Both the position numbers and the translations under genes were made by a program. Of a stretch of DNA of 64,000 nucleotides, positions 1-64,000 are shown piece by piece (position 1 is the stretch's first letter; each line of letters opens with the position of its first letter). This DNA comes from Takakia lepidozioides (lineage: Eukaryota > Plantae > Bryophyta). The notes beneath the pieces are model-generated. The model worked only from the letters and a program-made list of their open reading frames with translations, made no database searches and was not told where the DNA came from. Location: assembly GCA_030704615.1 (NCBI GenBank), contig CM060731.1, forward strand, positions 11,966,001 to 12,030,000, read 5' to 3'.

Positions 1-185
1 TGGAACTATTCTTACCATTTCCAGGTACTCTGCATCAACAAAATTTGTTCTATGGTTATCCAACGGATACTGTACAACAATAAACACTGTTCTGCAACAA
101 CAAGATTGTGTTGTTCTTATTACACCATGGGGGAACCAGTGCAAGTGTTAGTGAGGGATTTGCAGAGTGAACACATGAGCCTGAC

Positions 186-804
186 CAGTGGGAGTGGCTG
201 CTCTGGTCGTTTGCGAGCGTGGAGCCCACAGTACGGGTGCTGCTGCCAAACTGCAACACATTCCAGACCTCAGCCATTCTTTGCACTTGAGCCTCCACTA
301 GGCCTGGCACATGATGGCCTCCCTCTGCCATCTGCTTGATCTCCAGCCTACACCCCAACCAGTGTTGTGTTACAGTGTTACAGGCAAAATATAGACCATA
401 AAGGCACTTTCCAGCCATTACAAAAGTAGATGAACATGTATTTACCATTTTCCCTTTTACCCACTACATCGGCCCAGATCTTATGCCATGAGTATGAGCC
501 CCTTCTTGCTGTTAGCCATTACTCTCAACCTATGTACTGCGATCTTACGGAATCAAAGAAATGCTGAAGGTAACAGCGATATTGAATGACTTAAGTCTTA
601 CTTTTTTGTTGCCTAGCCCTGGGAAGGGACTGGGGCAAGTAAGTCCCAAATCTGTTCATTGTACACCTCCAGTACACTGACTGATATCTCATATTTGACT
701 TGCCCTTGGCGCTGGGTGGCCAAAGCGCTCCTCAAGAGTAATGCACACATTGAACCCATCCAGTACTGAAACTACCACTGGAGCTGTGTCGGCAAAGACA
801 TCCC
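186..804 (-). pseudogene. Kinesin-14 motor-domain exon relics (740-804 and 186-347); may continue off the left edge
   Basis: 740-804 follows a CAG acceptor and reads DVFADTAPVVVSVLDGFNVCI, then diverges where FAYGQTGxGKT (P-loop) is expected. 186-347 has AG/GT borders and reads LEIKQMAEGGHHVPGLVEAQVQRMAEVWNVLQFGSSTRTVGSTLANDQSSHSH, with switch I SSRSH altered to SSHSH. Confidence 0.75.
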
Positions 805-1562
805 CTGTTATATCACAAAGATAGACATGTAACACCAGTAATGTCCAGTTCATTAACCTTTCCTATTTTCTTCCACACTTTCTAGACATTCGAACCCCTC
901 CCTCCCCTTGCTTGTTAATAGACTGATCAATCAACAAATTCATTGTATAGAGCTTCATCCTGGTTAATGATTTCACTCAGTCCCCCAAATTCCAGTCCAA
1001 TCACCTCTATTGCAACTTGCAAATACCTCTCAAACAAGTTGTAAACGGACCTTCCTCTCCAATATACAGCATGACAAGGGCCAAAAGTTCATCAGGTGAA
1101 GGCTTTCAAAGACTAGTTACCAACACTTGACAACTTGCCCTTGCAGCATCTGTGCAAGTCAATACAGAAGTAAACAGCACAACTGCTTGCATCACACCAC
1201 CAGGCATAAAGAGGTCACCAACAGATTCTGAACGTGAAAAGCAAACCAGACACTTAATCACATCCCACAGGCACTGACATCATCTATATGTAAGTACAGA
1301 GTACCAACTCCAAGCCCTGCACTCAACATGTCTGACATCTACTGTGTTGTTCCAAGGGCTTTCCTTTCCACAGATTGGTGACCTATCCTAACAGGATGCA
1401 TAATCAGACAGAAAGTCTTTTAAAGTCAGTATTAGGCTGTGACCTTGTACCAGGAACATTCCAGCCTTGCAAGGTTTTCAGGACAACACCATGGACTAGC
1501 TCAAACCAATGGTGCCTGCATACTGTACTGGATTTTCAAGACCATGGTGTCTGCAAGACCAG

Positions 1563-2498
1563 TCAATAACCCATTCCACCTGTCTGATGAAGCATGGCAT
1601 CAATTTCATCACCGTCCTCCATGTCAAGCTGCCACGCCCAATAAAGCATCAGTCTCATGCATCACGTCACAAGCACATCAAGGCCGTCATATACCCATCA
1701 CAGGTCCAATCCAAACAGCAGCCCTAACAGCCACTTTTGGCAAGACCAGACATTTCAAAGACTGCCCTACATAATAAGCTTACACATATACCACTTTTAG
1801 CAGCTCAATGAGAATCCTATCAGCTTTGGAAGAACACAGAAGAAAAAGGAGCGAGGATAACCTCGGCAGGGGTCTGCTCAGCGCGAAGGCGTCTACCATC
1901 GAAAGGGAAGGCAACAGAGATGGGATCAACTGACTGACGGTCGCAGTACGCATGCATCAGCTTTCGAAGTGTGGCTGTGCTCTTAATCCTGAATAAAACC
2001 TCCCCGCCATCCTACACATTGCAGCATCTTCGGCCATCCGTTACTAGACCCATACACCTTCACAACACCTTCTTCTCCAACCACCCGAGATTACCACAAT
2101 TCTCGCAGCTTTCTTCACGTCCCCCCCCCTTCCCAACTCAAACTCTCCTTATGTTCAAAATATTCGTAAAGAGTTTCGCACGTCTTTTCAAGACGAATGT
2201 ACTTCTTTCTCTCTGAGTTGACATCCACATTCCTTTGAAGTTTCAGGAAACAGAAACTTTCCCGGCTTCAAGCCAAAACCGTGAAGACGACGAAGAATAC
2301 ATCCTACGTAAACCATTCTCTACGATCCTAACGACTTCAAGCCCAACAGGGAAACAACCCATACAAAAATGCCACGGGCTTCCATTACCTGACCCTTCAC
2401 CTTCAGATTAATGTGACCTCACCCCCCTCCCAAGGCTTTTTCTCCTCCTCGTTGTGAATTGCTCCTGCATTGTTGGTGCTATCCTCCACACCAGCCAT
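1563..2498 (-). pseudogene. SUMO: SUMO gene, 3 exons (2389-2498, 1862-2011, 1563-1628), with a 1-nt frameshift in exon 1
   Basis: MAGVEDSTNNAGAIHNEEEKKPWEGG..HINLKVKGQ | [50 protein letters not shown] | LDMEDGDEIDAMLHQTGG-MGY*. Introns are GT-AG. Exon 1 is 110 nt, so the ATG frame hits TGA at 2403-2405. Confidence 0.9.
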
Positions 2499-2624
2499 GA
2501 TTCCAGCAACCACACCTAGCGCACAAAGGCAGACGCGCACAGAGACAGCGAGCGAGAAAGAAGTGGCAGCGCGTGAGTGACAAGCTCGGTGATTTCGGGC
2601 ATTTCGGGCAGGGTCCAAAACAAT

Positions 2625-2669
2625 TGACGCTGATGACGTGGCGGAGAAACGTGGCGATGATGACGTGGC
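2625..2669. promoter_or_regulatory. Cluster of ABRE/G-box-like ACGTGGC (x3) and TGACG (x3) motifs upstream of SUMO
   Basis: ACGTGGC at 2636-2642, 2649-2655 and 2663-2669, about 140-170 nt upstream of the SUMO ATG. Confidence 0.5.
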
Positions 2670-3521
2670 ACTATGGCACCCTATTCCTGCTGTACGCTAA
2701 ATTAGCTTCCGACCTTCGGTGGTCGTCGCTAGAGCTACGTCTCTTAAGTTTAAGGGGGCTCAAAAGAAAGCTGAGCTTTAGACTTTTCTTTTCTAAAGCT
2801 ACGCTGGTCGCTCCAGTTGACATCGGACTTGTTGCCATCAGCAGGGGAGCAAGCACTAAGTGAACTTCCAGCATGATGGGAGGTTGTCATGCCAGGTGAC
2901 AGAAGATTCAGAGGTTCTGCTGCAGAGTCGGTGTCCTTGAGCCCCGGTGTTGTTGTAAGGTTCTTCTATGAAAGCCACATTCCACAAGAGTTTTTCCGCG
3001 GTCCAACTTTCTAAGATGTTGGTTACAATGTCATCACCAAAAAAACCATCAACCACCCCTTCTCTATCTTTCAGACCAACTCGATTTGACCATGCGGCTA
3101 ACAAGACAGGTGGCAAATTATCACAGGACATGGCCAAAGAAAGGCCAGCTTCATTTTTTATTATGGGATTTAAACTGAGGCAGGCTCTAGATCTCGGCGT
3201 ACCAACATGGAGCTTTTGCGTCTGAGGCTGTTCATCAAACCATGACTACTTCAATGCAGCACAACTTCAATTGGACAGATACACCAACACTGAAAGACTT
3301 GCTATGGTCAAGATGACAAATAACTATGGATGTCCTCACAGCTCTAAAGTGAGACATTAGAAGATAATCAAAGGCGACAAGGTGCAACACTCATCTCCCA
3401 TTTTCCCCAGGCTCCTCACATGCTCTGTTCAAGGGACTTCTCCATGTATACTCCAACACGAGAATAACCTCGGATCCTGTTGACAGAATAACACAACTCT
3501 AACCCAGACATAGATGCCAAA

Positions 3522-6500
3522 TTAGCTTAGCTTTCCTATCTCAATCTTCTTCTTGATCGCGCGATGCCCATGGTATACAAAAGCATCAATGATCCCTGAA
3601 ACCGTAAACACCCCTGCCCCCCAACCACCCCAATCCTGTCCTGGTCAGCAATCTCTCTACTATTCAAAAACCTAAAATAAAATAGGACATTTCACGACCA
3701 TAAGACAATGACTCATGGTCAAGTCTTCACTGAACCAACCAACAGATGGCAATACTGTAGAGTACTTCCCTGCTATGTCAAAATCAATGCTCTGAATTAT
3801 GCTGTGTCAGATGAGATCTTGTTAAATCAGCCTAAAACCTTCAGATAAAGTTGTACCTTAATGTATTGGAAACAAGAATTACCCAGTGGGGAGAAGCTAA
3901 CAAACTTGTACTAGACAAAACCTTCTAAAACGGATAATTAATCTACTGCCACACCAAAGAGCATCTTTACAAATTTCAGTCGTAGGAAGCGCAAGGTAAA
4001 GGTTGTGTACCTCCCACAATGGCACACACATTTGTGAGAAAATGCAGAAATGATGTCCTTTGCTCCGTAAACTTCACCTGTTGGATTCATATATATGACA
4101 GCAACAGAAACTTCCAACTAAGTCCTTTGTGGACAAGCCAAGCATATGCACTGAGAGGCTATCCCTCAGGAGGACGTCTATTCACCAAGTTGAGAGAGGT
4201 ATTTTCTGACATACCTCCGTATTAGTCCCCCAGACCAAACATATCCCACATTCTCAGACATAAGAGAAAAGGAAAAAGGAAACAGTCCACCCTCAGTGTT
4301 ACCAATGAGTTACTTATCACAAGAACTCTCCCATGGCACCACCTGAAAGGCATTGCCGCAAGAAAGCCCTACAACTGTCAAAATCATTCCGAGCCAACTT
4401 TCTTCGAACTGGTATGGGCAGATCCAAAAAATACAACCGCGTCAAGTGTTGGTCAAATTAGATCACAAGAACAGCACAAGGGTGAAATAGCATGAATAGA
4501 CCTTGATGGGAGAGAGGTCATAAAAGAAGAAGACCCCCGGTAGAGTGCGGCCCTGCCCAGGTTCGGCCCCCTTGAAGTGCTCCGTCACTGAAAACTGTAA
4601 CACAGCCCTTCACATAATCAAGTAGAGAAATGAAATGACACGATACTTGATAACGTCCGCGGAAAGCTCAAAGAGCTTATGGGACAAGAGACAAGAAGAG
4701 AGCAAGCAGCCCAAACACAACTACTGCTCAAGGGTTTGTCTAAAAGTCAATGCCTCGTGCAGATATGCAGCTAAGAGAGCAAGACTGCCCTAAAACACGA
4801 TTGTACATTACATGGGGGCCTGCAAGAAGTAGGCTAGCAGCACTTGGACCATCAGGTTTTTTCTTGCTCAAAGTGGTGAAGCACAACACCTAAAGATAAA
4901 ATCCTGTAGCTTGAAATCAAGAAGCTCAATCCTACCAGATTTAGGTGCCAGAGATTGGGCCCAAACTTGAGGACCAACAGGAAAAATCCCACGTTTCTAC
5001 ACCCACACTCCCTGCGAAATAAGAATGCAAACAATGTCAATGCCCAAAGTCATAAAGAAAGTTGACCAACCTGGTTGGTTGCAATCTTTTTGCCTCTGAT
5101 GTCAGTATACATCGTGGGTACAACCTGCGCCACAATCACCTCCCCAACAAAGTAAAAATCAGAGCTTTTGGATACACTTGCATTGTCAGAGGAAATTCTA
5201 CCCAATAATCTCTTGTTGGCCGCTCCTACCAAAGAGACAAGGCTCAAGACAGTAAGTAAACAGGAAAAGAAATGAAATAAAATGGTTCTTTGAAAGAAAA
5301 GAAAAGAAATGGAACTTTAAAGTTTCTTTCTTTCTTTTATTCTTTCTTGATTCTTGCTTTTCTTGTCCCATAAGCTCTTTGAGCATTCTGCAGACGTCAT
5401 AAAGTTCCATTTCTTTCTTTTCAAAAGAAAGAAAGAAATCAACTCTACAACATCCACTGGGGGCCAGGAAAAAGAGAGTGTGAAAGAATAGGCCCCCAAG
5501 GCCATGGAACTTACACTGACAAGTATATGGTCAGTATGAGTTGAAATAGAACAACAAAAACCACTTAGTGTACACCAAACGTTGCCCAAAAGGTGGTTAC
5601 CTTGATGAAATACTGGTACAGGACATGGTCTGACTCCTGAGTACGCTTCACCCTGTCATTCCCTTTCACAGAAATCTTAGTATGTACATCTTTGCCACTC
5701 AGTGCTTAGCCTAGTCTAGGTTTGTACATCACATTGTGATGCCTTCTGGTTGACTACCTCTTACTAGGTTTTTGTGCATCTGTGACTTGTCCCACCGTTA
5801 TATATCCATCCGCGGGGTGTCCAGCTCTGCTCAGATGGAAGACCACGCGTGGGGTGTTCACCCAAACGACAAAGATGCATGGTAGCCTGAATCATTGTCA
5901 TTTTTTTGCTGTCTCATTCACCCCTTGGGGATACAGCACAACTTTTATTTGGAACTTGAGATGTGACAGCATCTTTGTGTGGCAAGTCACACATGGAGGC
6001 CTCAACTTTCTTGATTACGCCAGACAATGCTCCCCACCGGTGGCTGGATGGACCACATACTTGTAACCTATCAAAAGGCTATGGAGATTTGAGCCTGGGA
6101 CCAAATATGCCGTACACTAGCACTGGACTGTTGAAAAGCAGTGTAGTTATCAAACAAAGCAAGACATAAGGCAAACCACTATACAGGAATTCACCCTTAA
6201 AACCATCCATTACTTCCAGGACAGTAAACATTACCAGGAATAACCATTCTCACTCATAGATCAGGCATGACACCATGCATACAGAAGGGAGAATAAAAGT
6301 AATGAAGGCTTGATGTGTCATACCCGTCGAGAGGATTTACAACTCCAGGAAAATGAGCACCAAAACTGAGTTCATTGATTTTATGGCTCACCTGCGATGA
6401 TCATGCCCCATGGTCCCACACAAGACTCGGTCGGTATTAATATCCAAGGGGTTAATCTGAAAATCTTAACAAGGAGAGCACATACACAAACTCGTCATAC

Positions 6501-9500
6501 TCTGAGCAATTATGGTATTCTTCTGCATGTAGAAATCTCCAGCAGCTACACCTGCAGACTCTATATCCAATTGCTGAGTTTTACATGTGGGATCATTAAA
6601 GACAGGTATCAACTCAACAATTTCCAAAACTTCTTTCTGACTTTCTGCCTAAAGTTATGAAACCTGGCAGCAACACATCAAGCCACAGAGAGAAATGAAA
6701 TGAAAAATGTACTCTATAACGTTGACAGGACACTCAAAGAGCTTATGGGACAAAGGAAGACAGAAACAAGAAAGAGAGGGGCCACAAGCAGCCATAGCAA
6801 CTATTGCGAGAGAGAGAGAGAGAGAGCACATTGAATGTGTCCTTCTGGAAGGCCAGGATATCATGGAAAAATATGTTGGATTGCTGGAAAGATTTTCCGG
6901 GCGCAAAATGGAAGTTTCCCGCCACTTTGTTCACCTCTAATGACCCATAGACATTGCATCCCTCCCCATCCTCCTCTTTTACCTTCTGTAGAAATCCCTC
7001 CCTTTTGCACTGCATCCCACAAAACCTCAAAATTAGAATAAGGGCAACAATATACGTTGCCTCAAAAAAGGTCAAACTGACATAAAAGCCTGCTGAGGAA
7101 ACCAACCTGATCAATGATATCAGGGTTTTTCATAGCCCACCCTTTCTTGCGATATGCTTCACGCACCTCCTCACATGAGTTGCAACACTCATCATCTGAC
7201 TGCATCCATCCATCCATCAAATCAAAGTTGATTATTATTACCCACCCTTCTCTTCCAAAAGACACACAAGACACCCTACATTGAGACAGAATTACCTCTT
7301 TCCAACTCCTAATAGAAATTCTTCATGACCGAGTACTTGCTTCAAATGTCCTACAGCTGGAACGAGGTGAAACCGATAGTGAATGACCACAGGGTTTGCA
7401 TTCACCTGTTTCTACAGAACATCACATGTGTCTGGACTAAGATGAGGATATTACAGAAGGAAGTCAAAACTTACAACTTCTGCCCCAAAGCAGGAACCAC
7501 AGTAGGTTTCATTGTGCTCAAGCCTACCCCCATGCTTTTGCAACGGTTTCTCTATCTGCATCCCACCAACCAATTGCAGACAACATTGGTCAGCAGCTGT
7601 ACTAAGTAAGGCCTTGCCAAACATTTCCAAAAATCACAGGCAGGAAAGAGCATGCAAGCAGGTCAGCTTTCTAAAAGTAGCCACTCAGTCCAATACATTC
7701 CTTTTCTCTGCAAGTTTACAAATTACGTCTGATAGACAGATATATGCCAGCTATAAAAGCTTGCACACTGATACACGTTAGAGCAGAAAGTACAAACCTT
7801 GGGGCTATTGATGACATCTGGTTTTGGAGGCTCAATCAGCTTGCCAGCTGGATCTAGTCTCTTCTTGTAGATGTTGTGCTTCTGCATTGGCAAAGACAAC
7901 AACTTTGTAGTCAATTTAAGAAACACCATAACTCCAGAGTTAATAGGTGGAGGGTTGACGATCAAATACACTTGAGGAATATACAACAACAAAAATATTG
8001 TAGGAATGGTATGGAGTGCTAATTCTGGTGCAGACATCATGCCCGGTAACACCAAGGTTGACTGCACACGGGGTTGCCATTGCACCTCCAGTCACACTAC
8101 GGACAGAAAAGGGCAGGAAAAGAGTAACAGAGCAATTTTAGGGAGGGTTCATGAAGGAGTTATGCATAAAACATACCACATCTAGGTGCTGCTCACCACT
8201 GATATCCATGGCATCTAAGCTGACAAACGAACATGCCAACGCTGGAAATGTCACATCCAACTGCAGTCCACACCCATTGCTGACCTGGAGTTAATCCTTT
8301 TTTTTTCCTACATCTTCATCCCCTCCTTGAGATCCACAAGGTTCCAGACCACATTCACACATGCAACTGTCTCTCTCTCTCACACACACAGGAACCACAA
8401 AATAAAGGGCTACTGTGAAGGGTTTGGTGCTCTAGAGTTATGTGAAGGAACCTGAGTGACATTAGCGAATGTCTAGAGAACACACATTGATATTAAGAGT
8501 CTCTCCTCGGGCAGTGTCTACCACCAGCTCGTTTGTTGTCTGAGGGTGAAGAAACAACCCTGCAATCCCAGCCACCAGTCACCCCTATCACTTATCTGAC
8601 TCCACCTCCTGTGCACCATCCATTCTTCAAAACTGGCCAGAGCTATGCAATGAAAATCCCCATTCAATATGAAGAAGAAATGTATCATTGGCCATCCCCT
8701 GTGGACATTGGCTGTGAGGACCCGTCATGATTAAGGTCCTAGTGGGGAACAGGCCTTCCTGGAAGGGATAGCAGGGTTCTCACCATCAGGGTAATGAAAC
8801 TGAACCCCAAACGCCAAATGTCCGGTAGCAAATGAGGAGATAGAGAAAGAGACATACTCACGAACAGAGAGTTATATCATGCCCTCACTCCTTCAAAAAT
8901 GACAGAGGCTTAGATGCAATTGCAGTGCCATGAAGTAACGCAGCCTGCTAGTAAGAGTATCCTCTACGTTGCCGTTTAAAACGAGATCAAGAATCCTAAG
9001 ACCTCTCCCCTCAACTTCTTCTGCTGACAATTCCAGCTCTGAACAAATTGTCTCTTCTACACCTCATCTAAAAGTCTTATCACATAAAGTCAGAGAAACA
9101 AAAATCAAGAGTTCAGGACTAGGGTACTAAATCTAGACTGACACCTTCAGAAACATTTACACGAAGTTCATCATACAACATACACAAGAAATTCACAACA
9201 TATAGCTTAGCAGACCCTAAAGCCTCCATCTAGACTGCCCTCACCTTCCTGACATAACTTAACCTCTAAACCACAGGCAGGTCAAATCCACTGCTCAAAA
9301 CTGTGTGGAAAACCACACCACAATGCACTTAGGAAACCAACAGCATGTGGACTGCATTCAATGCTCCCCTTTGTGAGACAGATTCCCTAATTCTAACAGT
9401 TGATGTTGACAAAGGCCAGCTCAAAGACACCGGCAATAAGGAAAATGCAATGCCACGTATCAACCTGGGAAGTCCAAGTGAACAAACTAATTTTCTTCCT

Positions 9501-9876
9501 CGCATAGAGACAAATTCCAGCTTGTGCCCAACTTTGCAGGCACTTTACATTGCACGGAACTAAAGAAAATTAAAGAAATTTTGACGCTCCCCTCCCAACT
9601 TGCTAGCTCCTACAATCTGTAGTGAAAGTATTACTGCGCTACCTCCAGCTCCCTACCCATGACACAGGAACATGGGCTTCAAGAAATATCAAAATAATAT
9701 GACACGCCTATCGACAGGGGGCGGGTGGAATGCATACGTAATTCTGTAAAGAAAAGGATAAGCATGACAATTGACGAGATTATGGTGATGAGGCCTCCGG
9801 ACAGTGTGCGGCTGTGAAAATCTTCATTGGTTTTAGGGTGCGCATCCAGCTGACTCAGCCTATTAAGAACCTGCAT
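3522..9876 (-). CDS. ERGIC3: ER-Golgi intermediate compartment protein 3 (ERV46-like), 13 exons, ~386 aa
   Basis: Phase-consistent GT-AG exons: 9738-9876, 8486-8559, 8177-8260, 7798-7881, 7475-7555, 7107-7199, 6830-7009, 6324-6391, 5601-5652, 5071-5124, 4502-4594, 4011-4077, 3522-3613. Motifs LDAHPK..RTLSGG, DAMDISGEQH, CGSCFGAE..CCNSCEEV, VNKVAGNFHFAPG, PGVFFFYDLSPIK, and C-terminal KKKIEIGKLS*. Confidence 0.95.
4625..4690 (-). repeat. Short dispersed repeat with AAGCTC-TTT-GAGCTT hairpin and (CATTT)n tail, copy 1 (LINE/SINE 3'-end-like)
   Basis: Reverse complement is ttgtcccataagctctttgagctttccgcggacgttat...catttcatttctct. Homologous copies at 5361-5420 (+) and 6688-6753 (-). Confidence 0.7.
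5361..5420 (+). repeat. Same hairpin/tail repeat, copy 2 (opposite orientation)
   Basis: tcttgtcccataagctctttgagcattctgcagacgtcataaagttccatttc. Confidence 0.7.
6688..6753 (-). repeat. Same hairpin/tail repeat, copy 3
   Basis: gagaaatgaaatgaaaaatgtactctataacgttgacaggacactcaaagagcttatgggacaa. Confidence 0.7.
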
Positions 9877-11410
9877 CGTGGAAATATTCCCTGCTCACTC
9901 TGCTATCTTTGCCCTTCTTAATACTCCGTGCACCATGTTCCCTTCCTTTCAATCCACCCTGCTGCTTTGAGGTCTGGATCGCTACTAGATCCTTGAGACT
10001 CGCTCTCGACACGCCATCATCATTGTCCACTGAGGTGAATCCCTTTCACAATGGTTCTCCAACCCGCAAAGCCCTCATTCATGAGATCTTTCCACACAAT
10101 AACGGATTCTTCCACATATCCACGTCCTGTATGATTCGTGTTGTCTTTCCCCCTTCAAATTACTCCAATATATTCACAGGCCCCTCTTCTTTGCTAGGAG
10201 GCTCCAGGGTTTCTATAAAACCCCCGGGGTATGACCGTCTGATCCGGTCACCACTACAATACATAGTGATGTTATTTGAGGCCCCACTTACTTGGGTAAC
10301 AGTTGGGGTTAAGGGGTTCATTACTTGTGGTAATGTTGAATCAAGGACCTTCAACTTTAGGGGTATCTCTCTGTGCTCCTGACTCCTGAGCTAGAGGGAG
10401 AAGGAGAAGCACAAAGAGAGAGACAAGAGAGAGAAATGAAATGGTACTCTCTACGCTCCAGGGTTGCATAGAGCGAGGATGAGAAGCGCAAAGTATACAC
10501 GAGAGAGAGAGGGATAATGAGAAACACAAAGTGACATACAACAAGGGGGGAAGACAAAATGGAAAGGAAATTCCAAGGTAGCTTAGTAGGTAAAGGTTGC
10601 AACTTGGGAGAATGGGCTGTGAGGATGATCAACTTTTGCCCATCTATCAAAGCCATGGTTGTAAGGAGAAACTTTGTGCGGAAGAAAGAAGAAGAACATG
10701 GAAATAGAAAAATTGTAGGACTCCTGCAACTAAATGTGTCCAACTAGACTTTAGGCTTTGTGAATTCGCAGCCTAAATTTGCAGGTAAGACTATTGGGTT
10801 CCAGTTCATGGTAGTAACTAGTAACTATTGGGTGCAGTACTTATCTGTAAGTGGGCCTAAAGACTTACAAATCCCCCTTGGCTTGGCACCACTGAAAAGT
10901 CCTGATTTTAGTCTCCCCCACGATTACACACGACAAGTAGAGACTAAAAGGCTCTAGGACCAACTTCTTGCAGCTGGGTGCAGGATTGTCTCTTCCTCAC
11001 AACTTCCTTCACCAAGTTGCCACAGGTTTCCGATGACTACCGCCTGGAGGGACAGTCCCCCCGTTCTCACCTAACCCGTGAGCGAGACGACATCGACATA
11101 AACTGTGGAGACACCGCAAAAATAGAGACTCTACGTAATAAGACCAAGGGCTCACCCAAACTTTGAGCCCCTTCGCCGCAACCAAACGGTAAGTTAGATC
11201 TCTATGTTTTTTCTCCTGCTGGACCCTCGAGACGCCAGTGTCTATCATATTTGCTTAGCAAGCATCTGTAGACGTGAGTAACACTGGCTCACAGGCATCA
11301 TAACCTTATGATGAGGTCTAACACAAGGCTTTCTAGTATGACTGTAGAGTCTCAGTACGTACTTCTTAGGTTTAAATTTCATGACTTGCAGTTTCTTTTT
11401 GACAAGATTT

Positions 11411-11497
11411 CTGGCTAGCCACATTTTGGCGAACCTGTTGTCTTGGGTAAGCTTCACGGCACTGTCCTGGGGGGGGGAGAGGGGAGAGGTGTGGCAA
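11411..11497 (+). mobile_element. Possible truncated TRIM-like LTR junction (LTR end, PBS, PPT, LTR start)
   Basis: ...GCCACA (ends 11423), ttt, TGGCGAACC, ~33 nt, purine tract 11469-11489, then TGTGGC, the inverted match to GCCACA. Confidence 0.4.
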
Positions 11498-12191
11498 GTT
11501 CTGTACATCATCATTCGCAATTCGTGAGTTTGAAGCCTGTTGGAAGATTCCAAGTATCCTTCAAATCAGCAGCCTATTTCTGAAAGATATTCGGTTCTGG
11601 ATATTGGGCAGAATGACATCTCAGGCAGGACCAGGTTTGGTCGCTTACTAAGTACTGCTCGGTACAATCGCTGGCGACTGAACAGACTGCCCCAGCATGA
11701 TCTTCAACATCATGGATTTTTGTATAGAAAATCTATGAACTGAACATGCGCCTGCTGCCGCTTGGCGCTATATTGTGTAGTAAGTTTGATCGATGCACAT
11801 GTTCTTCCTCCAAAACTGACTCTTGCTTTACATGACCTTGAAGGACTGGAAAGTGACAAAGGCTTTTACCATCGTGCCTTGAAATTTTGGAATTCACTTA
11901 ACATGCGAGTCATCAAAATTTCACACAGTTCATGGATTCTCAGGACGTAAAGGAAGAGAAGGCTCAAAAATCTCAGGTGTCTCACCGTACTGGTTGAAGT
12001 CGAGATGCTCAAAGATGGTAGTGATCTTGGAGCCAAGGTGATGGAGAACACCAAGACAGTCGCTCTTCCCCCATGTGGAAATCCTAGAAACCGGGCGCAG
12101 AGACCGTGAATGCTCAGCGCACTGACCGGCAATGGTGTAGCTCATGCTCACTCTAGCACTATATTATCCTCACATGTGAATGTCTAGAGCT

Positions 12192-13595
12192 TCACTGGCT
12201 ATCCAGCAATGAGTTTGCGGACCAGGGTTTCATGGAGGAGCATTCCAGATTGGACCCAGGGCTCGCACCGAGCATCGTGCAAAATTGTTTGAAGTACGTG
12301 ATGCGGGCTGCTGCCAGATCAGTGTTCTTGCCGCACTCGATGCCACCATTGATAATATTGATGGTAACCCCGAAACCGGGCAACCTACCAGCTGCACTGT
12401 CCGCACTGGACGGTTGCCAGTTTCCAACCATCACATCATGTATGGAGGGAATGACGCTGTTCCCACTGTTCCAGAACCAGAGGCTGGCCTTGAAGGATGT
12501 CACAGCATTTGTTGCCACCAAGTCTGGGGTGTTAAGAATACCCAGCTGCAAGGCGGCGTCGCAGACACCGTAATTGTAATTCCTGTTGACAAGAACCTTC
12601 GCCCCGTTCAGATCGCATTGCAAGTGTTCGCACCGTGACACATTAATCAGCTGTGATACACACCTCGCAGTACTAGTTTGAACAATTGATAGAATCTACA
12701 GCTCTTCTTAGCACTTTTAAAGGTCTTATATAAGGTTACCAGGAGAGTTGTAGAGGACCTCGCCCGTAGAACTTGTTCCCATTACAGGGATACTGTGTGT
12801 AGCTTGTGTCACAGTAATCATAACTTTGATCAATTTCTCTGATATATTGTAACCCTGCAAGCGTTAAGGAAAAACCCTCCCCAAGATGCACACGCGTTGT
12901 CAGAATGGATGCAACGAGCAATTTATCTTAACCTAGGGACAGGTCCAGAAGGCTCCATGATATGATCTCGACTGTCTATGAAACTGATTTAGTAGCAAAT
13001 GTCGTTTAGAAAACAATTGCTAAATAAGGGGAAGTGCTCTTACTTACGCTAGCTTCGTCGGAGTCTCTCTGCTAAACGTCAGGCCCATCTAGAGTGTTTA
13101 GAGGTCTACATTTTTAGTATCAGCAGCTACTCGAGCTCAGGAATTCCTTGGCAACAGGCATAAAAGTTTGGATTCAAAACGCGCAGGCTTACCAGCAGTT
13201 TCTTGCTGGACATGTGCAGCATATGCAGCAATCTCCCTCAATTGCACTGCAGAACTGCCAGTAGTTCCGAATTTTGGGAAGCTTTCTGCGGCTGTAATGA
13301 AAGCACTGTATGTGTAGAATTGGTTTCTATTGGGCCACAGTTTTGCAAACATATCGCTTGTAACAACACTTCCCAAACCACCACCGCCGCCGCCCCCCTG
13401 CCCCTCACAGGGACCATTTTGGCAGCCATCACCGCAGTACGCATTGGTTGTCCCACAGTAACCAAACTGGCTGCAGCAGTCGTTGGAATCGGGACAAGGT
13501 GAGCTTCCACTGCACTCACCCTGTGCTATCACATAGTTCACTAGGCTCAGCAATGCCAGCAACCCAAGGACGAACCAACGCACAGGCACTCCCAT
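12192..13595 (-). CDS. Secreted GH19 chitinase with N-terminal hevein (CBM18) domain, 3 exons (13193-13595, 12740-12854, 12192-12582), ~302 aa
   Basis: Signal peptide [24 protein letters not shown]; hevein [24 protein letters not shown]; Gly-rich linker; QET and IREI catalytic Glu positions; [15 protein letters not shown]; [15 protein letters not shown]. The short loops resemble class IV enzymes. Confidence 0.95.
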
Positions 13596-14291
13596 TGTCG
13601 TCCCTACACTCTTCCAGCTTCTTGGGCTTGCCCGGCATACACAATCCAACCTTGTCAGTAACGTAAGAGAGGCTATGGATGCCGTGAAATCTGATTGTAT
13701 ATATGTATATATATGGCCCGGAAACCCCACATCCGCTGGATGTTCAGTCTGGCAAAGAGTAGTGCCTGCGTTACTCAAACTAGAACACTAGGTGTGGGAC
13801 CAGCAGCAGCTTGGTGGCTAAGACTGGTACTTGACGACGACACTCTGCCCCAAGTGAAAGTCGCACTGGCCGCCACTCACGTCTTTCAAGAGATTTTGAT
13901 TCCCGCTGGTAATTGGGAGCAGTGACCTCATGGAGAATATTCGTAGGTATCGAAATTTCTAACTCGTAGTAAATGAGCGCGGCACGTTCGTGACGATGTG
14001 GACCTTTTCTTCTTTTTTTCGTTTTTCGGAAAAGGAGCCCCACAGCGGCCTTTTTACCTTTAACTTCCTACAAGGTGAATTTTTCCACTGGCAAAAACTA
14101 CCCTAGGTGGTTATTTTTTCCACCTGTTGTGTCACTTTTTATTTTAATTTGATTAAAAAGGCCCCTGTTCCCCTTTCTCTTTAAAAAAAAAAAAAAAAAA
14201 AGTACTATGGAAGTAAGGGGAGGCTACCCACCTACCAGCATTCATCCACAAAAATTCATGGTACACATACATACCTACCTAGCCTCTAATT

Positions 14292-14846
14292 GGGAGTTTA
14301 AAGCTCACATGTGAGCCGGGCAATGGCCCCATGCACAGATGTTGGGCGCCCTGTGACCACCCGGCTGGTCCGGGTCTGCTCAGGTCAGGTTTGCTCACAC
14401 ATGTAAGATCCGGTCTGCTCCAGGGTAGGATCTGCTCAGTGCTGGCAGGTCGGGTATGCTCGTCGCGCCGCAGCCCGCCCGCAGGACTTAGGATTTTTTG
14501 CGGGAAAACTCACCCATCAAAAAGAGGGTCATTAATTACACAAGTTGAACCCACAACCTCATAGATACCACTAATTGTGCCTAACCACCACACTACCAGC
14601 TACCTACTACTACCCAATATTTTTTTTATGTCTTAACCTAGAAAATAGCCGCAGTCAGCCCCAATGCTGCCTAGGGTCACCCTACCTCGCGGCAAACCCA
14701 CCGGGCTGAGTCTCGTGGCATACCATACATGGCGGCAGACCCATGCTCGTGGCAGACCCACCCGGGCCGGCGGCGGGGTCACCCAGGGCGCCCGACGTCC
14801 GTGCATGGGGGCCGCTGCCTCGCTCACACGTGAGCCTTAAACTCCC
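14292..14846. mobile_element. MITE with ~70-bp imperfect TIRs, GGG..CCC termini and 4-bp AATT flanking duplication
   Basis: aatt|gggagtttaaagctcacatgtgagc...gctcacacgtgagccttaaactccc|aatt. Contains an antisense tRNA-like box A/B fragment at ~14541-14597. Confidence 0.8.
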
Positions 14847-15800
14847 AATTATTCAACAATGAAAAGCCCTCTATACCATCTCCCCGAAATTTTCATCCTT
14901 GAGTTTGAGAGATTATATTGTTTTTTTTTTAGACATTTTTTTTTGTGTGTGTTTGAAAATATCATTTATTTGGTTTGATCAAGCATCTTAAAGGGCTTTT
15001 TGAATTTTCCAAAACAGCTACCCCAAATTTACGTAATGTATGGTACAAATGCAAAGTGCATGCCAAATTTCATATCAGACCAATATTTTACTACACAGGC
15101 TGCTTTGTTTTGGTGAGGGTTGACATATTGACCCCTCAAGCCCGAAGCATTACTCCCAAACATGTTGTCCCAAAAACCATAATTACACAAATCCCTCCGG
15201 TGAGGTGTCTTACAATACCCATAAGCACTAGGAAAATTTTCAAAAAGATCTAGCCGTGAAAACTGAATTTCAAATAGGTCGAGTAGCATCAAACAGTCAC
15301 TGGCATCCCTCAAGCAATACGCTTCAATGGCCCAATGAGGGGGGCCCACGTTTCAAGTCAACTCCCCTCCACCCAATAATTTCCTGACCCCTAAGAAAAA
15401 TTTGGAGGTCACATGCCTGCTCCAAATGGCATGCAAGAAATTGGAGTGGGTCACCTCATGCGCTATAAATGCTCAGAAGGAATGAATGTAGAAAAACTTC
15501 ATCTACAAAAGTTAGGATGGTCCATTCAAACAGCGCAACCTGAAACGCAACGTCCTGAAACGGGTCACATATGAAGTTAAGGGTTAATCAAATTAAGAAA
15601 GAGATGCAATATGAAAACATAACCCTGAGAACAACGGGGAACCCTATAAAGCACTGCCAAAAAAAATTGTTTGTACTTATCGTGCCGTTAAAAAGCAAAA
15701 CTCATCGGAATGCACCCATCAGCTTCCCTCGAGTGCATTCCGAAATGCAGAATGCACAAGCCATTAGATTTTTCTTAAAACAATTTGGCATTTCTTTACG

Positions 15801-15917
15801 TAGGGTAATGCCCCTCGTGTGGGGCATTCCCGGATTTTCGGGCCTTCCCGTGGAGCTACCGCCCTCGGCGTCATGCCCTTAAATCCGGGAATGCCCTTCA
15901 CTCAGGGCATTACCCTA
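15801..15917. mobile_element. 117-bp palindromic mini-MITE
   Basis: tagggtaatgccc..ggggcattcccggattt ... aaatccgggaatgccc..agggcattaccc ta. The ~36-bp inverted arms each carry an internal atgccc/gggcat hairpin. Confidence 0.7.
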
Positions 15918-16959
15918 TACATAACCAACAAGCAAGAAACTAATACCTAATAAGAGCCACGTCCTTCCGTGTGTACCCGGCCCAGGGAGCATAGGGACAA
16001 AAATGGCAAGGTCAGCTGAGCACTTCCATGTCCGAGGCGGGCCGGGAGCAAATCAGTACGTTTGTAGCGCGGATGGAGCTCGAGGGATGGTCCCTGTGAA
16101 CTGAATGCACTGAGTTCTGACTTGCATGTGTCGATTGTTGGCCCACCACTGCTACAGGCGGGTTTCCCTGCGAGGGTTAGCTTGGGGACGCCATGGATCG
16201 TCCCAATATGTTGGTCAATGTGGTAGAGCTAGTTCTCCACTGCAACCACCCTATAATTTTGGGTTGCGGGTAACTAGACATAACCAAAGGGTTAAGGTAG
16301 TTACACCCAAATGTGAGCATTTAAGCATTGGGGCCCACTCAAAGGGTGCAGATACAACGAAAATTGTAGGAGCAGATTAGCAATTCAACAATGAGTTTGT
16401 GATATCAATTGTAAAATTTTGGAATGAGTTGGCTAATTATTATGAATTATCAAAGTCTGCGTACACATCATCCCAAATCTGAGTAGTAGAGGGGGCTATA
16501 AAAGACAAAAGTTGATACTTAAAAAGATTGTGTATATGGCATGTCTTGCACGAGTTATGCATCTAAACTTAACTCCATTGACCAACTATCAGAGCCCATA
16601 AAGACACCTCAAAGCCTGGCCCACTAAAGCAAAAGGGGTATCCTATGGTGTTGAAACCAATTAAAGTGTCTGACATTAATGAGGCCTGGTCAGCCCAAAT
16701 TCAACTCCAAAATGTGTCAAACTGAAATCCGTCTCAATGAAAATGTGAGCAGGCAAATAGATAGTATAAATCTGCCCATGGTGTTGCTCACACCATGTCC
16801 TTCCCTAATCTGTCATTTTGTGCACCCAGGTATCTCCTCGATTGGCCGACAACAGCTCTCGTCCTCCCGCCATTTTCGTGGTCATCTTCTTCCATGTTGC
16901 TCCTCCTTCCCACCACCATGGTCCGCTGCTACAGACCTTTTACTCCATTGCAGGTGGTC

Positions 16960-19900
16960 CCACTCTTGATTGATGCGCCCATAGGGGAGAGATGAGGGTG
17001 AAACGGCTGTTGTCTTCACCACGCTGCTTGGCCCGGCGTTTGGCTATGGCCATTTTTTGATTATGCTTGCACACGGCTGTAGCCCACCCACAGAATGGGG
17101 GGACCCAAGCACCTGGTGGAGATGGAATGTTGTTTTTATGGCTGCATGTAGTTTATCCCCTGCCTCTGCACAGGCCTTCGCTGACCAGCGCATGCCGAAG
17201 GCTTTCTTGGCCTGACGTTCCTCAGCGCAGGCCCGCTTAGCCTCGGCTTGAGTGTTTTTTTTTGCTGCACGTTTGGTTTTGGCTCCAAGGGTGTCCTCTT
17301 TCTTCCGCTCACGAGCTTTAATGGCCTCCTCTTTTAGTCTAGCTTTTTGTTCCAAAGATGCTAAGTATACATCTAATGTCATGATTATTCACTTGCTATA
17401 GTCTATGATGGGATCGTTGGCATTCAATCTTACCCTCATGTTTGTATGTGCAGGTGCCTCTGGTAGCGTAAGGAAGCGCGAGATTGAGCTTGGCCTTGGC
17501 AGGGATGGCTGACCCACCACCAGCGAGGAGTCATCGTCGACCTCCATGGGCTCATGACTCGTCCCCACTGCCTCCTCTTCATCGTCATCGACGTCATTGG
17601 GCTGAACTTGGTCGTCCCCATCGTCAACCCACAAAAAGTAGTGGTGCTGGTCTTCGGTTGTATCCGACACACAAGTGCCCAATATCTCTTCCACGTGAAG
17701 CTTTGAAACCAGGCCTTCTTCCTCTAGTTCTGGAGTGGTAGAATGCATGGGGTCTGTGCAGGTCTGCTCTTCTATTTGGTTTGAGAAACACTCAGATGGG
17801 CCCATCTTTCCCACCATAGCTTCAGAATTGAGTGGCCAAATGTCTGTAGTCTTGAACCCCTTTGCAATGTGGTGGGGGGTTAGCCCCTTCTTCAAGGCAA
17901 AGTGAGACCCATTGGGCCAGATCTTCCTTGAGAGCTCCTCTCCTTTGTGAGCCATGGTCTATACATCTTTGTACTTCCGGAAAGCTGTCTTGAATGGCTT
18001 GAACACAGCCACATCAAGAGGCTAGAGTGCATGGGAAGTGTGGGAAGGAAGTGTAATCACGTCCAGTCCTACTGATCTAGCTTGTTTGACAACATCTATA
18101 GTGACATGCGAGTTATGACCATCCAAGATCAGCAAATGCCTATTTGTGACCGAGATCTCGTTGCCCATTGCCTTTGCTGACTCCAAGAAATGTGAGATCC
18201 ATTTGTGAAATAATATTGATGTCATCCATGCCTTCTTTTGCATTGCCATTGTAGCACTAGATTCTTACGACGAAATCTTTTACCTTTGAAAATGTAGAAG
18301 TTCGGAATATGACTTCTTGCAGCGTTCATGCAGGTGAGAACACTCAACCATTCGTGTTGATCTGGCGTTATCGAATGGACAGCTCTTGAACCAACCTTGG
18401 CAATTGAAGGAGAGATAAGCAGTTACCCACCACATTTTTATGAAGAAAGAGAAGGAGAAATGGAAATCCTAGATGAACCAGCCACTGTGAGTTTACAGGA
18501 TGAAGTGGTGACTGGTTGGACAATCACAGCTGATGAGCAGGTGAGAGAAGTGAATGTGGGAACTGAAGAGGAACCGAGGATGGTGAAGGTAGGAGCTGAT
18601 TTGGAGCCAGAATTCTTTGAGGAAGCTAAGAGTTTGTTCATCAAATACAGAGATGTATTTGCTTGGAGCTACGAGGATCTAAAAGGGATACCACCTGAGA
18701 TCTGTCAGCATAAGTTTGAATTGGAACCAGGGTCAGTACCAATCAAACAGGCAAGGTACACAATGAATCCCAACTATGCACAGAAGGTTGGAAAAGAGAT
18801 CAAGAAGTTGGCTGAGGCTAAGTTTATATACCCAATAGAGTATACAACTTGGTTGTCACCATTGTGATAGTTCCCAAGAAGAATGGTAAACTGAGAGTTT
18901 GTGTGAACTATAAGAAGTTGAATGCTTGCACGAAGAAAGATCCATTTCCCTTGCCATTCACAAAACCAGTATTTGACACTGTGGCAGGCCATGAGATGTA
19001 CTCATTCATGGATGGCTTCAATGGTTATAATCAAGTGCAAGTGGCAGAAGAAGACCAGGGAAAGACAGCTTTCATCACAGACTGGGGTGCTTATGCATAC
19101 AAAGTCATGCCTTTTGGACTTTGTAATGCACCAGCAACCTTTCAGAGAGTGATAAGTGAATCTTTTCATGAGTATCTAGATGATTTCATGCAGGTGTTCT
19201 TGGATGATTTCAGTGTGTACAGCTCTAAGAATGAGCACTTGCATAAATTGGAGTTATGTCTGGCCAGATGCAGAATGAGAGGTCTGGGCCTGAATCCAGA
19301 GAAGTGTACTTTCTATGTGAACTATGGGGCTGACAAGATCTGGAATTGCGACGAGTCAGGGCCCAAGCTTGGCAAAATGGAGGTACTGTGGTGGACATGA
19401 CAGTACTCTAAGAATCTCCCACCCATTGACGTGTTCATCTCTACACTAGTCTCTGTTTGTTGTACTTTTCTGTCAAATTAGCATAGAATGACATTTGAAC
19501 ATTTTCAGGACATAGTCCCTTGGCCCTTCCACTCTCAAGTCCTTGAGCTACTCTGAGACTTAGGTATGGATGTCTAGATCTGAACCATCTCACCCACCCC
19601 CAGCCAGGGATCCTTTGTGTGAAAGGTGTGAGCCGTTCTTGAGTAAGTTCTGCTACCTTGAGACGGAGTTGGGTCAGTGTCAATGGGTGACCAATATCTT
19701 GCATTTTTTCAATGTACTTCACTAGTTCATCCTCCTCCTTGGCATCTAGCGTTCCCTTGCTACCTCTCTTCCTTGTTATAATTCCATACCAATGGTTTCG
19801 TAGACTAGTTGCAGGTACCCCAAACATCCGTGCCGCAGATCTGATGTCGTCCCCACGATCAATAACTGCCATGGCTCCTTGGAGCTGCACATCAGTCCAG

Positions 19901-20290
19901 TTCCCGTTTTTATGTGGACGTGGTCCTCTTCTTGGTCGCCATCCCGTCCTAGCAGGAATGTCTTCATTACTCTCCACATTGAAATTAGCTAGATCTGATG
20001 GTCTTTTTGTTGCATGTGTAGTTATATCGATCATCACTTCAGGTGGAAACTCTTCTGTAGATCCATGACCAACTTGAAATTCAACATTGGAATCCTGCCC
20101 TTGGCCCCATTGATAATATTGATCACTCTCGTCTTCACTTTGACTGCCCTCATTTGCTGCATGTTCACAACGCTCATTGTATGCACGATCAGAGTCATTA
20201 GTCTGGCTGTCAATCTCTACTGTGTTGTCACCCTCATCAACTACCTCAGAGTTTGGCAGCAATCGGAAAGCTTGGCTTGGTCCATGGCTA
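16960..20290 (-). mobile_element. Degenerate pogo-family (Fot1/Tigger-like, DD35D) transposase, rearranged
   Basis: HTH_psq-like (WTDVQLQGAM..IRSAARMFGVPATSLR) and CENP-B HTH (EEDELVKY..WVRWFRSRHP) in 19441-20262. IWNCDESG is inverted at 19320-19393. Also EWLSVLTCMNA, AWMTS..F..W, and LLILDGHNSH...HAL*PLD with a Q>stop change. Element ends not located. Confidence 0.85.
18405..19319 (+). mobile_element. Ty3/gypsy (non-chromoviral, Athila/Tat-like) RT fragment embedded in the pogo transposase
   Basis: VFAWSYEDLKGI, W.SP.VIVPKKNGKLRVCV.YKKLN, MDGFNGYNQ, MPFGLCNAPATFQR, VFLDDFSV, LNPEKC. One frameshift near 18860; no LTRs. Confidence 0.9.
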
Positions 20291-22160
20291 CTGCAGCAAA
20301 CACACGTCTCGATCCTCTGATCTGAATCCTAGCAACTATCTTAAGTCTGCACTAAGCCTAAACTGATCCAGGAATCATCTCTAAGCTACGCAACCCCCTC
20401 ACGGATCGTGCACTGCAGTTAGCGAGATATGTGTATCGTAGTCATTCATAGTTTTCAGCGCGAGTTTCAAATGGCCCCCTATGAATTTCAAATGGGCAGC
20501 CTATGAATTTGAATGTGAGCAGCCGCCCAGCACTGAATGAAAATTACATCGCCGCAAATCTCACCCACTTGGGCCTTCATACAGTGTTAATTAAGTTAAG
20601 AACGTGTGTACACCAAAACCTCAGCTTTAGGGCAGTTGCATGATTGGGTGGATCAAAAGCGGCACATGTTGAGTCCACTGGAAGTCCATGATTTTTATTT
20701 TTTTATTTTTTGTTGAGTCTATTGCTTTCAGTTTATTTTTTAGAGATAGATAGTAGTATGCATCACATTTTTAGTAAAGAGTCCCTCCTCAAATATTGAA
20801 AACATTCTTTACTAGATATTTTAATCTTTAATTTGAAAAACCATTTAAACGTCAAAATCTAGAGTTTACAACCACTTGTCCATATACCACATGGCACCTC
20901 TAGATTATAGGTTTGTATGCCTTTTTAGTAAAAAACGACACCTCAAAAAACTCAAAACATAAGATGTTATGGACTAGAGCAAATCAACATGTTTTTTTGT
21001 GCAAAATAGTCCATAGCTCTCAATTCCTAAGATAACTAGTCCATATAAAAGTGGATTTGGGTTGGATTTAAAAGTGGCACCCCTAGTGTGATTTCCTTTG
21101 TGCCAGTATATGAATGTACATGATATTTTTTTTGTTCATAAGATTTTATGTGTAACATCTGCACTCCACAGTAATCAACTTTAAAAGTCCATGGCTCTTT
21201 GGTACATGATTGTTTTTGCAATCTAACAATTGGTACACATACCTATTGTACTTAGAAACCCTATACCATATAAATTTAGATGAAATATTGAGTTGTTGGA
21301 CAAATATGGGTAAAACCATGGGGAGAGGTCACTGCAGAAACTGCCATGTTACACAAATACTGAGACACCCAATCCTGCAAATACCCTTTATTAAGATGCA
21401 GCCCTAATCAAGTTACACATCGTATAATATTATGTACGCGTATGGTCACGTAACAAATCTACATGTAGAGGAGGATGCCCATAAGTGCATCCAATCTAGC
21501 CCATTGAATGCAGTGTCTCTATTTTAAGGGGTGTATGAACCCACTTTATGGCCCAAAAATAGGGGTCCATTTCAAGACCTGCTCATATTTGGGTGTAACT
21601 ACCTTAGACAACTCCACAAAATTCTCATTTCACATCCGAAATCCATATGGTTTAATCTCATCAATGCTGCAAGCACGTTCCAAAGGTCGCCCACCGGACC
21701 ACACTATACCCCCATGGCTGCTACCGTGTGTATGCTCCCTAGCAAGGCTATGCCCAGATGTTTTGCTAGTCTAGGGACTTCATGTACTGGCGTTGCCACC
21801 GACAAAACCACTTCCATCTCTCAAAATACATTTTTTGGAATTCGCATTCTGCCATGATCGAAATCCAGATCAATCAATTATGTACAAACACGAAAAATAT
21901 GACCCAATCATACATGCCCTCCGTCAGCGAGCTGGAACACGACACCTCTGACCATCATTACTGCGGTGTCAGGGGGGGTGCTTATACCCATAATATCCAA
22001 GGTTTGAAAGATAATCTCAACCTACCACCCAAATACACCACACCTCTACTACGAGCCTTACATTTCACGACTATTTAAACATCACTCACATCCCTAATCC
22101 TCAATAAACGTAAGATTGAAAGTGGCCAGCTAGCCACTGTGTGACAGGTTACGGTGCGAA

Positions 22161-22235
22161 TAGAGCGCACCCCCGAAAGGGGGCAGTAACTGCAAGGGGA
22201 AGAGGCTCTTATTTACGCTAGGTTCGGTTGGCGTC
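22161..22235 (+). repeat. Structured ~75-nt dispersed motif, copy A
   Basis: agagc-gca-ccccc GAAA ggggg-cagtaa-ct GCAA gg..gaag-ag-gctct-tattta-cgctagg TTCG gttggcg. Confidence 0.7.
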
Positions 22236-23487
22236 ATATAGGTATGGCAGAGCTATATTCTTGAGCAATATAGTAGTGACTATGTACCGCCGCCCACACT
22301 TCTTCATGCAGATTCAATGCTGATATATATACATAGATATATCATTATTTGTGATGCCATTAGTACGTATTAGGGACAAGCCGCTGGCAACTTTGGAGTC
22401 TGTAGGATAAGCTGCCTAACGAGCTGGGCGGTGCAAGCAAATATTGGAAAACAAATATCATCTCATGGGTGTAATTGTGAAACAAGCCAAAACAAGACAA
22501 TTTGACCCCCCAGATTTCACATACAAAGCAGCCTATCTGAAATTTTGAAATTTTGGTCTGATTTTTGTGGGAGGCAGTGGTTTAGGTGCCATATAATCAG
22601 ATTATGGAGGGCCTTTGTCTAGGAAGATTCAACTCGATACTGTAATTTTATGGTCAGACAATTTTTTGCATGCATTTTTTGAATATATTTACAAATTGGG
22701 GCATATTATTTTGTTATAATCTCCCAAATGCAATGGTCAATTTGCCTACAGTTTTTACATGACGTGTACATAGTAGATATCCACATAAGTGTAAGGTTCA
22801 TCCCCCTGGATGATTGGGGTAAGAAGTTCAAACACCCCCATCGATAAGTGTATATACTCTTTTTTAGCGGGCCCACCAAAAGTTAGCTCGTCCTTTAAGG
22901 GTTAAGTCACAAAAGTCAAATTGACTATTTATGCCCACTCATGCGCCCCTGCACCAACAGAGCGCATTTTGCTTTTTAATTTGCCTCTAAAACGGCATAA
23001 TCTGCCCCAAAACTCCTTAACGAAGACTAAAGAAGAGGGAACCAATAGCAATGTGAGCGGTCGGACGCTCCCAGTTCCCTTTTCTAAAAATTCTTCTTAA
23101 GAAAAAAAGAATACTTAATAAATTTATAAGGGCTTCTATCCCCTTTAATAAGTTTAAAAAATAAATAATGCAAGCGCTGGGCCTGATGCTCTGGCCTTGT
23201 CAAATTCTCCTCCCCACAACATAACTCTGAAAAAAAAAAAAACAAATTCTGAGGATACATTATGTAATTTCCGACCTCTTATATTGAGTCAGTGGCCAAA
23301 TTTCAGGTCAAGCGATTGAAATTCAAAGTAAATGCCACCGTTCAATGTGGGGACGAATTTTTGGGCTGTTAGAAAAGTAAAGTATTTTTCTCTTGGTTTT
23401 TCACACTTTGAATCACTATTAATTATAGTGGCCGTTGTCAAATCCTCCCCATTCCCTTTTATTTCGGAAAGGGTGTTACCCAATCCC

Positions 23488-23585
23488 AAGATGTAAGCCT
23501 TATGGCCTTCTGTTCTGGTTATTTTTTCCAGAACTCCTTTATTAGTAGGATTTAAAGGGCTTCCTCCCCTATTTTTAAAAAAAAA
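23488..23585 (+). repeat. Poly(A)-tailed dispersed repeat (LINE 3'-end-like); inverted copy at 27661-27784
   Basis: aagatgtaagccttatggccttctgt..ggttattttttccag..agggcttcctcccct..AAAA matches the reverse complement of 27690-27784. Confidence 0.6.
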
Positions 23586-23638
23586 TCGGACCCACTATTG
23601 TGTCTAATAATCAGTGAGAAGTTGGAGCCTAATTTTAG

Positions 23639-23854
23639 CGAAGGGACTACGCTTACCCAACGAGTTTATTTCGCCGTGCGAACTTGACAGCACGGACGTC
23701 CATGCGCCGGCCGGAGCCATGGACTGTCGGCGTCCACCGCGTCAAATCTCCGCCCCTCATCGAACCCTCCCCGCCCCACCGCACCGCTCTCCGGCTGGCC
23801 TCCTCACAAAAAACACGCTCGAAATAAACTCGTTGGGTAAGCATAATTTCTTTG
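23639..23854. mobile_element. Mutator-type MITE (216 bp, 9-bp TSD)
   Basis: TSD TAATTTTAG at 23630-23638 and 23855-23863. Perfect 23-bp inverted core gcttacccaacgagtttatttcg at 23651-23673 and 23820-23842; the outer TIRs differ only by transitions. Confidence 0.85.
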
Positions 23855-24158
23855 TAATTTTAGTGTATAGAGCAAGAATAAGTGTCATAATATCATCAGC
23901 CACCTCATCGTCATCATTTTTTGGATCTCCCCGGACCTTGAACATGATGAAGTATCTTGCTCCCCCCACACTAGTCTGTCTCATCAGTCCACATAAGTCA
24001 GTGTGCACGAAGTCTCCTGGTAGTACCGCTCTCTTTTGTGGGTCACTCCAAGGAAATGGGCTTCTGTGAATCTTACAATATGCACATCCCACACAACAAT
24101 CGTTATCCTTCTCTTCTAGGAGTCCGTGAACCATGCCAGTTGTCTCTTGAGCTCCTAT

Positions 24159-24921
24159 TGTCGCGGCCCTTTGCCTTGAGGGCAGGGGGGGTCGGGACAC
24201 AAAAAGGACTGCCCCTGTGGTTGGGGCAATGGCAACAATAGGTACGGGGGTTGAAGCACCCTTGAGTGCCCAAGGCACTCAAGGAGGCGGAGGCGCTCAC
24301 TAGGTGGAGCCCCACACACTGGGTTGTGGTGGGGGTGGTTCCACGAGGGGTGGGGGTAGTTTAGTGGGACTTAGTGGGGGTGGCATAGGACTCACCTTGG
24401 GGCGGAGACCTTGTGGTAGGAGTCGTGGGGAGTCTTGGGACTCATCACGGTCCAATGGGGCCATGGTGGGTGGGCCAAGACTCACCGCGACTCATCACCG
24501 GGAATCGAGGGTCTTCATGGTGGTTTGCCATAAAATGACTGGGTTGTTTGTGAAACCCCAGTGGACAGTCACAGAAGTATATATAGGGAGTAGTAACCCT
24601 GAGAACGGTGCAAGCCCGTTGGTGACCGAAAGCTAGTGAGTGAGCGTGCGAGCCGGAAAGCGACCAAGGTGTGGGGAGCTATTCCGGACTGCCATCTACC
24701 AAAGGGAATTTCCACTAGGCCCAAAGTGGTGGAGGGTCTTTTGGAGGAGCAAGCTGCGTCTTACATCAGCGAAGCGGCAGACTAGAATATGCATTAGCTT
24801 CCTTATTGGTGAGCAGCCGAAGCTCCAAGTTGGCCCGGCGGCCAGTTTGGGAGTTAGGCGCGCGCATCAAAGCGAGTAACTATGACTTGAAGGGGAGCTT
24901 ACCGAAGTGAGGTGCGCGACA
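24159..24921 (+). repeat. 5' LTR (763 bp)
   Basis: Colinear with 30778-31058 plus 33031-33476; TG..CA ends. Confidence 0.95.
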
Positions 24922-27090
24922 CTTGGTATTAGAGCCTAGAGTTCAGTACGCGATCGTCCTTGAGATCGGCCTCATCATGGGGTGGGGCAAGACAAAGCGA
25001 AAGCGGAACGGCCCAAAAGATGATGATCCTGGTGAGCCCGGTAGGGGCGACGTGTCACTGAAGCGGCAATTGGAAGAGGCGATTCTGAAAGCGAGGCCGC
25101 TAAAGAACGGGAGGTATTTTGGGAGTCGGAGCCCGAGGACTTCCCAGAGGCTCCGCCAGACCCACAGATGTCTCTCATGCCAGCAGCCTTTTGGGAAGGG
25201 TTGTTGGCGCAGTTTGGCAGGACATTGAAAGACGTGTTGAGGGTGGCTAATGCCACTTCCATTAAGGCTAAGTTTAAGCTGAAGCCTAAGAAACCCGACA
25301 CCTTCAAGGGCGTCCGAAAACGGAAGGCACTCAACACCTGGCTTTTAGAGCTAGAGCAGTACTTCTGGGCTAGGCAACTCCTCTTGTGAGTTGTATCAGG
25401 AGACTCGCGCCTTGCGTAAAGGAAGTCAATTAATGTTCGTGAGTGGGATAATTTCCGGAACTAACGTATCGTTGTTGGTGGACACATAAGCGTCGCACTC
25501 TTTCATGACACCGGCAACGGCACGGAAGCTGGGGCTCCCGACAAGTGATGTGCCTCTATTGAGGTACGTTCTGCCAAAGAAAAACCACAATTTGCGACGA
25601 GGTTGGCGTTCGATGTTCCTCTTCAACTCGGGGGTTGGGAGGGACGTGAGAACTTCACCATTTGGGAGATCGATGGAGTGGATCTCATTTTGGGGATGAC
25701 ATTTTTGAGCAAATCCGGAGCGGTCATAGATGGCCGCAAGAGAATAGTCACGCTACCGTGTGGGAATGCTGGCGAAGTTTTTTGGGTATTGGAAACGCCC
25801 AACCGAGAGGGATGGCGAATAAAACTGCTGTCAGCAAAGGAGTGGCTGTGGGAGGCCACACGAGTCCCAGTTTTTGCTTTACGTTAGACAAGTGGAAAGA
25901 GAAGTCGATAGGAAGCTGAGCCCAGATTGGATCAAGGGGATCTTGGAGAGATACCAGGATGTGATGCCAGAGGATTTACCAAGCGGCTTGCCACGAAAGA
26001 GTTGACCACAAGATAGAGGTAATACCGGGATCTGAGCCGCCTGCCAAGGCGCCCTACCGGTTGAGCCACAGAGAGTTGGTCGAGCTGAAGTAAATCCGGC
26101 CGAGTAAATCACCCTACGGAGCCCCGGTGCTATTCGCAGCCAAGAAGGATGGGACGTTGCGGATGAATGTCGATTACAGGGCTCTGAATAAGTTGACTAT
26201 AAAAAACCGGTACCCTTTGCCAAGGATCGACGACCTCTTCAATCGGTTGGCAGGAGCAAAGTATTTTAGCCGGATCGATTTGCGCTCGGGTTACCATCAA
26301 ATTCGAGTGGCGGAAGGAGATGAGGAGGAGACCGCGTGCAGGACAAGATATGGTTCATATGTGATCTTGGTGATGCCTTTTGGGCTCACCAACGCACCCG
26401 CGACTATTAGCACGCTAATAAATAGCCTTTTCCAGGAGTGGTTGGATGACTTTGTGATCGTATACATCGACGACATCTTGGTGTACTCAAAAACAAAGGA
26501 AGAGCACCTGGAGCACCTCAAAAAGGTGTTCCAGAAATTGCGGGAAGAGAAGCTGTATGCCAAAGCTTCAAAGTGCAAATTTGGGGTCACGAAAGTGGAG
26601 TTCCTAGGGCATGTGATTACATAGGATGTGATCAAAATGGATGACAGAAAGGTGAGGGCGATCTTGGACTGGGAGCCTCCGACTTCGGTCCCGGGAGTGC
26701 GATCCTTCCTAGAACTCGTCTCCTATTACCGAAAGTATGTGAGAAATTTTGCCAATATCGCGGAGCCGCTGTCAGACCTTATGTGTAAGTCCAAGGTATG
26801 GGTATGGAACACCTTTTGTGGTCAAGCTTTTGCCGAATTGAAGCAGCAGATGGCGGAAGCTCCAGTCCTGAAAATTCCGGAGTTCGACCGTCCATTTGAG
26901 ATTCATACAGATGCGTCGGACTTCGCAATTGGGGGTGTGCTCATGCAGGATGGACGTCCAGTGGCTTACGAAAATAAGAAACTAAATGAAGTGGAGCAAC
27001 GGTGGCCTACACACGAGAAAAAAATGAACGCGGTGGTGCATTGCCTTGAGCTTTGGCGCCACTATGTTGGTTCCAACCCGGTGAAGGTGC

Positions 27091-28235
27091 AATTCATTTC
27101 AGATTTATCCCTTCAGTTCTATTATACTCCTTTGTCACACTTGGCACCCTGTTCTAGGCTTCTATGATTCTTAACAGGTCTGTCACTTTTTCTCTGAGTC
27201 GGGCTCCCTCCCTACTCGGGTGATTACCTGCCTTCGTGTTTAGTCCAGAGTCCATTGTCTCATGTTTACTGATCGTCTGGTATCTCCTACACAGTCCCGT
27301 GTGTTAAGGCCTCATGGCAGCCTTCGGGCTTGTAAGAGTTTAATTTTTTCCCTTCAATAACTCTTAATAAAATTCTCAGGGCAGGGAGGTGTATTGAATG
27401 CAGGTTTTATCTGGGGAAATTATAACATGAACTTACATCTTATTGACAGTGTTGCATGTTTTGAGGAGCCATTAAAAAAACTCATAAATTTTGCTCACTA
27501 TCTTATATTGTTTCAAAAGAGAACTGGAACCATGGCACTGGCCTCACTTCTGCCTTCATGGCTTTCCATGAGGTTATTTTTTCCTATATAGGGCCCACCC
27601 CCGAGAGGGGGCAGTAGCCGTGAGAGTGGCTGGCTCTAGTTACGCCGGCTTTGGCCGGAGTTTTCTTTTTTTCTTTTTTTCTTTTTTTAATTTTACTTCA
27701 AAGGGAAGGAAGCCCTGTAATTCATATGTAAGGAGATGTCCTGGAAAAAATAACCGGGACAGAAGGCCATAAGGCTTACATCTTAGAAGATTGGGTGCAA
27801 CCCAGAACCTCCTACAAGGCGAACATAGAGCTTGAAGCTATTCTAAATATCTCTAAATGAGCAAGAAAGCCATTGCTATGAGGGAATGACTTGCCAAAAA
27901 CTAAGAGCTCAAATATCCTAATTAGAGAAGCCATTGGTGCAGCATATCAGAATACCGACCAGAGCCTAATTCAAGCAGAAAACATGCTAATGGCATCGCC
28001 ATGCAACCTTGAGAAGCAACTTGAAAGCAGAAGAACTTACCAGCGGCAGGCCCAAGCCAGAGTCTAACTAGAGCCGAATTACTAGAGCCGAACTAATCAT
28101 TCAAGATTGCTGAATATATCAGTCGAAGATCAACCCACGAGCAAAATAGAACAAACAAGCTGAATACCCCAGTTGCTGCCATGAACTGCACATGCAGAGA
28201 GCAAGGCACACGAGAAAGGCTTCATAACAAAAAAG
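27091..28235. mobile_element. ~1.15-kb composite insertion interrupting the chromovirus RNase H
   Basis: RHYVGSNPVKV at 27060-27090 resumes as TDNVTVKYLATQPKL at ~28238. The insert contains structured motif copy B and an inverted poly(A)-tailed repeat. Confidence 0.85.
27589..27660 (+). repeat. Structured ~75-nt dispersed motif, copy B
   Basis: tagggcc-ca-ccccc GAGA ggggg-cagt-agccg tgagag tggct-ggctcta-gttacg-ccggc TTTG gccgg. Confidence 0.7.
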
Positions 28236-31058
28236 ACACGGACAATGTCACGGTGAAGTATTTAGCCACGCAGCCTAAGTTGTCCCCAAAACAACTTAGG
28301 TGGCAAGACACTTTGGCAGTGTTCGACGTGGATATCCAGTACAAACCGGGACGGGACAATGTGGTGGCCGATGCTTTAAGTAGAAAGCAGCAGCTCATGT
28401 TGGTGTACAGGGGCCAGACGGCGCTCCAAAGGAAGATCCGGAAGGCTTACTGAAATGATGAAATGACGAAGTCCGTGATGCAGGACTTGAGGTTGGGGGT
28501 TAAATCGCAGTTTCACTTGCACAATGGACTGCTCCGGTACAAGCAAAAGCGTCTCTACGTACCGAAGGGAGGGATCAGAGATAGTCTCTTGAGAGAATGT
28601 CACAATGGCCCACTTACGGGCCACGGTGGAGCCAAGCGCACCGCGACACTCTTGAAGAAAGAGTATTTCTGACCCAAACTGAGGGAGGAGGCCGAGGAGT
28701 ATGTCAAGACATACACAACATGCCAACAAAACCGGAGTGAGTACAAAAAGCGGGGCTGTTACAACCCTTGCCGATTCCAGAGGGGTCTTTGGAAAGTGTC
28801 TCAATGGATTTCATGACTGCTATGCCGATGTCAAAAAGATTCGATGCAATCATGGTGGTGGTGGATAGGTTTAATAAAATGGGCCATTTTATTCCCACCA
28901 AGGAGACGACAACGGCGCAGGAGACGGGGTGACTTTACTTCACCCACGTCTTCAAGCATCATGGACTTCCGAAGGATATTGTCTCGGACTGCGATCCAAA
29001 GTTTACAAATAAATTTTGGAGGGCACTTTGGAAGAAAATGGGGACGGAGCTCAAGTTGAGCACCGCCTTCCGACCTGCGACGGACAGCCAAACAGAAAGA
29101 GTGAATTCCGTGGTGAAGCAGACATTGCGAAATTATGTGTCGGCAGACCAATCAGACTGGGTGGAACACTTGGATGCGGCAGAGATCTGTTATAATAACA
29201 CAAAACACTCCGCAACGGGGGTTTCCCTTTTCGTATTGGTCTATGGAAAAACACCTCTGGTGCCGACAAGTTGGGCCGCCTAGGACGTTGAGGAACCGGT
29301 AGCAGCAGTGGTGCTGGAAGAACGCGAGCGTTTGTTGGCGCTCGCAAAGTACAACATTGCCAAAGCTTGGAAACGGTATGAACGGCAGGCGAATCGGAAG
29401 CGGAGGGAAGTTAAGTTTGAGGCAGGCATGGAGGTCTGGTTGAACATCAAGAATTTTCGACTACCTCCGGAAGTGAGTTCGAAGTTCGTACCTCCATATG
29501 CGGGGCCCTTTCGCATCCGGAAGGTTATGAATGAGGATGCGTATGAATTGGAGCTGCCGGCAAACAACAAGGTGCATCCGGTATTCCACGTCTCCCTTTT
29601 GAAGCCTTATTTCAAAGATGAAGCGCGTCCGAATCGGCATCAAATGTTGCGTCCGCCACCTGTGCTGTTGGATCATGAAAATGAACCTGAGTACGAGGTG
29701 GAGGCAGTGCTTAAGTCGAGGAGGTTCAAGAATCGAGAAACGGAGTATCTCGTAAAATGGAAAGGCTATCATCAAGTGGAGGCAACTTGGGGGTGCGTAC
29801 CTCAGAAATGAGAAACGCATCCGAGGCGGTTGCAGCTTTCGAAGGGTGACCTCAAAAGCAGAAGAAGCGTTGATGGGGACATCAACCTTGGATCGTGGGG
29901 GAGGAAATGCATGCTTAGCCCGGCTTAACTAGCTTAGGAATTCGATTGCAAAAACTTGTGTTGTACAGATTTTGTTATAAATGAAATGGTTTCCAAATGT
30001 TGTGCTTCCTATTTTGTTTGGAATGGTGATGCATGGTATGGTTGGCTAGTGTGTAAAATGCATGCTAGCTTACAAAAGTGGGAGAGGTAAATTGGATTAA
30101 TCGTGTGTTTGCGCAGTGCCGGAATCGGCTGACTCCCATCCAAGAGGCAATGAAACTTGCACCTTCTTTGGGAGTTCACGTGCTAGTGCGCACCTGGCGC
30201 GTGCGCGTACTATAATTGCGCTATCGAGGGGGTTGTCTTGTAGTGCGGATTAACGCGGAAGCTACGTGCTTCCGTTCACGTACTATAATCGTGTAACCTC
30301 GGGACGAAGTCGTAGTGCGGCTTCGGCGTGTTCCCGTACCTCAGGCCAGCATTCTAAGGCGGACCCAATTGTAGTGATTGAGGCGCACGGTTGGTTCAAG
30401 GTTATCTTCCTAGTAAAAAAGGGTTCAAGGTGAACCCTTGCTCAAGGTGATGCCAAAAGCAGCATCATGAGCGGTCACAAGCAATGTTGTTGCAGTAAGG
30501 CGATTCGATCCTCGGGGAGGATCGTTCCTTGGCCTTGAAGTGAGCCAAGAAGAGTGCACTGGGAGGAGCTTGAGAGGCTCCACTCTTAGCCGGGACTTGG
30601 AGGAAGTCGCCCGAACTAGGTAGTAGAGAGTTGAGTCAAGTGGGGGTTTGGTTCTTTGCCATAGGACGCCATGGTACGGAAACAAACTCCTTGATGTGGG
30701 ACGCCACAACTTGGATATTAGTTTCCACAAAATGGACAAGTCAATGAGGACATCGACTCCCTGTTGGTAGGGGTGTGTGTCGCGGCCCTTTGCCTTGAGG
30801 GCAGGGGGGGTCGGGACACAAGAGGGGTTGCCCCTATGGTTGGGGCAGTGGCAACAATAGGTAGGGGGGATGAAGCACCCTTGAGTGCCCAAGGCACTCA
30901 AGGAGGCGGAGGCGCTCACTAAGTGGAGCCCCGCACACCGGGTTGCGGTGGGGGTGGTTCCACGAGGGGTGGTGGTAGCTTAATGGGACTTAGTGGGGGT
31001 GGCATAGGACTCACCATGGGGCAGAGACCTTGTGGTGGGAGTCGTGGGGAGTCTTGGG

Positions 31059-33022
31059 CCTGGGGGGTGCACTCCTCATTAAATGTACCAGCCACGTGCG
31101 TGCACAAGAGGGGGTATTTTAAACCCCCCCATGTACAACATTATACATACAGAGGGGGGTCTAAAACACCTTAAATATAATTTTACAGGAGGGGGTTGTT
31201 GTATTTCAAGGGGTAGTGTAGTGGTAAGAAAGACGTTTTGGCCGCGATGCACCGCGGGATCAAATCGCGGGATCATCTCTTTGTTTGTTTTTGTTTTTGT
31301 TTGTTTTTTTCTCTCCGCGATCTTTCTCCCCTTCCCTCCCGCCGCTTTCTCTTTTCCCTCTCCTCCTCTCATCTCCTCTCCACTCCTCTCCCGCGTTCGC
31401 CTTCCCTTCCGCGGGCTTTCTCTTTTCCCTCCTCTCCTCTCCCCTCCTCTCCACAGGGCATGGTATTCTTCCTGATGTTTACAAGGTTTAGGGGAGAGTT
31501 TAGGGAAGCGATCCTTTTGGGTTGATGGGAGGGCAAATCCTCCATGGGTCATGACACAAGGTCAAGGACAATATGGTGAGGGCACCTTCTTCTTCGACCT
31601 ATTTCAGCCTGTCTTGCCCTCTCAACAGAGTCGGCCCTGAATTTGCAGCATTGAGCAGACCTGGCATGAGGGACAACTGCAATTGCAAGGTGTGGCGTTT
31701 TCTTAAGGTACGATGTGAAGATTTTTTTCTGTCTGGAATATTGATGGAGAACCGAATCTTGGTTGTGTAAAACTCATCAGGGTTGCAGCTCATGTGGGAC
31801 GGACACAGAGAGGAAGCCTCTTTCACAAACTCCTGAGAGATGAAGGCTCCAGGTGAAAGCTCTCCCAACAATCGTGCACACTGAGCATTGACAGACTCTT
31901 TGGGCATGCATGCAGGTGCAACCCTGGGCCGATGGGGTAATTGCAGGGCCCAGTTCACAACTGAAAGATTTCGACCTGATGAATGAGGGGCTGGATTTTT
32001 ATCAAAACTGATTGAGCGGTGCATTAAGGGCCAGCCAGGGTGCAAGCATTCCTCTGCGAAGGGGTGAAGCCCGCACTTTGCATTGCATGATGTTGAGGAA
32101 GAGCTTAAAGAATCGTCTCTTTGCCACCACAATGAGAAGTTGGCCATTTTTTTTGGGCTTATCAACACACCCTCTGGGATGTCTTTAGGGATCATCGAGA
32201 ATCTTCGGATGTGTGGTGATTGCCACACAGCCACCAAATTCATCTCAAAGATAGCTAAGCAAGAGATTGTTGTACGGGATGCAAACCGCTTTCACCACTT
32301 CCAAAATGGTGTTTGTTCTTGTGGGGATTATTGGTGAAATGAAATGCTTGTCAACTAATTGAATGTATTGAACTCTGTCAACTGCGAGTCAAGTTGGACT
32401 CCAACAGTGGCAGCAAAGGCGCACGAAATCTCTTTTTGGAGAGGAATTCTCAATAGTAGGTTTTGAACATAATTGGACCTTGCGAAGGTTGAAACTGTAG
32501 AACAAGTTTAGAAACTGTCCTAGTTGATGAACAGAGGTGCAGTGACTAGGTGTCTTCAACAGGGTCACTCTCTGATGAAATACCCAGGATTGCATATCAG
32601 AAAATAGAAACTTTCTTCAGGCCTCTTGCACATAGGGCATTGACAATGTCCCTTTCATCTCGGCATCTGATTATTGTTCAAAGTGAGATTCCACAACAAG
32701 TTTTATCGAGGGCAAACATTTTTTTAATTAATTTATTATATTTTATTATATTTTTAAATGAATAAACTTGATATAATATTAAAACGTACATATACATATT
32801 TGAAGGTATTTTTTAATTATTGAAAAGGGAAATATACATACAAAAGGGTTTTTTTTTAAAAAATTACAAATTTCTATATATTTACAGGAGGGGGTTTTAT
32901 AATCTTCAAAAAGTATGTACAGAGGGGGTATAAATGATCCAAGGACCCGTATACAGGGGGTTTTTTTATTAGGCGGCGAACGCACGTGATACGGACATTT
33001 TATAAAGAGTGCACCCCCCAGG
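31059..33022. mobile_element. Non-autonomous TIR DNA transposon (Pack-type) carrying a captured gene fragment
   Basis: Perfect 16-bp TIR CCTGGGGGGTGCACTC / GAGTGCACCCCCCAGG, imperfect to ~45 bp. 8-bp TSD GTCTTGGG at 31051-31058 and 33023-33030, single-copy in the 5' LTR. ACAG(G)AGGGGG subterminal repeats at both ends. No transposase. Confidence 0.93.
32071..32337 (+). pseudogene. Captured DYW cytidine-deaminase domain fragment (no ATG, PPRs or PG box)
   Basis: [88 protein letters not shown]. HxE and CxxC are intact; in-frame TGA upstream at 32065-32067. Confidence 0.92.
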
Positions 33023-35103
33023 GTCTTGGGACTCATCACGGTCCAATGGGGCCGTGGTGGGTGGGCCAAGACTCACCGCGACTCATCACCGGGAATCGAG
33101 GGTCTTCATGGTGGTTCGCCATAAAATGACTGGGTTATTTGTGAAACCCCCGCAGACAGTCACAGAAGTATATATAGGGAGTAGTACCTCCGAGAACGGT
33201 GCAAGCCCGTTGGTGACCGAAAGCTAGTGAGTGAGCGTGCGAGCCGGAAAGCGACCAAGGTGTGGGGAGCTATTCCAGACTGCCATCTACCAAAAGGAAT
33301 TTCCACTAGGCCCAAAGTGGTGGAGGGTCTTTTGGAGGAGCAAATGGGGACCGTTATGTCCCGGTGAGCAGCCGAAGCTCCGAGTTGGCCCGGCGGCCAG
33401 TTTGGGAGTTAGGCGCGCGCATCAAAGCGAGTAACTATGACTTGAAGGGGAGCTTATCAAAGTGAGGTGCGCGACACCTATGGTTAACATGAGCCAGTCT
33501 TCGGTGCCAAACTGCTAACATCTGGGCACTCTCCTTCTTAGTCTCGACACCGAAAGATCTTGCAATGTTGGCTTGTTCGGGAGGTGGTGGGAGAACTTCA
33601 ATCTCCAACTGATACATCTTGTTCTTCATTAACGTGGCCATTGTGGATTAAGCTGCAACCGTCCTGCAGAGTGTAGATATCATTCTGAGCCGCTCTGTAG
33701 CAAGAAAACAAACTCCGCCCAATATCTACCCCAAACGCCCAAAAAATCAAATCGGTGAAAGCCCAGCGGAGACTTAAGAGGCTGTCCAAAACGATGTGGC
33801 AACCTGCATTCTATACCATGTGGTAAATGGCATGGCCCCCACTTGGGTGCCATGTGCCGTAATATGGGAACATACTTCTGGAATGTTCTAAAGTGCAGAA
33901 TGCTCTAGAGCGGGTTCCTGGAACGTACTTGCCTAGTTACAACTTAGCATTCTAGCACAAGCTACATACGAGGAGGACTGTACCAGAGCATAAGGGAGGC
34001 TATACCAGAGGCAAGGAGTGTACGTGAGGACCCTGTAGGCGAGCATGGAGGCAATGAAAGCAGAAGCAGAACCCTGCAAAAAGAGATGAAGGGGCTGCCC
34101 GAAAAAACTTCCACTGACGGAGAAAAGTCCATCAAAACTTTTTGAGGTCTCCTGTACTATAGGCATCGGAGGATCCGACGTGCAGCTTGACCTCTTATAA
34201 AAGCTTATCTAGGATGGGATCTTTGCCCACCGGCAGGACACATTGTCATGTGCAAAAAACTACGGCAGGTCCGCCTGCAAGTGAGATGGGTTGAAACGTC
34301 TGAAACCACCGTATGTGATCTGTCATGTGTTGGGTGCATCGGCTGTCTGCATATCAACGATCGCTCAAGAGCTGTGATGAGACCTCAAATGCCTTGTAAG
34401 AGCTAGTCTTCTTGCTAGCTGACGCTTCATCCTTCTTCCCAACGTTTTCTTTGCTGGGGTACGGGCATTCTCGCGGCCAAGCCTAGCTTCTTGCTGAAAC
34501 AACCTATGCGTAAGGTTTTCTAAGGTTTTGCATCGGGTGTGCATTCCTAAGCTCACATCACGCTATTATAGCCTGCTAGCAAGTTGCTCATAATCTTGTC
34601 TAATACAGCCTTGGAGGTAAATCTCATATCTCCTCTATTCGCCAACTGGCTTATGGTCATATCGATCTTTCCAAGAAAGGATGCGATACTATCACCCTCT
34701 TGTATTAACGGACACTTAAAGAATTTATGCTGCAAAGCATGGACACTCTCTTCGAGTCCTATTCCTAAATCACTTTGATCTTGTCCCAAATGGCATGAGA
34801 CATCTTGCAAGCAACCAGATAACCTAGATGCATCTTATGTAGGGCTTGACACAAAAGGCTAATGGCCCGACTGTCGCATTTGACCCAAACTATTTGATCA
34901 ACTCCAGCTTCAGCTGGTTTGACTTCGGTTCCATCGGCCACTGTCAAAAGATCCTTCCCCATAAACACTGGACGCATATGGAGTTTCCATAAATGGAAGT
35001 TTCCCCCCATCGAATCGGTCTATATTCCCCAAGTCCATATTCCCGGAGTCCGACATGGCTGACACCAGGCGGACGGAACAGTCCTTTAACAAAGGACGAC
35101 AAA

Positions 35104-35271
35104 TAATAATATAATAATATATATTTGACGCCTCCCGAAGGAAGCGTAACTTATGGTATCTCTTCACCCCGAAGGGTTATTGCCTTCCGCTAGGAAGATG
35201 GACACCTTTGTGACACCAAGGGTGGATTGAACCCACAACCACTTTTGAGGTGGTATGTGCCCATTACCACT
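35104..35271 (-). mobile_element. tRNA-derived SINE ending in structured motif copy C (35127-35207) and a (TTA)n-like tail
   Basis: Box A-like CCAGTGGTAA, box B-like GGGTTCAATCC, then ggtgtc..cttcc TAGC ggaag..accc TTCG gggt..gatacc..cgcttcc TTCG ggaggcg. Flanked by direct repeat GGACGACAAA at 35094-35103 and 35272-35281. Confidence 0.8.
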
Positions 35272-35469
35272 GGACGACAAAGACTACAGATGATACGGTT
35301 GTCCCCCTACCTAGAGGACGAAAAAAGGCTGCAAGCAGTACTCACGTAGCTATTGAGAAGCTGGTCAATGGGCCCATAACCTGAAGAACGCAATTCTTTA
35401 CGTGAACTCTCACGACTCACATACGACCAGCCATAGGCGAAAAAACTAGAAAGCACCAAAAGATGTGGG

Positions 35470-35592
35470 CTCGCTGATGATACGGTGTTGCTCTTAGATA
35501 ACAGCTCATATGCAAATATCAGCAGATCTCTTGATTCCTTATCAACATTCTGCAATGCCTCCGGTCTGAAAATTAATTGGGGCAAATTGGTT
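35470..35592 (+). mobile_element. L1-type LINE RT fragment
   Basis: ADDTVLLLDNSSYANISRSLDSLSTFCNASGLKINWGK, matching the xADD...SGLKINxxK motif. Confidence 0.7.
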
Positions 35593-36145
35593 GGTTTGCT
35601 CTCCCAACTTAAAATAAACTCGACGGCTTTCCACTGCCTTCTCCTACGCTGATTGATGAAGTAAAAGTCTGCAGCAAGAATTGCACACTCAGTTACAGGC
35701 ACTTCGATTTGATAATTCCTGGCGTTCGCCACTGGCAAGACCACACCTACAGAATCCCATCGTGGCCACACTCGTACAGGAAGAAGGTATGAGGTCAAGG
35801 GTAAGCGTGGAGAAGTGACAGATGTTGGCAGCTTCCCAATGAGCCCAACGTTGAGAGCAAACCACTAAATCCGTCGAATGTCTATGAAGTTCCCAAATAG
35901 AGGTTGTCTGAAAGCTTCTTCAGGCCCGATTGATGGAAAAAACCAGGGCAAAAATAAAACATATCGCCGAAACGGGGCTGGGCCCTGGCGAGCTAGTGCC
36001 AGAAAGCACTTGGGGAACCCACCCTTTTTGCATGGGAACGGAGGAGCATGGCGCCCTAAATCCAAGGTCTAGCACCCCATCGCACCACGGGTCAGCACAA
36101 TTTCGCCACCTACACCTATCTCCACCGTCCGATCTCCAGCCAGTA

Positions 36146-36245
36146 GCCATATTGCACATATATATATGTAGCCATATTGCAACCATGATATATAGTAACC
36201 ATATTGCCATATTGCAGATCGCCATATTGTACAATATATATAGCA
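36146..36245. repeat. CCATATTGC / (AT)n minisatellite
   Basis: Five CCATATTG units interspersed with AT runs. Confidence 0.6.
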
Positions 36246-36936
36246 AACCTGTTGCCAAGTGGATTCTAGGTGGACATAATTGGATTACAGCTTCCACCCA
36301 AGGTTTTAGAGGGTTTGGCCCTTCACTTGTCAAGGGAGTTTGTCACATTGCACCACGTGGCAAATGTTTTTTTTTTTGGCTATCGTAGCTCTGATAGCGA
36401 CATCTGGGGTTAGCAGCCCGAGTATTCCAATTACGTTCGATAATGGCCACCGGTCGACCCTGCTCGCTGCCCCGCCGCTCGCCGGGTCTGCCTGGTGGCC
36501 ATTATCTAGTACATTGTACATGTCGCCACCTCTGCACTCAGTCCCAAAAATATTTCGCCACATCCACGCCAAGGCAGAAATGAACAAAAAAGGGCTGCAC
36601 ACGACTGACTCAGTATCTCTTGAACATTAAATAGCGAGATGTACAAGGAATACACTGCAACTAGTGCAGGACTGAGCACGGCCTTCTTGTCTGAGGAGCT
36701 ACTCTAAACACCAACAAACTAAGGAAAAAAGAGAGCTGAACTATTCTATACGTGCTACTGGGGAAAGGGCCTGGAGAACTAAGCAACCATGTGCATTTTG
36801 AATATGCTATGTACAACAGGTGTCACCCAGGCTTGCGGTTGCTGAAGACGATGATGCTGTGGTTCGCGCCCAGCGTTCCGCCTTGTGACGTCGATGTTGG
36901 TGCGTATAGACTTACCATTGGCAAGTCTTCCAAAAA

Positions 36937-38181
36937 GTGGCAAGTTCTGTACATCATCATTCATGTGAGTTTGAAGCCTGTTTGAAGATTCCAAGTATCC
37001 ATCAAATCAGCAGCCTATTCCTGTCAGATATTCGGTTCTGGATATTGGGCACAATGACATCTCAGGCAGTACTAGGTTTGGTCGCTTACTAAGTACTGCT
37101 CGGTACAATCGCTGGCGATTCCGAACAGACTGCCCCAGCATGATCTTCAACATCATGGATTTTTGTATAGAAAATCTATGAACTGAACATGCGCCTGCTG
37201 CCGCTTGGCGCTATATTGTGTAGTAAGTTTGATCAATGCACATGTTCTTCCTCCAAAACTGACTCTTGCTTTACATGACCTTGAAGGACTGGAAAGTGAC
37301 AAAGGCTTTTACCATCGTGCCTTGAAATTTTGGAATTCACTTAACATGCGAGTCATCAAAATTTCACACAGTTCAAGGATTCTCAGGACGTAAAGGAAGA
37401 GAAGGCTCAAAAATCTCAGGTGTCTCACCGTACTGGTTGAAGTCGAGATGCTCAAAGATGGTAGTGATCTTGGAGCCAAGGTGATGGGGAACACCAAGAC
37501 AGTCGCTCTTCCCCCGGGTGGAAATCCTAGAAACCGGGCGCAGAGACCGTGAATGCTCAGCGCACTTATCGGCAATTGTGTAGCTCATGCTCACTCTAGC
37601 ACTATATTATCCTCACATGTGAATGTCAAGAGCTTCACTGGCTATCCAGCAATGAGTTTGCGGACCAGGGTTTCATGGAGGAGCATTCCAGATTGGACCC
37701 AGGGCTCACACCGAGCATCATGCAAAATTGTTTGAAGTACGTGATGTGGGCTGCTGCCAGATCAGTGTTCTTGCCGCACTCGATGCCACCGTTGATAATA
37801 TTGATGGTAACCCCGAAACCGGGCAACATACCAGCTGCACTGTCCGCACTGGACGGTTGCCAGTTTCCAACCATCACATCATGTATGGAGGGAATGACGC
37901 TGTTCCCACTGTTCCAGAACCAGAGGCTGGCCTTGAAGGATGTCACAGCATTTGTTGCCACCAAGTCTGGGGTGTTAAGAATACCCAGCTGCAAGGCGGC
38001 GTCGCAGACACCGTAATTGTAATTCCTGTTGACAAGAACCTTCACCCCCTTCAGATCGCATTGCAAGTGTTCGCACCGTGACACATTAATCAGCTGTGAT
38101 ACACACCTCGCAGAACTAGTTTGAACAATTGATAGAATCTACAGCTCGTCTTAGCACTTTTAAAGGTCTATAAGGTTACCA
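36937..38181 (-). pseudogene. Partial duplicate of the chitinase locus (intron 2, exon 3 and 3' flank of 11491-12741)
   Basis: Near-identical to 11491-12741. Exon 3 is open (37635-38025) but has R>M, R>H, T>M and A>V changes. Homology stops 2 nt past the intron-2 donor; exons 1-2 are absent. Confidence 0.92.
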
Positions 38182-39870
38182 CCAGCAGATCTCAAAGGAG
38201 AGGTTACAAGGTTTCTGAGAAGAGGAGAAGTCTGGCAACTATAGTCAGTACGCTCACGTATAGGGAGGATCCAACATGCAATCCTGACCCGTCACCTTGA
38301 TTTGAGCCAAGCTCTTGTCAAGAAGGGTAGAGAGATGAAGTGCTATGTGCCTCGGCAGATGACCCAATGATGACTGATTGCCAAGAGAAACAACCTGCCA
38401 CACCACACAAATGTGCTCATGAGTCTCTCCCTGGTACCTGACTGTGGGCCATAGAGGTCTCTTTGCTTTTCTCACCAGACCCACTGTCACAAACTGTAGG
38501 AGACAGCACTCAGAATACAAGAATGAATTCCATCTGGCCTCCTTGAACATCCCTACACTACTGCCAAGCAGAAATTTTACTTTGTAGATACTGAATAGTG
38601 CACATCTGTACAGTTCACTGAATGCTAATTCCTGCAGCTTTTGCTCTAAGCTGTCATAGGACACAAGAATCAAATACCCAAACATATAAATTTGCATGTT
38701 AGTTCCTAGATAGTGGGTGGTACATAGCCTACCACCTTCTCACACCAGCTTGTTTACACAGCATATAATTAGAGCCATAGACAAACCTTGATTACATTCA
38801 CATCTTTAGGATTTTCTCATTCCTGCAAAAGTGCAACATGCATGCCCTCCTGACATACAGCTCCTTGGTTGAACTTCCGGCCTACAATACACGTCTCTAT
38901 CACACCAATGATAGCACCTCTTCGTTCTTCAACAGTTTCATCAAGCAGTTGATTGTTTGCCTGCACTTCTCTTCCATCCATGGCAACCTCTACCTTGCAC
39001 TTGGACGCATGCACAACAACCTTCTCCTCTCTGGCCTCTGTGACAGCACCTTTGCCTGCAGCGTTCACGCGTCTGGGGCTGACTGTGGTGAAATGACAAA
39101 TACACACGCAAGCCATCTGAGATGTCACTGGCGCCAATAACCTTTGAAAGTGTGTATCTTCGAAAATGTCCACAATCTCTGCCTCATCTGTTTCCTCTCA
39201 AACAAATCTACTGGATCCTTGCAACAATCTGTCCATGCAGCTGTTCTCACATGTGCCCTTTGGCTTGCTCATGCATTTTTGTCGAGGATGCATGTCACCA
39301 TAGGAACCAGCACCATTGACTGTCTGACAGTCCTTGTAGGCACCCACACTTCTCCTTCCACTCTGTCATCATTCCCTCTTTCTGAGTCACTGTCTTTACA
39401 CTGGTCTTGTCCTGCAGTGCAGACTCGGCACTTTTCAACTTCCTCCTGTTTCAGATAGCAGCCACTGACTTCTAGAGGGGCAGGGGTGGATGGTGAAGCA
39501 GCGATTCTACTACTGTGGATTGAGATCTTTGTGTTTGTCTGTCTCTTCTCCTTGTTTCGATGAAGGAAACCAAACAAAGTGAGGTGTGTGCTTTTGCGTT
39601 TTGTTCCTGCTGAAAGGCACATGTCTGTAGATGACCCATATACAGAAGTGGTCAAAATTTTAGTATCAACTGGGACTCAGTGGCATCTTGAGCTTGACAT
39701 CCTTGCAGACCCTAGGGAAAACACGGGCTACTGAAGAATGTACTCATAAGACGTTGTTTGCCGTAGCCTTGTGGCCATTGCCAGTTTGAGCGGAACACGA
39801 AGGGACAGAGCTTTACCCATCTATGAGTAAAATAATAACTAACGCTTTCTTTCATGTGGGTTGCTTTGCT

Positions 39871-42489
39871 TCACCAGTAATCCCCACAAGAGCAAACACC
39901 ATCTTGGAAGTGGTGAAAGCGGTTGGCATCCCGCACTACAATTGCTCGCCCAACAATTTTTGAGATGAATTTGGTGGTAGTGTGGCAGTCGCCACACACC
40001 CGAAGGTTCTTAATGACATGGAGAGGCTTTGTAGGTGGGGTGCTGATGAGCCCAAAGGCAATGGCCAACTTCTCACTGTGGTAGCAGAGAGAGGACTCCT
40101 TTTGCTCCTTTTCCACATCATGCAATGCAAAGCGCGTGTCAGGCACATATCCAGCCTCTTTCATCCGCTCGGATAATCTTTCGAGCTCAATATGGATGTC
40201 CTTAATTAGGGGATGGAATTTGTCGTCTACAAAAAATGTTGTGACCTGTTTTTTGACCTCAATGCAGCTGTGGCCTGGCTCCTTTCTGATACCTCTGTCC
40301 TGCATGATTTTTCTCACATTTTGTGTATCTTCCCACCTGCCAGCAGCAGCATAGACGTTTGATAGCAGCACATAAGTTGCAGCATGTTGTGGATCCAACT
40401 TGAGAACGCATTTTGCTGCACGTTCTGCTACCTGAACATTGCCATGAATTCTGCAAGCACCAAGCAAAGCCCTCCACACTGCAACATCCGGTTCGATTGG
40501 CATTTTGGTAATGAAGTCCTCTGCTTCATCCAAATGTCCTGCACGGCCAAGAAGGTCCACCATGCAGCCAAAATGCTCTACTGTTGCAGTGAGGGAATGA
40601 TCTTGACTCATGGAATCAAAGTAGTGACAACCTTCATCCACTAGGCCCACATGGCTACAAGCCGAGAGAACACATATGAAGGTGACACCATTTGGCTTCA
40701 AGCCTTCCTCTTGCAATTGTTCAAATAGGTGCAGGGTCTCCCTTCCACAGCCATGCTGAGCATATCCTGCGATCATTGCATTGCATGAGACTATGTTTCG
40801 TTCCGCCATATCGTTAAACACTTGACGCGCATCCTTCACACTACCACATTTGGCATACATGTCAACAAGGGCAGTTTCCAGAATGATATCCTGTAAAATC
40901 CCAGCTTTGATGATGTCAGCATGGACCTCTTTGCCCTTTTCCAGGGCTACCAGGCTGGCACATGTATTGAGAACACAAATGAATGTGACCTTGTTGGGTG
41001 TGACACCTTCTTGTGTCATTTTCTCATACATCTTGAGAGCCTCTCTACTAAAGCCAAGCTGAGCATGCCCTGCAATCATCGCATTCCATGCCACCACGTC
41101 TCGTTCAGCCATGTTGTCAAAAACTTCACGTGCACCCGTCATGTCCCCACTTTTGACATACATCCCAGCAAGGGCAGTATGTAGAATGACATCAGGTGCA
41201 ATTCCAGCTGTGATAATGTCTTTATGAACCTCTTTGCCCTTTTCCAGGGCTGTCAGGCTGGCACATGCATTGAGAATACAAACAAACGTGACCTTGTTGG
41301 GAGTCACCCCTTCTGACATCATTTTCTCATACACCTCAAAAGCCTCGATACCACACCCAGACTGAGCATATCCTGAGATCATCGCACTCCATGACACCAC
41401 ATCCTGTCGAGCCATATTGTCAAACACTCGACATGCAGCCTTCATGTCCCCACATTTGGCATACATGTCAACAAGGGCAGTCTCCAGAAGAATATGTGAA
41501 GCAAGTCCAGCGCTTATGATGTCAGCATGGACCTCTTGACCTTTCTCCAGGGCTGCGATGCTAGCACATGCCTCGAGGATGCATATGTAGGTGACCTTGT
41601 CAGGTATCATCCCATCTTGTAACATGCTCTCGTACATGTCAAAAGCCTCCTCAGCACACCCATGCTGAGCATATCCAGAGATCATTGCATTCCAAGAGAC
41701 TACATTTCTTTTAGCCATGTTGTCAAACACTTGACGTGCATCCTTCAATCTCCCGCATTTCGCATACATGTTAACGAGGGTATTCTCCAAATTAATGTAT
41801 GGCGTAAGTCCAGCTTTGATGATGTTGGCATGGACCTCTTTGCCCTTCTCAAAGGCTCCTAGGCTGGCACACACATTGAGAACACAAATGAACGTGACAT
41901 TGCTGGGCGTCACCCCTTCCCGTATCATTTGCTCATACATCTCGACAGCCTCCCTTCCACAACTGTGCTCAGAATATCCTGTCATCATTATGGTCCATGT
42001 AAATACATCTCGTTCAGGCATTTTGTCAAATACTAGGCGTGCATCCACCAAGCTCCCGCACTTGGCATACATGTTAACAAGGGTGTTAAGCAGAAAGATG
42101 CTTGGCTTGAATCCACTTTGCATGATGTGTGCATGCACCTGCTTTCCCATTTCAAGGTCCTCAACTCTGATGCAGTCTCGCAAGAGAGAGACATAGTAAT
42201 TGACGTCGGCTGAAATGCCTTGTCTGTGCAAAGCATTCACTGCTTCTTTCAGAAGTCCAGCCTGACATAGTGTCCTCACAGCCTCACAAGAGCGCAAAGA
42301 GTTATTGTTAACTCCCTCACCAGCTGGTGCTCGACCTTGTACTGTGGCAGCTACTGCTACTTTGACCCAAGGAAGGTCAGACCAACCCTTAATCCAAAGG
42401 GTCTCATTTGTCTGCTTATGCCTGAAGTCGGGTGATCTTGGACTTTTCTGAGAAAACCACCAGTGGGTACTGCACAGCTGAGCAGCCAT
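39871..42489 (-). CDS. Intronless PLS-class PPR-E1-E2-DYW organellar C-to-U RNA editing factor, 872 aa
   Basis: N-terminal targeting-like region, 17 PPRs (L-S-(P-L-S)x4-P2-L2-S2), E1/E2, PG box PGHSCIEV, HSEKLA, CGDC and terminal DYW. Confidence 0.97.
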   Translation of the reverse strand: MAAQLCSTHWWFSQKSPRSPDFRHKQTNETLWIKGWSDLPWVKVAVAATVQGRAPAGEGVNNNSLRSCEAVRTLCQAGLLKEAVNALHRQGISADVNYYVSLLRDCIRVEDLEMGKQVHAHIMQSGFKPSIFLLNTLVNMYAKCGSLVDARLVFDKMPERDVFTWTIMMTGYSEHSCGREAVEMYEQMIREGVTPSNVTFICVLNVCASLGAFEKGKEVHANIIKAGLTPYINLENTLVNMYAKCGRLKDARQVFDNMAKRNVVSWNAMISGYAQHGCAEEAFDMYESMLQDGMIPDKVTYICILEACASIAALEKGQEVHADIISAGLASHILLETALVDMYAKCGDMKAACRVFDNMARQDVVSWSAMISGYAQSGCGIEAFEVYEKMMSEGVTPNKVTFVCILNACASLTALEKGKEVHKDIITAGIAPDVILHTALAGMYVKSGDMTGAREVFDNMAERDVVAWNAMIAGHAQLGFSREALKMYEKMTQEGVTPNKVTFICVLNTCASLVALEKGKEVHADIIKAGILQDIILETALVDMYAKCGSVKDARQVFNDMAERNIVSCNAMIAGYAQHGCGRETLHLFEQLQEEGLKPNGVTFICVLSACSHVGLVDEGCHYFDSMSQDHSLTATVEHFGCMVDLLGRAGHLDEAEDFITKMPIEPDVAVWRALLGACRIHGNVQVAERAAKCVLKLDPQHAATYVLLSNVYAAAGRWEDTQNVRKIMQDRGIRKEPGHSCIEVKKQVTTFFVDDKFHPLIKDIHIELERLSERMKEAGYVPDTRFALHDVEKEQKESSLCYHSEKLAIAFGLISTPPTKPLHVIKNLRVCGDCHTTTKFISKIVGRAIVVRDANRFHHFQDGVCSCGDYW

Positions 42490-43311
42490 TGCTCAACCAC
42501 AGCCTTGCACAGGCCAGGCTACAACCACCAGAGCTCCAAGCACGTTTTGCTGTTTGATCATATAAGGCCCCAGCCGCACCAGCTGTTACCTAGCAGCCCT
42601 GCTAAGGTCTGCTAAAAATAGGTCTGCTAGGGCATGTTAGGTATTTAGCTAACGAGCAGCCGCACCAACAAGCTGTCATGTGTCTACATAGTCCTGCAGC
42701 CTAACTCAGATATACAAAACATTGAGGAACCTTGAATCACTGAGAGTTGAAACAGTGTAGCAAATTGGATGTCAACTCTTCATGGACCCGTGCTCACACT
42801 CCCGAAGGTTGTCAGCTCCACCAAAAACCTAAGGTCGTCCTTCAAAAGCAAGGGACATATTTCTTGAGATTAAGCAGATCTTGCACTCATAGAATAGCAA
42901 GATTATTAAGCATTTGTTTGCTGTGGTTTACTGTTTAGAGTGGTAATAAGACAAAATCAACACCCACCCTCAAACATATTGACCACAAGATAAGGCTTGT
43001 CAAGGAGACTTTTACTCACATGCTGCCTTTGTTGCCCCGAGATATTCCGATTTTGTTGTCAAGATACCTGCAAATGGATGCCCAATAATTGTTAGTGGAC
43101 ATAAATACACCATAGGCAGTAAACACTAGAGACCAGTGAGGGAGACAGTGATGGGGCAAGTATCTGTGAGAGCAGACAGGAGAGGTAGATCCTCCACACT
43201 AATAACCATCACACTAAGCATGAGAAGCGGAATAAACAAGTACAGTCGCTCATGAAGCAAGTAGTGGAAATGCTAATTCTGAAAGGAAGAGTCCCTTCCA
43301 GCAGCACAGGA

Positions 43312-43671
43312 CTTTCTCTAAAATTTAGAATGAAGAAAGATACCACTGGCACCTTTTGACATTGAAGCCCTCATAATGCAGGCATTCATGTCCTAGATTT
43401 AGAAAAACATCAGAGACAGTGAGACCATGCAGAATTATCTATGCAAAAGCAACAAGATGGTAAGAGAGTACACTAGGAGAGAACCCAGCACAAAGAGCAG
43501 GCTTTGTCCTTTTCTCTAAAATGTAGAAGTAGAACACAAAAGAAAGAAACACTAGGGCCTTATGACATTGAAACCCTCACGATCCAGGCATTCCTGTCCT
43601 AGATCCTAGTAAAACATCAGAGGTGACAGTGAGACCATGCACAATCATCTATGCAGCAAGAAGGTGGCAAG
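43312..43671. repeat. Diverged ~150-bp direct duplication (43312-43464 vs 43510-43671)
   Basis: Shared tttctctaaa..tgacattgaa.ccctca..aggcattc..gtcctagat..aaacatcagag..acagtgagaccatgca..atctatgca. Confidence 0.75.
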
Positions 43672-44106
43672 GTCACCCACAAAATATCTGTGTAGCCTTC
43701 ACAGGTAATGTTCAGAGGTATTTCCAGAGGTCCCAACTCCAACACAGCCCCTTCAATATTGACCTGGCATCATTGTGCTGAGCTTGCTCTGCATTATCCA
43801 GCCATTTCCGTGAATGATCACCAAAGTATTACTCCATATGCAAGAGGGTAAAGGAAGAAGAGCAGTTCTAGAAAGTTAAAATAAAGAGAATATGAAGCTG
43901 TTAAACATCACATTGTAGTGCAGCCTGAAATTAGGCGTGCATTGGGGGGAAAACTCACTCTGATCAAGCTTTGGCTCGTAATCAAATGCCAGGAAGAAAT
44001 TGCACCAGGTTTTCCAGTCTTCCAGTCTCAGGCTTCACTATCTGCATACACACATTACATGCTCGCATCAATTATCCCTCTTGCATCTCCGCTCGTATGG
44101 ACACCT

Positions 44107-45320
44107 CCATTATAAACTTTTCTTGCTCTCTCTCAGTGCAGGTGGCAAGCTGTTTTGTACGATAATAAGCACCTGTTTCGAGGTTGATTTGGAGTCTAGA
44201 AGTGTTTTCCATGAAGGTCAGGTGGGCTTCCGGAGAAATAGGGCTTGCGTCGATCATATCTTTAACCTAAGCCAGACTATTCAGGGAAGGAGAAAGGAAA
44301 GGAAAACCCACCTTTGAATGTTTAAATTACGCAATGGGCTGTGGCTTCATCTGTGGTCTTCTAGGTCAGGAGAAAGATGTGTAGGATTGGTCACAACCTG
44401 TATGCGAATACCAAAAGCTATGTTATGGTCAATGGCCAGAAGTCTAGTCTTTGTGACATTTTGACCAAGGTGTCAAGGTTGTACCCTCTCCCCACTTCTC
44501 TTCAATGTTTTCATTAATCAGCTCCTTGAAGATGTGGAAAGCGAGGTATTTGGGTTGAAGGTGGGTGATGCCACCATACCAGCTCTTAAGTTTGCGGATG
44601 ACTTTGCGGGCCTAGGGGATATACCCTTCAGGAGTTGATTGTTGTGCAAAGAGGTCCTTCGTCCTATGGACAATGTTAGTAAATGCGTGGTGGTGGCCTT
44701 CCATGATCATGGGGAGGGAGGAGAGAATCTCAAGTGTACATGGGGGCAGTGAATAGATCCATGTGCTCCCTTTTTACACATGTCTCGGTATTAAGTTTTC
44801 CTGGATCCACATATATAAAAAGTGGGTCAAACAGCTAAATGCATAGCTTTGGGTCTCACTCACTTCTTCCGATGCAGAGGAATTGATTCTCAAGTTGAAA
44901 GGACCATGCTTTGTAACGTTATTAGGCCTACTTTGTACACATCTTCCGTGTGGGAAGGCAACTCCAACCATGCTAAGACTTCCGAATCCATTCAGCTTTC
45001 GGTGCCCAAAGGGAGCATGTCAGCATGCTCTAGAACAGCTAATGTGGCTGTTCAGAGCGAGTTTGGCGTACCCCACTAGAGCTCTTGACGTGATGTGTTC
45101 AAGGGTCAGGTGGTGGGGTCAGATGAATCGCATGCCTCATACCAGATACCCTAAGATGATCGATATTTCTTGGAAGCAAGACAGTCCTGTTGAAGAGGCT
45201 GTCCTGTCGGGAAAAGGCAAATGAGATTTTCAAGTACCTAAATACTAGGCAGGAAGAACTGACCCTGCTAGATGCAGCTGACTTGGAGGCGGAAGTGTCT
45301 AAGCCCATGTCAGAAGCATG
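44107..45320 (+). mobile_element. Degenerate non-LTR (LINE) reverse transcriptase
   Basis: EGQVGFRRNRACVDHIFNL, QGCTLSP.LFNVFINQLL and LKFADDFA; many frameshifts. Confidence 0.85.
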
Positions 45321-46185
45321 AAAACAAAATGAAGTTAGGCATAAGACTCCCTGAGCTTGTTTCCAGTTTGTGACATGGGTGAGGACCTATGGATGATCTG
45401 ACACTTACCTACCCAGAAATTGACTTCTTCTAAATACGAACAGAACTCACCTGCCAATTTGGAATACCTGATGTAGCCTTTTGGAGCCAGTTGGCATCTG
45501 GAGTCTGCACCAGAAAAAACACAATGAATAGATCAAGGAACACTTCGCTGGCATGCAATTCCAATTTCAATGTGAAATAAATGGCAGCAATTCAGACTCC
45601 GGAGTGAAATGAAGGTGAGTGTGTGTGCAAGAGCTATGCAGCCATATGCCTGCCAAGCTTTAGAAGAGGCAGAAGATTCCCAGGAGGTGAGGTGGACAGT
45701 CCCCCAAGGAGAGGACGGAATTTTGCATTTATTAAAAGACAGGGGGAGGGTGGTGATAAGAGGACAGAGTGAGGCCCACTACGAAGGCTCATGTCGGTGG
45801 AAAGAACTACCATGTAAATCTCATTGATTCTGGCAGATAAGGAGTTGCTCCAAAAAGTGTCTAAGATTAAAAAGTCAAGTCCAGCAGTCAGAGGTTTGAG
45901 GAGTATACCTGAGAGCTCCATAGAAGCCGCCAAGTTCCAGACAGGACATTTAAATCCGTAGGGTTTGTTGTCGGATTCAATTAAGATCCTCAATCTCCTG
46001 CGGCCAACTTTAACTTATAAGGTCAGAGAACAACAAGTATAGCAGGTTGGACTGTAACTCAAAAGTCTGGATAGGTAGTGCGAGTTGTTGATTTCTACTC
46101 TTACAACTAGTACACAGAGCTGTTCCATGGATGTTCAAGCTTTATACCTGTGTGAGGTCCCAGAAAATAAATATCGAAGAGACAG

Positions 46186-46187
<2 letters not shown>

Positions 46188-46221
<34 letters not shown>
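46188..46221. repeat. (CT)n microsatellite
   Basis: Uninterrupted CT run. Confidence 0.95.
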
Positions 46222-46223
<2 letters not shown>

Positions 46224-46870
46224 GAAATAGTATTCAGGAGCTCAACAGCTGAGCAATAGTGGCAATTCCCGTTGTCAATGAGGTGCATATGTAGATCTCA
46301 AGAATACTGGATACAGCATTTTGTCTTAACCCGTGAAGGCCTAATTGACACAAAACATGTTGATCGATTTCAACCCTGCCTATCTTCCTGGATTCTCGAT
46401 TGATTGATCTGCAGTAAAAAGCAGTAATGTAGCACAATGCAAGGTCTTTCCAATAGCACCTACCCGAGGCCCATTGGTTCAGGATGTGGTGATTATCGTG
46501 GCCAAAATCGCAACAATATCAGTCACACCCAATACATTGACAGCTATGGCCTGATAACTTATGAACCATTCCTGCCATCCCAACATCCTATCAAGGAGTA
46601 CTTTCAACTAACAACAAACGAAAAAAATTGGTTCTCATGGTTCAAGTAATGCAACCTCTTATCCAAACACTGTCCAGAGATTCCTGCTGAGCTTCCATGA
46701 GTATGCCAAGTTGGTGAGATGGGTAGTCACAAATAGTGATGCATGTGTTGGTTCATAGTTCACACTGGGCACCTGACTATCTTTGACACGATACAGTTTG
46801 CTTACGGTATTCTACTTGGGTTTTAGGGTGGAAAAGGGTTTTTGAGAATTTAAAAAAAAAAGACACAACA

Positions 46871-47021
46871 GGGCTGTGAGACCTGGTGGTAAGCCACTCG
46901 TGTACTGGCCTGCGGGTCTGGGGTTGAAATCCCTGTCATATGTCTCTCTGCCTTGGGGCTTGGGCTCTGCCCTGTAATGCCTCCATGGCTCAAAGAAAAG
47001 AAAAGAAAAGAAAAGAAAAAG
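46871..47021 (+). mobile_element. Putative tRNA-derived SINE with (AAAAG)n tail
   Basis: Box A-like CCTGGTGGTAAG, box B-like GGGTTGAAATCCC, A-rich tail. Confidence 0.55.
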
Positions 47022-49609
47022 TTTTTAAGAACATAGAGGCCTCGGGTTTGAATTCCCCAGTTTCAGCTAGGGAGTACTCCCAAAGTAACCAACTCTTCAC
47101 ACTCCCAAGACCTTAAGAAATTCTGGTAGAAAAGTAATATATACTAAGTTTATAGAACTCAAGTTACGGGAGGCAGCAGCATCATTGATGCCATTGTCAC
47201 TTAGCAACGGCAAACTGCGTGAATGAGAAAATCTCGGTCGATGCGGCGCCAATGCTTGAGGACCTTCAAGATCTCTGCAAGTAGCAGCTTTTTTATGTTG
47301 GAAATGATGCAAATGCAAAACCACAAGAATGAGAGCCCCACAACACGATCCGACATGCAACACCCACGGATCTTTGTAGCATGGAGCCATTGACAATCGT
47401 TTGGCCTCACACTTATTTGAGGTTTCTTTTAATTGCTGGATGGTCCAGCATCAGACTTTATTAATAAAGTAAAAAAGTTCAAAAAAGTACAAAAGGCCAA
47501 AGTTCCCAGAAATCAGAAATGAGGTGGACTCACAGTGATGACTAGAGGATCTAGAGGTGTTATACGTAGAGGAAATTGGCTACACAGAGAACATGCTATA
47601 CACAGATAAAAGTGTTAGAACTTGCTATACTGGGAACCCACTATACACTACATTGCATATTCACACCAATCTTTCTCAAGTTGTTGTTTGCATTTGTAAC
47701 TGTTCTTTGATTTCGACCATATGATGGCAGCATAGTCCACATAATCAACGCACCGAAAAAAACATGTCAATATCGGATACTGGTCCATATTTTCTCTTTG
47801 CAAGCTCTTGACAATTCATGCTTTAGGATGATTCTTGTTGCAAAGACTCCATGACATCTGATAGGGCCATGAATTTTTAGGTTCAATGCTAATAGTAAGT
47901 AGGAAAGTCCGAGGACAAGGAGTTTGCTTACACTTCTTCAATCATCTCATTTTCTCCTTACTCCTGGTCTGCTAATTTTTCTCATCTCCAAAAGAAAGTA
48001 TGAGGCATTGGGGATTCTGGAGCAACTGTGGAACTTAAACACAATTAAAAACCCCAAAGTCCATAGCTTGAGTTTGCACATGAGATATTTTTTTTCACTG
48101 GCGTGTCCTCCAACAAAAACCCTGGTTAAGTATGATTGCAATTGCATATCCTATCATAATCCTTTAGACAAAGATCTACCTTGAGACATCATCAATGTAG
48201 AAAGGGAAATCATTATCTTGTCAAGTTAATTTACTAGTTAGAATGAAAATATCTAGTTTAAGGTAGCTAATGTGAAACTAGCTAGGAAATAACTAGTTGT
48301 TATGTATTGACACTTTAGTTTGTCCACGTGTCAAATCGAGGGCCCAAAGTTAATATTGGGCCCTGGGGGGGGTTCCTCCTCATGGTAGACACGGTGAGGC
48401 TGATCTTTCTGGAGTTGAGCCTCCCGCGTCTAGCTATGGCGCTGCATTGCAAATTCCCAGAGCATTGGGGTGCAGTTCGCTTGATTCCTGTTTCATTGAG
48501 TGAAATCCAAAGTTCAGCTTATTGTTTGTTTTACGTTCCATTTCTATTGTGACAGATTGGTTTGTGTATACATATGTGTTGTGTGGTTTGGAGAGCGATG
48601 TAGTTATGTAGCAATACGTATGCGCAAGACGAGGTGTCTGACTCCACTTGCCAGGACGCGTGTAGGGGTTACACAGAATGGAGTGTAACTCCAATCAGTG
48701 TAACCCACACTTGGTCTGAAATTTGACTAAATCCAAATGTGGCTAAGTATAAAATGGACTAACTAGAGTTACATGAGAAAACTAGGGTTACATGAAAGAC
48801 TGGGGTTACAAAAGGTTACATAGATTGGATAACTAATACCCGGGTTACACTACTAGAGCCTCACATCAAGAATCGAACCAGAACCTCACCGTTTGCAATG
48901 TTATCCCCTACCACCAGAGCTTGAAACCCCCTCGGATTCGTAAGTATGTAATAATAGTGAAACCGAGGTAAGATGGGGTGGGGAGGATTTGACAGGGCCC
49001 CGCCGGAGCAGCCCATGCTGCCCAAATCCGGCGAAAGTACCGTCAGTTCGCACGCGCCATTAAGTTCTTTACATTATTCCTATTGTCTTCCATAATACAT
49101 GTTTTAAAAAATAAAAATAAAAATCCTGGACCACAACACTACACAATCCAGCTTCAACAAAAAAAAATGTTGTGTGGATTAGAGGGCCTAAGTTTGAATT
49201 CTTCTAATGTTGGTGCCATGGGCCCGGCTTGTCCAATAGTTTACTTAGACCAGTCAAACTTTTAGCAACAGAGATTGCCCTTGTAAAAGATTTTTGTGAC
49301 TCACCGGCATAGGTTATAAGGAAGTGGAAGTGAGGACAGAATAATCAAGTTACATTGCCATTTCTTCCAAACAAAAATCAGTTGTGTCATTTGATGTCTA
49401 GCAAGTTGCAACTATTTAAAATTATGTTGGGTAATTACGTAATAATATTTATTTGTATTATTCTGATCGAGGCTTCTCATTGAAAGATAATAGCGTCTTT
49501 AATGCGCACGCGTGTGCCTGCAGCGGGGCGTGTGTAGCAGAGGGGTTGGAGAGGGTGGGAGCGCCCATACCCGTAGGAGGGTCCGCTCTGGCATGGATCT
49601 CATAAAACA

Positions 49610-49757
49610 TGTACTAGTAATGCATATCCTCTCACGAGTGGTTGTGGGTTCAATCCACCTGTTGGAAAGTCATTCCGGTGTCCACTTTCCCACCGGAAGC
49701 CAGTAGCCCTATGGGGTCAAGTGACACCATAAGTTACGCTTGCTTTGGCAACGCGTC
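49610..49757 (+). mobile_element. tRNA-derived SINE remnant with structured motif copy D (49677-49757)
   Basis: gtggttgtgggttcaatccacc (shared with the 35104-35271 SINE), then ggtgtc..ttcc CACC ggaa..cagta-gccc TATG gggt..gacacc-ataagttac-gcttgc TTTG gcaacgc. Confidence 0.75.
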
Positions 49758-50340
49758 CACCTTTTGCACATAAAAGATTAGTTATTTCCAAGATTTGTAA
49801 AAAAACAACGGGTAGTGTGGTGGTTAAGAGGAACGCATATCGAGCATGAGGCTTGGTCTTCAACTCTTTTAAGGTGGTAATGGGTTGTACTAATGTATAA
49901 TGGTTTTTTCTGAAAATTTCCTAAGTCCTTGTCCTTATACGGCGGCCAACCTTCCAACGGATTGGGCAGACCCTCAAGTGGACCCTCCAGCGGACTTATG
50001 GACTAGACAGCAAAGTGGACCCTTTAGACTCAGCAAGTGGTCCACTCTGCGCGTAGAGTGGCCCTCCGGCGGACTCGCAGAGTGGACTAGACTGGACTAG
50101 ACTGGAGAGTGGACCCTTCAACAGAATCTCTAGAACAAACTAGACTATCCAATGGACCGGGGCAAACCCGTGGATGGGCGGTATGGGCGGTGGGCTTATG
50201 ACTCCTGAGGGCTTATGAGCTAACCCCATGGGCCGTGGTCAGGGGCCCACAGGCACATTGAAGACGCTATTATTTAAAATTCGTTGGCTGAAGCAAGCGA
50301 AAATTGGGCCACGTACTAAGAGGGGAAAATAAGCACACCT

Positions 50341-50575
50341 GGGCTGGTAGCTCAGCGGGTAAGTGCACGGTGTGTCGCCCTGGTGGTTCGGGGTTCAAAC
50401 CCACTGCCCAGCCCCGTGTGTGGGATTGTTTGTGACAGTATGTCTGGGCGTTGATCGTCCTGTTGGCCTCATGGCCCATAAATGAAAGGGGGTTATTTCT
50501 CCCCGTCCTCAAGGGCCCGAATTGTGGGCTGTCGCTCCCAGGTTTCCTTTATAAAAATAAAAATAAAAATAAAAA
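50341..50575 (+). mobile_element. tRNA-derived SINE with (AAAAAT)n tail
   Basis: GGGCTGG/CCAGCCC acceptor-like stem (50341-50414), box A TAGCTCAGCGG, box B GGTTCAAAC, broken anticodon and T stems, ~140-nt body, A-rich tail. Confidence 0.7.
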
Positions 50576-53482
50576 GCTGGCCACGACACAAGGGGTGGTA
50601 AGAGAAGATTATAATAGATTACCACACACAACTAGGTATTAGGATATGAACCAAGCATCACCTGAAAGGCACACAGTGCTCTATCCAAATCAGCTACCGA
50701 CTAATGATATAATTAAAGTAATTTTCCGTTGAGAAAACTTGAAAATACTTTGGAAGTATATGCACAAGCCTCATCTTGAGTTATGGACTAGTCGCTTTAT
50801 TGAATCGTCAAACTTACTTACTGCGGAGCACCGTGCAAGTGAAAACACCCGTTGCTCGTCTCTACTCACACGGTATACCATTGCTTGTCCTTCGCTTACG
50901 GTGATCAGTTCACAATTTGCTCTGTTTTTGCGGATTTCGTCCCTTTCAGTCTGTCGAGGGGGTTGCTCCTTCTAGCAAGTATTGCGACGATTTCGTTAAC
51001 CAGGTGAGTCTGGAAAGTATGGAAACTACTGTGGAGGCGTGCTATGCTGAATTGGAAGTGTCTGCTCGGAGAAATCTCGGGCAGATTTGCTTTAGCCAGG
51101 AGTCTAGAGTTTAGTCAAAGGACTTAGGATCTCTTTAAATGTTGTGAATTCTTTTGAATTGAATTTTCTCTCTTCATACCAAGATCGCGCAGATTTCCTT
51201 CAGGCCCGTGAGTTTTGATAGAATGTGGTGTTCTGCGATCATCGCGAACAGTGGACTTAGAGGAGCGATTCTGTAGAGTATTCTCAGTCTGATATGAAGC
51301 ATCAGGAAGATTTTCTTTGCCGGGCGAATTTATCACGCTCTATCATCGGTGTTCCTCATCATCATGGAATTTCTCTTTAAATTGGCCGGGTGATTTTGTG
51401 CGATCGAGTTCCGTGGAATTGAGGTTTATCTTCCTAGCCTCTCATGATAAACTGCATCGTCATCATGGTTTACGAGCTATCAGATGTCGATTCAACAACT
51501 CCCGAAGGGAAGTAGTTCCTCTGAGCAAGCTTAGCAATGGCATGATTTGTTCGTCCTTGGAAACAGAGGGAGATTGAAAGAATCTATAATAGGTTCTAGT
51601 ACTGCATTCCGGCCCGAAAATGACTCTTTCGAGCTTTGAAACATGATATTCTGTGACAATATTTATCTGGCTACCCGGTCCAATGATTTCTCATGAGTTT
51701 GAAGTTTGAAGTCTCTTAACTTCGGAGTTTGTCCTCAATTCTGTCGAAATCTAACCTTGAATTCTTAAATTATGTCTTACAGTTGTAGGTTGGATCGAAG
51801 TTGGTGCGTATTGTGTTTATCCATATAATCACTTATCTAGCAATCAGATACACTCCGAAGCTTGGTCTATCGATCCTTACAGATTAGTGTGGGGAAGTCC
51901 TAATATGATTTATGTTACCTCCCTGGCATGTTGCACACCAGAGTTAAATATGCTCTTGAGAACTTGTCGCATGAACTACCATAGATTCATTTGTCACTCA
52001 GTAACCTTTTTGCAGAATGCCTCAACTTGTTTGAGAGGTCAGAACCTCGACTGTTGAGGAACAGCCCTTAGTAGCTGGAAAGACAATCATCGTGTGCGGT
52101 ACGAATGTAAACAGCACAAGTTCAGAGAGTGCGAAATCTACGTAACTATGTTTTCAAGAAGGGTTGGACCGAGACAGCTAGGAGATCGCATCACTTGAGG
52201 GATTAATAGCACGGTGTTGTTTCAACTTGCTTCTGCTTCCGGAACATTTGATACAAGTTGGAACTCCAAATCTCTGGGAGATCCTCAGCTTTTCTTGAAT
52301 CCTTATCCCTTGATTCCCACACTACTACCCGAGTTATGTATTCTCTTCACAAGAATCCCAATTTTCAGCAGAATATACAATATCCCTCCATTTTCCTCCA
52401 AGCTTTCCTTTGATTGAGAGTATGTTGGTTCTTGTTTTGCCTATTGGTTTAAACTGTCTGTTTGACTGTTCTTGACATGGAAGCTACAGGATCTTCCTCA
52501 GGGAAAGCTGCAAGTTACACCACTCCACATTCGACTCATTACTTGCAAATTTCATTTTGTAAGGGCCTTCCTCTGCTGTTGGATGACGAAGCAATATGAT
52601 GTTCAGCGAATCCTTCAAGAGACGCTCATCAGAGGGTACTCAGTTGTATGATTTCTCAATAAATTTTCTGAAGATCTCTGGAATCAACCCAGACGTTCGA
52701 GTAAAGGCTTCACATTCGGTTGGAAGCATTCTTCAGACGATTGAGAAGCGTTTTTTGAAGCTGACAGTTCTACAGGGCTCTGAGCAAAATGAAATTGGAA
52801 AGTTTGAAGTGTTTGGCGAAGAATGTAGTATCAATCGCCGACTAAGCTGCCAATTTTCACATGCAAAAGAAGATGTACTTGCAAAACTTCATGTGTACGT
52901 AGGTATGTGGTCCGTCACTTTTGTCAATAGTCGACAATGCGAAATGCTATGGATGAGCAGACAATGGCCAACGTACATGTTCAATTCACACGCACGCACA
53001 TGCACGTAACGGTTGGGGGAAAGGGAAAGGGAACCTAAAAGCTGTAGAAAGAAAGCAGACAGTGAGAAACTAAACTGCCCCACATTGTCACTTAGGCCAG
53101 ACTGGGAATCTCTTCTTCATACCAAGCTGGAAAGACGAATGAAAGGCTTGGAGCGACAGCGAAAAGTTGTCACTCTTCTATGTCAGGGATGGCTCGTCAA
53201 TAGTGCTGAGGATCTCAGTCTAAATTATACATTTATTGATTATCTCTATTGCCCTTGTATGTACCGGCGATGCTTTGGGATGGACGAGCTTTGTTGCAGA
53301 TGAGGTACAATCCGTCAACGTGAAGATATCAAGGTTGTATTGTGTGTTTCTTGGGTAGAGAGTAAGACCATATTACCGAAGCAGGCATTTATGAATTCTC
53401 TACGTGAGTGCAATTCTGACCATTCGTTGATTCAGTCTGCAGAAGATTATCTAAGGGAATTCGGTTGGTTGTTTGAAACCAG

Positions 53483-55987
53483 GAATGGAGTTCTGGCCTT
53501 ACTGGTCATATCACAGTGGACCTAAAGGAGGTAATTTCCCTAGATGTAAAGTCTTGTCATACTTCCTTTTGAACTGGAATTCTCGTTTCCAGAGTGTGCT
53601 GAGCTGCAAGGTGGCGAGCTTGTAATGATCTGAGGTGCCTCATAAAATGTAGGTCATGCTGTATACTCGTTCTTGGCAGCCTGGATGGCCGCTTCATCAT
53701 GCTTGCTCCTTCCTTCCTTTTTTGGGCATCCTTCTACCTTGGAAGTTGTAGTTGATTCCCTAGTGTGCTGAAATTCACCTTGGAGTATCAGGGAAAACGA
53801 AGTAGATTTGAAAACAAATCTTTTCTCGGTGAATTCCACCATTTCTTGTCTTAATTTGTGTGTCTGACAATGAAGTATACTTTTTTATTTGAGCAGCTCA
53901 AGTAACACGTGTTACACATCTGCTGGTTTTAGTTTCTCCAGGAGAATGACGCTGAGGTGTACCTGGAGTATCCATTGTCTGCCAGTGGACAACGCCACAC
54001 TTCCCGCACTGCCAAGTTGGAGGTAGAAGCATACCAAAATTGATTGTGACATAGTTTCATTCAGTATGTCAAGTATAAGAAGCATTTGCCTACCGAATTA
54101 CAGGTATGAACACAAACGAAGCCAAATTCCAGTTGTTGGATGCAATTAGATGAAGTACAAGTCTCCCTGTAGGGATTCTCAACTGCCCCAGAGGCACTTA
54201 GGGTTTTGCTCTAACTTCCCGGCAATAAGCTGAGACATTCACTTTACCAAAACATGACTTTAATTTCAAGTTGTCGAAAATTTATGTTAACAGTCATTTC
54301 TTACCAGAACATGGAAACCGATCTGCTTGATTGAAGAAGCAAAAGATGGAAGGGAAATAGAGAAAAGGGTGGTTGGGGGCGTGGACAAGGCTTTGCAGAA
54401 ATAACCAGCTGTTGCCAAGTTGGATTCTTACAGACCTTCCTTCTTGGTTGCAATCCTGTCATTATTGAAGAAAGTAATGGGCTGCTGACCCTTTCTATTT
54501 GACAGATGACTTTACTGTGCCTCAGTCAGGCAGTCAATGAAGGCCATGATACAGCTCTTTACGACGGACAGAGGTATGGTGCAGTAACTTCTCTACTAAT
54601 ATCTATGAATTTCATGGCTCACAACTGAAAAAAAACCTTGTCCATTGTGCCTCTGTTGTTAGAACGACTAGATTATCGAGGCTTTTCCTCGTCTTTCGTT
54701 TCAAGCACAGAAAAAAGCTCTGCACTATTCTCAAATTTGTATTTGCATCGATGCTTACAAAATCATATCCATATAGCTATATCATTGGTGAAAGTACTTG
54801 TGGCTTCACAGCTATAGGTACTCTTCTTGCATTAACCATTCAATTGAGCTGGATTGAACGTGAAACTTCCTTTTTGATATTTTGGCAGTGGTCCAAGACC
54901 TCTAGTGCATCAAACTTGGTGTTTACCTACCCAGTCTGGTACTCAGAGTGAAGCTGTTGAGCCGAAGAAACTGGATGGAGCTATTGAACAGGAGATTGAT
55001 TTACTGAAGGAGATGGAAGGTGACCTCCTTGAACTCATACCCAGCTGAACAGTTTTGTGTGGCAGTACAGAAGTTGGAGAGCAATAGACCTAATGTCTTA
55101 TCTCTTTCATGCTTTGAGTGAAATAGGATTGCTATACTTGTCGTGTACAAGTAGATTTGGAAGTGGGTGCCCTAGCTGTAACATTCGACATGGACCTCTG
55201 TTGGATTTCAGGACCACAAAGGACAGAGGATGAGCAAGAAGCAGTTACCAGACCAGATCTACTGGCAGCCTTATTCTTTGCAGCAGGGATGTCCTTCCAA
55301 CAGCAATTGCAAATCAGAAGAATCCGGTATCTCCTCATGCAAAGGGGTAAAGAGCATTCAATTGCTCCTGCAGCCTTTGCAGATGCCCTTATGCAGGGCA
55401 ATGCAGATTACCTGCCAGGATTAACTAACATGGCCGCTCTATACCAAGAAGTTCAATGTCCAGAGGTAATACACTGACATTTGAGCAGATATGAGCTCGT
55501 TCTCTTGGGAAGATATCCGTTGCAGGAAATGTCATTGCAAAAGAGCTCTGCTAAGGCAAGACCATTGATGCTGTAGCAATTTGGAGGGCATCCTCTCCAC
55601 CCACCATTTGTCATCTGCAGTGTTTCACAGACGTAAAGTGGTGCAGGTGGTCACTTTCAGTGAAATTTCAAAGAGGGATGAACGAGTGCAATCAAGAGAG
55701 GAGTCATCCTCTGACAGTTGTGGCCCTTTACGACCCATTAGCAGCAGCAGTGGTAAGCCCAGCCTTGAACAAAGCTTGGTCTGTCATTGATCTGCAGGTG
55801 AACATGATACAGAGCAATTGTGCAAAATGAGCATCTAGAGTCTTTTGCTCTGTATCACTGACTGCATACTTTCACCGTTGTAATCAGTTTCTTGATTTCC
55901 AAGAACAAACTAACCTTCACAAATGACCATTGCAATGTGCAGATGCCACTACAGATGCCAGCTACTCGAACATCGGAATTGATATAG
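53483..55987 (+). CDS. Unassigned spliced gene, 7 phase-consistent exons; 5' end unresolved
   Basis: Exons 53483-53530, 53942-54022, 54506-54573, 54889-55019, 55212-55465, 55621-55752 and 55943-55987 have AG/GT borders and join into one open frame (EWSSGLTGH..ENDAEVYLEYPL..DLLAALFFAAGMSFQQQLQIRRIRYLL..). No family recognised. Confidence 0.55.
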
Positions 55988-57620
55988 GTGAGAAAGGATG
56001 GTATGGAACCTGTACAGATTGCTATCTCTGCTCTACATGCTCATATGAGGATCTTGGAGGTGTCTATCCCAACCTCTCCTCCAGCATGAGTCATGCTGAT
56101 CCACTAATCAGCATTCCCAGCTGCTTAAGCAAGAAAGACTTGAGGAATAAAGCACGTAACATGACTCATAGGAAGGTCCAATTTGCACCAAAGCATCAGC
56201 ATTCTGGCATCATTGGATGCATCCTGGGGGTTATTACATTTGTAGGGATATCCATCATTGGGGCCACAAGTGTACCCTCTCATGTCACACACAGAAGGCC
56301 TACTGCTGGCCACCACTGGATAAAATGTCGGCGAGACAGCAAGTCGCAAGGTTCTCAACAGCACTCCAGGTTTGGGTTCTCTAAACCAACTCATAGAATT
56401 ACAGTCCTGAACATGGTTGCTTAGCCCTCACTTTGTGGATGGGTAACAAGAAATTCCTTGTCTGTGAGGAGCACATGGTGGCAGGGGCTGTGACATGGTT
56501 GAAGAGGAGAGACAATTTGTTTTCTAGCTCCATGGCCTGCAAGTAGCTGCCTGAAAGTTTTGGATAATGAGTAGTCTTTCTCGCTGCAGCATTCTTCAAA
56601 AATTGTCTTCTGTTCTCTCCTTCCAGACAGAGCATAGGTCCATGGGCACAATCTAGTCTGTACAATCTCTGTCCTTTCCACATCCAATTGCTGAGTGTGA
56701 AGTTAACAGCTTAAGTGTGGATGCAGGTTGTCACTACTGTGAGACAGTGACATCCATCAACCAATGGACAGCAGCAGGTTGTACATGGCGCCAGCACGGA
56801 TACTCAATCCACCCATCCCGGTGTATTGGAAGTTACAAAAGGGGAATGTACCAAATGGTCAACCAGGCTGACCACATAGGAAAATTTTGAACTGTTGTGA
56901 TACTTCCATAGAATTGGCCAGATTTAGACATTTTGCAACCATATCCATCAGTGTATCATTAGTAGCTTAGTCTCTCTTAGACTCAAGTGAGTGTACCATA
57001 GCAAATTGTCCTCCTCACAGAGATGGCATCTAATTCATGAACAACATGGCATGAGAGATTGCCATCAACACAGGTGGCCATTTCAGTCCCATTGATGCAT
57101 GTTTTGTGCAGGTGCTAAAATAAAACAGTACTTGGTGCGCAGCACCAATATGACATAGCCCTGAGACCTACACTGTTTTGAAGTGTGAATACCTGGCAGA
57201 AGGGAACAGTTTGGTGGTCACCAGACTGATAAAACATACCAAGAATTTCCTGATGGTAAAATGTTAGCACCCATTTTGCAAGCACTGTTAACTAACGTGA
57301 ACTGAGAAATGAACATATGCTAATCCTAACAACGGAGTGTAAGGAGAATGTATTGCATTTTGTTGGCTCCTCAACATTAGTATGCACTGGACGCGAGGTT
57401 ATCATTGCTAACTACAACTGAAAATCGCTTCCCATGATGTAAAGAACTGTCCATAAAGTGTACTTGGAGGTCCTCTTAGCTGCAGAACATGCCAATTGTT
57501 TCAGTGAGGTTCTTACAGAAACAAGTGGCACATTCAAGACAGACCTTATGGATTCAATAAGGTCACTTGGTTGTTCCAAACTCGATTCATGCAACCAACA
57601 TTCCCGTGACATGAAATCTC

Positions 57621-60600
57621 TCATCGTGCTCTGCGTCTTCGCAGCCGCTGTGCAATTGACATCACCACCTTGTCATCACCACGCTCCAACCTGTCATCCT
57701 CACTGTCGGAATCCAGTATCAAATAATTCTGTGCGGTCTCTGAGGCCCTGAGACAATTCTTTTGTTCCAGTGCATCAGAGATTGTTTCAATCTTTGCTTT
57801 TAGGGCAGAAGAGGAGCTTAACGGGCACCTTAATGCCCGTGTTGTCTTAACCAACACTGTCTCTTCCTTGCTTGATGCATCATTTTCAGAGTCAAATTTC
57901 CTTCTCTGCAGGCGCTCGGCGATTGTCAATCCCTTCTCATCATCATTGGAGCTGTCATCATCACTGTCCGGATCAACCAAGCATTTCGATTTTGCTCTTG
58001 TCTTTGCTGTTGACTTCTGTTGCAAGGGTTCCGCTTTTGTTTTGCTCTTTGATTTGGGAGTATGGGGGAGACTCTTGCGCCTGGATGGCCTGGTTGATAC
58101 TTCTGTGTTGCTGGTCGTGTCTTTCTGTGCGTTTGTATCCTTGGTGATGACTTCCAGTGTCTTTGAATCCTCCTCTTCAGGTTCAGCACGGCGTGTCAGG
58201 ACCAAATAGTGTGCCACTGACTTGTAACCAAGCTTAACCACCTGAAAATGAGCACATGACAACAAACACTCCTTTACTAAGAGAACTAGAGCTGTGAATT
58301 TCTGGGTTCTAGATATGTATGTTCCCAAGGGAAGCTGCTGTAAGAATTTCCCCAGCCACCTGCTTTTCCAGGGATTTTGGCAGGAAACATACCCAGGTGC
58401 AATTTTGCATTGCAGACACTTCCACTTGTCCTTTTCCTTTTGGTGACTCCATGGCCATCACAAGTACTGATAGTCTCAGTAATGTGTCAAACGAGAATGG
58501 CCCCTAAACAAGCCCCTTCAAGAGAGAACTAAAAGTAGCTACACAGGCCTCGCTATGTGTTACTCAGGAATTACTACGCAAACAAGGAGCACATGAAACA
58601 GCCACTCCGACCAAATGTCAAGGTTTTCCAATATGTGCTGGGATAGAGGCGCATAGAAGGTTTTAACTGGCATTGTGCAGCCTGCAATGGGTGGAAGGAT
58701 AAGGGTGGAGACAAGCTACACAGGGTGAGATAATGGACATACACTTCGGTAGAGAGACCCAGTGGGAGTCCATCCTCTCCTAAGACGGCAAAAACTGCAG
58801 TTGCAGATCTTGCGACAGACGGGGCAAACCCAGTTCTTGTTCTCCTTTGCCTCCAACACATTCTCTCCATATCTGCAGCGCAGTGAAGCAACTAGTGTCA
58901 GATAACCAGAATTCCAGGGCTTCTATAAGATCAGAATCTGTTGGGGAACATACACCTAATGGCCAGTCTCCAATGTTAAAGCCAGTAAGAGAATCAGGCA
59001 ACAAGATAGATGAGCTTTGGAGAAGACTGTATTGAGATTCGTCCCACATCATCGACCACTTTTGCTAGGCTAAAACCTATCATCATTGGATCACTTCCCA
59101 TCATCACTTCATAAAATGCATGTATACAAATGCCATTTGAACTTCAATCTGAAGCTGCAATTCAAATTGGAAGCCGCTGTTAGAATTTTAGACTGTCTAT
59201 CCCCAGAGGATTTTGGATTGACCCATCCGTACACAAGTGCAACAGGGAAAAGTTTGTAACTTTGAAGTACTGAACGTTCTCAAACAAAGAGACAGCACAC
59301 ACTCGTTTCACAGCCCTGTCAAACACCCTGGGGGCCATTTTGACATACTTCTAGCTGACTTAAGCCCAAATTTTGCATACTACCCCTCTCCCCGCTATTA
59401 AGCTTAGGCATGAATAATCCTGAATTCTGCAGAGCACTAGCTTGGTAAAACTTAGGCTAACTTGTTCAGGTCTAATTCTTTCTGTTAGAAAGCATCTGTG
59501 TGTTTCACCACCATCACTTGGCCTTATGTGCCGTGACTTCAGAATACTTAAGATAAAAAAATGTCAGGTGAACCCCGGGCGGGGTGCTCCACTGAACCCA
59601 GAAGACCTTGGCATGTCATTAAGATTCCTGTTCTCTTTTTCTCTTTTTTTTGTTGTTTGTACTCAGATTCGCTCTTAGCTCAGCTGTCCTAACATGGTTC
59701 CGTATCCACCCCCCGAACCAAATCTGGCAGAGACCCCGATGTACATTGGCCCAAGAATGAACTATAACTGACTAGATGAGGAGTTAGATATTTCTTTTCA
59801 TTCAAATCCACCTGGGTCTGCAGTGACAGTGGGACACAAAATTAGTTAATAGGATAGAAGCAAGATGGGAAGAGGTACCTCATATAAAGACAGTCACCAC
59901 AGAATTGGCCGTGCAAAGAGTGACAACTGCTGCATGATGTTCGATGCCCCATAGTTTTCTGCCTACACTCCCAAGGACCCAGTAATTACATGTTCCAAGA
60001 GAGACTAAATAATGGTCAGGAAAAAGTAGGGAGCATCGCTATGACCTTCCAGGCAAAGATACAGTCAACTTCAAGCCTCACATACTTTTAAGTAAATCTG
60101 CACAAACTGGGAAGACAGATTATGCCTCGATATTTTTTAGAGAGAGAGAGAGAGAGGGCCAAAAAGGGCAGCTTCCTGTAAAATACCGACACTGATGGCA
60201 GGTCTTTCCACAAACTGGGTCATAGATGCGTGAGCCATCGGCGCCATAGCCATCTGTAAACAATTGCCACTCTTTTGTACATGAGCCTAGACGCTTCTCA
60301 TCTTCCTCAGTGTAGATCTCAGGCTGGGGGCCTCCAACCCCGGCGAGGTAGGCAGAGCGACCTTCACCTTTCTGTCTACCCCCTTCTCTCTTTCCAACCT
60401 CAGAATAAGAAATAGCAGGGGCCCCCTTCAGCCTACAGTTCACAAATCAAGAACTGTAATCTTTCAGAATTTCATTTTGCACATCAGGAAGAATCTATTC
60501 CAAAGATTCACAAAGAGATGGGAACTGGATAAGGCTCTCAGAGGATTGCAGTAGCTTGGAAACTACCTTGCATGCCAAGAACTGTAGATTGCATCCACCA

Positions 60601-61426
60601 CTACCTTCTGGCATGGGACCACCTTCCCACAAGGTCTACAGGTGCATGTTGCATCGCTGAAGAAATTTGAAATGGAGAGAGTAGCTCGAGTCTGAATGAC
60701 AAAAGGGAATTTGCAACAGACACAAGCGATTGTCTCTCCACTCCAATATAGTTCAGCCGAACAAATCTTTCAAGTGCATACAACAAAGAGGTATCAAGAC
60801 TGTCACACTGACATGTTGGTAGGGATTCTGGACTTGTCAAGAGATTGACATTTTGCAATCCAGCAATTCAAGTGATATATGAATCTGGCAAGAAAGATTA
60901 GTTATTAGGCTGCTGCTAAAGCATATACAGTCCTTTACTTTTATGCCACCACTTGGAAAAGGGAAGGATCAAGTACAGAGGGAATTTTATCAATATAAAA
61001 CACAACAAACATAGGCAACCACAGGAGGACTCCAGGTATGGTCTTGCTTAGAAGACCATGAAGAATTACGCAGCGAAACAGCGGGAAAGTGGTACTGAAG
61101 AGAGGAAGATCACAAGTACGACTGAAGACAACATGCAAAAGTGCATGTCGAGGACCAGGAAAATTTGACCTCACTCACCGAGACGAGCGGCGAGAGGGAC
61201 CACTTGGAATAGGAATCCTTGGAGAAGATAACGACCGCGACGTGTTAGACCGTGCTGACAAAGAGTGGGGGCGAAGCGCCTCAGAGAGGGATTTAGAGAG
61301 ATCTGCAAGGCCTAACTCTGCCATACGCCTTCGATTCTCTGCAAGCCTTGCATTCCTGAGCTGCTCGTATTCGATGTGCTGGCCCGCTTCCTCCCCAATG
61401 CCCGCCCACGTCCTCTTCCTCCCCAT
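57621..61426 (-). CDS. CDCA7: CDCA7-like zf-4CXXC_R1 protein, 5 exons (61179-61426, 60187-60432, 59879-59962, 58743-58872, 57621-58241), ~442 aa
   Basis: N-terminal [22 protein letters not shown] helix, RRSSRL motif, [66 protein letters not shown] introns are phase-consistent. Confidence 0.92.
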
Positions 61427-63278
61427 CTCTATACCTGCCACTGTCAGATGAATACCTGTATATGTGCTCTGCCCTAGGATTGCCCTACCTGCCTCTTCAA
61501 CACTCTGGCCTTTTCTCCTACTTTATGGCGCGTTCTCCAATATTCTGCAAAGATTATGCCCGTCCACGCAGACTGCTTCAAACTGAATGTAGAATAATCC
61601 GGTCTCAAGCTTACCTACATCCTCGTTTATTGTGTGTGTACACTCACATATACAAACTCGATGCTTTTGAACCGGCCATTGATCATACGACCACGCACAT
61701 CACCTGTCTTACTAGAGAATTCGCCTGTAGAAGCTGCAGTGTCCAGCTTACGCACCTCAGTGTTATCTAGCAAACCGTTTCTTCTGTGCCAAAGTCCAGC
61801 TCATTCATCTGAGTTATACCACAACAGAGTCTTCTGAGCTTTTGTTCAAGCGTCGGAGCCTATCCTGACACATTATGTGTTTCTGAGAAACGTTCTTGAT
61901 CATCCGTTGTATTTTTGAGACATTCTTTCTTTAGCAGCTCAGGTAACAAACTATTGCCACGAGCTTGCTCAAGCATCAAGACTATACTGACACACGATTT
62001 TGCTGCTATGACAGAGTCTTGATCGTTCACCTAAGGTATTCTACATCCTGTACTTTTGAAAATTATTCTCTCTTGAACCTCAGCCTTACCACTAAGAATC
62101 ACTCGATATGCACAGACGCTCTCAGCATCAAACAAACAGCAAAAGCATCACACAATCTGCTTCTGTTATACGTTCTTGATCATGCATCTGTGGCTTTCAA
62201 AATCCTGCGCTCTGGAAACGAAATCATTCTCTTGCACTTCAGCCTCAAAAACTAGCATCAATGTTTAATAACAACAACACGATCACCAAATCCATCGCTA
62301 CGCTCGCCATGGCTCTCTTCCCTTTCTCGACTCGCAACCCTGCATCGTGCTTGCACCGAGGTCCTAACTCTCACCAGCTCAGGTCCCAACAAAGCGCCCT
62401 ACCCAATCCAGATCCCCGCATTGTTGATCCACATCGGAAATTCTGGAAAGGTGAATTGCGAAATTCACCCAAATATTCCAGATTGAATTTTTCCCGCTCA
62501 AAGAATTCCAACTTAAATTCTATGAACAGTCAAAAGAATATATAATTACACAGCTAATCATGAAGAGTTGTGAGTACCTAATTTGTATTTACCGTGCATG
62601 CAATCCAATATGCCGTACCGTATTCCACGGTTCATTATTTCCTGATATTGACTCGTTTTTTGTCGTTTTTTCTTTAAAACAAAGGGGACAGAGGCCCTGT
62701 TTACGTGTTCTGTTTACGTTTTCTGTTTCTGTCTTTATCAAAAATCTCTGGAAAATTTATTCGTTTTTTAATGTTTTTTCGTTTTTTCCAAGGAAACCAC
62801 AGCCACAGGCACCAGAGGGGAAATTTGTTTTTTAGTTTTAATAAATAAATTCGACACAGCTGAGATTCTGATCATAATAAGAGTATCCCAGTATCCTACT
62901 GCTTTAAATCTGATGAGCTGGAAGGAAGCTTGTTATTTTACTTTAAGAAAATGTGTTTCCCATTTTTGTTTTTTATAGAAAAATCATAAGAGTCAATTCA
63001 CAGAGTTAGTTACAGCGAATAGATGGAAACAAAAAGAAAAAAAAGATGGAGAGTAAAAGCAGGAGGACAACGGCTAGTTACGTAGGCCTAACCACATGGT
63101 ACAGCAGCCGCCTTTATACCTATTACTCAAGTTTATACTTTATACGCGCAAAGAATCTGGGATAATTCTAGGCCATAAACTGACGGATTTTTTCATGATT
63201 AAGGGTTTTTTTTCCTGTATATTCATTCATCCATTAATAAATTTCCAGTCCCACTGTCCCCTGTCACTGTCCTCTCTA

Positions 63279-63308
63279 AATAATAATAATAATAATAATA
63301 GTAATAAC
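63279..63308. repeat. (AAT)n microsatellite
   Basis: AAT run. Confidence 0.9.
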
Positions 63309-63424
63309 TAAGGGGTCTGATTTTCTGTGTTTCCCTCGAGAGAGGTATGCCTAAGCCATTCTGTTACACATGGGGGTTAGCCAGATATAGCTGCAGCTGT
63401 GCATTCAAAAGTCGGCCGCTGTGG

Positions 63425-63751
63425 CTATCTTTGGGGCGGGGCCGTCTTTGACTGCAATTCATTAACTGCTGGCGTAATGCAAAACAGTGAGATGTTTAAT
63501 GGTGGGTGGGATGGTTTACATACTAGATCTTCATCAAGATTCAAATTTGCAGGTCTTTCTGTCTCTTCCTGTTTGATCGATGTTCGCAACTGCCTGCAGT
63601 AGCTAGCTATGTAGCTGATCAGCTGTGATAAGAAATTGGGTTGCTCTTGAGTCCTCACTTACCTGAGGATGTCTGATAGTCTCTTTCGGCGAATGAACTC
63701 TTTGAAGATCTGGAATTCCCGATGTACAAATGTGCCAAAATGCCAGGGAGG
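63425..63751 (-). CDS. Possible last exons of a gene entering from the right edge (63663-63751, 63425-63593)
   Basis: TAG acceptor, PPWHFGTFVHREFQIFKEFIRRKRLSDILR, GTAAGT donor, 69-nt intron, in-phase QLRTSIKQEETERP...*. Confidence 0.35.
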
Positions 63752-64000
63752 CTACGAGGAACATTGCTGTTTATACTTGCAATTGTTAGTCTCCACCGCA
63801 TAGAGGTTCTTGCAACTCAACAAGAAGGTGTGTTATCGGTAGCAACATCGACTTTTACTGTCATTGGTTTCGGGAAACCTGTCTTTAATTGTCCCGCAAA
63901 ATTCAGTTCGAACAAAAAAAATCAGTTGCAGCAGTAGATATGGATTTGGGCGTTTCTTGATCGGCCCGTGGATGTCCCCATCCTCACTTGCTGAAGTCGT

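Follow-up and report, generated by a model that had tools for sequence, protein, structure and literature searches.

The interval 31059-33022 is a real insertion of a TIR DNA transposon, with a proven empty site preserved in the same stretch of DNA (64 kb, called here the window). Our best explanation, to which we give a probability of about 80%, is that this 1,964-bp element is a non-autonomous, Pack-like TIR element, most likely of the hAT type, which carries a pseudogene fragment of a PPR-DYW gene and was inserted after the surrounding retroelement had integrated. There is nothing unusual in a transposon that holds a non-functional piece of a host gene, and the insertion probably has no effects beyond those common to transposable element insertions in general.

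A TIR element with a preserved empty site

The 16-bp inverted ends of the element are perfect: the left end reads CCTGGGGGGTGCACTC, and the right end is its exact reverse complement. The left TIR (31059..31101, + strand) comprises the 16 perfect nucleotides at 31059-31074 within 43 nt at 81%, and the right TIR (32980..33022, - strand) comprises those at 33007-33022, with a weaker inverted similarity extending to 43 nt, again at 81%. The element is flanked by two copies of the 8-bp TSD GTCTTGGG, at 31051..31058 on the left and at 33023..33030 on the right. The bases next to these copies differ (A at the left copy, the G of the TIR at the right one), which limits the duplication to exactly 8 bp.

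A single copy of GTCTTGGG, representing the empty target site, is found at 24432..24439 in the uninterrupted 5′ LTR of the retrotransposon that houses the element, where the context ...GGGGAGTCTTGGGACTCATC... contains the 8-mer once. In a repeat search of the window, 24159-24442 matched 30778-31061 and 24432-24731 matched 33023-33322, and, in a three-junction alignment, both junctions of the element with the 3′ LTR aligned to the empty site in the 5′ LTR. This pair of filled and empty sites shows a genuine insertion and leaves no role for chance. The initial annotation had described a 1964-bp element with perfect 16-bp TIRs and an 8-bp TSD, parked in an LTR, with the empty site visible in the 5′ LTR; the repeat and junction comparisons confirm this description throughout and place the element in the 3′ LTR. 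A search of the 64-kb window for the TIR, allowing up to 3 mismatches, gave no matches beyond the element's own two ends, and a metagenome scan with a 20-mer of the element terminus gave 0 matches.

The insertion is younger than its host retrotransposon

The host is a decayed Ty3/chromovirus LTR retrotransposon on the + strand (24159..33476), delimited by its LTRs, TSD, PBS and domains. Its 5′ LTR spans 24159-24921, and its 3′ LTR (30778-33476) is split by the element and measures 727 bp with the insertion removed. The LTRs start with TG and end with CA, a 5-bp TSD (CCTAT) is present at 24154-24158 and 33477-33481, and after the 5′ LTR, at 24924, stands TGGTATTAGAGC, which we take to be the usual tRNA-Met-type primer binding site. 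The interior encodes, in this order, RT, RNase H, the integrase SH3 domain and a chromodomain, in broken frames, which marks the host as a decayed member of the Ty3/chromovirus group; the TG..CA LTRs, the 5-bp TSD and the order RT-RNase H-integrase-chromodomain are all as in Ty3/gypsy chromoviruses.

Between the two LTRs, 45 of 727 aligned sites are different (K2P 0.065). As LTRs are identical at integration and the element is present in the 3′ LTR only, the DNA transposon is younger than the retroelement. The element entered the LTR after its first 281 bp, and about 140 bp downstream of the insertion point, at ~33170, stands a TATATATA string; we read this point as lying within the U3 of the 3′ LTR. 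Under the mechanism that we propose, the element would have landed in the U3 of the 3′ LTR of a chromovirus-type retrotransposon after the latter had integrated. Judging from the TATA string at ~33170, the element would be sense-oriented in this U3, so that the genomic RNA of the host would include it and progeny copies would carry it in both LTRs.

Other repeats and ORFs were seen in the window. Two direct copies of a 1.25-kb sequence, 97% identical and separated by 25.4 kb (11491-12741 and 36937-38181), enclose the chromovirus along with a chitinase-like ORF and further DNA; they may be the LTRs of a large retroelement with nested insertions, or have arisen by segmental duplication. The chitinase-like ORF (213 codons, 13137-13778, - strand), with the Pfam chitin-binding and class I chitinase (GH19) domains, is probably an exon of a chitinase gene. 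An ORF of 273 codons at 19441-20262 (- strand) contains a Tc5-transposase-type HTH DNA-binding domain (pogo/CENP-B-like) and is a further DNA-transposon remnant.

The cargo is a truncated DYW deaminase segment

The captured 3′ end of a PPR-DYW gene is found at 32068..32337 on the + strand, as an open frame of 89 codons (32068-32334) that ends in a TGA stop codon (32335-32337). The DYW homology begins at 32072-32074, and 87 of the 89 codons are homologous. This segment matches the Pfam family PF14432 (DYW_deaminase) with 135.9 bits against a cut-off of 24 (E 4.3e-40), covering profile positions 7-93 of 93, and contains the HxE motif as HNE, the CxDCH motif as CGDCH and the terminal CSCGDYW. It had initially been annotated as an uninterrupted 88-codon DYW segment with HxE, CxxC and DYW intact. 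The frame is indeed open and the motifs are present, but the length has to be corrected to the figures given here, and the invariant S of HSE is replaced by N.

The segment does not amount to a whole domain. A complete DYW fold, counted from the PG box, takes about 136-138 residues, and ~51 N-terminal residues of it are missing here. In the 138-residue DYW domain of OTP86 (7o4e), the match is limited to residues 52-138, so that the first third of the deaminase fold, including the PG box, lies outside the open frame; further matches are to residues 526-612 in a synthetic PPR-DYW protein (9kfx) and to residues 32-117 of the 117 residues of Arabidopsis DYW1 (7w86). Upstream of the fragment there are in-frame stops at 32065-32067 (a TGA, directly adjoining) and at 31984-31986. 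A stand-alone DYW gene would have a complete ORF with a start codon 5′ of the catalytic motifs; here, the first in-frame Met is codon 38, which lies 3′ of HxE, in agreement with the lack of an ATG reported at first.

The conservation of the fragment was examined in an alignment with 115 PPR-DYW C-termini, in which 52 columns are at least 85% conserved. The fragment is off-consensus at 6 of these 52 columns, compared to a mean of 2.0 in the references, a set that was picked by similarity to the neighbouring PPR-DYW gene (see below) and may favour canonical sequences; six or more such deviations were found in just 6 of the 115 references. Two of the changes affect invariant columns (HSE to HNE and KNLR to ENLR) and introduce residues present in 0 of 115 references, while the remaining ones (AIAFGL to AIFFGL, R to G, V to M and R to Q) are absent or nearly absent in the references. 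These substitutions at conserved and invariant positions would fit a relaxed constraint and decay. The points against decay are the 89 open codons, the retention of all zinc and catalytic ligands, and a dN/dS of 0.18-0.24 relative to the neighbour, a value that mostly reflects the shared past of the paralogues as working genes and says little on the period after capture. Together, the open frame, the ligands and the dN/dS suggest that decay since capture has been slight, and it takes the parent gene to separate this decay from the divergence between paralogues.

A degenerate PPR continuation of up to ~150 bp upstream of the fragment is possible but unproven, and would be interrupted by stops either way. 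In tblastn searches with short DYW proteins, gapped alignments reached back to 31888, with the PG box matched by KGQPGC (~32030-32047); in an alternative pairing, LIERCIK corresponds to the helix that precedes GYxPDT. A local DNA alignment of 31963-31996 with codons 770-781 of the neighbour gene had a z of 5.4, which was reached by 1 of 300 shuffles, and the global DNA alignment of the upstream region to the neighbour is roughly collinear. An HMM of the 115 PPR C-termini gave no extension beyond 32074, and a PG-box-to-DYW sub-profile, applied to the read-through sequence (X at stops), performed no better than 5% of shuffles and 9% of unrelated six-frame tiles. The PG box had been reported as lacking, which is approximately right, with the reservation that KGQPGC, in the same frame behind the TGA, is PG-box-like, though statistically not solid; the same holds for the short DNA match to upstream codons of the neighbour.

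We considered whether the fragment could be of biological use, either as a trans-acting DYW module (DYW1/DYW2/MEF8-like) or as a source of small RNAs acting on DYW genes, and find this highly improbable. Short proteins of the DYW1/DYW2/MEF8 type complement DYW-less PPR proteins, and a module of this kind would agree with the 89 open codons, the full set of zinc and catalytic ligands and the terminal DYW. The extent of the fragment also resembles the part of Arabidopsis DYW1 that it matches in 7w86 (residues 32-117/117). However, there is no ATG before HxE, a TGA stands directly upstream, ~51 residues of the N-terminal part of the fold are missing, two invariant positions hold residues never seen in the references, and no transit peptide or upstream coding exon is detectable. 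The missing residues, the upstream stop, the absence of a usable ATG and the replaced invariant positions mean that no editing enzyme is made; hence, the caution of the initial annotation that activity was not implied was justified, as the fragment is no working deaminase gene. As for small RNAs, the fragment is inverted relative to the DYW region of the neighbour gene 7.5 kb away, with 80% identity, and its sense orientation in the U3 of the 3′ LTR, if correctly placed by the TATA string at ~33170, would include it in retroelement transcripts. Against this, a repeat search of the element found no internal inverted duplication able to form a hairpin, and 80% identity is low for an efficient siRNA targeting of the neighbour.

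The fragment was copied from a paralogue of the neighbouring PPR-DYW gene

The window contains, outside the element, an intact intronless gene for an 872-aa PLS-E-DYW protein (39871..42489, - strand), which served as the comparison paralogue. The fragment and the DYW region of this neighbour share 76% of amino acids and 80% of nucleotides over 267 nt, and the DNA homology ends 1 nt past the stop codon. At this level of identity the fragment was copied from a different paralogue, as had been proposed at the outset from the clear difference between the two DYW sequences. Regarding the parent gene expected for a Pack-type element, the window thus offers one paralogue that is 80% identical.

A word-based protein search with the 89-aa DYW piece among proteins of 49-156 aa, in a collection from which the source genome is absent, found no sibling or parent, with a best match of 76%. 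The corresponding search with the C-terminus of the neighbour, in a collection likewise lacking the source genome, gave a best match of 72%, to a synthetic PPR-DYW protein, and the neighbour's own product had no exact-protein match in public assemblies. No convincing TIRs were found around the intact neighbour gene. Within this gene, at 40598-42109, there are five tandem 303-nt units with 64-79% identity, which are P-L-S repeat triplets visible at the DNA level.

According to our best explanation, the interior of the element would be foreign DNA of the Pack or transduplication type, including the last 87 codons and the stop codon of a PPR-DYW editing-factor gene, with a paralogue at another place in the genome as their source. 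Since there is no poly(A) tail, the fragment was probably copied from DNA and not from mRNA.

Subterminal motif arrays and the remaining interior

Motifs of the form ACAG(R)(A)GGGGGT occur 7 times in the element, all within ~140 bp of its ends. The left subterminal array (31106..31197) has 3 copies on the + strand (G runs at 31110, 31154 and 31191) and 1 inverted copy (C run at 31124-31130), and the right array (32884..32965) has 3 copies. In its strict form, the motif is confined to the element ends within the 64-kb window. We propose that the element would be moved in trans by an enzyme that recognises the 16-bp ends together with the seven subterminal ACAG(R)GGGGGT motifs; mobilisation in trans follows from the fact that the element encodes no transposase. 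A Pfam search of all internal frames on both strands found no family except DYW, and so no transposase or transposase remnant, which makes the element non-autonomous.

Inside the left end, a T-rich and then CT-rich low-complexity tract (31280..31455, + strand) contains a 71-bp internal direct repeat. This is the CT-rich tract noticed at first behind the left TIR, now delimited and found to include a duplication; its end (...CCACAG|G) resembles a polypyrimidine tract with a splice acceptor. At 31205-31320, strings similar to box A and box B precede a long T-rich run, an arrangement reminiscent of a Pol III unit. A tRNA identity of 31205-31280 was rejected, as neither ARAGORN, even at 80% thresholds, nor Rfam gave a match.

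The internal DNA between this tract and the DYW piece (31456..32067, ~610 bp) has no Pfam family in any frame, and its last ~150 bp may be the degenerate PPR continuation discussed above, for which the evidence is weak. A 214-codon antisense ORF that starts with ATG (31599-32243) was rejected as a gene, having no Pfam family and a non-protein-like Atlas score; its 214-aa product had no exact-protein match in public assemblies. The DNA 3′ of the DYW stop codon (32338..32883, ~545 bp) is AT-rich from ~32700, with an AATAAA at ~32763 and no poly(A) run, and shows no similarity to the 3′ flank of the neighbour PPR-DYW gene.

This anatomy also bears on the time at which the DYW piece entered the element. 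It could have done so after the element had landed, as filler DNA in double-strand-break repair or by a nested insertion. The single copy in hand does not show that the cargo was present at transposition, and the 611 bp 5′ and 545 bp 3′ of the piece, which match no Pfam family, would be in line with a late entry. On the other hand, there is no second TSD, TIR or poly(A) tail around the DYW piece, and the neighbour gene, the sole donor nearby, has no more than 80% identity to it. We therefore regard a late entry as quite unlikely and retain the capture of the fragment before insertion, as in a Pack-type element.

Assignment to the hAT superfamily is favoured

Elements of the hAT superfamily have short TIRs (about 10-25 bp) with the terminal consensus YARNG, and are mobilised by a transposase with a BED finger, DDE and hATC. 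The element described here has an exact 8-bp TSD, a short TIR (16 nt perfect) and subterminal repeat arrays, all of which are hAT features. Its termini read CCTGG and so depart from the hAT terminal consensus 5′-YARNG, and its TSD agrees with the weak hAT target consensus nTnnnnAn at 1 of 2 positions. On this anatomical basis, we assign the element to the hAT superfamily with some preference, at a lower confidence than that given to the explanation as a whole. As no autonomous partner or sibling was seen, the assignment to a superfamily, and even to a 'family', is made on anatomy alone.

Its TIRs and TSD, together with the absence of a transposase and the host gene fragment inside, give the element the anatomy of the Pack type. 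A Pack-MULE, that is, a non-autonomous element of the Mutator superfamily with a gene fragment, is an unlikely alternative to hAT that deserves some weight, as the CCTGG ends misfit the hAT consensus and G-rich termini are common in MULEs. MULE TSDs, however, are usually 9-11 bp long, and typical MULE TIRs measure at least 100 bp, compared to a TSD of exactly 8 bp and TIRs of 16 nt (perfect) to ~43 nt (imperfect) in the present element. In favour of a Pack-MULE, these elements are the classic carriers of gene fragments in plants; they are also discussed in PMC6839031. GingerRoot elements have a 6-bp TSD, TIRs of 100-150 bp and TA...TA termini (PMC6839031); a GingerRoot identity was excluded, since the TSD, the TIR lengths and the termini do not fit.

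Implications for the spread of PPR-DYW sequences

PPR editing-factor genes number in the thousands in early land plants such as Takakia. A 2026 survey counted 2,016 PPR genes in Takakia lepidozioides and named dispersed duplication, linked to retroposition, as the main source of the PPR expansion in early land plants (PMC13386178). A literature search returned no paper that ties DYW domains to Pack-type DNA transposons in early land plants.

The initial inference of a vehicle for shuffling or amplifying editing domains, or of an siRNA source, gains no support here: no second copy, parent gene or autonomous element was retrieved from the collections searched, which lack the source genome. The element might belong to a family of small hAT-like Pack elements that has been amplified and scatters DYW/PPR modules at the DNA level, perhaps with an LTR relay, an idea that we regard as improbable. 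If it were true, there would be a second route for the spread of PPR-DYW sequences beside the published retroposition (PMC13386178), in a genome with about 2,000 PPR genes. The sense orientation of the element in the U3 of the 3′ LTR would then also allow the DYW piece to be copied into both LTRs of the host's progeny, in a relay from a DNA transposon to a retrotransposon.

A single dead fragment does not change the understanding of editing. As a clean case with a preserved empty site, it indicates that cut-and-paste elements also move DYW sequence, and its value is that of one well-delimited, datable example that could enter a census, across the genome, of the PPR/DYW cargo of TIR elements.

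Comparison with known systems

Stand-alone DYW proteins (Arabidopsis DYW1, 7w86, and the DYW2/MEF8 class) resemble the fragment in having the catalytic DYW region without PPR repeats. They are, however, complete genes that have a start codon and a targeting sequence and include more of the N-terminal domain, whereas the fragment stands behind a stop codon and has invariant residues replaced.

Among transposons, the element is like Pack-MULEs, Pack-CACTA and the gene-fragment-bearing GingerRoot (PMC6839031) in being a TIR element that holds a host gene fragment, and, as in most Pack elements, this fragment is truncated and non-coding. It differs from MULEs and GingerRoot in the lengths of its TSD and TIRs, and in having just one recognisable gene fragment inside. 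Compared to Ds-type non-autonomous hAT elements with captured host sequence, it differs in its termini, which read CCTGG and not YARNG, and in having no known autonomous partner. It shares with them the 8-bp TSD, the short TIRs and the subterminal motif arrays, as well as the absence of a transposase and an interior unrelated to a transposase gene.
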